Shown here: piece after piece, positions 1 through 33,095 of the stretch
How positions within the stretch are numbered: position 1 is the first letter of the stretch
How the letters are laid out: each line of letters opens with the position of its first letter
Assembly: GCA_947090235.1 (NCBI GenBank)
Contig: CAMUNJ010000002.1
Coordinates: 1-33,095, forward strand
DNA length: 33,095 nucleotides
From: an uncultured Bacillota bacterium
Lineage (GTDB): Bacteria > Bacillota > Clostridia > Christensenellales > UBA1242
Reading direction: 5' to 3'
Notes under the pieces: model-generated
Database searches by the model: none
Seen by the model: only the letters and a program-made list of their open reading frames with translations
What the model was told of the DNA's origin: nothing
Program-made: the position numbers and the translations under genes

Positions 1-20
1 AAACAAAAGAAAACTAAAAA

Positions 21-62
21 AGCCAAAATTTAACTAATTTTAGTTAAATTTTGGCTTTTTTA
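21..62. terminator. Bidirectional rho-independent terminator-like hairpin
   Basis: Perfect 16-bp inverted repeat agccaaaatttaacta / tagttaaattttggct (21-36 / 41-56) with a 4-nt loop, an A-run upstream and a T-run downstream. Confidence 0.7.
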
Positions 63-150
63 TTTATTTTTTTATAAAAAAGAATAATTTATAATCCTAA
101 AACCTTTTAATTGTCGTGATATTATGTTTTTGTTATTAAAAGGAGTATTT

Positions 151-360
151 ATGAATGTATATAAAAATATAGCGAAATTTTTTAAAAATAAAATGCAAAA
201 AGAAGGCTTGACAATCAAACAAGTTTCTCAACTTTCAGGTTTGTCTGTAAAAACAATATCTAATATTCTTAAAGCAAAAAAAGTTAATTATCGGGTAAGA
301 ACTCTGATTTTAATGTTAGATTTTCTTGAGGTTAAATGTAAAGATTTGATAGGAGTTTAA
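151..360 (+). CDS. XRE-family helix-turn-helix transcriptional regulator (small)
   Basis: ORF 124..360. HTH-like segment LTIKQVSQLSGLSVKTISNIL. AAAGGAG SD at 138-145 sits 5 nt before ATG 151, favouring it over ATG 124. Confidence 0.7.
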   Translation: MNVYKNIAKFFKNKMQKEGLTIKQVSQLSGLSVKTISNILKAKKVNYRVRTLILMLDFLEVKCKDLIGV

Positions 361-503
361 ATCTTTGTAAGTGTGTGTTTTAATATTTGCAGTACATTTG
401 TTTTAAAGGTTGATTAAATATAATTAAATTTATAATTACACTTAATAGATAGTCGCCAAGCGTAAGGCTTGCTCAATAGATAATCACAGCACATTTGGTG
501 CTT

Positions 504-815
504 TTATTTTTCTAGATAACTTACACAGTAAGGCTTTTCGCTTATCGCATTAACAGTTATACCATTTGAAACACACATTCCGTTTTTGTTGAATAAACAA
601 TTGGCTCGACAAACTATCTCTGCCGTCTTGCTGTCTCGCTGAGGTGCATAAACTGGTGGCTTTTCAAATAAATGCTTGGTGCTGTCAATCTCAGGCTTTT
701 TTGCTCCACGCTCATAACTGCCACAAACAATGCCTCTGTTTATACTTATCTTTCTAGCCTTGCAGGTGTATCTGTCGTTGTGTATACATTTTGTTTTTCT
801 GCATCTAATGTCCAT
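504..815 (-). CDS. DUF1540-like cysteine-rich small protein (two repeats)
   Basis: Two copies of the C-x2-C-x-H/F-N...C...C pattern (IRCRKTKCIHNDRYTCKA..VCGSY and IVCRANCLFNKNGMCVS..YCVSY). AAGGAG SD (complement of 824-829) lies 8 nt before the ATG at 815, so the longer track start at 863 is unlikely. Confidence 0.6.
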   Translation of the reverse strand: MDIRCRKTKCIHNDRYTCKARKISINRGIVCGSYERGAKKPEIDSTKHLFEKPPVYAPQRDSKTAEIVCRANCLFNKNGMCVSNGITVNAISEKPYCVSYLEK

Positions 816-899
816 TTTCTTTTCTCCTTGCTCAAAATTATAGCCAAAAGATTGACAAAACAATCAAATTAACTTAAAATAAAATCAAAGGAGTTGTTT

Positions 900-1343
900 A
901 TGAAGGTTGTTTTATTAAAAGATGTTAAAGGTACAGGCAAAAAGGGTGAAATAAAAGAAGTTAGTGATGGTTATGCAAAAAACTTTTTGCTTAAAACAGG
1001 AGCGGCTAAACTTGCAGATAATAGTGCTATGAGCGAAAATAAAAATAAACAATCATCTCAGGCTTTCCATAAAGCAACTGAGATTGCCGAGGCAAAAGAA
1101 CTTGCAAAAAAGTTACAAGACAAAACTGTGACACTTTCAATTAAATGTGGAGAAAATGGCAAAACTTTTGGGTCTGTATCAAACAAGGAAGTTTCTGAGG
1201 GGCTTGAAAAACAAGGTTTTAAAATAGATAAGAAAAAAATTGAGATTAAAGAGTCTATCAAGGCGATAGGATCATATCAAGTTGTTGTTCGCATTTATCC
1301 AGAAATAACCGCTAAAATCAATGTTAATATTGTTGCAGAATAG
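900..1343 (+). CDS. rplI: 50S ribosomal protein L9
   Basis: [30 protein letters not shown] is the canonical L9 N-terminus. AAAGGAG SD upstream of ATG 900. Confidence 0.93.
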
Positions 1344-1351
1344 AATTTGAG

Positions 1352-1390
1352 AAACATTTGTAATCTTAGAAAAGATAACAAATGTTTTTT
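1352..1390 (+). terminator. rplI terminator hairpin
   Basis: 10-bp stem aaacatttgt / acaaatgttt (1352-1361 / 1377-1386), 15-nt loop, followed by a T-run. Confidence 0.6.
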
Positions 1391-1412
1391 ATATTGATTT
1401 ATGAAAAAGTTC

Positions 1413-1441
1413 TTGATATTCTCTTTCAAATATAGTAAAAT
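1413..1441 (+). promoter_or_regulatory. Sigma-70-type promoter for the 453-aa gene
   Basis: TTGATA (1413-1418), 17-nt spacer, TAAAAT (1436-1441). It lies inside the longer track ORF, supporting the ATG 1461 start. Confidence 0.5.
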
Positions 1442-1460
1442 AAAACAAAGCGAGGTTTTT

Positions 1461-2822
1461 ATGCCAAAGAAGGAAAGTAATAATATTGCATTTGGAATTA
1501 ATACTCCTCAAACTACTTGCAGGGTATTTGATAGCAATGAAATTTTAACTTCACCAGAAGAAATTGATTATTATAAAACTTGTATTAAAGAATTTGAGGC
1601 TTACAATAGATTAGTTGGTGAAATCAATGATAATGGTGAGTATATTATTAGTGAAAAGATAAGACGCGATCTTGCACTTCTTCCTAAGGAATTGATACAA
1701 AACGGTTACAATCTTGTTGAAGCATTTTCTCATGTTTCAGGCAAGGATCTATATTTTTACATTGAGGTTGAAGAGGCCGAAGAAAGCCAAACAGCATATT
1801 TATACTTGGTTGAAAAGGTTGATGGTTATAGAGATGTGCAAACTTTAAAAACCTTTATTGCAAAAATTACTCAGCCTAAAAGTGACGATTTCCAAGATAA
1901 AGCAAGAAGAGTTTTTAATGTGCAAGAAAGTTTCTCGACTATAGAAGAAGGCCGATTTATCAACTTAGTTATGCAAATTCAAGGTCGAATAGACTATTGG
2001 GCTGAACTTGAAGACATTATGGATTTATCTAGTCAAATTTATGTGTTACGAATTTTAACCTTGCTTGAAAGTGAGGGGGAACTTGGCAAGAAAGTTATAG
2101 AGGAATACAATCGAAGAGTTAAAATTGAAGGTTTAGATGGCTCAAATAAGAAAAAGAAATATTTATCTTTAAGAAAAATCTTGGACGACAGCATTGAAAT
2201 GTATGGTGGAAAGGAAAAGGTTTTTGTTAAAACTAAGGAAGAAGTTAAAACTATTAAAGCCGAATTTAGCACGCCAATCAAGAAGGTTGAAGAGATAAGA
2301 ACTAAGCAAATGAATAGGCCTATAGTCAAAAGGGTAGATAAAAAAGCTCCAGTCAAATCTGAAGCAAAAACATCTAAAGCTGGCGATAAATCTGCAGGCA
2401 AGGCTAAAGCGGACAAAAAGGCTGGCGGCGACAAGAAGGACAAAAAGAAAGATAAGAAAAAGGACAAAGAAGAGAAAAAAGATGCCGGCAAGAAAAAATC
2501 GTCAGGTGGAAGCAGTAAGGCTCCAAAACTTGAGGACGCCAAACCTTTCAGCAAATTTGAAGGTGAAACTCCAAAACCTGCAGTAGATCCTGCTTTACCT
2601 AAACTAGATGTTTTTAAGCCATTAACGGAGCAGCCTGATGAGGAAGATAACAATGATGACGACATGTACAATTTTCTTAAAAGAATAGTAAATAAGGGCT
2701 CGGGCGAAAGCAACAAAGGTAAAAATCCTGTTGTAATCACTAAAACTGTATACGAACGCCAAGTTTCAGCAGAGTCACCATCAAGAATAAATGGAACTGG
2801 TGAACAAGAGATAAGAATATAA
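1461..2822 (+). CDS. Hypothetical protein with a lysine-rich (histone-H1-like) low-complexity central region
   Basis: Long ORF. GAGG SD 5 nt before ATG 1461. An N-terminal ~300-aa domain I do not recognise is followed by KSAGKAKADKKAGGDKKDKKKDKKKDKEEKKDAGKKK. Confidence 0.6.
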   Translation: MPKKESNNIAFGINTPQTTCRVFDSNEILTSPEEIDYYKTCIKEFEAYNRLVGEINDNGEYIISEKIRRDLALLPKELIQNGYNLVEAFSHVSGKDLYFYIEVEEAEESQTAYLYLVEKVDGYRDVQTLKTFIAKITQPKSDDFQDKARRVFNVQESFSTIEEGRFINLVMQIQGRIDYWAELEDIMDLSSQIYVLRILTLLESEGELGKKVIEEYNRRVKIEGLDGSNKKKKYLSLRKILDDSIEMYGGKEKVFVKTKEEVKTIKAEFSTPIKKVEEIRTKQMNRPIVKRVDKKAPVKSEAKTSKAGDKSAGKAKADKKAGGDKKDKKKDKKKDKEEKKDAGKKKSSGGSSKAPKLEDAKPFSKFEGETPKPAVDPALPKLDVFKPLTEQPDEEDNNDDDMYNFLKRIVNKGSGESNKGKNPVVITKTVYERQVSAESPSRINGTGEQEIRI

Positions 2823-2851
2823 AAAAATCGCTAATTAATTAGCGATTTTTT
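2821..2851. terminator. Bidirectional terminator between convergent genes
   Basis: Palindrome aaatcgctaattaattagcgattt flanked by an A-run and a T-run, between stop 2822 (+) and stop 2850 (-). Confidence 0.75.
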
Positions 2852-3425
2852 ATTCTCCTTCTTGATTAGTTTGATTTTTTCGTTCCAGATATTTTTGATA
2901 TTGGACATTGATTTCCGCTCTCCAGTCGGTAGCAAGTGAATAATACTCATCCTGTGTCTTATATATATCTGGGCTTATATTGCCATTTTCATCAACCTTA
3001 CTTAGTAATGTTTCAAGATATTGATTAACATCCATATAAACAGGATATTCTTCATTATCGGCATATACATCAATAGCATCAGCATATTCGTCCCAAGCAG
3101 TATGGAAAGCACCTAACATACCTGCAACTTTCGCACCAAGTCTAGGCTCTTTTTCGATAGCAGGCCAAACTTTGATAAGTTTTTTGAGGTTTTTTGCAAG
3201 AGCAACTGTGTTAGCACCTTTATTATAAGCAAATTTATCTCTTGATAAAAGATCTCTAATATCTGGGTCAAAGTCTTCGCTGTCAATATTGCCATGGTTT
3301 TTAGAAATCTCATACATCGCACGAAGAGCTTGAATATTATTTGCTTTATATCTTCTTGATGCAGGGTTGATATCTGTGTGAGTGCTTACTAATTTTTCAT
3401 TATAAGGTTTGTTAAAAATTACCAT
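2850..3425 (-). CDS. Hypothetical protein (191 aa)
   Basis: ORF 2850..3458. AGAGGTG SD precedes the internal ATG at 3425 (MVIFNKPY..). The track ATG at 3458 overlaps the -10 box, so it is unlikely to be the start. No family recognised. Confidence 0.55.
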   Translation of the reverse strand: MVIFNKPYNEKLVSTHTDINPASRRYKANNIQALRAMYEISKNHGNIDSEDFDPDIRDLLSRDKFAYNKGANTVALAKNLKKLIKVWPAIEKEPRLGAKVAGMLGAFHTAWDEYADAIDVYADNEEYPVYMDVNQYLETLLSKVDENGNISPDIYKTQDEYYSLATDWRAEINVQYQKYLERKNQTNQEGE

Positions 3426-3456
3426 ATTTACACCTCTAGTTTGATTTTTCATCCAC

Positions 3457-3465
3457 ATTATAGCA
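3457..3465 (-). promoter_or_regulatory. Extended -10 element (TGcTATAAT) for the 191-aa gene
   Basis: Reverse complement of 3457-3465 reads TGCTATAAT, about 30 nt upstream of ATG 3425. Confidence 0.45.
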
Positions 3466-3539
3466 TAGTTTTTTGCATTTGTAAATACCCTTTTTGAAAA
3501 TTTTCGAATATTTTTGCCCTTTTATCGCAAATTATTTCT

Positions 3540-5075
3540 ATGTTTAAAGGTTTTGGGCGTGGTGCTATCGCTTTAATTATAAGCGGTTTTGTCTGCAAAT
3601 TCTTTGGTGCGTTGTTTAGATTGCCATTAACTTCAATTCTCGGTATTCAGGGAATTGGCGTTTTTCAAATGGTTATGTCTTTATATTCCTTGGCTTTAGT
3701 TTTTGTGACTGGTGGAGTGACAAACAGCCTTTCTCAACTAGTTTCTTCGGCACGGGCAAGAGGAGAAGGCAACAAAATTGGTGATTATTTTAGGCTTTCA
3801 ATTATTTTGACAACTTCAATTGCTCTTTTGATTGGATTGATATTTTTTATTTTGGCAGATAATATTTCGCATGTTCAGGGGGTAAGTGAAGGGGCTTTAT
3901 CTTACAAACTTTTTCTTGTTTTAATTCCTATTGGTGCTTTTATTGGTGTATTGCGAGGTATAATTCAAGGGTATGAAAATATGGTTCCAACAGCAGTTAG
4001 TCAAATTATAGAGCAGGTTTTTAAACTTGTTTTAGGTTTGGCTCTTGCCTATATATTTGCTAAACGCAGTGTGGCAAGCGGTGTTTTTGGTGGATTTTTA
4101 GGCATAACTTTAAGTGAACTTTTGGCATTTATATATCTCGGCATTGTGACGCTTAAAAGAATTAAGTTTGACACTCCTGTTCAAAAGGGGAATTTTCCTG
4201 TTTTGATAGGAGCAATTGTACCTCTATCTTTGAGTGGAGCAGTTATACCTTTTACTCATGCATTTGATAGTTTGGTTATTGTTTCTAGGCTTATGAAAGC
4301 AGGTTTTTCTAAAGAACTTTCAACCTCTCTATTTGGTCTTCAAACAGGAGTTGTGGGAGCAATTTTAAATTTTCCTTTGATTATTTCTCTTGCCCTTGCA
4401 ATGACGCTTCTTCCAAAAATTTCTTACCTTTCTTCTAAGAGAGATTATGAAGGACAGAAAGAGATAATTAAAAATTCTTTTATTGCTATGTGGGCTGTTG
4501 TGCTGCCATTGACATTTGGAATTGTTGCAATAAGCAGGGATTTATATCTAACTATTTATCCAACAACAATTGGTACATTACTTCCACAGGCAATGGAACT
4601 TACTATGCTTGGTGGCGTCAGCATAATTTTAACGGCCATCATGCAATTTTTGCTTTCAATTTTGCATGCGAGAGGATTTTTTATTTATTCCTTTATAGCT
4701 TCGGCTATTGGGGGGCTTGCTAAAATTATTTTAGTTTATACTTTGGCGGGTACAAGTCCTATCAATATTTTTGCTATTCCAATATCTAATATTGTGCTTG
4801 CGATAATAGTCTGTATAATGGTTTTGATCAAATTGGGAGGGCTTGTTAAAATTCCAGCTTTTTATATTTTGACACCTCTTCTTGCGTCAATAATTATGTT
4901 TTTATTAGTTAAACTTTTTGCAACTGTAAGTTTATCGCATTTATGGATTATGATTTTGGGTGTCTTGATTGGCGGAGTTAGTTATTTTATTTTTGCTTTT
5001 CCTGTGCTTCGAGGTTTGTTTTTAAGATTTTTCGGCAAAAACAAAAGTGAGGAGCAGGAAGGTGAAAAAAAGTGA
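3540..5075 (+). CDS. MOP-superfamily polysaccharide/lipid II flippase (MurJ / SpoVB / Wzx-like), polytopic membrane protein
   Basis: 511 aa and very hydrophobic throughout with many predicted TM segments. The N-terminus (GAIALIISGFVCKFFGALFRLPLTSILGIQGIGVFQ) is typical of this family. Confidence 0.7.
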   Translation: MFKGFGRGAIALIISGFVCKFFGALFRLPLTSILGIQGIGVFQMVMSLYSLALVFVTGGVTNSLSQLVSSARARGEGNKIGDYFRLSIILTTSIALLIGLIFFILADNISHVQGVSEGALSYKLFLVLIPIGAFIGVLRGIIQGYENMVPTAVSQIIEQVFKLVLGLALAYIFAKRSVASGVFGGFLGITLSELLAFIYLGIVTLKRIKFDTPVQKGNFPVLIGAIVPLSLSGAVIPFTHAFDSLVIVSRLMKAGFSKELSTSLFGLQTGVVGAILNFPLIISLALAMTLLPKISYLSSKRDYEGQKEIIKNSFIAMWAVVLPLTFGIVAISRDLYLTIYPTTIGTLLPQAMELTMLGGVSIILTAIMQFLLSILHARGFFIYSFIASAIGGLAKIILVYTLAGTSPINIFAIPISNIVLAIIVCIMVLIKLGGLVKIPAFYILTPLLASIIMFLLVKLFATVSLSHLWIMILGVLIGGVSYFIFAFPVLRGLFLRFFGKNKSEEQEGEKK

Positions 5076-5076
5076 G

Positions 5077-5334
5077 ATGTTTGAGATAATTTCCAAGAAA
5101 AGCGGAATAGATAAAAAAGATGTAGACAAAGTTTTTTATGAATTTAATAATTTACTTGCAGATGCTTTACGCAAAGGTGAAATTGTTCAAATAAATGGTT
5201 TTGGTAAATTTTATGTAAAAGATATGCCAAGTGTTAGGCGAGTTAATCCTATCACTCGGCGTTTTTATATGACAAAAGCACAAAAAGTGACTAAATTTAG
5301 GGCATATAAAAAATTAAAACATTGTGTTAATTAG
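5077..5334 (+). CDS. HU/IHF-family DNA-binding protein
   Basis: MFEIISKKSGIDKKDVDKVF..LLADALRKGEIVQINGFGKFYVKD..RRVNPITRR matches the HU fold pattern (GFG-x-F, R-x-x-R-N-P arm). Start taken at the ATG just after the flippase stop. Confidence 0.8.
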   Translation: MFEIISKKSGIDKKDVDKVFYEFNNLLADALRKGEIVQINGFGKFYVKDMPSVRRVNPITRRFYMTKAQKVTKFRAYKKLKHCVN

Positions 5335-5369
5335 TTTGTTTTTATTTGGAAATTTGCTAAAATAGTTGT

Positions 5370-6290
5370 GTGTTAAAAAATCAATTGAATTTACAGGATT
5401 TTATTGTTCTTGCTCCTATGGCAGGCGTGAGTGATGTTGGATTCCGTGCTATTTCTTCGCAATTTGGAGCGGATGCAACTTGGAGCGAAATGCTTTCTTG
5501 CAGAGCAATGATGCATAATCCTAAAAAAACAGAATATATGACAATTTGTGCTAAGCAAGAAAAGATAAAGGTGGCACAAATTTTTGGGCATGAGCCAGAA
5601 ATAATGGCGTCTTCACTTTCGCTTGGACTACTAAAAGATTATGATATTTTTGATATAAATATGGGTTGTCCTGCTCCTAAAATTGTAAAAAATGGAGAGG
5701 GAAGTGCTTTGATGAAAAATCTTCCTCTCGCAAGCAAGATTATTTCTGCTTGTGCAAAGGCGACAGATAAACCTTTAGGAGTTAAATTTAGACTCGGTTT
5801 TGATAAAGATATTTCTGTGGAGTTTGGCAAAATGTGTGAAGAAAGTGGGGCAGATTTTATAACCCTCCACGCTAGAACAACAGCCATGGGATATAGTGGC
5901 AGAGCAGATTATGAGGCTATCGCAAAATTGAAGGCAAGCGTAAACATTCCAGTTATTGGCAATGGTGATGTTGTTGACAAGGCAAGTTTTGATAATATGA
6001 AAGCGACAGGTGTAGACGCTGTTATGATCGGTCGAGGAGCATGTGGACGACCTTGGATTTTTGACGAACTTAAAAACAAACCTCTTCCAGAAGATAGGTT
6101 TGAGGTTGTTAGGCGTCATGTTGAGATTTTGCGTGAGCATTATGAAGAAAAATGGTTAACGATGTATTTACGCAAACATTTTTTATGGTATGTGTATGGA
6201 ATTGAGGGGGCAGCCGAAAAAAGGCTTCAACTTGCTACAAGCGAAAGCATAGACAAAAGTTTAGAGATTTTGAAAGAAATATTAATATAA
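5370..6290 (+). CDS. dusB: tRNA-dihydrouridine synthase
   Basis: LAPMAGVSDVGFR, DINMGCPAPKIV, HARTTAMGYSGRADY and MIGRGACGRPWIF are Dus-family motifs. GTG start is tentative. Confidence 0.85.
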   Translation: MLKNQLNLQDFIVLAPMAGVSDVGFRAISSQFGADATWSEMLSCRAMMHNPKKTEYMTICAKQEKIKVAQIFGHEPEIMASSLSLGLLKDYDIFDINMGCPAPKIVKNGEGSALMKNLPLASKIISACAKATDKPLGVKFRLGFDKDISVEFGKMCEESGADFITLHARTTAMGYSGRADYEAIAKLKASVNIPVIGNGDVVDKASFDNMKATGVDAVMIGRGACGRPWIFDELKNKPLPEDRFEVVRRHVEILREHYEEKWLTMYLRKHFLWYVYGIEGAAEKRLQLATSESIDKSLEILKEILI

Positions 6291-6375
6291 AATAAATTTA
6301 AACAATATCATTATCTATAAAAATATTTTGAGAAAATCTTATTTTGTAGTAAACTTAATATAAATTGGAGGAGTT

Positions 6376-7557
6376 ATGAAAAGAACAATAAAAGATTTGG
6401 TTGGACTTAAAGGCAAGGTTGTATTAGTTAGAGTTGACTTTAATGTGCCAGTAGATGACAATGGTAGAATTTTGGATTATACAAGAGTTATCGAGGCAAA
6501 GCCTACCATCAAATATCTTTCAGAACAAGGTGCAAAAGTTGTGCTGGTATCACACCTTGGAAGACCCGATGGTTTTGATATTAGAAAATCGCTTTGGCCT
6601 ATCGCTTTATTTCTTATGAAATCTTTTCCAAACAAGGTTTATTTTTCAAATCATGTTATAGGGCCTGAAGCCGAAGGCAGAGTAAAGGCAATGAATGATG
6701 GGGATATCCTTCTTCTTGAAAATGTGAGATTTTATGAGGAAGAAGAAAAGTGCGACATGAGTTTTGCTAGAAAAATTGCAAAACTTGGAGACATTTTTGT
6801 TAATGATGCTTTTGGAGTTTCACATAGAAAACACGCGTCAATTTATGCCCTTGCTAGATTGTTGCCAAATGCTATTGGGCTTTTGATGGAAAAAGAGATT
6901 ACGCATCTAACAGATTGCCTAGAAAATCCAAAACGCCCTTTTGTTGCAATTATTGGAGGGGCAAAGGTTAAAGATAAAATTAAAATGCTTAAAAAACTTC
7001 TTGATGTTGCAGATACAGTTTTGCTTGGTGGAGCAATGGCTTATACATTCTTAGTTGCAAGTGGAACTGCTGTTGCTTCAAGTTTGACAAGCGTTGAATC
7101 AATTATGACTGCAAAAGAAGTTTTGGATTATGCTAAGTCTAAAAATAAAAAACTTCTACTTCCAGTTGACCATGTAGCAGTTCGTTTAAGCGACAAAAAG
7201 GAAAAGAAAGAAGTTGTAGATTTTATGGTTGAAGATATGGTAGGTTATGATATTGGCCCTAAAACTATAAAACTTTATAGCGATGAAATTGCTTCTGCAG
7301 GACAAATTTTATGGAATGGCCCTTTAGGTAAGTATGAAGACGAGAGATTCAAAGAGGGGACATTTAAAATAGCAAAAGCAATTGCAGATAGTAATGCTTT
7401 TTCTATAGTTGGTGGCGGAGATAGTATAAGTGCAGTAAAAAAGAGTGGGCTTGCAGGCAAAATTAACTTTTTGTCAACAGGGGGAGGAGCAACACTCAAG
7501 TTTATTGAAGAAGGCAGTTTGAGTTGCGTTGAAGTTATACAAGAAAAGATAAGATAA
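6376..7557 (+). CDS. pgk: Phosphoglycerate kinase
   Basis: VLVRVDFNVP, SHLGRP, FVAIIGGAKVKDKI and STGGGA motifs. GGAGGA SD. Confidence 0.95.
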   Translation: MKRTIKDLVGLKGKVVLVRVDFNVPVDDNGRILDYTRVIEAKPTIKYLSEQGAKVVLVSHLGRPDGFDIRKSLWPIALFLMKSFPNKVYFSNHVIGPEAEGRVKAMNDGDILLLENVRFYEEEEKCDMSFARKIAKLGDIFVNDAFGVSHRKHASIYALARLLPNAIGLLMEKEITHLTDCLENPKRPFVAIIGGAKVKDKIKMLKKLLDVADTVLLGGAMAYTFLVASGTAVASSLTSVESIMTAKEVLDYAKSKNKKLLLPVDHVAVRLSDKKEKKEVVDFMVEDMVGYDIGPKTIKLYSDEIASAGQILWNGPLGKYEDERFKEGTFKIAKAIADSNAFSIVGGGDSISAVKKSGLAGKINFLSTGGGATLKFIEEGSLSCVEVIQEKIR

Positions 7558-7618
7558 CAATTAATTATTTATATAAAATTTTTGTTAAATTAGAGAGAAT
7601 AAAATATATTTAAGTTTT

Positions 7619-7690
7619 TTAACGCTTTGCAGAATTTGCAAGTAAACAAAAACGAAGAAATCTAGTATGTGCAAATTTAAAAAGCGTTAA
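7619..7690 (+). other. Long imperfect stem-loop in the pgk-tpiA intergenic region
   Basis: ttaacgcttt (7619-7628) pairs with aaagcgttaa (7681-7690). aatttgca (7633-7640) pairs with tgcaaatt (7670-7677). ~29-nt apical loop. No clean T-run follows. Confidence 0.45.
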
Positions 7691-7746
7691 AGATTAAATT
7701 TCTTTTGTTTCTTTTCTTTACAAGAAAAGAAAAACTAGGAGACGAT

Positions 7747-8490
7747 ATGAAACAAATTATAGCAAATTTCAAAATGAACTATACTGTTGAGGAAACAAAA
7801 CAATATATGATAGAATTTCTTAGCAAAGTTGATAAAGAAAAGGCGGAAATAACTTTATGCTTGCCTTACACATCCTTGGCTGTTGGGAATTATTTTTTGA
7901 AAGATAGCAGCATAAAATTGGGTGCACAAAACCTTTCTGATGAAGAAGAAGGTAAATTCACTGGTGAAATCAATGGCAAAATGCTTGTGTCGACAGGAGT
8001 TCAATCGGTTATTGTTGGGCATAGTGAAAGACGCACAAAATTTAAAGAAAATAGCAAAATTATCAATAAAAAGATTAAAATTGCTTTAAAAAACCGCTTA
8101 AATGTTATTCTTTGCGTTGGTGAGAGTTTGACAGAAAAGAATACTTTAAAAACTTTAGAAACTATAAAAAACCAGCTTGAAGAGGCTTTGAAAGGGCTTT
8201 ATGAAAATGAACTTGAAAGAGTAACGATTGCTTATGAGCCTATTTGGGCGATTGGAAGTGGTAAAAGTGCTACAATTAAGGAAATAGAATATGCAGTTAA
8301 AGCAATCCGTAAAGTTTTGAGTGATGATTTTTCCCCAAAAGCAGGCAAAGAAACGCAAGTTTTGTATGGCGGAAGTATAACCAATAAAAATGTACAAAGC
8401 ATAATGCGTGCAAAGGAAATAAATGGAATATTAGTTGGTGGTGCATGTTTAGATGCAAATGGTTTTGCAAATCTTATCAACATGTGCTAA
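7747..8490 (+). CDS. tpiA: Triose-phosphate isomerase
   Basis: IIANFKMN, VIVGHSERR, AYEPIWAIGSGKSAT and YGGS motifs. AGGAG SD before ATG 7747; the track start at 7705 is an upstream extension. Confidence 0.93.
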   Translation: MKQIIANFKMNYTVEETKQYMIEFLSKVDKEKAEITLCLPYTSLAVGNYFLKDSSIKLGAQNLSDEEEGKFTGEINGKMLVSTGVQSVIVGHSERRTKFKENSKIINKKIKIALKNRLNVILCVGESLTEKNTLKTLETIKNQLEEALKGLYENELERVTIAYEPIWAIGSGKSATIKEIEYAVKAIRKVLSDDFSPKAGKETQVLYGGSITNKNVQSIMRAKEINGILVGGACLDANGFANLINMC

Positions 8491-8501
8491 AAGGATTTAC
8501 A

Positions 8502-8939
8502 ATGGTAATAAGAGATACAATTTTAGAAGATTTGAAAGATTTGCCTTGGCTTTATAGACAATATCATAATGGCGACACCCACATTGAAACAGATGTTGAA
8601 GGAATGACAAAAGAATTTAAAAAATTACAGAATAATGAAGATTATAAATTTGTTTCAGCGGTTGAAGGGGACAAATTGATTGGTTTTTGTTCGGTAGTTT
8701 TAAATCACGATATTGTTGAAAAACAAAAACTTATCATAATGCTTTGGAATTTGCGTGTTGCGCCTGAATATAGAGGGCAACATGTTGGGAAAAAGATTAT
8801 GGAATATATTGAAGATTTTGGTAGATCAAAAGGCGTAGATTTTATCTTCCTTGGCTGTGACAGTGATAATCAATCGGCAAGAAAGTTTTATCACAAAATC
8901 GGCTATAAAGAAGATTATGGGTTTTATAAATATCTTTAA
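8502..8939 (+). CDS. GNAT-family N-acetyltransferase
   Basis: LRVAPEYRGQHVGKKIMEYIEDFGRSKG (acetyl-CoA-binding motif A, R/Q-x-x-G-x-G/A) and ARKFYHKIGY. Start at ATG 8502 just after the tpiA stop. Confidence 0.8.
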   Translation: MVIRDTILEDLKDLPWLYRQYHNGDTHIETDVEGMTKEFKKLQNNEDYKFVSAVEGDKLIGFCSVVLNHDIVEKQKLIIMLWNLRVAPEYRGQHVGKKIMEYIEDFGRSKGVDFIFLGCDSDNQSARKFYHKIGYKEDYGFYKYL

Positions 8940-8997
8940 TTTCTAAAAAGACTTGTCATAAAACAAAAGTTATGTTATTATTTAAACAGGAGAAAAA

Positions 8998-10110
8998 ATG
9001 GAACATCAGGCATTATATAGAAAATATAGACCTAAAAATTTTGAAGATGTTATTGGACAAGAACATATCACCAAAGCACTTGCAAATCAAGTGGCTTCTG
9101 GCAAACTTGGTCATGCCTATCTTTTTACAGGCTCACGCGGAATAGGCAAAACTTCAATTGCCCGTATCTTTGCAAAGGCGGTTAATTGCGAGAACAATCA
9201 TAACGGCTCACCTTGTGGAGAATGCGAAGTTTGCAAGCGACTTGATGGTGAAAGCGATATCAACATTATTGAAATTGATGCGGCTTCAAACAACCGAGTT
9301 GATGATGTGCGTGAAATAAGAGAAAAAGTTAAATTTATGCCAGTCGGTGCAAAGTATAAAGTTTATATCATTGACGAAGTGCATATGTTGACTGACTCTG
9401 CATTCAATGCACTGCTCAAAACTTTGGAAGAGCCACCAGCGCATGTCATTTTCATTTTGGCTACAACAGAAGTTCATAAACTTCCTGCAACTATTCTTTC
9501 TAGATGTGTTAGGTTTGACTTCAGGCTTGTCAGCGTTGTTGAACTAACTAAACTTCTTGCTAAAATATTATGTGAAGAAGGTATTAAGTATGAAGAGGAT
9601 GCACTTCGTCTTATTGCCTCGGCAGGTGAAGGCAGTGTGCGTGATACACTTTCAATTGCCGACTGTGTTATTTCTTATTCTGAAAACATTGTGACAAAAG
9701 AAAATGTTTTGAAAGTGCTTGGCACTACTGACTATGACCTCTTGTTAAGATTTTATGACCTGATGGCAGACAAAGACATCGGCGGAGTTTTAAGTTTTGT
9801 TGATGAACTTGACAAGACTGGCAAGAATTTGAGTGTTTTTGTAAGAGAACTTAGTAAGCACGCAAGAAACCTTCTTGTTGTATCATCTTGCGAAAGACCA
9901 AACGAGATTTTAAATCTTCCAGAAGAGGTGTTTGAAAAGTATAAAGTTCAAGCAAGCAAACTTGAAGAGAAAAAACTTCTTTCATACATGCAAGTGTTTG
10001 CTGGTGCTGAGAATGAACTTCGCTATACTTTAAGTCCAAGATTGCTTTTAGAAACACTTGCTTTATCTGCTATGCTTGGCGAAAGTGTAGAAAACGCAAA
10101 AAAAAACTAA
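8998..10110 (+). CDS. dnaX: DNA polymerase III subunit gamma/tau, 0-frame product covering clamp-loader domains I-III only
   Basis: YRPKNFEDVIGQEH, Walker A GSRGIGKTS, zinc module CGECEVC, DEVHML and SRC motifs. Ends GCA AAA AAA AAC TAA. Confidence 0.93.
   Translation: MEHQALYRKYRPKNFEDVIGQEHITKALANQVASGKLGHAYLFTGSRGIGKTSIARIFAKAVNCENNHNGSPCGECEVCKRLDGESDINIIEIDAASNNRVDDVREIREKVKFMPVGAKYKVYIIDEVHMLTDSAFNALLKTLEEPPAHVIFILATTEVHKLPATILSRCVRFDFRLVSVVELTKLLAKILCEEGIKYEEDALRLIASAGEGSVRDTLSIADCVISYSENIVTKENVLKVLGTTDYDLLLRFYDLMADKDIGGVLSFVDELDKTGKNLSVFVRELSKHARNLLVVSSCERPNEILNLPEEVFEKYKVQASKLEEKKLLSYMQVFAGAENELRYTLSPRLLLETLALSAMLGESVENAKKN
10098..10106 (+). repeat. A9 homopolymer / A_AAA_AAA slippery heptamer at the dnaX stop
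   Basis: Nine consecutive A directly 5' of the last sense codon and TAA (10108-10110). Confidence 0.9.
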
Positions 10111-10133
10111 AACAGACGGCTAATATAGGGCAG

Positions 10134-10445
10134 TTGTCTCCTAAAAATGTGTGGGGCAAGGTGGTATTGTTCTTAAAGGAGCATCATCAAGTTGCACTTC
10201 ATGTTGCTTGTGGAGATATAACCGATGTTGCACTTGACGGACAAAATTTGATTGTTAAAGCGGGTGATGGTATGCTTGCAAATCTTCTCGCTGATGGCAG
10301 ACGCGAAATTGAAAACGCGTTGCGTTGGCAGGGGTTAGACCTTTCTTTAAAGGTTGAAATCATTGAGCATAAACTCACACCACAAGAGGAAGACATACAA
10401 AAATTGCAAAAACTTGTTGGAGATTACTTAACTATAAAAGATTAA
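10134..10445 (+). CDS. DnaX C-terminal (tau-like) segment in the -1 frame relative to dnaX; probably not an independent gene
   Basis: The -1 frame is open from the A9 run through 10445. Only a TTG start, with no good SD. The NVWGKVVLFLKEHHQVALHVA..L.V pattern resembles, from memory, the C-terminal region of Firmicute DnaX. Confidence 0.55.
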   Translation: MSPKNVWGKVVLFLKEHHQVALHVACGDITDVALDGQNLIVKAGDGMLANLLADGRREIENALRWQGLDLSLKVEIIEHKLTPQEEDIQKLQKLVGDYLTIKD

Positions 10446-10459
10446 AGGAGAAAATTAAA

Positions 10460-10897
10460 ATGAACGAAAATAAAAAACCGAAAGTATTTAAAGTTTTAAA
10501 GGTAATAGCACCAATTTTATTGCTTGTGGGGATTGTTCTAATTATATTAGGAACGGCTGTATTTCCACAAACATGGGGTGGTCGTGCAGTTGGACCAAAT
10601 CCAGCGTTGTTTGTTCCAGGAATGATAATTGCATTTTCCTCAATTCCTTGTTTTTTTATTGGATATATGACAAATATTAACAAAACTATGATAAAAACAG
10701 CAAAATATATACAAGAAGATAACAAAGAAGATTTGACTGATATGGCAAATACTTCAGCGGATATCGCGAGTGGGGCAGTTACAAAAACAGCAAAGGCAAT
10801 AAAAGAAGGGTTAAAAGAATATAAATATTGCAGACATTGTGGCAAAAAAGTTGAAGAAGATTCGAAATTCTGCAAGCATTGTGGAAAAGAGCAATAG
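10460..10897 (+). CDS. Membrane protein with C-terminal zinc-ribbon (2 TM + CxxC-x10-CxxC)
   Basis: AAAGGAG SD. Hydrophobic segments VIAPILLLVGIVLIILGTAVF and PGMIIAFSSIPCFFIGY. C-terminus YCRHCGKKVEEDSKFCKHCGKEQ. Confidence 0.65.
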   Translation: MNENKKPKVFKVLKVIAPILLLVGIVLIILGTAVFPQTWGGRAVGPNPALFVPGMIIAFSSIPCFFIGYMTNINKTMIKTAKYIQEDNKEDLTDMANTSADIASGAVTKTAKAIKEGLKEYKYCRHCGKKVEEDSKFCKHCGKEQ

Positions 10898-10959
10898 TTT
10901 ATATGTGATATTTTTGATTCAAAGAAAAGAAATTCGAACAAACAAAAAGGAGAAAGATT

Positions 10960-11283
10960 ATGGCATATGGATTTGGAGGCGGTTTTGGCGGAGGCAATAT
11001 GCAAGCACTCATGCGTCAAGCCCAAAAAATGCAAGAAGATATTGCAAGAAAAAAGGAAGAATTAGATAACACAGAGTTTACATCATCAGTTGGTGGCGGA
11101 ATGGTTGAAATAAAAATGCTTGGTAATAGAACATTAAAATCAATCAAAATCAAGCCTGAAGTTGTTGATCCTGACGATGTTGAAATGCTTGAAGATTTAG
11201 TTGCAAGTGCAGTTAATGACTGTATTTCTCAAATTGCTAGGGCAGAAAAAGATGCAATGCCAGGCATGCCAGGAATGATGTAA
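10960..11283 (+). CDS. YbaB/EbfC-family nucleoid-associated protein
   Basis: NMQALMRQAQKMQEDI...GGGMVEIKMLGNRTLKSIKIKPEVVDPDDVEMLEDLV is the family pattern. Conserved dnaX-ybaB-recR context. Confidence 0.9.
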   Translation: MAYGFGGGFGGGNMQALMRQAQKMQEDIARKKEELDNTEFTSSVGGGMVEIKMLGNRTLKSIKIKPEVVDPDDVEMLEDLVASAVNDCISQIARAEKDAMPGMPGMM

Positions 11284-11873
11284 TGCAAGAAAAATCTATT
11301 GAACGACTTATAGAGCAGTTTCGTACTCTTCCAGGTGTTGGCTATAAAACGGCACAAAGATATGCTTACTCAATTATCGAGGGTAGCAAATCTCGTGCTG
11401 ATGCTTTTGTTGACGCAATAAAAGATGTAAAAGAAAATGTTGGCTTTTGCGAAGTTTGTGGCAATTTCACAAACGAAAAAGTTTGTCCAATATGCAAACA
11501 CCGCAATCGCAAAATTATCTGCGTTGTTAAAGACCCAAAAGATATAATCTCAATGGAACGCGTAAAAAGTTATAACGGAGTTTATCATGTATTGTTTGGC
11601 ACAATAAGCCCGCTTGAAAATCGTGGTCCAGAAGATATAAAAATTCGTGAGCTTTTGGCAAGAGTTAATGAGGACGGCGTTGAAGAAGTGATTATGGCAA
11701 CTAATCCTGATGTTGAGGGTGATGCAACAGCAATGTATATTGCAAAAATTTTAAAACCACTTGGCGTCAAAGTGACACGCCTTGCTCAAGGTGTTGCAAT
11801 GGGCTCTGATATTGAATATGCAGACGAAGTGACACTTGAAAGGGCTTTGGAAGCGAGAAGATCGTTAAACTAA
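11283..11873 (+). CDS. recR: Recombination protein RecR
   Basis: LIEQFRTLPGVGYKTAQRYAY (HhH), C4 zinc finger CEVCGNFT..CPICK and a Toprim region. ATG overlaps the ybaB stop. Confidence 0.93.
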   Translation: MQEKSIERLIEQFRTLPGVGYKTAQRYAYSIIEGSKSRADAFVDAIKDVKENVGFCEVCGNFTNEKVCPICKHRNRKIICVVKDPKDIISMERVKSYNGVYHVLFGTISPLENRGPEDIKIRELLARVNEDGVEEVIMATNPDVEGDATAMYIAKILKPLGVKVTRLAQGVAMGSDIEYADEVTLERALEARRSLN

Positions 11874-11934
11874 ATTTGAATATTAATTTCTCACTGGTTG
11901 CAAGCAAAGGCTTCGAAATTAATATTCAAATTTA
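11871..11934 (+). terminator. 20-bp perfect inverted repeat downstream of recR (probable terminator)
   Basis: taaatttgaatattaatttc (11871-11890) and gaaattaatattcaaattta (11915-11934) with a 24-nt loop. The left arm starts at the recR stop codon. Confidence 0.5.
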
Positions 11935-11956
11935 GTTTTAAAAGGAAGAAAATGAA

Positions 11957-12463
11957 ATGATAATTTTAGATTGTTATAGAGATTTATGGTTGGCTGATAA
12001 TATAAAAGAACAAAAATTTATTGGTTTTTATCCTAGAGAGTTCTTTTGTTTTGATAATTTTTCATCGTTTGGATTTATTTATAGGGGTATTAAATATCCA
12101 ACAGTGGAGCATGCATACCAAGCAATGAAATTTGTTGATACTGCACCAGAAATTGCAATGCAAATCACAGAGTGTTTGTCAGCAGATCAGGCAAAAAGAA
12201 TTGCTTTTGCAAATCAAGATAAACAAAGAAAAGATTGGAAAGTGGTTAATGTTTCAATTATGGAAGAGTTGTTAATAGCGAAATTGGAACAAAATCCATA
12301 TGTAAAACAAAAACTCCTTGAAACAAAAGATTATATAATTTGTGAAGATAGTCCAAAAGACGATTTTTGGGGGATTGGGCCAAATAGAGATGGCAGAAAT
12401 GAACTTGGCAAACTTTGGATGAAATTGAGGAATGAATTGAAAGACCAAACGGAGAAAAAATGA
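11957..12463 (+). CDS. NADAR-family protein (YbiA/DUF1768-like)
   Basis: FYPREFFCFDNFSSFGFIYRGIKYPTVEHAYQAMKF and DDFWGIG..GRNELGKLWM match the NADAR domain pattern. Confidence 0.75.
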   Translation: MIILDCYRDLWLADNIKEQKFIGFYPREFFCFDNFSSFGFIYRGIKYPTVEHAYQAMKFVDTAPEIAMQITECLSADQAKRIAFANQDKQRKDWKVVNVSIMEELLIAKLEQNPYVKQKLLETKDYIICEDSPKDDFWGIGPNRDGRNELGKLWMKLRNELKDQTEKK

Positions 12464-14223
12464 TTAAAGAAGAAATTGAAAATTTATTGAATGAGGCGTG
12501 CAAAAAGGCAGGACTACAAGATGCTGAAATGAAAGTATCTTTTTCTAATCTGCCTGAGCTTTGTGATTTTCAATGCAACAATGCTTTTGCACTTGCTAAA
12601 AAAATTGGCAAAAATCCACTTGAAATAGCAGAAACAATTGTCAATAATATTGAAGAAAACGAAATTATAACTGTTGAGGCTGTTAAACCTGCGTTTATCA
12701 ATATAAAACTCACACAAAAATCACTCGAGAAGGTGGCTGAGGAATGTTTAGTAGCAGAACTTGGCGGACTTGAAAAACACAAAAATACAAAAAAAATCAT
12801 TATGGATTATGGTGGTGCGAATGTTGCAAAAGCATTACATATGGGGCATTTGCGTAGTCCTATAATTGGTGAGGGTTTGAAGCGACTTTATCGTATTTTT
12901 GGTGATGAAGTAATCTCTGATGTTCATCTTGGTGATTGGGGACTACAAATGGGTTTGACTGAACTTCAATTAAAGCTGGACGGAGTTTTAGACTATTATT
13001 TTACTGGGAAAGGAAAAGAGCCAGAAATTACTTTAGATATGCTTAATGAAGCCTATCCAAAAGCAAGTGCAAGAAAGAACGAAGATAAAGAGTTTTTAGC
13101 ACAAGCCGAAGATATTACATTAAAAATTCAAAAGAAAGAAGAGCCATATTTTACAATTTACAAGAAAATTCGTGAAGTTTCAGTTTCAAAAATTAAACAA
13201 CATTATGGCGAGCTAGGGGCAACTTTTGATCTTTGGTATGGCGAAAGCGATGCAAGTAAATATATTGACAGGGCAGTTAATCTTTTTGTTGAAAAAGGTT
13301 TGACTCGTGAAAGCGAAGGGGCTTTAATTGTTGATGTAGCCAGAGAGGGGGAACATATTCCAATTCCAAAGAAAAATCCTGATGACCCTCAAATGTATAA
13401 AAATCCTATGCCTCCTGCAATTATTAAAAAGCATAATGGGGCAGATCTTTATGCGACAACAGACATTGCAACAATTTTGATGCGTAATGAGAATTATAAC
13501 AATGTTGATGAAATTCAATATATTGTTGATAATCGTCAATCACAACATTTTACTCAGGTTTTTCGTTGTTGCAAACTTTCTGGCATTTCTCCAGAAAAAC
13601 AAAAACTCACTCATATTGGCTATGGTACAATGAATGGTGCAGATGGCAAACCTTTCAAAACTCGCAGTGGTGATACAATTAAACTTGAAGATATTATCAA
13701 TATGCTTGTAGAAAAGGCTAGCGAAAAATTAAAATCTAATGGGGTTGAAGTTAGTCGTGATTTAGCATTAAAAATTGGTGTTGGAGCAATGAAATTTGGC
13801 GACCTCTCAAACACAATTGCCAAAGATTATGTTTTTGATCTAGATAAATTTCTTGCTTTTGAAGGTAAGACTGGGCCATATATTCAATACACTGTTGCTC
13901 GTATAAACTCAATTTTAAACAAGGTAGATATTGAGGGTGGAAAAATTCAAATTGAAGATAAAGAAGAACACGACATAATTTTAGCAATTTTAAAACTTAT
14001 AAATGCTTATGAGATTTGTTATCAAGATCGCTCACTCAATGCTCTTTGTTTGGCGTCTTATGATTTGGCATCCGCTTTTTCAACTTTCTATAACAATCAC
14101 CACATTTTGAATGAAAGTGACAAAGAAAAACAAGCAAGTTATGTTTCACTTCTTAAACTAGTTAAGAAAGAGCTGACTCAAGCACTTAATGTTTTGGGAA
14201 TTGAACTTCCTGAACGCATGTAA
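12460..14223 (+). CDS. argS: Arginine--tRNA ligase
   Basis: MDYGGANVAKALHMGHLRSPIIGE (HIGH-type motif), GADLYATTDIATI, and a C-terminal DALR-type anticodon-binding region ending ..GIELPERM. ATGA overlap with the NADAR gene. Confidence 0.9.
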   Translation: MIKEEIENLLNEACKKAGLQDAEMKVSFSNLPELCDFQCNNAFALAKKIGKNPLEIAETIVNNIEENEIITVEAVKPAFINIKLTQKSLEKVAEECLVAELGGLEKHKNTKKIIMDYGGANVAKALHMGHLRSPIIGEGLKRLYRIFGDEVISDVHLGDWGLQMGLTELQLKLDGVLDYYFTGKGKEPEITLDMLNEAYPKASARKNEDKEFLAQAEDITLKIQKKEEPYFTIYKKIREVSVSKIKQHYGELGATFDLWYGESDASKYIDRAVNLFVEKGLTRESEGALIVDVAREGEHIPIPKKNPDDPQMYKNPMPPAIIKKHNGADLYATTDIATILMRNENYNNVDEIQYIVDNRQSQHFTQVFRCCKLSGISPEKQKLTHIGYGTMNGADGKPFKTRSGDTIKLEDIINMLVEKASEKLKSNGVEVSRDLALKIGVGAMKFGDLSNTIAKDYVFDLDKFLAFEGKTGPYIQYTVARINSILNKVDIEGGKIQIEDKEEHDIILAILKLINAYEICYQDRSLNALCLASYDLASAFSTFYNNHHILNESDKEKQASYVSLLKLVKKELTQALNVLGIELPERM

Positions 14224-14330
14224 CGAACCAGATGTTCGACGATTTTCAATGGGGTGTATTTGAAACTCAAGCCATAATTAATTCACCCTCGAACTAGATG
14301 ATGCACGACTAAAAAGGTGCATAATGCACC

Positions 14331-14358
14331 AAAAAACACGGAAATCTCCGTGTTTTTT
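14331..14358. terminator. Bidirectional terminator between argS and the convergent 310-aa gene
   Basis: aaaaaacacgga-aatc-tccgtgtttttt: 7-bp stem, 4-nt loop, A-run and T-run on either side. Confidence 0.8.
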
Positions 14359-15289
14359 ATTGTTGTTGACTATTTGATGCTTCAATTGTATCATATTTTG
14401 CAAGCATAATTTCTTTTAAGTGATTAAATTCATCTTCATCTAAGTTTGTAAACGTATATGAACAATCTCTGCTACAATTCGACACAAAATAGTTGGTCAA
14501 ACAATTATTTTCGTCAATTGTAAATGAAAAGGTTTGGCGTTGAAGGTTTGGAGATCCTCGATCTATTGGGCACGTGGTTGAAATAGTTAAAGTTTCATTT
14601 TCGTTTGAGAGTGAGATTGTTTCAGTGTCGTCCACTACAAAATCGGGCAGGAAGTTGTAAATGTTGGTCTTATAACTCATAGTATTTGTATAACGACCAT
14701 ATAACTCACCTTCACTTGTTATTGTTTGAGTGTCAAATCTTATTGGAGTTCCAGTTTGAGCTATAAACGCAGTTGCAGGCTTGCTTGCTGCTTGATAAAA
14801 TTTTTTGTCTGAAATGCTTTCATAAACGCTATAATAGTCTTTATTTCCTTCCTTGGCTTTTATTTCTGTTTTAGTCCATGAATAGCCATCTCCATATTTT
14901 TCAACACCTGAAGACCCAAGTTTTAAAAAGTTTGAAGATTCAAGAGTGTTGTCGAATGCGATATACAGAATTTTATTAACGGCAGCTTGTTGAACATCAA
15001 ACAATCTTTCTTCTACATGTTCTTTTGCACGAGAGTTGTATGGCTTTATTAATTTATTAACCTTTGTTTTGATTTGGTCAGCAGCTTCTACAAATTCAAA
15101 AATGTCATCAATTTCAGTTATAGTTTCTTTTTTATCAATTAATTCTTGGATAATCGCATAGGATTGTTCGTATGCTTTTGCTTCTTGTTTTTTGATTGCA
15201 GAATTAATGCCTACAAAAATAAAAATTCCGCCAATTATTGCTGTAGACAAGCCTAAACATAATCCTGTCGTTATTTTGTCTTTATCCAT
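14357..15289 (-). CDS. N-terminally membrane-anchored extracytoplasmic protein, unknown function
   Basis: AGGAGG SD. N-terminal TM GLCLGLSTAIIGGIFIFVGI followed by a hydrophilic Ser/Thr/Asn-rich domain with several Cys near the C-terminus. No family recognised. Confidence 0.7.
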   Translation of the reverse strand: MDKDKITTGLCLGLSTAIIGGIFIFVGINSAIKKQEAKAYEQSYAIIQELIDKKETITEIDDIFEFVEAADQIKTKVNKLIKPYNSRAKEHVEERLFDVQQAAVNKILYIAFDNTLESSNFLKLGSSGVEKYGDGYSWTKTEIKAKEGNKDYYSVYESISDKKFYQAASKPATAFIAQTGTPIRFDTQTITSEGELYGRYTNTMSYKTNIYNFLPDFVVDDTETISLSNENETLTISTTCPIDRGSPNLQRQTFSFTIDENNCLTNYFVSNCSRDCSYTFTNLDEDEFNHLKEIMLAKYDTIEASNSQQQ

Positions 15290-15333
15290 ATTTTACCTCC
15301 TAAATTTAGATAAAAAAGTTATCCACAATTCCT

Positions 15334-15357
15334 ATTATACTCGGGGGGGGGTGTCAA
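15334..15357 (-). promoter_or_regulatory. Promoter with consensus -35 and -10 hexamers separated by a homopolymer-dominated 12-nt spacer
   Basis: Reverse complement reads TTGACA-CCCCCCCCCGAG-TATAAT. It is followed ~40 nt later by AGGAGG and the ATG of the 310-aa gene. Confidence 0.55.
15343..15351. repeat. G9 (C9 on the coding strand) homopolymer inside the promoter spacer
   Basis: Nine consecutive G read directly from the sequence. By eye this is the longest G/C run in the AT-rich window. Confidence 0.95.
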
Positions 15358-15499
15358 GCCTTTTTTGAAATTTCTTTAAAAAATTTGAAGTTTTTATGTA
15401 AAATTATGGGAAAATAGACTGTTTTATCAACAAAAGGCAGATATTTATATTTCTAATTTTAGCGGTCTGAAAATATTTTAAAAATTTTTAAAAAAGGTA

Positions 15500-15528
15500 T
15501 TTACATTTGCTCAAAAGTGTGCTATAAT
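15500..15528 (+). promoter_or_regulatory. Strong sigma-70-type promoter with extended -10
   Basis: TTTACA (15500-15505), 17-nt spacer, TGcTATAAT (15520-15528). Confidence 0.65.
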
Positions 15529-15553
15529 ACAAGCATAAATGGAGGAAATAATT

Positions 15554-15697
15554 ATGGTAAAACTTGAATCAAAATTAACTGCAACTATTCTTGCAAAAGA
15601 AGCATATAAACATTTTGGAACTCAATTTGGCAATGTTAAAGGTCAAACCACAAACGATTACAAATCTAAAAATATTGGAATTGAATTTGATTTATAA
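15554..15697 (+). CDS. Small 47-aa protein, unknown function (absent from the ORF track)
   Basis: ATG 15554 is preceded by GGAGG (15541-15545). Translation MVKLESKLTATILAKEAYKHFGTQFGNVKGQTTNDYKSKNIGIEFDL, stop TAA 15695-15697. Bracketed by a near-consensus promoter and a hairpin with T-run. Confidence 0.6.
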   Translation: MVKLESKLTATILAKEAYKHFGTQFGNVKGQTTNDYKSKNIGIEFDL

Positions 15698-15715
15698 TTC
15701 ACATAGTTTATTTTA

Positions 15716-15741
15716 GAGAGGGGAGTTTTCCCCTTTTTTTA
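15716..15741 (+). terminator. Intrinsic terminator/attenuator between the 47-aa ORF and the 220-aa ORF
   Basis: agagagggg-agtttt-cccctttttttt. The T-run ends 7 nt before the SD of the next gene. Confidence 0.6.
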
Positions 15742-15756
15742 AATCATGGAGGGGTT

Positions 15757-16419
15757 ATGAAGTACTTAGATTTAATAGAAGAATTAAGTAATCAAACGGC
15801 AAATGTTTACACCTTGCGAAGGCTGGAAGAGATATTTAAAAAGAATAAGCCGATTGCAAAAAAAGAAATACATAAAGTTTATGATATAATGACTACTTTG
15901 CGATTATTAAGTGCTCATAGTTGGCATAGAATTAAGAAAAGGGTTAATCAAGAAGATGGATTGAAAGAAGAGGCTTTTATAAGATTTTGTCAATTTCATA
16001 CTATGATTCAACAAACAAAAATTTTAGAGGAAATGATACAAGTTTGTTCTTGTAATAATAGATATCAAATTTTACAAGACAAAATACAGGAGTCATTAAA
16101 ACTTTCTCAAGATTTATTTGATAGAATTCCTCTTGAATTGAAGATTTATCAAGAAAAAGTTATGGCTGATATGAAGACGCTAAGGCCACAAATATTTAAT
16201 AGCAGGTTGATTTTTCATAAAACTACTCTTGCTCCACAAAGAAAAGAAACAAAGGATTTTATTCGGAGCAAAGATGATACAGGAAGGATTGTACAATTTG
16301 ATGATTTAATACCTCATGCTTTTTATTATGGGGATAATATAAGGCGATGCGGTAGTATTTCTGCTTTAATGAGGAACAATAAAAAGATAGAAGAATTAGG
16401 TTTTGAAAACGATTTTTGA
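15757..16419 (+). CDS. Hypothetical 220-aa protein (predicted soluble, helix-rich)
   Basis: GGAGGGG SD. No family recognised. There is no room for its own promoter after the upstream terminator. Confidence 0.6.
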   Translation: MKYLDLIEELSNQTANVYTLRRLEEIFKKNKPIAKKEIHKVYDIMTTLRLLSAHSWHRIKKRVNQEDGLKEEAFIRFCQFHTMIQQTKILEEMIQVCSCNNRYQILQDKIQESLKLSQDLFDRIPLELKIYQEKVMADMKTLRPQIFNSRLIFHKTTLAPQRKETKDFIRSKDDTGRIVQFDDLIPHAFYYGDNIRRCGSISALMRNNKKIEELGFENDF

Positions 16420-16469
16420 TTAAAATTTAGTATTTTTTGATAAAATCTATAAAAATTTCATAAATTATT

Positions 16470-16497
16470 TTGATTTTTTTAACTTTTATGGTAAAAT
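16470..16497 (+). promoter_or_regulatory. Putative promoter of the HicB-like gene (extended -10)
   Basis: TTGATT, 16-nt spacer, TGgTAAAAT (16489-16497). Confidence 0.4.
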
Positions 16498-16520
16498 CAA
16501 AATTAATAGGAGCCTAAAAT

Positions 16521-16811
16521 ATGCAAAGATTTTTATACCCTGCAGTTTTTTATCATGATAATGATGAAGTAAAAGTTTTTTTTCCAGATATTGATATAAC
16601 AACAGAAGGTAATGTTATGGAAGAGGCGTATTTGTATGCTGAGGGATTTTTGAGGTCTTATCTTGCTTATGCTTTGAAGTTTGATCTTGATTATAATCTT
16701 CCAACAGATTATGATAGTATTGTAAAAAAACTTAATAAAGACGAAACTTGTATGCTTATTTGTGTGTCAATTTCAGACAAAGAAGTAGCGTCAGTTAAAC
16801 ATAGTGATTGA
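16521..16811 (+). CDS. HicB-like (UPF0150) single-domain protein, antitoxin-type fold without a DNA-binding domain
   Basis: YPAVFYHDNDEVKVFFPDIDITTEGNVMEEAYLYAEGFL matches the HicB N-terminal pattern (YP-x-x-F...V-x-FPD....T-x-G....EA). Only 96 aa, with no RHH/HTH tail. Confidence 0.6.
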   Translation: MQRFLYPAVFYHDNDEVKVFFPDIDITTEGNVMEEAYLYAEGFLRSYLAYALKFDLDYNLPTDYDSIVKKLNKDETCMLICVSISDKEVASVKHSD

Positions 16812-16853
16812 TTAATAAATATTAAAATATTTTGATAAAAGATTATAAAAGAC

Positions 16854-16882
16854 TTGACAAACATTGTTTAATATGTTAAAAT
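16854..16882 (+). promoter_or_regulatory. Promoter of the rpmG-secE-nusG operon
   Basis: TTGACA (16854-16859), 17-nt spacer, TGtTAAAAT (16874-16882). Confidence 0.65.
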
Positions 16883-16886
16883 CATG

Positions 16887-16916
16887 CTAACACTTCATTC
16901 GGGGTGTTAGTTTTTT
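16887..16916 (+). other. 5'-proximal stem-loop with U-run in the rpmG leader
   Basis: ctaacac (16887-16893) pairs with gtgttag (16904-16910), followed by TTTTTT. It lies between the -10 box and the SD. Confidence 0.45.
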
Positions 16917-16931
16917 GTTAGGAGATAAATT

Positions 16932-17093
16932 ATGGCAGCACCAAAACGCAAAAACATCACACTTGCTTGCACTGAATGTCAAGAAAGAAATTATGCTACA
17001 AGCAAAAATAGTAGCAACAATTCTGAAAGAATTGAAATTACAAAATTCTGTCCAAAGTGTGGAAAGAGAACTGTTCACAAAGAAACAAAGTAA
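16932..17093 (+). CDS. rpmG: 50S ribosomal protein L33 (absent from the ORF track)
   Basis: [53 protein letters not shown]: CxxC...CxxC L33 pattern, AGGAG SD, canonical position upstream of secE-nusG. Confidence 0.92.
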
Positions 17094-17108
17094 AAAGCGG
17101 GAGGAACT

Positions 17109-17606
17109 ATGACTAAAAGGAAAGACAAAAAAGCACCTGTAAAAATTTCTGCTTTAGAAAATGAAGAGGTGAAACTTTCTGCAAATGAAGAAGTTGAATC
17201 AAGTACACCAGATGAAATCGTTGTTGAAGAGGCTAATGCCAACTTAAATGCAGACGAAATGGTTGTCCAAGAGATTCAAGAAGAAGCCAAAGAGACTGAG
17301 GTTAAAACTCAAACTTCTTCCAAAAAGGATAAACCAGTTATTGACAAAAAGAACAATAAAAAAGAAGATGACAAGAAAAAGCCTAAAAAAGAAAAGAAGG
17401 AAAAGAAAGGTTTAAAGCGTCGCAGTAAGGAAACTGTTAGCGAACTTAAAAAAGTGACATGGCCTAAATTCCCTGAAGTTGTTAAAAAGACAGGCGTTGT
17501 TATCGCTGTTGTTCTTATTTTTGCAGTAGTGTTATTATGTCTTGACTTGTTGTTTGGTTTCCTTTCAAGTGCTTTGATGGGCAAACCATTCATTCCATTC
17601 AGTTAA
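17109..17606 (+). CDS. secE: Preprotein translocase subunit SecE with a long K/E-rich N-terminal extension
   Basis: C-terminal SKETVSELKKVTWPKFPEVVKKTGVVIAVVLIFAVVLLCLD is the SecE core. Position between rpmG and nusG. Confidence 0.88.
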   Translation: MTKRKDKKAPVKISALENEEVKLSANEEVESSTPDEIVVEEANANLNADEMVVQEIQEEAKETEVKTQTSSKKDKPVIDKKNNKKEDDKKKPKKEKKEKKGLKRRSKETVSELKKVTWPKFPEVVKKTGVVIAVVLIFAVVLLCLDLLFGFLSSALMGKPFIPFS

Positions 17607-17619
17607 AAAGAGGTAGATT

Positions 17620-18285
17620 ATGGAAGAAAAAGAATTATTAGATCAAATAGTAAATGGTCAAGTTGAAAATAGCGAAAATCAAGACCAGGCAAATGAGGTT
17701 ATTCCTGAAAGACTTAAAATCAAGAAAACCAATGCTCTTACTGGTGAAGAAGTAGCATATAGCGATGACTTGGCTGCTAAATGGTATGTTCTTCATACAT
17801 TTTCTGGTTATGAAAATGTTGCTAAAGAAAATCTTGAAACAGTTATAGAAAAGTTTAATCTTCAAGATCGTATCTTTGATGTTGTTATTCCTATGGAAGA
17901 TGTTGTCGAAGAAAAAAATGGCAAAAAAGTTCTTGTTCAACGCAAAGCAATGCCTTGCTATATCTTAGTTAAAATGAAATATGCTGATGACCTTTGGCAT
18001 AATGTAACTAGAACTAGAGGTATTACAGGTTTCGTTGGCCCAAAAGGTCGCCCACTTGCCTTGAATGAGGAAGAAGTTATGAAACTTCGTCTTGAAAAGA
18101 TTAAGGTTGAAACCGATCTTGCTGTTAATGATAAAATAGAAGTTATTGATGGTCCTCTTAATGGAATGGTTGGACAGGTAGTTGCTGTAAATCCAGAAGC
18201 AAACTTATTAACAGTAAATGTTGAAATGTTTGGAAGAGAAACATCTGTTGATTTGCAATTCAATCAAGTGAGAAAAATAAACTAA
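17620..18285 (+). CDS. nusG: Transcription termination/antitermination factor NusG
   Basis: KWYVLHTFSGYENVAKENLE (NGN domain) and a C-terminal KOW (GPLNGMVGQVVAVN). ~45-aa N-terminal extension. Confidence 0.93.
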   Translation: MEEKELLDQIVNGQVENSENQDQANEVIPERLKIKKTNALTGEEVAYSDDLAAKWYVLHTFSGYENVAKENLETVIEKFNLQDRIFDVVIPMEDVVEEKNGKKVLVQRKAMPCYILVKMKYADDLWHNVTRTRGITGFVGPKGRPLALNEEEVMKLRLEKIKVETDLAVNDKIEVIDGPLNGMVGQVVAVNPEANLLTVNVEMFGRETSVDLQFNQVRKIN

Positions 18286-18290
18286 TCATA

Positions 18291-18318
18291 TTGACTTTTT
18301 TGAATTTTGTTGTATTAT
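18291..18318 (+). promoter_or_regulatory. Putative promoter of the inserted 164-aa gene
   Basis: TTGACT (18291-18296), 16-nt spacer, TATTAT (18313-18318). Confidence 0.45.
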
Positions 18319-18341
18319 TAAAATGGAGGTCAATATAAAAT

Positions 18342-18836
18342 ATGACTAATTATGAAAAATTTTATCAAAAATATATAAATAAACCAGGAAAAACTAAAGT
18401 TTCGAAGGGCTTTGAAAAATCTAGAAGTTTACATGGTGCACAAATTATTCGTTTTGTAGATGAAAAGGATTGTGAAAATGTTGCATCTTTATACACATTT
18501 AGAGCCAAATCTGAAATTATCATTGATAGTATTGATGAACAAGGCAATGAAGGTGTTCTTGTAGGGAATTGCTTGGCTGAAATTGTTGAAAAAGGTGTAG
18601 TAAACTACTATTTTTATCTTAGAGGCGAAAATAGAGAACTTAAAATTACTTCAGATGAAGAAATAAGTGAAGAAAAGAATAAAGAAAAAAGTCTTCTTTA
18701 CAAACTTGATATTTCTTCTACTATGCAAAATGATAAATTATTAGCAAAAGCAGTTTCGCTAGAAGATACAGATAATTATAATGTGACATGTCGTATTATT
18801 AATGAACTACATCTTGCTCAACCTGAAATTGAATAA
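18342..18836 (+). CDS. Hypothetical 164-aa protein inserted between nusG and rplK
   Basis: GGAGG upstream. No family recognised. Flanked by its own promoter-like element and two downstream hairpins. Confidence 0.6.
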   Translation: MTNYEKFYQKYINKPGKTKVSKGFEKSRSLHGAQIIRFVDEKDCENVASLYTFRAKSEIIIDSIDEQGNEGVLVGNCLAEIVEKGVVNYYFYLRGENRELKITSDEEISEEKNKEKSLLYKLDISSTMQNDKLLAKAVSLEDTDNYNVTCRIINELHLAQPEIE

Positions 18837-18842
18837 ATTGGT

Positions 18843-18894
18843 ATATCGCGGCTTTGCCGCTTGATATATAACGAAAGAAAGTCGCTTTCGTTTT
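18843..18894 (+). terminator. Tandem hairpins downstream of the 164-aa gene, the second with a T-run
   Basis: atatcgcgg-ctttg-ccgc(tt)gatat, then acgaaag-aaagtcg-ctttcgt followed by TTTT. Confidence 0.6.
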
Positions 18895-18950
18895 AAAAAT
18901 GTGGGAGATGGGAACTGCAACCCGTCGGAAACCACTTAAAGGAGGAAAAA

Positions 18951-19379
18951 ATGGCAGGAAAAGAAATCTCTGCAGTAGTTAAATTACAATTACCTGCAGG
19001 TAAAGCCACTCCGGGACCTCCAGTTGGTTCATCTCTTGGACCTCATGGAATTAACATCGCGGGCTTTACAAAAGAATTTAATGAGAAGACTGCTTCTCAA
19101 GCTGGAATGATTATTCCAGTAGTGATCACTATCTATAAAGATAGAAGTTTCACATTTGTGCTTAAGACTCCACCAGCAGCTATACTTATTATGAAGGCTA
19201 TTGGTCTTGAAAAAGGGTCTGCAACACCAAACAAAACAAAAGTCGGAAAAATTACAAAGGCTCAAATCAAGCAAATCGCTGAAACTAAGATGCCAGACCT
19301 TAACTGTACATCAATTGAGTCTGCTATGTCTATGATTGAAGGCGCTGCTAGAAGCATGGGCGTCACAGTTGTTGACTAA
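18951..19379 (+). CDS. rplK: 50S ribosomal protein L11
   Basis: [27 protein letters not shown] and [11 protein letters not shown]-type motifs. AAAGGAGG SD. Confidence 0.95.
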
Positions 19380-19390
19380 GGAGGACTTGT

Positions 19391-20077
19391 ATGAAAAAGT
19401 TAGGTAAAAGATATCAAAAGGCTGTGGAAGTTGCTTCAAATCAAACTTCTTTTGATGTTGCTTCTGCAATGCAAACTCTTTTAGATATGCCAAAGGCTAA
19501 GTTTGACGAAACAGTTGAACTTCATGTTCGCCTTGGTGTTGATGGTAGACAAGCAGACCAACAAGTTCGTGGTGTTTGTGTACTTCCTCACGGAACTGGT
19601 AAAACTCTTAAAGTTTTGGTTATCGCTAAAGGTGATAAGGCTGATGATGCTGCTAAAGCAGGTGCAGACTTTGTTGGAGCAGAAGAAATTGTTTCTAAAA
19701 TTCAAGGTGGATGGGTAGATTTTGATGTTTGTATCACTACTCCAGATATGATGGGACTTGTAGGTCGCGTTGCTAGAGTTTTAGGACCAAAAGGCTTAAT
19801 GCCAAACCCTAAGAGTGGTACAGTAACAATGGATGTTGCTAAAGCCATCACAGAAGCAAAAGCAGGTAAGGTGGAATATAGACTTGATAAGAACAATATT
19901 GTACATGTTATCTTAGGAAAAGTAAGTTTTGGTAAAGATAAACTTGTAGATAACTTCAATACAGTAGTTGAAGCACTTGTTAAGGCTAAACCAGCAGCCG
20001 CAAAAGGAACTTATCTTAAATCAGTTACAGTTGCAACAACAATGGGACCTGGTGTTAAAGTTCAAGTTTCTATGTAA
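19391..20077 (+). CDS. rplA: 50S ribosomal protein L1
   Basis: [32 protein letters not shown] and [15 protein letters not shown] motifs. Confidence 0.95.
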
Positions 20078-20091
20078 TAACATGATAATTT

Positions 20092-20120
20092 AAAAACACG
20101 ATAAAAATATCGTGTTTTTT
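20092..20120 (+). terminator. Strong rplKA terminator
   Basis: aacacgata-aaaa-tatcgtgtt followed by TTTTTT. Confidence 0.8.
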
Positions 20121-20236
20121 GTTTGCTATATTTGATATAAATTAAATGAATTTGTTTTTATAGTAAAATTTGCTTGCTTTAAGATTCAAAAAGTTGTAAA
20201 ATTATTTATATAAATTTAATAAAGGAAATAAAACAT

Positions 20237-20326
20237 ATGAAAACAAAATTGTATAGTATGTTAATTATCCTTGTTTCCCTTCTGCTGGGTGCAGGAAGTG
20301 CATTCTTGGCGGGGGGGGATTTTTAA
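20237..20326 (+). CDS. Signal-peptide-encoding 5' exon-like ORF of the GLUG surface protein, out of frame with its body
   Basis: AAGGA SD and ATG 20237. MKTKLYSMLIILVSLLLGAGSAFLAGGDF* is a classic n-h-c signal peptide that runs through the G8 tract and stops at 20324-20326. Confidence 0.6.
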   Translation: MKTKLYSMLIILVSLLLGAGSAFLAGGDF

Positions 20327-23015
20327 CTCTCTAAAAAATGATTTGTCAACAAATGCGGCATGGCCTAATCCAACAAATAGCGGAAATTGGATAGATAATT
20401 GTAGCACTTCTATTTGGGCAGGAGAAGGTACTTTTAGAGATCCTTATTTGATCACCTCTGAAAAAGAATTAGCCGCAGTAGCATATAGAGTAAATCAAGG
20501 CCAATATTCTGATTGTGTTTTTAGATTGACAAAAAACCTGGATATGAAAGATTATTATTGGACACCGATTGGAACAATAACAAATACATTTCAAGGTAGG
20601 TTTTATGGTAAAAATTATACAATTTCTAATATTTATATAAACTCCAACGCAAATCTTGGTTTATTTGGTGTGATAGAAGAGGCCATTATTGGTGATGTGG
20701 TTGTTGAAAATTCATATATTCGAGGAACTACTTTTGTAGGCGGAATTATAGGAAATGCTTCTTTTGCGTGTTTAATTTCTAATTGCCATTTTAAAGGTGG
20801 AGAAATCAGTGTTTCATCAGATTTTGCTGGTGGAATAGTTGGACGTATTACTGCATTTAAAGATAGTAATATTGCAGGGTGTGTAATAGAACAATGTTCA
20901 AATAGTGGGAAATTGACGCGAAATGGCGATGGCAGATATGTCGGAGGAATAGTTGGATATTTTATTGGCTCAACAAATTTAGATGACGATTCTTTTATAA
21001 TGAATTGTTATAATAGGGGACTTATAGAAGGATATAATTATGTAGGAGGGATAGTTGGCTATATTACTAATTTGTTTTTGGTAGCCAATTGTTATAACAC
21101 AGGAAACATTATGGCAGCCACAATTTGTGGTGGAATTGGAGGAAGTTCAGCAAATTTAAACGCTAATTCAAAGATAGTAAATTGTTATAATGTCGGAAAT
21201 ATTTTAGGAAATTCGTCTGCAAGGGCAATTATAGGTAGTAGTACTTCTCTTTTATTAAGCAAGTGCTATTTTGGAGGAAACTGCGATCTTACATCTCCAG
21301 GTGGAAGTTCCGCTAGTACTATAGGAAAAGTTACTATGGAGCAAGTAAAAGTCATTACATGGTATAGAACGTCTTCAAATTGGGATAGAGAATATCCTTG
21401 GGATTTTGTTAATGTTTGGGAGATATATAATGGGCATAATGATAACTTTCCAATCTTCATAATTGTTAGTACTTTGACAATAAATCCAAATGGAGGGAGT
21501 TGTCAAGGAGATTCTTCTGTACAATCAATCACAAAAGCAAATGATTATGTTTTAAATTTGCAAAACCCTATTCGAGAAGGGTTTAATTTTGCTGGTTGGA
21601 AGTTGGAGTATGGTGGTAATTTAGTTTCTGGAATGCCTGCCAAAGGAGGCTTTACTACTAATTCTAGAGTTGATAATGATGGAAGTGTTTACATGAATTT
21701 CCATGGTGAATATGATAAACCTTCTTCAAGCCAATGGCTGACCTGTATGTTTGATAAATATACTTTTGTTGATGGTCATGAATATCAAATAAGTTATGGT
21801 GTTCGAATAAATACCTTGCAAGGTGGTGTTGGTATAGATTTTCGTCACTCAAGGCTAGAAAACGATTGGGCTACACCTTGTGGTAATACTTTTTATGGAA
21901 AAACAAATGGTTGGAAGTATTATGAAATGTCGCAAGTATTATATACAAGTTGCGATTTAGGAGAGACTAATCCCTTGTTTGCAATATGGACAGGAGATTT
22001 AAAAAATTCAACAGAAAATAAAATCATCTATGATTTTGATTTAAAAAATATTGTTATTATGGATGTGACAAATAATACTATAGCATGGACTAGTCAAAAA
22101 TTTACTTTTGGGCAAAACGATGCCACTCTAACTGCTCTTTGGGTGGAAAAAACATGGGATCAATTTGCAGCAGACTCATATGCAGGCGGAAGTGGAACTC
22201 AAACAGATCCATACACAATCGCAACTGCTGAGCAATTAGCAAAACTTTCTAAGGATAGTATGAAAAACTCATTTGAAAATGTTTATTTCAAGCAAATAGA
22301 CAATATTGATTTAAATGCTCATTTTTGGAGCGGAATAGGTGTAACTTCAGATAGACCATTCAAAGGAAATTATGATGGTGGGATGCATTTTATTGCTAAC
22401 CTTAGAATGTATCAAACGGGTGCTGTAGGATTGTTTAATGTGACTGAATCTGCCATAATGTCAAAGATACATCTAATTGATAGTGAAATAAAAACTATAA
22501 GAGGTGATGCTGGAGGTATTGTAGGAATAAATGGTGGTACTAGTGGGGCTAATCCATCTATTGTACAAGATTGCATTGTAGAAAGATCAACAATAATTTG
22601 TGAGGATAAAACTTTTGGTTCAATAGGAGGAATTTCTGGTGCATGGGGGCAGGTTAAAAATTGTATAGTTAAAGATAGTACAATAGATGGCGACTGGGCT
22701 GGAGGAATCTCAGGATATAACCCTATTATGACAAAGGATTGCTCTGCATTAAATGTGACAATAATTGGAAGATCAGAAAAGCAAATTGTTTCTAGAGTAA
22801 AAAATAATATTCAATCTTGTTATGGATATGGAAGTATAAATGGAGCATCTGTTAAAGTTTTGTATGGGGATTCTTCTGTTTGGGGGAATTGGAGTTATAC
22901 TGCAAATATAAATAATGGTTATCCACTTCAAAACAACCTTTTCTGGGTAGTAGGGCAAAGCGGAAGCGATAATGTTTATAACTATCTCAAAAATCTTGGA
23001 TTTAGTGATGGGTAA
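20271..23015 (+). CDS. Large secreted/surface protein with two GLUG-motif (beta-helix-like) repeat modules and a Listeria-Bacteroides (InlB B-type) repeat; frameshifted from its signal peptide
   Basis: Repeated ..NCYN.G.I.G...VGGIVGY.. units. Two module heads: GTFRDPYLITSEKELAAVA and GTQTDPYTIATAEQLAKLS. LTINPNGGS..PIREGFNFAGWKL. The track start is a TTG with no signal peptide. Confidence 0.7.
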   Translation: MFPFCWVQEVHSWRGGIFNSLKNDLSTNAAWPNPTNSGNWIDNCSTSIWAGEGTFRDPYLITSEKELAAVAYRVNQGQYSDCVFRLTKNLDMKDYYWTPIGTITNTFQGRFYGKNYTISNIYINSNANLGLFGVIEEAIIGDVVVENSYIRGTTFVGGIIGNASFACLISNCHFKGGEISVSSDFAGGIVGRITAFKDSNIAGCVIEQCSNSGKLTRNGDGRYVGGIVGYFIGSTNLDDDSFIMNCYNRGLIEGYNYVGGIVGYITNLFLVANCYNTGNIMAATICGGIGGSSANLNANSKIVNCYNVGNILGNSSARAIIGSSTSLLLSKCYFGGNCDLTSPGGSSASTIGKVTMEQVKVITWYRTSSNWDREYPWDFVNVWEIYNGHNDNFPIFIIVSTLTINPNGGSCQGDSSVQSITKANDYVLNLQNPIREGFNFAGWKLEYGGNLVSGMPAKGGFTTNSRVDNDGSVYMNFHGEYDKPSSSQWLTCMFDKYTFVDGHEYQISYGVRINTLQGGVGIDFRHSRLENDWATPCGNTFYGKTNGWKYYEMSQVLYTSCDLGETNPLFAIWTGDLKNSTENKIIYDFDLKNIVIMDVTNNTIAWTSQKFTFGQNDATLTALWVEKTWDQFAADSYAGGSGTQTDPYTIATAEQLAKLSKDSMKNSFENVYFKQIDNIDLNAHFWSGIGVTSDRPFKGNYDGGMHFIANLRMYQTGAVGLFNVTESAIMSKIHLIDSEIKTIRGDAGGIVGINGGTSGANPSIVQDCIVERSTIICEDKTFGSIGGISGAWGQVKNCIVKDSTIDGDWAGGISGYNPIMTKDCSALNVTIIGRSEKQIVSRVKNNIQSCYGYGSINGASVKVLYGDSSVWGNWSYTANINNGYPLQNNLFWVVGQSGSDNVYNYLKNLGFSDG
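20311..20318 (+). repeat. G8 homopolymer at the signal-peptide/mature-protein junction
   Basis: Eight consecutive G read directly from the sequence. G7 or G10 would join frame 20237 to frame 20271. Confidence 0.95.
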
Positions 23016-23020
23016 AAATT

Positions 23021-23052
23021 AAAAAAAGTTTGGATTTGTAGCCAAACTTTTT
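23021..23052 (+). terminator. Terminator of the GLUG protein gene
   Basis: aagtttgg-atttgtag-ccaaactt followed by a T-run. Confidence 0.75.
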
Positions 23053-23198
23053 ATTTATCATTTTATATCGAATTTTATCGAGCGATGATAAAAATATAAT
23101 ATTTTGTGTGTGATAAAACAACTTTTGACATATTTTGCAATTGATTTAAGTTTTATTCTAAAGGCATATCAAAATGCGGACTAGCATATGTTAATATA

Positions 23199-24629
23199 GT
23201 GAAAAAAAGACTGCCTTGGATTACTAAATTATGCTATGGCTTTGGTGGGCTTGGCTATAACTCAATGTCTCAAACATTGGGTAATTTTATAATGTTCTTT
23301 GGTACTTCGATTATGGGTATTCCTGGCACAATGGTTGGTATTGCAGTGGCTATATCATCGCTTTGGGACGGGGTAAGTGACCCGTTAGTTGGTTATTTGA
23401 GTGATAACACTAGAAATAAGTTTTTTGGCCGTAGACTGGGATATATGCTGTGTGGCTGCATAGCAATTGCATGTTTAAATATTTTAATTTGGTCTATGCC
23501 GTCAAGTTTTGGCATTTGGGGCAAGTTTTTCTGGCTTTTATTTTTTATGCTTGCAATAGAAACCGCTTGTACTTTTTTTAGTACACCATTTTCTGCTTTG
23601 GCTATAGACATAGCACCGGACTACAATGAGCAGTCAAAAATTCAAGGCTATAAAACAGTTTTTAATATTGTTGGCATGATTTTGCCAAGTATAATGCTTT
23701 ACTTTTTTATGCCATCTATTTCGTTGGGGGTACAAACCGATTTCAGCCAACGCGGTTATGTAAATATGGCTTATATAAATTCCTTGTTAGTACTTTGTTG
23801 TGGTTTTGTTGCAATTTTTGGCTCGCTTAGAAATGCTAGACATAGTCCTAATTTCACGGCTCATGGCGAGAAAGAAAAATTTAGCATGAAAAAACTTCTT
23901 GGTGGCTATTTTGAAGTAATAAAAAAGAAGAATTTTAGGGCTATTATTCTTGGTTATGCAATGGCTACAGTAGCGTCTGCTTTTTTAATGAGTGTAGGTA
24001 TGCATTTATTTACTTATTGTTATCACTTTTCAAGTGCTCAAATTTCTGTCATGTTGATTGCTCTTTTTGGTGGGGCAATTGCATCACAGCCTTTATGGGT
24101 AAGTATGGCAAAAAAGTATGACAAGAAAAAAGCCTTGATAATTGCGTTGTCAGTTATTCTTTTAGGCATTAGTTTAACGCTTTTAACCTTTTTATTTAGG
24201 GACTATGTTGTAACTCAAACTATGTTTTGGTGTGTGCTTATTTGTATTATGACTTGCGGAGTTGGATTAGGGGCTATGTATAGCCTACCTATGTCTATGT
24301 ATGCAGATGTTGTCACATTGGAAATGTATGAGACTGGACAAAATAATGCTGGTTCATATACAGGTTATTATACTTTCACATATAATCTTGCCAATTCGGT
24401 TAGTTTATTGTTAATTGGATTGATGTTAGATTTTATAAAGTTTGATTCAACTCAGCCTGTTCAAGCAATGTCCGTACAAAATGGATTAGGTACAATTGTT
24501 TTTTGTGGGTGTTCAATAGCCCTAGCATTGTCTATTTTGATCTTTTCAAAATTCTCAATAAAGAGAAGCGATGTATTAAAAACACAACTTAAAATTAATA
24601 TAGCCAAGAAGGCATTAAAAGAGGAATAA
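23199..24629 (+). CDS. MFS transporter, glycoside-pentoside-hexuronide (GPH):cation symporter family
   Basis: KLCYGFGGLGYNSMSQ...LWDGVSDPLVGYLSDNTRNKFGRR is the GPH signature region. ~12 TM. GTG start is tentative. Confidence 0.8.
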   Translation: MKKRLPWITKLCYGFGGLGYNSMSQTLGNFIMFFGTSIMGIPGTMVGIAVAISSLWDGVSDPLVGYLSDNTRNKFFGRRLGYMLCGCIAIACLNILIWSMPSSFGIWGKFFWLLFFMLAIETACTFFSTPFSALAIDIAPDYNEQSKIQGYKTVFNIVGMILPSIMLYFFMPSISLGVQTDFSQRGYVNMAYINSLLVLCCGFVAIFGSLRNARHSPNFTAHGEKEKFSMKKLLGGYFEVIKKKNFRAIILGYAMATVASAFLMSVGMHLFTYCYHFSSAQISVMLIALFGGAIASQPLWVSMAKKYDKKKALIIALSVILLGISLTLLTFLFRDYVVTQTMFWCVLICIMTCGVGLGAMYSLPMSMYADVVTLEMYETGQNNAGSYTGYYTFTYNLANSVSLLLIGLMLDFIKFDSTQPVQAMSVQNGLGTIVFCGCSIALALSILIFSKFSIKRSDVLKTQLKINIAKKALKEE

Positions 24630-24660
24630 AAAAAGGATAGGTAAATTGCCTATCCTTTTT
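24628..24660 (+). terminator. Terminator of the transporter gene
   Basis: aaggatagg-taaattg-cctatcctt followed by TTT. Confidence 0.75.
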
Positions 24661-24734
24661 ACTCATTTGTTATTCCGCCCGTTCGACTCCCGCTTACTTT
24701 GTTCGCCTTTTGCTGTCGCAAAAGTTGTAGCCTA

Positions 24735-24760
24735 CAAAAAAACTCGCCGAAGCGAGTTAT
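24735..24760 (-). terminator. Terminator downstream of tRNA-Glu
   Basis: On the minus strand: aactcgc-ttcg-gcgagtt followed by TTTTTTT. Confidence 0.75.
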
Positions 24761-24763
24761 TTT

Positions 24764-24838
24764 TGGTAGCCTCCAGGGGAGTCGAACCCCTCATTCCGCC
24801 GTGAAAGGGCGATGTCTTAACCGATTGACCAGGAGGCC
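24764..24838 (-). tRNA. tRNA-Glu (anticodon UUC), CCA encoded
   Basis: Reverse complement GGCCTCCTGGTCAATCGGTTAAGACATCGCCCTTTCACGGCGGAATGAGGGGTTCGACTCCCCTGGAGGCTACCA folds by hand into a cloverleaf: 7-bp acceptor, 3-bp D-stem, anticodon loop CTTTCAC, T-arm AGGGG-TTCGACT-CCCCT. Confidence 0.95.
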
Positions 24839-24849
24839 ATATTTATAAA

Positions 24850-24876
24850 GTCATGTGTTTTTTTACGACACATGAC
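24850..24876 (-). terminator. Hairpin between comFC and tRNA-Glu
   Basis: 9-bp stem gtcatgtgt / acacatgac with a 9-nt loop. Only a weak T-run on the minus strand. Confidence 0.45.
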
Positions 24877-24925
24877 CTATTATATAGAAATTGGGTTTTG
24901 TTGTCAAGAGTTTTTTTAAAATTTT

Positions 24926-25780
24926 TCATTTATATTTGCTTTTTTTGAAAATATTTTTGAAAAAATCTTTAATTCTTTTTTTATTTCTTTTTTCAAGTTC
25001 GCGTCTTGCGATTGTTGTAACATATATATTATGTGCTTTAGATTTAAGTTTTTCGGCAATTGCATTCATGGTTGAGCAAGTAGTTAGTACATCATCTACA
25101 ATAAGTACATTTTTATCTTTAAATATCTCTAAGTTTTTAAATTCTAGACTATCGCGAATGTTTTTTCTTCGCTGTGCAAAGTTTAAAGTTTTTTGTTGTT
25201 TTGAATACTTAGTTTTCAAAACACTTGTAGTATTTACTGGCACATTAAATTCTTTACCAATTTCATTTGCAAGCAGTTCGGCTTGATTATATCCACGGCG
25301 TCTAATTGTTTTTGGGTGAGAAGGAACTGGAACTATGATATCAAAAGTTATACTTGCTTGTTTGATTGCATCACACATATATTTGGTGAATGTTTTAGTT
25401 AAGAATTTTCCGTTATCATCTTTAAATCTAAGAATTGCACCTTTGGTAGTTTTGTTATAAATAAAAGGACAAAAGGCTTTATCAAATTTGGGTGGAATAA
25501 TATTTTTATTGCTTCTATCACAATATGAACATATTTCGCGAGAATCATGAACGCGAACATCACAAATTCGGCAACGATGACCATCGTTTAGAATATCTTT
25601 TTTAGCACATTCTTGACAATAGGGTTTGTCCTCAAAGTCAGGAATGTCATTTCCACAAAAAATACACTTTAAATTTTGCGGAAAAAGAATGTCAAGAGTA
25701 AATGCTCCACTCTTGACAAAAAACTTTTTTATTTTGTTTTCCTTTAATTCTTTTACCTTTTTATCTTTTGTCATTTCCAT
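24926..25780 (-). CDS. comFC: ComF-family protein (phosphoribosyltransferase domain, ComFC-like)
   Basis: N-terminal zinc-finger cysteines (CIFCGN..CQEC..CRIC..CSYC), VPVPSHPKTIRRRGYNQAELLA, and PRT motif NVLIVDDVLTTCSTM. Confidence 0.8.
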   Translation of the reverse strand: MEMTKDKKVKELKENKIKKFFVKSGAFTLDILFPQNLKCIFCGNDIPDFEDKPYCQECAKKDILNDGHRCRICDVRVHDSREICSYCDRSNKNIIPPKFDKAFCPFIYNKTTKGAILRFKDDNGKFLTKTFTKYMCDAIKQASITFDIIVPVPSHPKTIRRRGYNQAELLANEIGKEFNVPVNTTSVLKTKYSKQQKTLNFAQRRKNIRDSLEFKNLEIFKDKNVLIVDDVLTTCSTMNAIAEKLKSKAHNIYVTTIARRELEKRNKKRIKDFFKNIFKKSKYK

Positions 25781-25785
25781 ATACT

Positions 25786-27171
25786 TTAGTTTTTAACAAT
25801 TTGATAACCATCTTTGCTGTCTTTGATGGTGTAGCCTTTTTGTGTTAAAATATTGCGAAGTTCATCGGCTTTTGCCCAATCTTTGTTGACTTTTGCCTGC
25901 CAACGCTCCTGTGCTAAGTTTTTTATTTCTTCTGGTATAGAAATTGTTTGTTCTTTTAATAAATCTAATGCCAAGACTTCATCAAACTTTTCTATCAACT
26001 TGCGTTTAGTTAAGTCGCTAGCATTGCTTTTTAATGAATCGTACACGACAGTTATTGCAGATGAAGTATTTATATTGTCTTCAAGTGCAATTTTAAATTT
26101 TTGTATAAATTCATCATAAATTTCTTGTTCAAACTCACCATTATTAGATAATGATAATACTTTATCTTTCAATTTATCATATTCGATTTTTGCTCCGTCA
26201 AGTCTGTCATAAGAAAATACAAGAGGATTTTGATAATGAGATTTTAAAGTAAAAAATCTATAAACAAGAGGGTTATAGCCCTTTTCTTGTAATAGAGAAA
26301 CCGTCAAAAATTCTCCCTTACTTTTACTCATTTTTCCGCTCTCAGTATTTAAATGCTCAACATGGAACCAATAATTGCACCATTTATGACCAAGATAACT
26401 TTCACTTTGAGCAATTTCGTTTGTATGATGTGGGAATTTGTTATCTACGCCACCACAATGAATATCTAAGAAATCACCAAGATATTTATGTGAAATTCCG
26501 CTACATTCAATGTGCCAACCTGGATAGCCCAAACCCCAAGGACTATTCCATTTGAGTTCTTGTTCAGTAAATTTTGATTTAGTAAACCATAATGCAAAGT
26601 CGGCTTGATTGCGTTTGCCATGATCTTCTTCAACGCCTTCTCGAACTCCGACAAGCATGTCGTCTGATTTATGATTTGTTAGAGAATAATAATTTTCAAG
26701 TTTGCTTACATCAAAATAAACATTACCGTCCGAAATGTATGCATAACCTTTTTCTAGTAGAGTGGAAATAATATTTATATATTCGTCAATACAACTTGTT
26801 GCAGGTACAACTATTTCAGGCCATTTGATATTGAGTTTTTTGCAGTCTTCTTTAAAACATTCTGTGTAATATTGAGCAATTTGTAAAACTGTTTTATGTT
26901 CACGCTCTGCGCCTAATAACATTTTGTCTTCACCATTATCGCTATCGCCAGTCAAGTGACCAACATCTGTTATATTCATGGCTCTAGTCACATGATAACC
27001 TAAAAAGGTTAAAGTTCTTTCCAAAACATCTTCCATTATATAACTGCGTAAATTTCCTATATGAGCAAAATGATAAACAGTAGGGCCACAAGTATACATT
27101 TTAACCTTGCCTTCTTCTATTGGTTTGAATATCTCTTTTTGCCTTGTTAAAGAATTGTAGATTTTTAACAT
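25786..27171 (-). CDS. cysS: Cysteine--tRNA ligase
   Basis: MYTCGPTVYHFAHIGNLRSY (HIGH), GWHIECS, KMSKSKG (KMSKS). Confidence 0.95.
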   Translation of the reverse strand: MLKIYNSLTRQKEIFKPIEEGKVKMYTCGPTVYHFAHIGNLRSYIMEDVLERTLTFLGYHVTRAMNITDVGHLTGDSDNGEDKMLLGAEREHKTVLQIAQYYTECFKEDCKKLNIKWPEIVVPATSCIDEYINIISTLLEKGYAYISDGNVYFDVSKLENYYSLTNHKSDDMLVGVREGVEEDHGKRNQADFALWFTKSKFTEQELKWNSPWGLGYPGWHIECSGISHKYLGDFLDIHCGGVDNKFPHHTNEIAQSESYLGHKWCNYWFHVEHLNTESGKMSKSKGEFLTVSLLQEKGYNPLVYRFFTLKSHYQNPLVFSYDRLDGAKIEYDKLKDKVLSLSNNGEFEQEIYDEFIQKFKIALEDNINTSSAITVVYDSLKSNASDLTKRKLIEKFDEVLALDLLKEQTISIPEEIKNLAQERWQAKVNKDWAKADELRNILTQKGYTIKDSKDGYQIVKN

Positions 27172-27227
27172 TTTTATTTTCCTTTTATAAAATATTGGTC
27201 TTTTCTTTAATTTTTATGATTTCTTAA

Positions 27228-27250
27228 TAAAAAAAGCCACATTTATGGCT
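27228..27250 (-). terminator. Terminator of the marR-like gene
   Basis: Minus strand agcca-taaatg-tggct followed by TTTTTTT, overlapping the stop codon. Confidence 0.55.
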
Positions 27251-27632
27251 AAACAATTTTATTGAGAAAATCACATAGCACATTCAAAGAATGATCAACT
27301 TCTAATGATGTAGTGCCAATTTTTTCTTCTATTTGTTTTTTGTAAGCCTCAAGTTCTTGCTTTCCTTTTTGAGTTAAACAAATAGTACGACATCGTCTGT
27401 CGATTTCTGTTGATTTGATTTCAATAATACCTTCTTTAGCAAGTTCAGTGGTCATGAGAGCAAAGTTGGATTTTTTTATTCCAAGTTTTTCTATAATCAT
27501 ACTAACGGAAAGATTTTGATAAACCTCTGCCATATACAAAACTTTCAGCCTTAATAAGCCCGAACTTGATTTACTTTTTAACAAATTTTCGCTTAGAGCA
27601 GTTAGTTCTAAGAATTTTCCTGCGTTGTCCAT
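27249..27632 (-). CDS. MarR-family transcriptional regulator
   Basis: Winged-helix region SVSMIIEKLGIKKSNFALMTTELAKEGIIEIKSTEIDRRCRTICLTQKG. ATG 27632 is preferred because the alternative TTG 27671 coincides with a -35 hexamer. Confidence 0.7.
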   Translation of the reverse strand: MDNAGKFLELTALSENLLKSKSSSGLLRLKVLYMAEVYQNLSVSMIIEKLGIKKSNFALMTTELAKEGIIEIKSTEIDRRCRTICLTQKGKQELEAYKKQIEEKIGTTSLEVDHSLNVLCDFLNKIV

Positions 27633-27642
27633 AACTATATTA

Positions 27643-27671
27643 AGTATATATAAATTTTTTTTCTTTTGCAA
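27643..27671 (-). promoter_or_regulatory. Putative marR promoter giving a (near-)leaderless mRNA
   Basis: Minus strand TTGCAA, 17-nt spacer, TATACT, then only 10 nt to ATG 27632 and no SD. Confidence 0.45.
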
Positions 27672-27717
27672 GCGTTTTTGCTTGATTTTTGTTATTTAAA
27701 GGTATTAAAATAAAACT

Positions 27718-29946
27718 ATGATCGTTTCTGGCTCTATAGAAGAAATCATATTTAGAAATGAACAAAATGGCTATACCGTTATGATAGTTGACTTTAAAGG
27801 TACTTCTGTGACTGCCGTTGGCAAGATGGTGGCTACAAATATCGGTGAAAATGTTTCTTTGGAAGGCGAATTTGTAAATAACAATAAATATGGTTATCAA
27901 TTTTCTTTTAATAATTATGAGGTGATATTACCAACTTCTCTATCTGGAATAGAGAGGTATTTGTCGTCTGGGCTTATTAAAGGTGTTGGGCCGATTACTG
28001 CAAAAAATATTGTTAAACATTTTGGAAAAGATACTTTTGATATTATTGAAATGAGCCCTGCAAGTTTAGCCGAAATAAAAAATATAAGCATGAAAAAAGC
28101 ACTTGAGATAGGTGAAAAATTTAAAGAACTTAAAAAAATGCAAAATTCTGTAATGTTTTTGCAAAAATATAATATTTCAACTAATATGGCTTTAAAAATT
28201 TACGAAATTTATGGAGATAGAACTGTTGATGTTGTTAAAAACAATCCATATAGATTGGTTGAAGATGTTGAAGGTATTGGTTTTTTGACTGCGGACAAAA
28301 TTGCAAAAAGCATTGGTATTCCAGCCGACAGCGAGTTTAGAGTTAGAGCAGGTTTATTGCATAGTTTAAATTCTTCTGTTGAAAAAAGTGGAAATACTTT
28401 TTTGCCAAAAACCATGTTACTTTCTTTAGCACAAAAATTACTAGAACTTGATGAGATAGAATACAAAGAACTTTATATACAAGCACTTGATAGTTTAACT
28501 TTAGATAAAACTTGTATGATTTTTTGGTATGAAAATTATGAAGTGGTTATGCTTACTAAATATTATTTTTACGAAAGTATAGTTGCAAAAAAACTTTGTT
28601 TACTAAACTGCAATACTGTTGAAGAAAAATATATTTTACATGACGAAATATCTCATTTTGAGCAAAAGCAAAAAATAACTTTTCATGAAGAACAAAAAAA
28701 CGCAATCATCAACTCTATAAATAATGGGGTATCAGTGATAACAGGAGGACCTGGTACTGGTAAAACAACAATAATAAAGTGTATTATAGAAATATTAAGC
28801 CAACACAAAAAAGAATTTATGCTTTTAGCACCTACTGGCAGGGCTTCTAAGCGAATGAGCGATTCAACGGGACATGAAGCAAAGACTATTCATAGGGCTT
28901 TGGAAGTTGGAGAAGGTGGGGTTGGGCAATTTGTTCACAACGAAAAAAATCCTTTCAAAACAGATTGTGTTATAGTTGACGAAGTTTCTATGGTTGATGT
29001 TGCTTTAATGGCAAGTTTATGTAAAGCATTACCAAGAGATTGCAAACTTATCTTGGTTGGTGATAAGGACCAACTTCCTAGCGTTGGGGCAGGGAATGTT
29101 TTGGATGACATAATAAAGTGTGAAAAGATAAATGTTAGTATGTTGACAAAGATTTTTAGGCAGGCTGATAATAGCCTAATTATTTCGAATGCTCATCTTA
29201 TTAATGATGGGAAAATGCCTATAATAGATAATTCATCTAAAGATTTTTTCTTTGAAGAACGAGGAGATTTGAACATTATAAAAAATTCGGTTATCAATAT
29301 GGTTTGTGAGCGTTTACCAAAATTTACAGGATTAGATTCAACTCAAATTCAAGTGCTTGCTCCTATGAAGGCTGGAGTTTGTGGAATAGACAACTTGAAC
29401 AGAAGTTTGCAAGATAGAATAAATCCATCTAGCATAACAAAGCAAGAGATTCAAGTTGGAGAAACAATATTTAGAGTTGGTGATAAAGTTATGCAAACTT
29501 CTAATAATTATAATCTTGTTTGGACACGCTTGAATGGGTTTATCGAAGAAGAAGGCGAAGGTGTATTTAATGGTGATATCGGTTTTATTGAGGCAATTGA
29601 TTTTCAAACAGGCGAAACAACAGTTGTTTTTGAGGATGGACGACATTGCGTATATCCAAGGACAGATATAGGTCAACTTTCACTAGCCTATGCAATAACA
29701 ATTCATAAAAGTCAGGGTAGTGAGTTTGATGTTGTTATAATTCCAATTATTTCAGGGCCTCCTATGATATTAACACGCAATTTAATATATACAGCCGTTA
29801 CGCGAGCAAAAAGAATGGTGGTGCTTGTAGGCTTACAAGAAAATTTAAAACGAATGGTCAAAAATAAATATACTGCTCAGCGTTTCACCTTACTAAAACA
29901 CCTAATAAATCAAACTTTTGATGAGATAAACGAACTTTTTAAATAA
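27718..29946 (+). CDS. recD2: ATP-dependent RecD-like DNA helicase (SF1B, RecD2/TraA family)
   Basis: N-terminal GSIEEIIFRNEQNGYTV OB-like domain, HhH region, Walker A GGPGTGKTT, VDEVSMVD, DKDQLPSVGAGNV, and C-terminal AYAITIHKSQGSEF / YTAVTRAK. Confidence 0.9.
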   Translation: MIVSGSIEEIIFRNEQNGYTVMIVDFKGTSVTAVGKMVATNIGENVSLEGEFVNNNKYGYQFSFNNYEVILPTSLSGIERYLSSGLIKGVGPITAKNIVKHFGKDTFDIIEMSPASLAEIKNISMKKALEIGEKFKELKKMQNSVMFLQKYNISTNMALKIYEIYGDRTVDVVKNNPYRLVEDVEGIGFLTADKIAKSIGIPADSEFRVRAGLLHSLNSSVEKSGNTFLPKTMLLSLAQKLLELDEIEYKELYIQALDSLTLDKTCMIFWYENYEVVMLTKYYFYESIVAKKLCLLNCNTVEEKYILHDEISHFEQKQKITFHEEQKNAIINSINNGVSVITGGPGTGKTTIIKCIIEILSQHKKEFMLLAPTGRASKRMSDSTGHEAKTIHRALEVGEGGVGQFVHNEKNPFKTDCVIVDEVSMVDVALMASLCKALPRDCKLILVGDKDQLPSVGAGNVLDDIIKCEKINVSMLTKIFRQADNSLIISNAHLINDGKMPIIDNSSKDFFFEERGDLNIIKNSVINMVCERLPKFTGLDSTQIQVLAPMKAGVCGIDNLNRSLQDRINPSSITKQEIQVGETIFRVGDKVMQTSNNYNLVWTRLNGFIEEEGEGVFNGDIGFIEAIDFQTGETTVVFEDGRHCVYPRTDIGQLSLAYAITIHKSQGSEFDVVIIPIISGPPMILTRNLIYTAVTRAKRMVVLVGLQENLKRMVKNKYTAQRFTLLKHLINQTFDEINELFK

Positions 29947-29967
29947 AAATCGTTTATCTTTTTTTTT
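29924..29967 (+). terminator. recD2 terminator
   Basis: 9-bp stem agataaacg / cgtttatct with an 18-nt loop spanning the stop codon, followed by T9. Confidence 0.55.
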
Positions 29968-30105
29968 AAGATATGTTTTCATTATCTAGCAATAGTTAGA
30001 CTATTTTTTTGTCGCAAAATTTGGGCGTCATTTGACAAAATTCGCAGTTTTGCAAGATTATAAAAAATATTCTAACTATTGTGAGAAAATGGAGGCATGA
30101 AAATT

Positions 30106-30309
30106 ATGATAGGTAAAAGATTGAAAGAACTTAGAGTTGAATTTGGGCTTACTCAAGCAAAAGTCGGTGAAGCAATTGGTGTTAGTGAGCCAACTATAAG
30201 TTTGTGGGAGAGTAATAAAAGAGAGCCTAATATCGCAATGCTTACTAAACTTTGTGATTTCTATAATGTCAGTGCAGATTATTTGATTGGCAGAGTAGAT
30301 TTTTATTGA
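30106..30309 (+). CDS. XRE-family helix-turn-helix transcriptional regulator
   Basis: IGKRLKELRVEFGLTQAKVGEAIGVSEPTISLWESNKREPNIAMLTKLCDFYNVSADYLIG is a canonical Cro/C1 HTH. GGAGG lies 10 nt before ATG 30106. Confidence 0.85.
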   Translation: MIGKRLKELRVEFGLTQAKVGEAIGVSEPTISLWESNKREPNIAMLTKLCDFYNVSADYLIGRVDFY

Positions 30310-30381
30310 GTTTTAGATTAATTTAATATCTTTATAATTGCAATTAATTTGCAATAGTTTTTTGCTGCTATTTATTAGAAC

Positions 30382-30416
30382 AAAAAAAGATAAGAGATAT
30401 CTCTTATCTTTTTTTT
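30382..30416. terminator. Bidirectional terminator between the XRE gene and the convergent surface-protein gene
   Basis: agataagag-atat-ctcttatct flanked by A7 and T8. Confidence 0.8.
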
Positions 30417-30423
30417 GAAAAGT

Positions 30424-33095
30424 TTATTTAACTTTCAAGCGTTTTCTAAGTTTGATTGTTATAAAGATTACAACTCCTACTACAACAACGCTTATTACAA
30501 TTGCAATTATTGCCCAAACATTTAAAGGCTCTGTTCTAGTCACTTTATATGAGAAGAGAAGGTTACCACTCATTGTGTAAACTTGAACATAGTGTGTACC
30601 AACAATAGTTATATCTACTGTGATGTTTTCTTGGCCTTGAGCAAGATTTTCTGCATTGACAATAATTGGAGTTTGTCCTGGTATTTTTATAATACAATCG
30701 CCAACTGTTTCATACATATTTTTAAGATTATATGTTACTTTGATAGGATTTGTGGTTGAGCCACCTTCCTCTAAGTCTACAGCGATAGGAGGAGAGGCAA
30801 GATTAATCCTAAATGCAAAGGTGAAGGAAGTTGGGCTTGCGTCAATATTTTTATAAGTTTGTTCACCAGTTTCAATAGTGATAACATATCTTCCGCTTCC
30901 TGTTTTTTCGTCGAAATAAGAAATTTGAAGATTTGTGAAGAAATATGTTTCATTATCAAAAGTCACTTTACTATCGTCAATTGTGGAAATAAACTTTTGT
31001 GTAACATCACGGCCATCTTTAAAAATAGATTTGACATAGTAATTAGCATAAGTGCTAAACTCAAATGTATATCTACTTTCGTTTGCATTTATAATTGAGA
31101 AGACAAAGTTTTCTCTTCTAACTTCCTCTTGATTTACACTCAAAGCCTCAAAACTAACAGAATAATAACCATTTTCATTAAATATATAGTTATTTACTCC
31201 AGCAGTTGTATAGTTGGTGTATTCTTGTCCATCTTTCATCACTTTTATGATAGGGTAGCCAGAAGCAAAATAATCTGTAGGGTTGGTTAGAGATAATTTT
31301 ACGCTTCCATTATAGATGGCTCTATTGATTGGCTCTGAAATTACCTCTTCGTTTGAGATAGGATCTGTGTAAGTAATTGTGAAAGGTACACTATTTAGGA
31401 AGGTTATATTTATAAATTCATATCTTCCAAATAAATGCTTGTTTGGATTTTCGCAACTATCTTGGAAAGTTAGTCTATAAGTACCTGCACGAGTCAAATA
31501 AATATAGTTTGTATTTCCATCTTTATATATAGTCGTGTTTAGTTGTTCAAGTTTGCCATTAAAGTTCTTTTCTAGAACAACTTGAATGTCATTTTCTTTT
31601 ATGCCATAATAATTGTTCCAAGTTATTTTAAGTTTATCAAATCCTATTTCGTCAGATAGAGCAACGATAGGTCTTGGATTTGCTGGGTCTGCAGATTGAA
31701 GTAGGTCTACACTAGATCCGGTTGCATTTTCATATGAAAGTCGCGATAAGATTTGAGAACTTTCTCCAATATAAACAACCGCAAATTTAGCATCTTTGCT
31801 GATTTTGCTATTGTAGGTGTAAACTTCAACTTTGACTCCTGCTCTTGAAGAATCTTTATCTTCCACTAAGCGAGATGAGAAGGTTGTGTTGAGTTCTTTA
31901 TTAGGCTCAATAACAACTCTTGCATCTTTATCATCATAATTTACGCTTAAAACATAAACTGTGCTGATTTCTTCTCCTGTGTCTGCTGTTGTGTATTTAA
32001 AGTCTGCTCTAGGCTCAACAGGAAGACCATCTACATGGAAATAGTATGAGATAGAAGAAGAGTTTAAAATGTTTATCATAAATAGTTTACATTCAGTTTC
32101 AAAAACATTTTCGTGATCGTATTTAGCAAGAACAAAATAACTTCCTGCACCTGAAATTGTGTGTCCACTAGCAAATTCATTTATATTTGTCCAGTTTTCT
32201 CTATCAGTTGAGATATAAACACTATAAGGATATTGTGTTAAATCGTCTTTTATTGTCATGTTTTGTCCATCATTAAATCCGATTGTCACATTGCTAGAGA
32301 AGGTTGTGATTGAAGTTGCTGGCGATGAGAATTGTTTTCCTCTAAATTTATATGTTAGAGTAGGGACATTTTCTATTGTTCCGTTTCCGTTATTGGAATT
32401 GATTGTTTGATTGTTTTTATCCAAGAACCAAATATTGTTTTGATTATTTTCTCCGCCTTTTTTGTCGCTAAGAACAGGTAAGCGATTGTAGATTCGAAGA
32501 TTTATTATCTTGATTGCTTTGTTATTAGCACTGCCTTCGTCATAATTTTCGCTCTCATAAACTTCGATAACATAAACTTTGTCGTAGTTTAATTGTCCTA
32601 AGTTTGATATTGTTATTGTACGGATATTGTTTGTGTTAGGCTTGAGGGAAGAATTGATATTATCTTGTCCTTGTCCACCAATAACTTTTACAACTTTTGC
32701 AACATATAGAAGGCTATTGTATTGATATGTCAAATTGCCAGAAGAAAGATATGTTTTTGATGAGTCGCCTTCAATAGTTTCGTATATAGTGTTGTTTCCT
32801 ACAACTTCTTGGCAGGTTTCTTCGTTGATAAGTTGAACAATAGTGATTGTATTGTTAAAGTTATCCTCAATTTCATACTTAAATTTTGTGCTTGAATTAT
32901 TTTGAACAGTTATGGTGATTTCAAGATAACTTCCAACATAGTTGAATGATAGAAAATCTCTGCTAAATGCAAGCCAATCTTGAGGATTGCCAGATTCAAC
33001 AATTGCTTCTTTCAATGTTTCGTCATTCCATCCCCCATTTTCATATCTAGAAATAGTTATCTTTCTAGGAGTTACATAAGCGTGAGTTGTGCTTT
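30424..33095 (-). CDS. Very large C-terminally membrane-anchored surface protein, 5'-partial (continues beyond the window)
   Basis: The frame stays open from 33015 to the window edge, so the track TTG start is not real. Asn/Thr/Ser/Tyr-rich beta-type sequence. C-terminal TM VWAIIAIVISVVVVGVVIFITI followed by KLRKRLKVK. No family recognised. Confidence 0.7.
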   Translation of the reverse strand, partial: STTHAYVTPRKITISRYENGGWNDETLKEAIVESGNPQDWLAFSRDFLSFNYVGSYLEITITVQNNSSTKFKYEIEDNFNNTITIVQLINEETCQEVVGNNTIYETIEGDSSKTYLSSGNLTYQYNSLLYVAKVVKVIGGQGQDNINSSLKPNTNNIRTITISNLGQLNYDKVYVIEVYESENYDEGSANNKAIKIINLRIYNRLPVLSDKKGGENNQNNIWFLDKNNQTINSNNGNGTIENVPTLTYKFRGKQFSSPATSITTFSSNVTIGFNDGQNMTIKDDLTQYPYSVYISTDRENWTNINEFASGHTISGAGSYFVLAKYDHENVFETECKLFMINILNSSSISYYFHVDGLPVEPRADFKYTTADTGEEISTVYVLSVNYDDKDARVVIEPNKELNTTFSSRLVEDKDSSRAGVKVEVYTYNSKISKDAKFAVVYIGESSQILSRLSYENATGSSVDLLQSADPANPRPIVALSDEIGFDKLKITWNNYYGIKENDIQVVLEKNFNGKLEQLNTTIYKDGNTNYIYLTRAGTYRLTFQDSCENPNKHLFGRYEFINITFLNSVPFTITYTDPISNEEVISEPINRAIYNGSVKLSLTNPTDYFASGYPIIKVMKDGQEYTNYTTAGVNNYIFNENGYYSVSFEALSVNQEEVRRENFVFSIINANESRYTFEFSTYANYYVKSIFKDGRDVTQKFISTIDDSKVTFDNETYFFTNLQISYFDEKTGSGRYVITIETGEQTYKNIDASPTSFTFAFRINLASPPIAVDLEEGGSTTNPIKVTYNLKNMYETVGDCIIKIPGQTPIIVNAENLAQGQENITVDITIVGTHYVQVYTMSGNLLFSYKVTRTEPLNVWAIIAIVISVVVVGVVIFITIKLRKRLKVK

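Follow-up and report, generated by a model that had tools for sequence, protein, structure and literature searches.

The dnaX gene in the analyzed stretch of DNA (33,095 nucleotides from an uncultured Bacillota bacterium of the class Clostridia, in the following called the window) is divided between two reading frames at a run of nine adenines, and this run is very probably a selected recoding site from which the long clamp-loader subunit tau is obtained. Standard decoding of 8998-10110 would stop at the TAA and yield a 370-aa gamma-like clamp-loader subunit. A move to the -1 frame within 10098-10106 would instead yield a 482-aa tau-like subunit with a KH-like C-terminal domain of approximately 100 aa. 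As the whole explanation we favor a two-product, recoded dnaX with transcriptional slippage as the main route to tau, and we assign to it a probability of roughly 0.6.

For the description of the locus all reading frames were recomputed. The dnaX ORF, the A9 run and the open -1 frame were found exactly as described in a first-pass annotation of the sequence, and the ORF of 103 codons with a TTG start that had been reported in the -1 frame is present in the ORF listing at 10134-10445 (103 aa). The zero-frame ORF shows a Walker A motif (GSRGIGKTS), a four-cysteine zinc module, the ATPase lid and domain III. It reaches 452 bits with the NCBIfam model TIGR02397 (dnaX_nterm), for which the cutoff is 250, and a Pfam search placed PF13177, PF22608 and PF12169 over residues 20-372 of the fused protein. 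The 3' end of the ORF reads GCA (10096-10098) AAA AAA AAC TAA. The -1 frame is free of stop codons from 10017 to the TAA at 10443-10445, with the translation ..RKRKKKLKQTANIGQLSPKNVWGKVVLFLKEHH.., and the earlier hand translation of this frame agrees with it. The features of the locus are listed in Table 1.

Table 1. Features of the dnaX locus and its recoding site (positions refer to the window)
Feature	Position	Strand	Remark
dnaX zero-frame ORF, 370 aa, gamma-like product	8998..10110	+	clamp-loader domains I-III
Last stop of the -1 (tau) frame before the run, TGA; 5' limit of the shift window	10014..10016	+	
A9 slippery run, putative recoding site	10098..10106	+	zero-frame phase GCA AAA AAA AAC
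C closing the run	10107..10107	+	invariant in every locus examined
Tau-specific coding segment, -1 frame, LKQTANIGQLSPKNVWGKVV...TIKD, stop 10443-10445	10107..10445	+	needs a -1 shift or a +1A transcript
Zero-frame stop TAA, terminates the gamma-like product one codon past the run	10108..10110	+	
Stop TAA of the third (+1) frame	10121..10123	+	5 codons past the run in the window
TTG, sole candidate start of the 103-aa ORF (10134-10445)	10134..10136	+	not conserved, probably unused
Folded C-terminal domain, alpha/beta, KH-like or DnaA-domain-I-like	10140..10427	+	predicted; invariant motifs LHVACGDIT, RWQG

Two in-phase heptamers are located inside or at the run, A_AAA_AAA (10098-10104) and A_AAA_AAC (10101-10107). 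The dnaX run is the sole stretch of nine or more A in the 33-kb window, it occupies the same codon in 99 of 100 related species-level genomes, and about 97 of the 101 A9 or A10 runs in 568 kb of related loci are the dnaX site; the run is therefore not due to chance. The only T9 of the window (29959) is intergenic. An A8 run at 12789, which had been described as in frame, was located inside the long ORF at 12460-14223 and is indeed in frame there.

Tau tethers the replicative polymerase to the clamp loader and is essential in the bacteria in which it has been studied. In the window, about 112 codons follow the recoding site, and residues 2-482 of the conceptual fusion (482 aa) align with the unsplit 507-aa DnaX protein P0252 with 43% identity (E 4e-149). 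The NCBIfam model PRK14962 aligns to residues 4-478 of the fused product, and a profile built from the downstream ORF matches the C-termini of the full-length DnaX proteins P0145, P0252 and P0258. The downstream ORF, for which a resemblance to the C-terminal part of Firmicute DnaX had been suspected, is thus the C-terminus of DnaX. For the C-terminal 115 aa nothing significant was found in Pfam, NCBIfam and PDB sequences, and no Pfam family covers the domain, so that its homology was established through the unsplit DnaX proteins. This ORF is under clear purifying selection. An AlphaFold2 model of the domain has a mean pLDDT of 80.8, and most of residues 11-90 reach 85 or more. Foldseek searches with this model gave weak matches only, namely to DnaA domain I (4tps_B, TM 0.74 by target length; E 0.02-0.04) and DciA, and the match to E. 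coli tau domain V (2aya, 5fku_E) was likewise weak (E 0.3-0.4). Weak as they are, these matches suggest that the domain may share its fold class with DnaA domain I and with domain V of E. coli tau. By homology it would be the polymerase-tethering part of DnaX, and its position in the protein together with this homology suggests PolC or DnaE as binding partner.

The conservation of the arrangement was analyzed in the window and 100 species-level genomes, 101 sequences in total. In 99 of them dnaX is split, always at one and the same codon and always with tau in the -1 frame. Relatives therefore keep both the A-run and the split, as the first-pass annotation had proposed to check, and every comparative check that it had suggested came out on the side of recoding. 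The run consists of nine A in 93 of the 99 split loci and of ten in the other 6, and it is never shorter. The extra A of the six A10 loci is located at the 5' side of the run, so that the frames remain separate. The same A9 split was seen by inspection in L017, L041, L045 and L068. Only in two genomes (L037 and L079) does an A10 run fuse the frames to a single ORF of 501 or 483 aa. An unsplit dnaX without an A-run, which had been named as a case against recoding if it were found in relatives, occurs only in more distant outgroups.

The conservation extends to the single nucleotides of the site. In an anchored profile of the 79 closest split loci, the nine A and the following C are invariant in all 79, and the neighbouring third codon positions carry 0.1-0.4 bits; synonymous sites next to the run are saturated while A9C stays fixed. 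The codon before the run is four-fold degenerate (GCA, GTA, ACA or TCA) and its third position is always A, and the run is followed by the codon CTG, CTA, CTC, CTT or CGA, always with C as the first base. Identity of the C-terminal part among split relatives falls to approximately 30%. The three-base periodicity of the conservation in the -1 frame starts directly at the run in the 79 closest loci, and in the distant clade the residues KKKLI[ND]E right after the run are retained although their codons vary synonymously.

The positions of stop codons delimit where the frame can change. A stop of the zero frame (TAA or TGA) is found one codon past the AAC in 90 of the 99 split loci, two codons past it in 3 and three codons in 6, and the +1 frame is closed by a stop 1-10 codons from the run in all 99. 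The -1 frame has a stop at most 6 nt upstream of the run in 49 of the 99. Since in these 49 loci the -1 frame is closed up to the run and the zero frame ends 1-3 codons after it, the frame can change only within the run. For the clade as a whole, the shift window would essentially be the run itself. From this conservation, and since other bacteria cannot do without tau, we infer that tau is produced; the ratio of the two products and the level of slippage are predictions of the same kind.

In the favored reading, the RNA polymerase would let the nascent RNA slip on its T9 template and insert one additional A. The resulting A10 mRNA would be translated in the ordinary way across the junction (...ENAKKKLKQTANIGQ...) and on to 10445. 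Transcripts with A8 or A11 would give rise to a second gamma-like species, which according to the +1 frame would end with ..AKKTKTDG and stop at 10121-10123. A comparable process has been described for dnaX of Thermus thermophilus, whose run of nine A gives rise to transcriptional slippage (Larsen et al., 2000, as reported in PMC1088944 and PMC5009743). As far as these reports describe the Thermus gene, it shares with the window the nine A after the gamma-equivalent part, close stops in the non-tau frames and the expectation of two products from mRNAs of mixed run length, which here is a prediction. In Thermus, again following these reports, the zero frame codes for tau and slipped transcripts lead to gamma; the opposite arrangement is found in the window and overall in 99 of the 101 sequences. 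Among the relatives, the Thermus-type layout is found only in L037, L079 and L098; in these loci the A10 run is in frame, the zero frame encodes tau and the two remaining frames are closed at once by stops, which speaks for slippage, as do the nearby stops of both non-tau frames in the split loci. It has been cautioned that some AT-rich organisms may have polymerases that are less prone to slippage on A9 (Baranov et al., 2005; PMC1088944). The genome is AT-rich (33% GC), which counts against slippage in the light of this caution.

Stimulatory elements were searched for with folding z-scores and RNAalifold over 60-90 nt on each side of the run in 79 loci, and with the anchored nucleotide profile. 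RNAalifold detected no conserved RNA structure around the run in the 79 anchored sequences (mean z of about -0.4 for the 60-nt flanks), and the profile of the 79 loci contains no conserved upstream Shine-Dalgarno-like (GGAGG-like) motif. Transcriptional slippage is favored because no such motif or structure is conserved around the run. A hairpin predicted 7 nt past the run in the window is lineage-specific and was not counted as a stimulator.

In E. coli, dnaX makes the short gamma by a -1 frameshift at A_AAA_AAG with the help of an upstream Shine-Dalgarno-like element and a downstream stem-loop. The genes of the Clostridia clade have in common with it the position of the site at the end of domain III, a slippery sequence of lysine codons and two isoforms, which are predicted here. 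Ribosomes that shift to the -1 frame on the in-phase A_AAA_AAA would make the tau protein that is also expected from slippage, and may contribute to it. A main or equal share of ribosomal frameshifting is possible, but we regard it as unlikely, and much the same applies to the stricter case in which tRNA-Lys shifts on A_AAA_AAA or A_AAA_AAC next to the stop and polymerase slippage is insignificant. The phase of the run agrees with X_XXY_YYZ in every split locus, the A preceding the first AAA codon is invariant as a heptamer would require, and a stop codon, which is slow to decode, lies one codon past the site in 90 of the 99 loci. Both heptamers are among the enriched -1 heptamers in Table S1 of Antonov et al. 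(2013; PMC3711429), and a review counts some of the inverted dnaX genes as candidates for ribosomal frameshifting (Atkins et al., 2016; PMC5009743). According to the same review, however, A_AAA_AAA and A_AAA_AAC are far less shift-prone in E. coli than A_AAA_AAG, and AAG was never found at the site in the loci analyzed here. The E. coli heptamer ends in G and has two conserved stimulators, whereas the run of the Clostridia is A9 followed by C and neither the upstream element nor the stem-loop is conserved. Moreover, the product of the shift is the short gamma in E. coli and would be the long tau here. All nine A are constrained, which is beyond the need of a heptamer, and a heptamer leaves this invariance and the minimum length of nine unexplained. 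Also the immediate stop does not seem to be strictly required, as it is 2-3 codons away in 9 loci. The two mechanisms cannot be separated by sequence alone, because the in-phase run and the A before the first lysine codon fit a heptamer and both mechanisms lead to the same junction peptide (AKKKLK).

Gene callers annotate two ORFs at this locus everywhere, and in principle DnaX could exist as gamma only, next to a separate protein of about 100 aa that is translated by re-initiation or translational coupling, with an incidental A-run. We consider this very improbable. About 30 of the 79 closest loci carry an ATG, TTG or GTG 6-12 nt past the run, which makes re-initiation conceivable in a subset, and the TTG of the window is preceded by a weak AGGG. 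But in 34 of the 99 split loci the stretch from the run to the conserved domain lacks any ATG, GTG or TTG, and in the others the first start shifts its position and is often located inside conserved sequence, where the gene callers choose differing starts. The position of the TTG is shared by only a handful of relatives, and independent initiation at this codon was ruled out for this reason. There is no conserved start codon among the 99 split loci; the first-pass annotation had noted that the downstream ORF has only a TTG start and no convincing Shine-Dalgarno sequence. Two separate proteins would also leave unexplained that A9C is invariant over about 100 species and that the tau frame is open exactly from the run. 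Finally, a C-terminal domain that is detached from DnaX would have no means of tethering the polymerase to the clamp loader, and the outgroups carry this domain covalently attached.

Still less probable is that a heritable A9/A10 phase variation by replication slippage supplies the intact gene and that assemblies report the majority A9 allele. Such variation would fit the two genomes (L037 and L079) that were assembled as A10 with a fused ORF. Against it, tau is essential in studied bacteria, so that a population with a majority of A9 would not be viable in the absence of recoding, and A9 is the consensus in 93 species and is shown by all 12 independent assemblies that represent two species. 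Two of these assemblies match the junction of the window, and ten come from the other species. The exact 103-aa ORF of the window had no match in the contig index, and the near-identical P0001 was used for this comparison of assemblies. A fused protein spanning the junction was not found among the best 120 of 362 matches in a database of 5.8 billion clusters; this is a negative finding only, as the database is dominated by genomic A9 contigs. A homopolymer miscall, an assembly error or a recent pseudogene in one genome, which had been put forward as null hypotheses, is effectively refuted: A9 versus A10 is a classic type of error that one window alone cannot exclude, but the identical split is present in 99 of 101 sequences, which stem from many studies and hosts and were built with different assemblers (SPAdes, MEGAHIT, IDBA), the independent assemblies all agree on A9, the A10 loci assemble without difficulty and remain split, and the selection on the C-terminal ORF argues against decay.

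Inverted layouts, in which tau requires recoding, have been known since 2013. Two-ORF dnaX genes with a poly-A tract were described in Chlorobi, Bacteroidetes and Verrucomicrobia (Antonov et al., 2013, NAR 41:6514; PMC3711429), and this layout was restated by Atkins et al. (2016; PMC5009743). The present case is a large, unannotated lineage of Clostridia. As in the genes described in 2013, two adjacent ORFs in -1 relation meet at an A tract, the gamma-like frame stops directly after the tract so that the longer tau would need recoding, and the layout is conserved in relatives but unannotated in the source databases. The window shows what characterizes these genes, namely dnaX domains I-III in ORF1, a homologous ORF2 in the -1 frame, an A tract (nine A, where the type has 7-10) with a stop directly behind it at the junction of ORF1 and ORF2, and a position and direction of the frame change that are conserved across species. 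The cases of 2013 (among the Bacteroidetes Flavobacterium, Cytophaga and Capnocytophaga) mostly have A10 followed by G, whereas the Clostridia clade has A9, or an A10 extended at the 5' side, followed by C. The origin of the split in the Clostridia is evidently independent of that in the published phyla, since closer relatives within the Clostridia are unsplit. Overlapping ORFs are fused by polymerase slippage on a homopolymer, with a longer and functional protein as the result, also in mxiE of Shigella flexneri, and frameshifts at poly(A) tracts are rescued by slippage in Buchnera and Blochmannia, in each case in unrelated genes (PMC1088944; PMC5009743). In the endosymbionts these frameshifts count as decay that is tolerated, whereas the dnaX site is conserved over about 100 species.

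At least about 160 species-level genomes belong to the clade; they come from uncultured Clostridia that live in the gut of humans, mice, ruminants, rabbits and chickens. In every genome or metagenome examined, a short dnaX and a 'hypothetical protein' of 90-125 aa are recorded, and therefore the whole clade appears to lack tau. Annotation pipelines should join both dnaX ORFs. With this case of evidently independent origin, a fourth phylum would be added to those in which tau needs recoding. In about 100 species A9C is invariant, stimulators are absent and the shift window is narrow; together with the natural variants with reversed roles, these species form an unusually clean comparative set, so that the question of transcriptional versus ribosomal slippage becomes testable with simple reporters.

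Firmicutes such as Bacillus subtilis are generally believed to lack gamma. The arrangement described here predicts that in these Firmicutes a gamma-like clamp-loader subunit is the default product. It is also conceivable, although rather speculative, that the A9 run is tunable instead of working at a fixed 1:1 ratio, with gamma as default and the level of polymerase-tethering tau set by the frequency of RNA polymerase slippage. In that case the frequency of slippage might depend on growth rate, temperature or NTP pools, the composition of the replisome would be coupled to the physiology of the cell, and the A9 (split) and A10 (fused) variants would represent evolutionary flips of the default isoform.

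The frame arrangement proposed in the first-pass annotation, in which a 370-aa dnaX ORF ends at a run of nine A and the -1 frame stays free of stops to position 10445, was confirmed, including the peptide read from that frame, by sequence reading and frame translation. The zero-frame, gamma-like product contains clamp-loader domains I-III (PF13177, PF22608, PF12169; TIGR02397) in the Pfam and NCBIfam searches. The domain coverage finishes at about residue 372, which is the position of the A-run, and the Pfam search gave no family match for the downstream 115 aa. The dnaX run is the sole run of at least nine A in the window, which has a GC content of 33%. The sole T9 (29959-29967) is intergenic, directly past the stop of the ORF at 27718-29946, and may be a component of a terminator tail. 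The core order tpiA-dnaX-ybaB-recR-argS is common to the window and the loci L180-L189. The 145-aa ORF is hydrophobic in its N-terminal half and carries a zinc-ribbon-like CxxC...CxxC motif (CRHCGKKVEEDSKFCKHCG) towards the C terminus. This ORF is missing at this position in L180, another species of the clade, where ybaB adjoins directly.

Features of the dnaX junction in the window and of frame-fusing A10 runs in related loci
Feature	Position	Strand	Description
Gene order	window 7705-14223		tpiA, small GNAT-like ORF, dnaX, tau C-terminal segment, 145-aa ORF, ybaB, recR, 168-aa ORF, argS
dnaX-type zero-frame ORF	8998-10110	+	370 aa; ends GCA AAA AAA AAC TAA
Last -1-frame stop upstream of run	10014-10016	+	TGA; three-frame translation
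A-run	10098-10106	+	exactly nine A; direct sequence reading
-1 frame after TGA	to 10443-10445	+	open across run to TAA; reads ..KKKLKQTANIGQLSPKNVWGKVVLFLKEHH..
Third-frame stop	10121-10123	+	three-frame translation
Mechanical -1-frame ORF	start 10134	+	TTG start; 103 aa
145-aa ORF	window 10460-10897		between dnaX and ybaB
In-frame A10 at junction	L037:3000-3009		fused ORF 501 aa, tau zero-frame
In-frame A10 at junction	L079:3000-3009		fused ORF 483 aa, tau zero-frame
In-frame A10 at junction	L098:2628-2637		unsplit relative, 600 aa, tau zero-frame

A scan of one genome per GTDB species found the domain encoded in 143 genomes, and 80 loci were fetched. A second scan of more distant representatives added 17 loci and a third one 3 split loci; the final tally set comprised the window and 100 genomes. 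Retention of the A-run and the split in relatives, named as a check in the first-pass annotation, was found in 99 of these, with the C-terminal part in the -1 frame every time. The run is A9 in 93 split loci and A10 in 6, where the additional A lies at the 5' side and the frames are still separate. After AAC the zero frame stops immediately (90 loci), after two codons (3) or after three codons (6), and a +1-frame stop follows within 1-10 codons of the run in all split loci. A stop at most 6 nt upstream of the run shuts the tau frame in 49 of the loci, so that the run itself is the only joining place across the clade. The set of 79 closest A9 loci shows no variation in the nine A or the next CT, adjacent third codon positions reach 0.1-0.4 bits, and the codon before the run (Ala, Val, Thr or Ser) has A as third base without exception. 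The base after the run (10107 in the window) is C in 101 of 101 sequences, as part of CTG, CTA, CTC, CTT or CGA, whereas G occupies this position in Thermus and in the published poly-A dnaX genes. In a subgroup of three loci (L114, L148 and L166; e.g., L148:2618-2626) CGA follows A9 instead of CTN, the tau frame reads KKKR.. and the zero frame stops two codons past AAC (..KKNE or ..KKND before the stop).

Two loci of the tally, L037 and L079, carry a frame-fusing A10. In these and in L098 the other two frames stop 0-10 codons away, in L098 both immediately. Their layout, with an in-frame run and tau in the zero frame, matches that of Thermus thermophilus, and the same reversal seems to have occurred inside the A9 clade in L037 and L079. 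The three A10 runs reflect either a genuine exchange of roles or variation at the assembly or population level.

Tau could arise from mRNA that gains one additional A in the run or from ribosomes shifting to -1 on A_AAA_AAA, which lies in phase; both routes would give the identical protein, ..ENAKKKLKQ... We favour transcriptional slippage as the route to the predicted tau (probability about 0.6), because constraint extends over all nine A and no run of fewer than nine occurs, which exceeds the need of a heptamer. Furthermore, no SD-like element or conserved RNA structure was found on either side of the run in the related loci, and the highly shift-prone A_AAA_AAG was never observed at the site. 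Both non-tau frames stop nearby and the role-reversed A10 variants keep the run, as expected if it gives three frames at the RNA level. Ribosomal frameshifting is a serious, if rather unlikely, rival as the source of tau; the run lies in the right phase for it and a stop codon comes after the site.

The resemblance of the 103-aa ORF to DnaX C-termini, suggested earlier, was borne out. A conceptual 482-aa fusion aligned over residues 2-482 with the unsplit 507-aa DnaX P0252 (43% identity, E 4e-149), continuously across the junction. An exhaustive profile search of the C-terminal ORF against 1.84 billion representatives yielded 161 members, mostly short ORFs, and recovered the C-termini of the full-length or long DnaX proteins P0145 (E 6e-15), P0252 and P0258. 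Modelled with AlphaFold2 (pLDDT 80.8), the domain adopts an alpha/beta fold. The top PDB matches of the model, all weak, are DnaA domain I, DciA and E. coli tau domain V, which form a single KH-like fold class. The downstream ORF is accordingly the C-terminal part of DnaX.

When the -1-frame peptide was searched against 5.8 billion protein clusters, 291 matches were obtained, the best 120 of which are all stand-alone ORFs (89-130 aa, 98%-53% identity). Gene calls reaching further upstream all start ..KKKLK.., and the remaining ones use differing start codons inside conserved sequence. Independent translation of this ORF is not a conserved option, since 34 of the 99 split loci lack any ATG, GTG or TTG from the run up to the domain's conserved Trp, the three-base conservation periodicity of the -1 frame begins at the run, and KKKLI[ND]E immediately past the run is conserved in a distant clade with synonymously varying codons. 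In 73 loci, 15 codons separate the run from this Trp. Sequencing error or gene decay is ruled out by the conservation of the split and by independent assemblies all showing A9: 2 contigs that share the junction sequence of the window, one of them from the gut metagenome of a mouse, and ten contigs that belong to another species and come from varied samples and assemblers. With a junction-spanning query, a fused protein was absent among the best 120 of 362 matches.

Every carrier is an uncultured Clostridia MAG of gut origin (humans, mice, deer, sheep, goats, rabbits and chickens), and the labels include Candidatus Caccovivens and 'Christensenella sp.'. NCBI lists the C-terminal ORF P0021 under 'Acetobacter sp.' (MAG) as a hypothetical protein, and the labels Lachnospiraceae and Acidiphilium occur at some loci; errors of binning or of taxonomic labelling are the probable cause, with the Clostridia lineage as true source. 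A wider sample of related lineages, labelled among others Christensenellaceae, Candidatus Scatosoma, Coproplasma and Heteroclostridium, has ordinary unsplit dnaX (544-624 aa) with no run of at least nine A at the junction, and the split is therefore a derived state within the Clostridia. In the more distant clade (L081-L097; e.g., L084:2522-2530) run and C-terminal domain are 40-125 linker codons apart, and the identity of the domain is about 30-35%. All 17 of its 17 loci are split at the same A9/A10 and CT[AG]AT site, so that the recoding site is older than the separation of the two clades. In L088 a second A9 (2337-2345), in frame in the tau linker, follows the recoding site at a distance of about 60 nt and is a possible additional slippage-prone site.

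The precedent for transcriptional slippage is Thermus, in which transcripts of variable run length from the A9 of dnaX lead to a tau:gamma ratio of about 1:1 (PMC1088944; PMC5009743), with roles opposite to those in the window. Antonov et al. described 17 two-ORF dnaX genes across 12 genera, 12 of them with poly-A tracts, mostly A10, listed the poly-A cases in Chlorobi, Bacteroidetes and Verrucomicrobia, and proposed transcriptional realignment (PMC3711429). The window shares every sequence-level trait of this type. The A_AAA_AAG heptamer and the conserved SD-like element and stem-loop that define the E. coli cassette are all three missing. Our literature search on split poly-A dnaX found no Clostridia or Firmicutes cases. 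Conservation, C-terminal homology and the lack of a conserved own start support the recoding interpretation first put forward for this split gene. Judged by sequence comparison, the window would represent a new, large Clostridia lineage, not annotated so far, of a kind of recoded dnaX that has been described before, and its comparative signature is exceptionally clean. Across an entire gut clade an essential gene could be annotated correctly, gamma is predicted as the default product in the carrier Firmicutes, and the clade offers a ready-made system to tell polymerase slippage from ribosome slippage.

Follow-up and report, generated by a model that had tools for sequence, protein, structure and literature searches.

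A putatively collapsed homopolymer-spacer promoter from an uncultured gut Clostridia bacterium belongs to a recurrent class with candidate slipped-strand-mutable spacing

To our knowledge, repeat-driven phase variation has been catalogued almost wholly in pathogens, among them species of Neisseria, Haemophilus, Campylobacter, Helicobacter, Treponema and Mycoplasma. Invertible promoters are the established paradigm among gut commensals. In the vlp system of Mycoplasma hyorhinis, a poly-A tract occupies the spacer between the -35 and -10 hexamers, and the promoter-leader module that contains it is common to divergent surface-protein genes. In Bordetella, transcription of the surface protein genes fim2 and fim3 is modulated by a poly-C tract in the promoter. 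The poly-G tracts of Campylobacter jejuni have a modal length of about 9.

For Neisseria meningitidis, one account places a poly-G tract between the -35 and -10 hexamers of porA, the expression of which falls below a spacing of 17 nt, and describes a poly-C tract in the promoter region of opc that modulates transcription of this surface protein gene (PMC7864442). The tp0126 gene of Treponema pallidum also carries a poly-G tract between -35 and -10, with an optimum at 17-nt spacing, and the tract of tprL contains 7-11 G in vivo, the vast majority having 9 G (PMC7864442). Two further accounts describe the phasome of C. jejuni, a low-GC genome with many G/C runs of 8-11 nt, both intragenic and intergenic, that are tied to surface structures (PMC8355987, PMC6321876).

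The promoter described here lies in the window, a stretch of 33,095 nucleotides (33% G+C) from an uncultured gut Clostridia bacterium. Read directly from the window, the reverse complement of 15334..15357 is TTGACACCCCCCCCCGAGTATAAT, which on the minus strand (15357..15334) resolves into TTGACA-CCCCCCCCC-GAG-TATAAT. The -35 hexamer (15352..15357) and the -10 hexamer (15334..15339) are both exact, matching the sigma-70/sigma-A consensus at 12 of 12 positions. Between these recognisable elements, upstream of a gene, lie a C9 homopolymer (15343..15351; G9 on the plus strand), which adjoins the -35 hexamer with no intervening flank, and the trinucleotide GAG (15340..15342), which represents the conserved right flank of the tract. 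The spacer measures only 12 nt, and thus falls outside the 17 ± 1 nt expected of sigma-70/sigma-A promoters. A TG extended -10 element is absent, the three bases 5′ of TATAAT being GAG, and the hexamer spaced 17 nt from TATAAT, AAGGCT, was rejected as an alternative -35 element, as its two of six matches are not credible. On the upstream side, the -35 hexamer is abutted by an A/T-tract UP-like element, AAATTTTTTAAAGAAATTTCAAAAAA, followed by GGC (15361..15390, minus strand). On the downstream side, the RBS AGGAGG (15296..15301, minus strand) precedes an ATG at 15289, with 44 nt separating the -10 hexamer from the start codon. An earlier reading of the sequence had described these elements in the same terms, namely exact hexamers around a C9 tract in a 12-nt spacer, followed by AGGAGG and the ATG of a 310-aa ORF (14357..15289), and each of them is present as claimed. 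Runs of G or C of at least six nucleotides occur only three times in the window (G6 at 4710, the C9 tract and G8 at 20311), and a search of both strands for exact TTGACA-N(8-22)-TATAAT pairs revealed only one besides this promoter, at 24907..24879, with a 17-nt spacer. The placement of exact hexamers around a 9-nt C run at 33% G+C is far beyond chance.

The intergenic region (15290..15553) carries two divergent promoters, the second of which, TTTACA-17-TG-TATAAT (15500..15528, plus strand), drives a 47-aa ORF that has a separate GGAGG. One A/T-tract signature, with AAAAAAGG at its end, precedes each of the two promoters. Their UP-like elements correspond to I1 (15359-15386 / 15470-15497), an imperfect inverted repeat that is A/T-rich and 79% complementary. 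Because the A/T signature is common to both, the UP/-35 half of the poly-C promoter looks genuine, and the signature 'AAAAAGG(G)C-TTGACA' recurs in many members of the promoter class described below. An invertible promoter was considered and rejected, since no inverted repeats enclose the hexamers and I1 is the only repeat nearby. About 70 nt further upstream than the poly-C promoter lies an alternative promoter-like site, TTGATA-16 nt-CATAAT (15403..15430, minus strand), which has 10 of 12 matches and whose sequence is kept in the mouse-gut MAG MGBC129253 (L001).

At the predicted transcription start of the poly-C promoter is a perfect DnaA-box 9-mer, TGTGGATAA (reverse complement TTATCCACA; 15319..15327, minus strand), the only perfect one in the window. 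It is kept in four other loci (L004, L272, L018 and L185) and has one mismatch in L001. A promoter-leader module of about 90 nt that includes the box is common to the 310-aa gene and to unrelated genes in L018 and L185, and the box may represent an operator. An Rfam search of the intergenic region returned no family, the only signal being sub-threshold rimP-leader noise at the terminators.

The orphan ORF governed by this region (14357..15289, minus strand) encodes 310 amino acids, with an N-terminal hydrophobic anchor at about residues 8-29, a predicted helical segment after the anchor and a β-rich, Cys-containing C-terminal part. Two tandem terminator-like hairpins lie 3′ of it (14316..14358, minus strand), the first of which is also usable by the convergent argS. 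No Pfam family matches the protein, and only two clusters of homologues, at 99% and 60% identity, were found among 5.8 billion proteins; when 1.84 billion representatives were searched exhaustively with HMMER, the sole addition was one marginal match (E=7e-4). Its AlphaFold2 model is unreliable (mean pLDDT 46). An exact look-up of the 220-aa neighbour returned no record. The product had initially been termed a surface protein. Its hydrophobic anchor makes that assignment plausible, although a surface location is unproven and these searches yielded no homologue of established function.

Together with its terminators and promoter region, the 310-aa gene forms an accessory, recently exchanged cassette (14224..15469) that is present or absent between strains. 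In L148, the flanks of which are 99.3% identical to those of the window, the cassette is missing and argS is joined to 15470 via 32 unrelated nt; L270 and L271 also lack it, and in such cassette-less strains argS is directly followed by the region of the 47-aa gene. A further copy of the 310-aa gene, in L003, lies downstream of tRNA genes and has an unrelated upstream region. Between the window and MGBC129253, which represent two species-level lineages, the cassette (~14200-15420) is 99.7% identical whereas the flanks share only 80-90% nucleotide identity (about 89% in one comparison), a disparity suggestive of a recent horizontal transfer or recombination event. Of the 11 differences within the cassette, seven are concentrated in the 32-nt promoter core (15321-15352). 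Relatives also differ in the gene that lies upstream of argS, which encodes a NADAR-domain protein in the window (11957-12463) and a HAD-family hydrolase in MGBC129253 (L005, 5827-6486), and this marks a variable spot within an otherwise syntenic recR ... argS ... rpmG-secE-nusG-rplK region.

Comparison of the spacer in related genomes, which had been proposed as a check on the locus, revealed that the tract is not invariant at nine. L001, L004 and L272 carry TTGACA-AAT-C9-GAG-TATACT, with a 15-nt spacer, and the protein encoded by L004 is only 60% identical to that of the window. In L146 and L147, the promoter reads TTGACA-C10-GAG-TATAAT, with a 13-nt spacer. L147 is identical to the window across 1006 nt save for one additional C, and L146 across 1329 nt save for one additional C and one SNP. 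Tract length thus differs, C9 against C10, between otherwise identical or near-identical genomes, in a contrast that rests on short contigs (L146 at ~2x coverage; L147 a 1-kb Logan contig) in which homopolymer miscalls are possible. L002, which is 97% identical to the window over 5.8 kb, contains TTGACA-ATCA-C6-GAG-TATAAT, also with a 13-nt spacer; its ATCA-C6 differs from C10 by substitutions and is unexplained by slippage. The spacers of the window lineage are therefore 12, 13, 13 and 13 nt in four independent assemblies. None of these alleles has an ON-length spacer (16-18 nt), the ancestral form being of 15 nt, and no C13-C14 allele was found among those observed at the locus. Because of this comparison, and because the differences cluster in the promoter core, the 15-nt AAT-C9-GAG-TATACT form appears to be ancestral and conserved, with the window lineage probably derived from it by loss of AAT after the -35 hexamer. 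The window spacer would accordingly be a derived, shortened and locally fast-evolving version, and its TATAAT would stand in place of an ancestral TATACT.

The architecture is not confined to this locus. In a first scan, which covered a single genome for each species, the pattern GCTTGACA..C5+..GAGTATA retrieved GCTTGACA-NNN-C9-GAG-TATAAT from five other low-GC gut MAGs, where it stands ahead of unrelated genes; one of the matches lies on a second contig of MGBC129253. Other runs of at least 7 nt in those loci, on which the scan had not been ascertained, are also exactly 9 long and also lie in promoter spacers, and they occur both ways, some as G9 and some as C9 in promoter sense. A looser scan of species-representative genomes with TTGACA-N(0-6)-C(8+)-N(0-6)-TATAAT returned at least 119 loci. 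The matches listed derive from many uncultured Clostridia, Eubacteriales and Firmicutes MAGs from rabbit, mouse and other guts, and also include Mucispirillum, Saccharibacteria, Gastranaerophilales and others; among them, several MAGs hold at least four class promoters each.

Because the looser scan demanded exact hexamers and C8 or longer, the statistics of the class are ascertained on those features. Among the matches listed, the loci below 42% G+C (n=69) comprise 45 with C9, 19 with C8 and 5 with C10, and none of these low-GC members exceeds C10, though the pattern allowed longer tracts. Their spacers, again among the matches listed, measure 15 nt in 28 loci, 14 nt in 3, and the functional 16 and 17 nt in 25/69 and 4/69, respectively. 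Within the narrower A(A/T)T-Cn-GAG class, the tract is C9 in 13 of 14 promoters. Flank and tract lengths show partial compensation, in that a flank total of 6 with C9 gives 15 nt, 7 with C9 gives 16 nt and 8 with C8 again gives 16 nt. The left flanks range from 0 to 6 nt with varied bases, and the tract has a stereotyped position about 3 nt past the -35 hexamer. Tract length also differs between orthologous promoters (C9 and C8 in L222 and L242), and in the pair L173 and L213 the spacer is kept while the edge of the tract mutates.

An RBS-preceded ORF lies within 300 nt of 68 of the 76 class promoters, the median distance from the -10 hexamer to the start codon being 30 nt. A hydrophobic N-terminus is predicted for 33 of these 68 downstream ORFs, compared with 77 of 238 background ORFs (Fisher p = 0.02), and lipobox-like motifs are found in 13. 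About half of the downstream genes are without an export signal, and these encode orphan or DUF proteins.

Several individual loci illustrate the range of the architecture. Mucispirillum spp. contain many promoters of the form TTGACA-(A/T)T-C9-(A/G)TGA-TATAAT, with a 15-nt spacer and a TG extended -10 (L170, L171, L177, L181, L191, L204, L218, L223, L253, L254 and L259), most of which precede lipoprotein-like genes with MKK...C starts. In L031, a poly-C promoter and a ~225-aa orphan gene have been tandemly duplicated, both copies (3404-3430 and 4356-4382) having C9. Paralogous copies in a Bipolaricaulota MAG differ in tract length, C9 against C12 (L174 and L207). These loci and one in a high-GC MAG (L152) place TTGACA...C9-C12...TATAAT promoters in high-GC genomes as well, and such examples indicate that the architecture reaches beyond low-GC gut bacteria. 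Scans of other collections added no members: among 93 matches to the locus pattern in metagenome contigs, in a scan that also missed the JGI contig of L002, none belongs to this family, and the four matches in viral contigs, three of them identical C7 tracts in contigs of 32-34% G+C, do not have the family architecture. In the open-access subset of the literature, we found no account of such promoters in either uncultured gut Clostridia or Mucispirillum, nor any of phase variation in the latter genus.

The spacing of ordinary promoters in this lineage provides a reference for these values. A census of ~84 kb revealed a peak at 16-17 nt, with 21 and 26 sites compared with about 12 in shuffled sequence. 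This peak contradicts a lineage-specific liking for short spacers. Given the preference of ordinary lineage promoters for 16-17 nt, a promoter with a 12-nt spacer is expected to have little or no activity, as the sequence-only reading had predicted.

The window contains a second G/C tract in a different type of control position. A G8 run on the plus strand (20311-20318) separates a 27-residue signal-peptide-like start from a 914-aa ORF (20271-23015) encoding a GLUG/Flg_new (Listeria-Bacteroides-repeat) protein. Translation from the ATG at 20237 (region 20237-20330) would yield the signal-peptide-like MKTKLYSMLIILVSLLLGAGSAFLAGG, and a stop follows G8. The run thus lies near the 5′ end of the gene, where a change of one nucleotide in either direction alters the frame: a G7 tract would fuse the start to the ORF in frame, producing a protein of 925 aa, and G10 would do likewise (926 aa). 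G8 is therefore a candidate intragenic phase switch assembled in its OFF frame, or else a homopolymer miscall. The protein collection contains no near-identical allele of the GLUG ORF, the next match covering 25% of the query at 50% identity. The GLUG homologue of MGBC129253 is without an intragenic tract and instead has G9 in its promoter spacer (L001, 1039-1047), in the arrangement TTGACG-C-G9-ATTTGC-TATACT with a spacing of 16 nt. Between these homologous genes, the control position occupied by the repeat thus differs, which supports the view that this organism uses G/C runs as contingency sites.

These findings are consistent with the poly-C promoter belonging to a class of slipped-strand-mutable promoters recognised by the housekeeping sigma factor, of which the window copy would be a collapsed allele, predicted to be silent; we regard this reading as evenly poised between being right and being wrong. 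A promoter of this class would consist of an A/T-rich UP-like element, an exact -35 hexamer, the C tract, an exact -10 hexamer, a short conserved leader and an RBS. Slipped-strand mispairing at the G/C run in replication would render the distance between the hexamers mutable, and the gain or loss of one C would move the spacer between 15 nt, which is predicted to be poor, and 16-17 nt. Expression of the downstream accessory gene would consequently vary heritably but reversibly within a population. We infer slippage as the mutational mechanism, spacer length as the determinant of transcription and an off state for the present allele, the ON and OFF assignments being drawn from the general spacing rule together with the census. 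Because the census peaks at 16-17 nt, members with 15-nt spacers are predicted to be weak and those with 16-17 nt strong. The approximately even split of the class between 15 nt and 16-17 nt is what would be expected of loci toggling by single-base slippage, and the tight mode at 9, taken from consensus assemblies that give only the modal tract length, is compatible with a mutational equilibrium. Counting against the switch reading, the 15-nt spacing of roughly half the class is not one that ordinary promoters use.

By the same reasoning, the window copy would represent an ancestral AAT-C9 switch that has lost 3 nt behind the -35 hexamer, and its tract would still slip, as C9 and C10 alleles suggest. 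At a spacing of 12-13 nt, the two hexamers would not be contactable together, leaving the promoter silent and three to five steps from an ON length. The occurrence of 12-13 nt in every assembly, with no alternative -35 and no extended -10, thus leads to the designation of a collapsed switch that is predicted to be silent. Transcription of the 310-aa gene, if any, would then originate from the upstream TTGATA-16-CATAAT site. The original proposal that tract length gates transcription of this gene is borne out in so far as the tract varies and the class is recurrent, but this copy, 3-5 nt short of ON, is not a one-step switch. The accompanying suggestion that the true tract is longer and had been under-called is difficult to sustain, as the omission of at least four bases is unlikely given concordant C9 and C10 calls in independent assemblies.

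Other explanations must be weighed against a collapsed allele. If the true tract were about C13-C14, or if that length were easily reached, the promoter could be a working one-step phase switch, and the gene would toggle in this strain. Such a switch would fit the exact hexamers, the mutability of the tract and the existence of class members with 16-17 nt, but none of the four independent assemblies of the sub-lineage nears 16 nt, the low-GC class is without tracts longer than C10 among the matches listed, and the short spacer is accounted for by the missing AAT flank rather than by under-calling of the tract, such that we consider a one-step switch decidedly improbable. Somewhat different is the idea that C9 acts as a fixed cis element, either a regulator site or a rigid G/C spacer setting promoter strength or supercoiling sensitivity, whose length is selected. 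The uniformity of the tract, C9 in nearly all A(A/T)T-Cn-GAG promoters and in all three divergent lineages of the locus, would fit a selected element too, as would the tight length distribution with its mode of 9 and the stereotyped placement about 3 nt past the -35 hexamer. However, the run occurs in either orientation, its left flank measures anything from 0 to 6 nt and the bases around it vary, orthologous promoters include variants with C8, C10 and C12, and tract and flank lengths trade off in a manner that holds 16 nt. Sequence-specific recognition of poly-C is weakened by the members in G orientation, and we are aware of no factor in bacteria that recognises poly(dG).poly(dC) specifically, which we count against a fixed element; overall, this explanation seems unlikely.

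A similarly low likelihood is assigned to the view that the differences in length reflect errors of sequencing or assembly, with no variation in vivo, and that the accessory cassette contains a dead promoter relic inactivated by mutation. Homopolymers are error-prone, the C10 alleles come from a contig of ~2x coverage and a 1-kb Logan contig, and the cassette is dispensable, as its absence from L148, L270 and L271 demonstrates. Nevertheless, C10 is agreed by two independent samples, the loss of AAT and the change between TATACT and TATAAT are not homopolymer errors, and the differences cluster in the promoter core of a cassette that is otherwise nearly invariant between the window and MGBC129253; across the class, moreover, 8-10-nt G/C runs are enriched in genomes of 30-35% G+C. 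A NovaSeq poly-G artefact or an assembly chimera was also considered, and was ruled out by reasoning from the internal position of the 9-nt run, the conserved hexamers at a fixed distance and the many independent studies and assemblers involved. Finally, a mere coincidence of hexamers and C run without promoter function has a negligible probability in our estimation, given that the window holds only two exact hexamer pairs, that the architecture is kept while the downstream proteins have diverged to 60% identity, and that more than 100 other loci display it at a fixed distance from RBS-preceded genes.

Beyond the preferred reading, a collapsed allele of a slippage-mutable class, lies a broader proposal that we advance tentatively, as one that may well be correct without being probable. 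A large, undescribed 'phasome' might exist among gut anaerobes, Mucispirillum and uncultured low-GC Clostridia included, made up of promoters with the form UP element-TTGACA-~3 nt-C/G(8-10)-3-4 nt-TATAAT, several to many per genome, which would toggle between 15 and 16 nt around an equilibrium tract length of nine and drive cassette-exchanged orphan, lipoprotein and membrane-protein genes. The window would then contain one collapsed switch beside an intragenic G8 switch. The architecture, a G/C run within a promoter spacer, is easily searchable and occurs in dozens of uncultured Clostridia MAGs as well as in Mucispirillum. If the proposal is true, many strict gut anaerobes would hedge the expression of accessory envelope genes by slipped-strand mutation, which would bear on strain-level heterogeneity in microbiome data and on how host and phage pressure on gut anaerobes is read. 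It would also bear on MAG annotation, as frameshifted or 'promoterless' genes may represent OFF states.

Among known systems, the class appears on sequence grounds to be of the porA and tp0126 type, with the window copy as a degenerate member. As in porA, a G/C homopolymer resides in a sigma-70-type spacer, where the length of the porA tract sets the distance between -35 and -10. Unlike porA, the promoters described here belong to Gram-positive-type gut Clostridia, both hexamers are exact and the modal tract of 9 corresponds to spacings of 15-16 nt; the 12-nt allele of the window lies outside any functional range. The mode of 9 is shared with tprL of T. pallidum, for which length heterogeneity and its effect on the promoter have been measured, whereas both are deduced here. 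In the tprL and tprE, G and J system, the tprL tract lies just upstream of the transcription start, whereas here it occupies the centre of the spacer. In opc the tract overlaps the -35 element, and in the fim genes it lies between the activator (BvgA) site and the -10 hexamer; the present tract is situated strictly between two intact hexamers. The ~90-nt promoter-leader common to the 310-aa gene and the genes of L018 and L185 resembles the vlp module, although the vlp tract is poly-A, is much longer and serves a lipoprotein gene family, whereas the genes downstream here are unrelated orphans. As in C. jejuni, the window also has an intragenic frameshift candidate, G8. The tracts of C. jejuni are mostly intragenic, in contrast to the class described here, for which the recurrent position of the homopolymer is the promoter spacer.

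What the first reader, a model, noticed from the sequence alone, without database searches (positions are those of the whole stretch)
20237..20330. G8 tract uncouples the signal peptide from the body of a ~925-aa GLUG surface protein (OFF-phase contingency locus)
Seen: ATG 20237 with an upstream AAGGA encodes a textbook signal peptide (MKTKLYSMLIILVSLLLGAGSAFLAGG). It reads through eight consecutive G (20311-20318) and hits TAA at 20324-20326. The 914-codon body (frame of 20271) overlaps it and is open across the same tract. Removing one G (G7) or adding two (G10) gives ..AFLAGGIFNSLKNDLSTNAAW.., one continuous secreted protein. The in-frame start available in the present state is a TTG with no SD and no export signal. 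Established: poly-G/C tracts near the 5' end of surface-protein genes switch expression ON/OFF by slipped-strand mispairing in Neisseria, Haemophilus, Campylobacter, Helicobacter and mycoplasmas. Inference: the assembled sequence captures the OFF phase of a phase-variable adhesin-like gene. A G8 run is conspicuous in such AT-rich DNA.
Basis: partly seen in the sequence, partly recalled or inferred. Interest (0 to 1): 0.75.

Follow-up and report, generated by a model that had tools for sequence, protein, structure and literature searches.

The report
Poly-G on/off switch in secreted protein gene
A run of eight G's sits just after the export signal of a large secreted beta-helix (GLUG) protein gene and puts it out of frame here. 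The same gene in other samples has nine G's (also off) or ten G's (on), so this is an ordinary slipped-strand on/off switch, found in an unnamed low-GC gut-type bacterium.

Summary
ATG 20237 opens a signal-peptide ORF that runs through G8 (20311-20318) and stops at TAA 20324-20326. The 914-codon body ORF (20271-23015) is open across the tract in the +1 frame. G7 or G10 fuses the two into a 925- or 926-aa protein.

Three other public assemblies carry the same locus at 96-98% identity. One has G9 (JGI 3300006217, off, in the third frame). Two have G10 (SRR20820550 and SRR20820548, on, with a called 926-aa protein that includes the signal peptide). The tract is the only indel inside a gene in those alignments. 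A/T runs of similar length are almost all stable.

The body is under purifying selection (dN/dS 0.20-0.32) and carries no stop despite 63-153 substitutions. It is therefore neither a dead gene nor a general homopolymer artefact.

The protein has two GLUG beta-helix modules, like the beta-helix of streptococcal IgA1 proteases, but no protease motif and no sortase anchor. Distant GLUG homologues show the same signal peptide, poly-G, body layout, and others carry G9-G10 tracts in their promoter spacers.

Verdict: interpretation supported. It is a new member of a known kind. Read-level heterogeneity remains untested.

The parts
20092..20119 (+). Intrinsic-terminator-like hairpin plus T run that closes the upstream rplK-rplA unit. 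It marks the 5' boundary of the GLUG gene unit.
   Evidence: 12-pair stem then T-rich tail. rplA ends at 20077.
20174..20202 (+). Candidate promoter read by eye: TTGCTT, 17 nt, TG-n-TAAAAT (extended -10). Inferred only.
   Evidence: Sequence. The consensus scan found no site that met its criteria. The region is almost identical in L001 and L002.
20222..20226 (+). Shine-Dalgarno-like AAGGA, 10 nt before ATG 20237.
20237..20326 (+). Leader ORF. It encodes the signal peptide (MKTK, hydrophobic core, GSA|F), reads through the tract, and ends at TAA in the G8 state (29 codons).
   Evidence: The leader is conserved in L001, L002 and L026, with one conservative change (L5V) and one synonymous change (GCA to GCT).
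20311..20318 (+). G8 homopolymeric tract, the switch. G7, G10 or G13 is ON. G8, G9, G11 or G12 is OFF.
   Evidence: The orthologous tract is G9 in L002/L025/L029 and G10 in L001 and L026.
20319..23015 (+). Body of the GLUG protein, 898 codons after the tract plus the stop. The frame is open from 20265 (first start codon TTG 20271). It has two GLUG beta-helix modules (about residues 20-380 and 610-850 of the body) and a poorly modelled middle region with a Listeria-Bacteroides repeat.
   Evidence: Pfam Glug 8.4e-10 and Flg_new 5.6e-05 (the latter below its cut-off). AF2 pLDDT 78. Foldseek top hits are 3n6z and the IgA1-protease beta-helix. dN/dS 0.20-0.32.
23023..23052 (+). Terminator-like hairpin 8 nt after the stop codon. 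The gene looks monocistronic.

Best explanation
This is a contingency locus: a secreted GLUG beta-helix protein gene switched by the length of a poly-G tract. The tract sits about five codons after the predicted signal-peptidase site. Slipped-strand mispairing during replication adds or removes G's. With G7, G10 or G13, the ribosome that starts at the SD-preceded ATG 20237 reads signal peptide, Gly-Gly(-Gly) and the 898-codon body as one exported protein (ON). With G8 (this window) or G9, it stops 2-5 codons after the tract. The body then has no ribosome-binding site, only weak TTG/GTG starts and no export signal (OFF). The window records an OFF allele. Shown here: the tract, the frames, the length polymorphism G8/G9/G10 among near-identical loci, the intact and selected body, and the beta-helix GLUG fold. 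Inferred: that the changes are frequent and reversible within a population, that OFF means no protein, and that the protein acts at the cell surface.
For: (1) Anatomy. (2) Allelic series: the protein's own 90% cluster holds a 926-aa form with the signal peptide (P0122) and an 890-aa truncated call (P0121). Their DNA shows G10 (L001) and G9 (L002). A fourth assembly, L026, has G10. (3) Specificity: in the 20.6-kb window/L002 alignment (98.2% identity) the real indels are this tract, the second G tract and one intergenic T9. Of 93 A/T runs of 6 or more, 1 has an indel, against 2 of 2 G runs of 8 or more. This tract is the only indel inside a gene. (4) The tract changes faster than its surroundings. 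L001 and L002 have identical 74-nt leaders and one substitution in the first 100 body codons, yet carry G10 and G9. (5) Not a pseudogene: dN/dS is 0.20-0.32, and third-position changes predominate. Placing the observed 63-153 substitutions at random would give 3.6-9.6 stops, and the probability of none is 0.02 down to below 0.0004. (6) The tract is written in the rarest codons. (7) The design recurs. The distant homologue in L032 has a signal-peptide ORF, then G9, then a stop, with the body open (off). Its relative P0094 reads straight through (..TSGGGNSQSD..). L033 has an in-frame G9 after the signal peptide (on). P0009 (on) pairs with P0032, which is called from MGGGRTD. (8) The lineage also uses G tracts in promoters of GLUG paralogues (L023, L030, L006). 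(9) 92 of 119 homologues begin with a signal-peptide-like segment, so export is the family norm.
Against: No reads were available, so heterogeneity within one sample and reversibility are not shown. Only four assemblies exist, and the two G10 assemblies have neighbouring run accessions, probably one study. The ON state was never seen in this strain's own background. The signal peptide was judged by charge and hydropathy, not by a dedicated predictor. The consensus scan found no promoter. The cellular role of the protein is unknown, and it has no cell-wall anchor motif.
Confidence: 0.8

Rival explanations
1. Homopolymer miscall. The true tract has one in-frame length (for example G10) in all strains, and G8 and G9 are sequencing or assembly errors.
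For: Long G runs are error-prone on several platforms. Related metagenome assemblies have low coverage (cov 5.9 and 7.3 in the contig names). No reads could be inspected.
Against: Two independent assemblies would each need an error, of different size, at the same site. Meanwhile 92 of 93 A/T runs of 6 or more in 20.6 kb agree, and no other gene is frameshifted. The same off-frame layout appears in an unrelated homologue from another project (L032).
Confidence: 0.08
2. Plain pseudogene. The gene was inactivated by a frameshift in this strain and is decaying. The tract is incidental.
For: Two of three distinct alleles are out of frame. The gene is accessory: it is absent after rplA in relatives with 85-90% identical ArgS and is replaced by another paralogue in L030.
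Against: All alleles keep 898 uninterrupted codons. dN/dS is 0.2-0.3, and the probability of no stop under neutrality is 0.02 or less. The leader ORF and its SD are also conserved. The off alleles differ from the on allele only in tract length at the junction.
Confidence: 0.04
3. Recoding rather than DNA switching. The G8 allele is expressed through transcriptional slippage on the G run or a +1 ribosomal frameshift, so the gene is constitutively, if weakly, on.
For: RNA polymerase can slip on homopolymers (established for A/T runs). The leader stop lies only two codons after the tract.
Against: Programmed recoding sites are conserved in length, whereas all three reading-frame states occur here (G8, G9, G10). 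One is directly in frame and needs no recoding. No stimulatory structure or known RNA family is present. Slippage could add some leakiness, but it does not replace the DNA polymorphism.
Confidence: 0.05

Closest known systems
Neisseria gonorrhoeae / N. meningitidis pilC
   Same: On/off switching by frameshifts in a homo-guanine tract within the signal-peptide-coding region of a surface adhesin gene (review PMC5354566, read). The tract position and its logical effect are the same: the export signal is uncoupled from the body.
   Different: pilC belongs to a Gram-negative betaproteobacterium, encodes a type IV pilus tip protein unrelated to GLUG, and its switching has been shown by experiment. 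Here the tract lies just after the predicted cleavage site, the host looks like a low-GC Bacillota-type organism, and nothing has been shown by experiment.
Campylobacter jejuni poly-G/C contingency genes
   Same: An AT-rich genome in which G/C runs of 8 or more are rare, conspicuous, and concentrated in surface-structure genes both inside and between genes (review PMC8355987, listed; details from general knowledge).
   Different: Most Campylobacter targets are glycan-modifying enzymes and flagellar or capsule genes. Its lack of mismatch repair is part of the mechanism, and that could not be assessed here.
Neisseria opa genes (CTCTT repeats in the signal-peptide-coding region)
   Same: A repeat inside the leader-coding region sets the frame of an outer-surface protein (general knowledge).
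   Different: The repeat is a pentanucleotide, not a homopolymer, and the protein family is unrelated.
Promoter-spacer homopolymer switches (N. meningitidis porA/opc; nspA poly-A, PMC6389960; Treponema pallidum tpr poly-G)
   Same: They match what was seen in passing. G9-G10 or C9 tracts lie between TTGAC(A/G) and TATA(A/C)T upstream of GLUG paralogues and of the window gene 14357-15289.
   Different: The finding itself is a translational (coding) switch, not a promoter one.
Streptococcus pneumoniae / Gemella IgA1 protease (ZmpA family) and BACOVA_03286 (PDB 3n6z)
   Same: They share the GLUG-motif right-handed beta-helix. Foldseek gives 3n6z at E 6.6e-07 with target TM 0.68, and 7uvk and 6xja at probability 1.00.
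   Different: The window protein has no M26 protease domain, no HExxH and no LPxTG. The similarity is confined to the beta-helix module, so no protease function is implied.

Membership tests
Simple-sequence-repeat (homopolymer) translational phase variation / contingency locus | A homopolymeric G/C tract of hypermutable length (about 7 or more) inside the 5' coding region | tested here: met
   G8 at 20311-20318, codons 25-28 of the leader ORF.
Simple-sequence-repeat (homopolymer) translational phase variation / contingency locus | Tract length differs among otherwise near-identical strains, and the difference is confined to the tract | tested here: met
   G8, G9, G10 and G10 in four assemblies at 96-98% identity. 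It is the only indel inside a gene.
Simple-sequence-repeat (homopolymer) translational phase variation / contingency locus | Length changes toggle between a full-length and a truncated product | tested here: met
   In-silico G7 and G10 give 925 and 926 aa; G8 and G9 give 29 and 32 aa. A natural G10 allele is called as a 926-aa protein.
Simple-sequence-repeat (homopolymer) translational phase variation / contingency locus | The rest of the gene is intact and under selection in off alleles | tested here: met
   dN/dS 0.20-0.32. No stops against 3.6-9.6 expected.
Simple-sequence-repeat (homopolymer) translational phase variation / contingency locus | High-frequency, reversible length heterogeneity within one population | not testable with these tools
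   No read data or cultures are available. Only assembly consensus sequences were compared.
Simple-sequence-repeat (homopolymer) translational phase variation / contingency locus | Protein present in ON subpopulations and absent in OFF ones | not testable with these tools
   Needs immunoblot or proteomics.
GLUG motif proteins (Pfam PF07581) | Match to the Glug model above the gathering score | tested here: met
   38.8 bits against a cut-off of 20.5, E 8.4e-10. Seven GG[IV]xG repeats are present.
GLUG motif proteins (Pfam PF07581) | Right-handed beta-helix fold as in solved GLUG-containing structures | tested here: met
   In the AF2 model most 10-residue blocks of both modules have mean pLDDT above 90. 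The top PDB matches are 3n6z and the IgA1-protease beta-helix.
IgA1 protease / M26 zinc metalloprotease | Peptidase_M26 domain with an HExxH zinc site | tested here: not met
   No M26 Pfam hit and no HExxH.
Sortase-anchored Gram-positive surface protein | C-terminal LPxTG-type motif followed by a hydrophobic segment and a charged tail | tested here: not met
   No LPxTG, LPxTA or NPxTG, and no C-terminal hydrophobic segment.

The most novel reading that the evidence does not exclude
The switch may not be a one-off. It could be one instance of a lineage-spanning system in which GLUG beta-helix surface proteins of uncultured, mostly low-GC gut bacteria are placed under poly-G/C control as a rule. 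Control would act either in the promoter spacer (TTGAC[AG]-c-G9-atttgc-TATACT in L023 and L030; G10 in L006; C12-C20 in L015 and L016) or at the junction of signal peptide and mature protein (window, L032, L033, P0009/P0032). The slot downstream of rplA would serve as an exchange site for alternative switchable paralogues. That would describe a homopolymer-based 'phasome' in gut commensals, where phase variation has so far been described mainly through invertible promoters.
Probability: 0.45. Interest if true: 0.55.

Novelty: new member of a known kind. Interest (0 to 1): 0.4.

Why it matters
The mechanism is textbook, so the value lies in where it occurs. It is a well-supported example of homopolymer phase variation found purely from metagenome assemblies. 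The host is an unnamed organism whose uL1 is most like that of Bacillus and Enterococcus, and the protein family (GLUG) has no assigned function. There are three practical consequences. First, gene callers truncate these genes: the products were called as 908 and 890 aa without their export signal, so surface-protein repertoires of such MAGs are under-annotated. Second, tract length at this site could serve as a population-level marker of selection on a surface protein in gut samples. Third, the recurrence of tracts at GLUG genes suggests these proteins are exposed to phage, host or immune selection, which gives a lead on their function.

Tried and rejected
- **Metagenome DNA scan.** An exact pattern scan of metagenome contigs with both tract flanks (GTGCATTCTTGGC-N{4,16}-ATTTTTAACTCTCT) found nothing. 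That collection evidently lacks the JGI contig that does carry the locus.
- **Protein-based scans.** Scans of genome contigs and metagenome contigs returned only distant paralogues at about 30% identity, with no further orthologues and no named species.
- **N-terminal protein search.** A third protein search with only the N-terminal 169 aa, meant to catch fragmentary alleles, returned no scored hit.
- **Exact look-ups.** Look-ups of the window's own 908-aa product and of the downstream MFS protein found no contigs.
- **Naming the organism.** ArgS homologues carry no source names, and sample accessions appear in no paper. Only a coarse placement was possible: uL1 scores highest against the chains of 3j3v and 7nhk, which I recall as Bacillus subtilis and Enterococcus faecalis ribosomes (the tool output gives no organism).
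- **Literature.** No paper in the searched library mentions GLUG proteins together with phase variation or homopolymeric tracts.
- **Other sequence features.** No Rfam family lies near the locus, and there is no other tandem repeat of note.
- **GGG enrichment.** A crude test for 'GGG' in the first 80 residues of homologues gave 13 of 119. That is about the roughly 10 expected from the GGG rate in the rest of these Gly-rich proteins, so I make no statistical claim.
- **Protease or sortase-anchored protein.** I considered both and rejected them.
Full report
**1. The observation**

- AAGGA lies at 20222-20226 and ATG at 20237.
- A 29-codon ORF, MKTKLYSMLIILVSLLLGAGSAFLAGGDF, reads through eight G's at 20311-20318 and ends at TAA 20324-20326.
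- The mechanical ORF list gives that ORF and a 914-codon ORF at 20271-23015, in the +1 frame, which overlaps it and is open across the tract.
- Editing the tract in silico gives a continuous 925-aa protein for G7 and 926 aa for G10. G9 gives a 32-aa dead end.
- The repaired protein has one hydrophobic segment, at residues ~3-30. With its MKTK head and a GSA|F site it looks like a Sec signal peptide. I had no dedicated predictor.

The tract is not a chance feature.
- The window is 33% GC, with no C run of 6 or more and only three G runs of 6 or more.
- GGGGGGGG is expected 0.17 times in shuffles and matches three times, in two tracts.
- GCG-GGG-GGG uses the rarest Ala codon (6.5%) and the rarest Gly codon (10.9%). 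Only 1 of 57 Gly-Gly pairs in the window's genes is spelled GGGGGG.

**2. Context**

The gene follows rpmG-secE-nusG-(164-aa ORF)-rplK-rplA.
- A terminator-like hairpin lies at 20092-20119 after rplA, and another at 23023-23052 just after the GLUG stop codon. The gene therefore looks monocistronic.
- The consensus scan found no promoter. By eye there is TTGCTT-17-TGtTAAAAT at 20174-20202, which is inference only.
- The rest of the window is housekeeping: L9, PGK, TIM, DnaX, YbaB, RecR, ArgS, CysS, RecD2-like and an MFS transporter.
Its uL1 scores highest against the chains of 3j3v and 7nhk (283 and 274 bits), which I recall as Bacillus subtilis and Enterococcus faecalis ribosomes. The chains I take to be Thermus, Mycobacterium and E. 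coli score about 245 or less (the tool output gives no organism). I therefore treat it as a low-GC Bacillota-like bacterium.

**3. The protein**

- Pfam gives Glug (E 8.4e-10, above the cut-off) and a sub-threshold Listeria-Bacteroides repeat.
- An AlphaFold2 model built on 54 homologues (mean pLDDT 78) has two confident beta-helix modules, at residues ~20-380 and ~610-850, around a poorly modelled middle.
- Foldseek's best PDB matches are 3n6z (a Bacteroides ovatus 'putative IgA1 protease' beta-helix, E 6.6e-07, target TM 0.68) and the beta-helix of the S. pneumoniae and Gemella IgA1 proteases.
- There is no M26 domain, no HExxH and no sortase motif. It is a secreted or N-terminally anchored beta-helix protein of unknown activity. 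'Adhesin' remains a guess.
- 92 of 119 homologues begin with a signal-peptide-like segment.

**4. The decisive comparison**

The window's own product was called as 908 aa from a GTG with no export signal. It sits in a 90% cluster with two other sequences: an 890-aa call and a 926-aa call that begins MKTKVYSMLIILVSLLLGAGSAFLAGGGIFNSLKN. I fetched the DNA of both, and an exact look-up of RplA found a fourth assembly.

| Assembly | Locus | Tract | State |
|---|---|---|---|
| this window | window | G8 | off |
| JGI 3300006217 | L002 (same contig also fetched as L025 and L029) | G9 | off, third frame |
| Logan SRR20820550 | L001 | G10 | on, 926 aa |
| Logan SRR20820548 | L026 | G10 | on; gene called from the signal-peptide ATG |

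All three frame states therefore exist in nature at this site, and one of them is the intact secreted protein.

**5. Is it a general homopolymer artefact?**

- The window and L002 align over 20.6 kb at 98.2% identity.
- Besides two compensating alignment gaps in argS, the only indels are this tract, the window's other G tract and one intergenic T9.
- Of 93 A/T runs of 6 or more, one differs by an indel. Both G runs of 8 or more differ.
- In the 5-kb L001 alignment the other true indels are short runs in intergenic DNA: two A7 runs and one T5 run.
- No other gene in the window is frameshifted.

A platform with systematic homopolymer error would not give this pattern.

**6. Is it a dead gene?**

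- All three alleles keep 898 uninterrupted codons after the tract.
- Pairwise dN/dS is 0.20, 0.30 and 0.32, and third-position changes predominate.
- Placing the observed 63, 128 and 153 substitutions at random would give 3.6, 7.9 and 9.6 stop codons. The probability of none is 0.023, 0.0004 and below 0.0002.
- The leader is conserved too, with one conservative and one synonymous change.
- The tract changes faster than its surroundings. L001 and L002 share an identical 74-nt leader and differ by one substitution in the first 100 body codons, yet have G10 and G9.
- Divergence is patchy. Codons ~101-300 of the first beta-helix carry most of the L001-specific changes, and dN is about equal to dS in codons 201-300. 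That fits recombination or diversifying pressure on an exposed module.

**7. The design recurs**

- *Coding tracts in distant homologues (~33% identity).* L032 has MKRLFLLILSFIFLGGAVSSSAFY..TQTSGGGNRKAIF*, which reads through a G9 while the body stays open in another frame. Its relative P0094 reads straight through (..TSGGGNSQSDILEND..). L033 has an in-frame G9 (..DNSGGGKSS..) after its signal peptide. P0009 (..NFVGGGRTD..) has a sibling, P0032, called from MGGGRTD.
- *Close relatives.* In relatives with 85-90% identical ArgS, the gene after rplA is absent or different.
- *Promoter tracts.* In GCA_949001935.1, which has an identical L11, the slot after rplA holds another GLUG paralogue (E 3e-37). 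Its promoter reads TTGACG-c-G9-atttgc-TATACT. The same module precedes a 997-aa GLUG gene in L023. L006, L015 and L016 show G10 or C12-C20 tracts upstream of GLUG ORFs.

I did not find this association described in the searched literature.

**8. Mechanism and comparison**

The best explanation is classic slipped-strand phase variation of translation.
- The closest described case is Neisseria pilC, which is switched by frameshifts in a homo-guanine tract in its signal-peptide region (PMC5354566).
- Campylobacter's G tracts in an AT-rich genome are the closest genomic analogy.
- Rivals I considered were sequencing error, a plain pseudogene and recoding by slippage. Each is disfavoured by the data above, but error cannot be fully excluded without reads.
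- Untested: heterogeneity and reversibility within one population, loss of the protein in the off state, the status of mismatch repair, and the protein's function.

**9. Verdict**

It is a new member of a known kind. Interest is moderate. The mechanism will not surprise a specialist. The cross-sample allelic series is clean, however, and the recurrent poly-G control of GLUG proteins in uncultured gut bacteria is worth a systematic survey.

Noticed in passing
window 15334-15357 (tract 15343-15351), upstream of minus-strand gene 14357-15289: There is a second long tract. G9 on the + strand is C9 on the coding strand, exactly between TTGACA and TATAAT upstream of a 310-aa N-terminally anchored protein with no Pfam match. 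The spacer is only 12 nt here. It is 13 nt in L002 (TTGACA-atca-C6-gag-TATAAT) and 15 nt in the 90%-ArgS relative L021 (aat-C9-gac). This is probably a promoter-spacer phase or level switch. All three observed spacers are shorter than the usual 16-18 nt, which I cannot explain.
   Followed up: partly
L030 4271-4298 (NCBI GCA_949001935.1) and L023 12112-12139: A shared promoter module, TTGAC[AG]-c-G9-atttgc-TATACT (16-nt spacer), sits upstream of two different GLUG-family genes. In L030 the gene occupies the same slot after rplA as the window's gene, but it is a different paralogue (30% identity). The site downstream of rplA therefore looks like an exchange point for switchable surface-protein genes.
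   Followed up: partly
L032 1432-1500 (tract 1460-1468); L033 1603-1611: Distant GLUG homologues from other metagenomes have the same layout of signal peptide, then G9, then body. One is out of frame (L032, product called without its signal peptide). One is in frame (L033).
   Followed up: partly
L006 5378-5407; L015 43-59 and 4241-4252; L016 9278-9297: GLUG loci from JGI metagenome contigs (L006, L015, L016) carry G10 in a TTGACA-18-TATAAT spacer, or C12, C17 and C20 runs directly before GTACAATAGG. In L006 and L015 these lie upstream of large GLUG ORFs. In L015 two tandem paralogues each have their own tract. In L016 the C20 run lies after a GLUG ORF, near the contig end.
   Followed up: no
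window 20619-21218 (body codons ~101-300): Divergence of the GLUG gene is mosaic. L001 differs strongly from the window and L002 only in the first beta-helix module (dS 0.40 in codons 101-200; dN about equal to dS in codons 201-300). Codons 501-600 are identical. This suggests recombination or diversifying selection on that module.
   Followed up: partly
window 20289 (GTG) and L002 10001 (TTG): Public gene calls for the off alleles start at arbitrary internal GTG or TTG codons (908 and 890 aa) and drop the signal peptide. This is an annotation artefact, and it will hide exported proteins in MAG catalogues.
   Followed up: yes
window 30424-33015 (minus strand, runs off the window end): This is part of a very large ORF, called as 1810 aa in the L002 contig and cut by the locus end, with no Pfam match. 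I did not examine it further.
   Followed up: no
L010 3063-3080: A C8-T-C9 compound tract lies inside a minus-strand reading frame that also contains a single in-frame stop (ORFs 2439-3713 and 3714-6329 share a frame). It is unrelated to the GLUG match on that contig.
   Followed up: no
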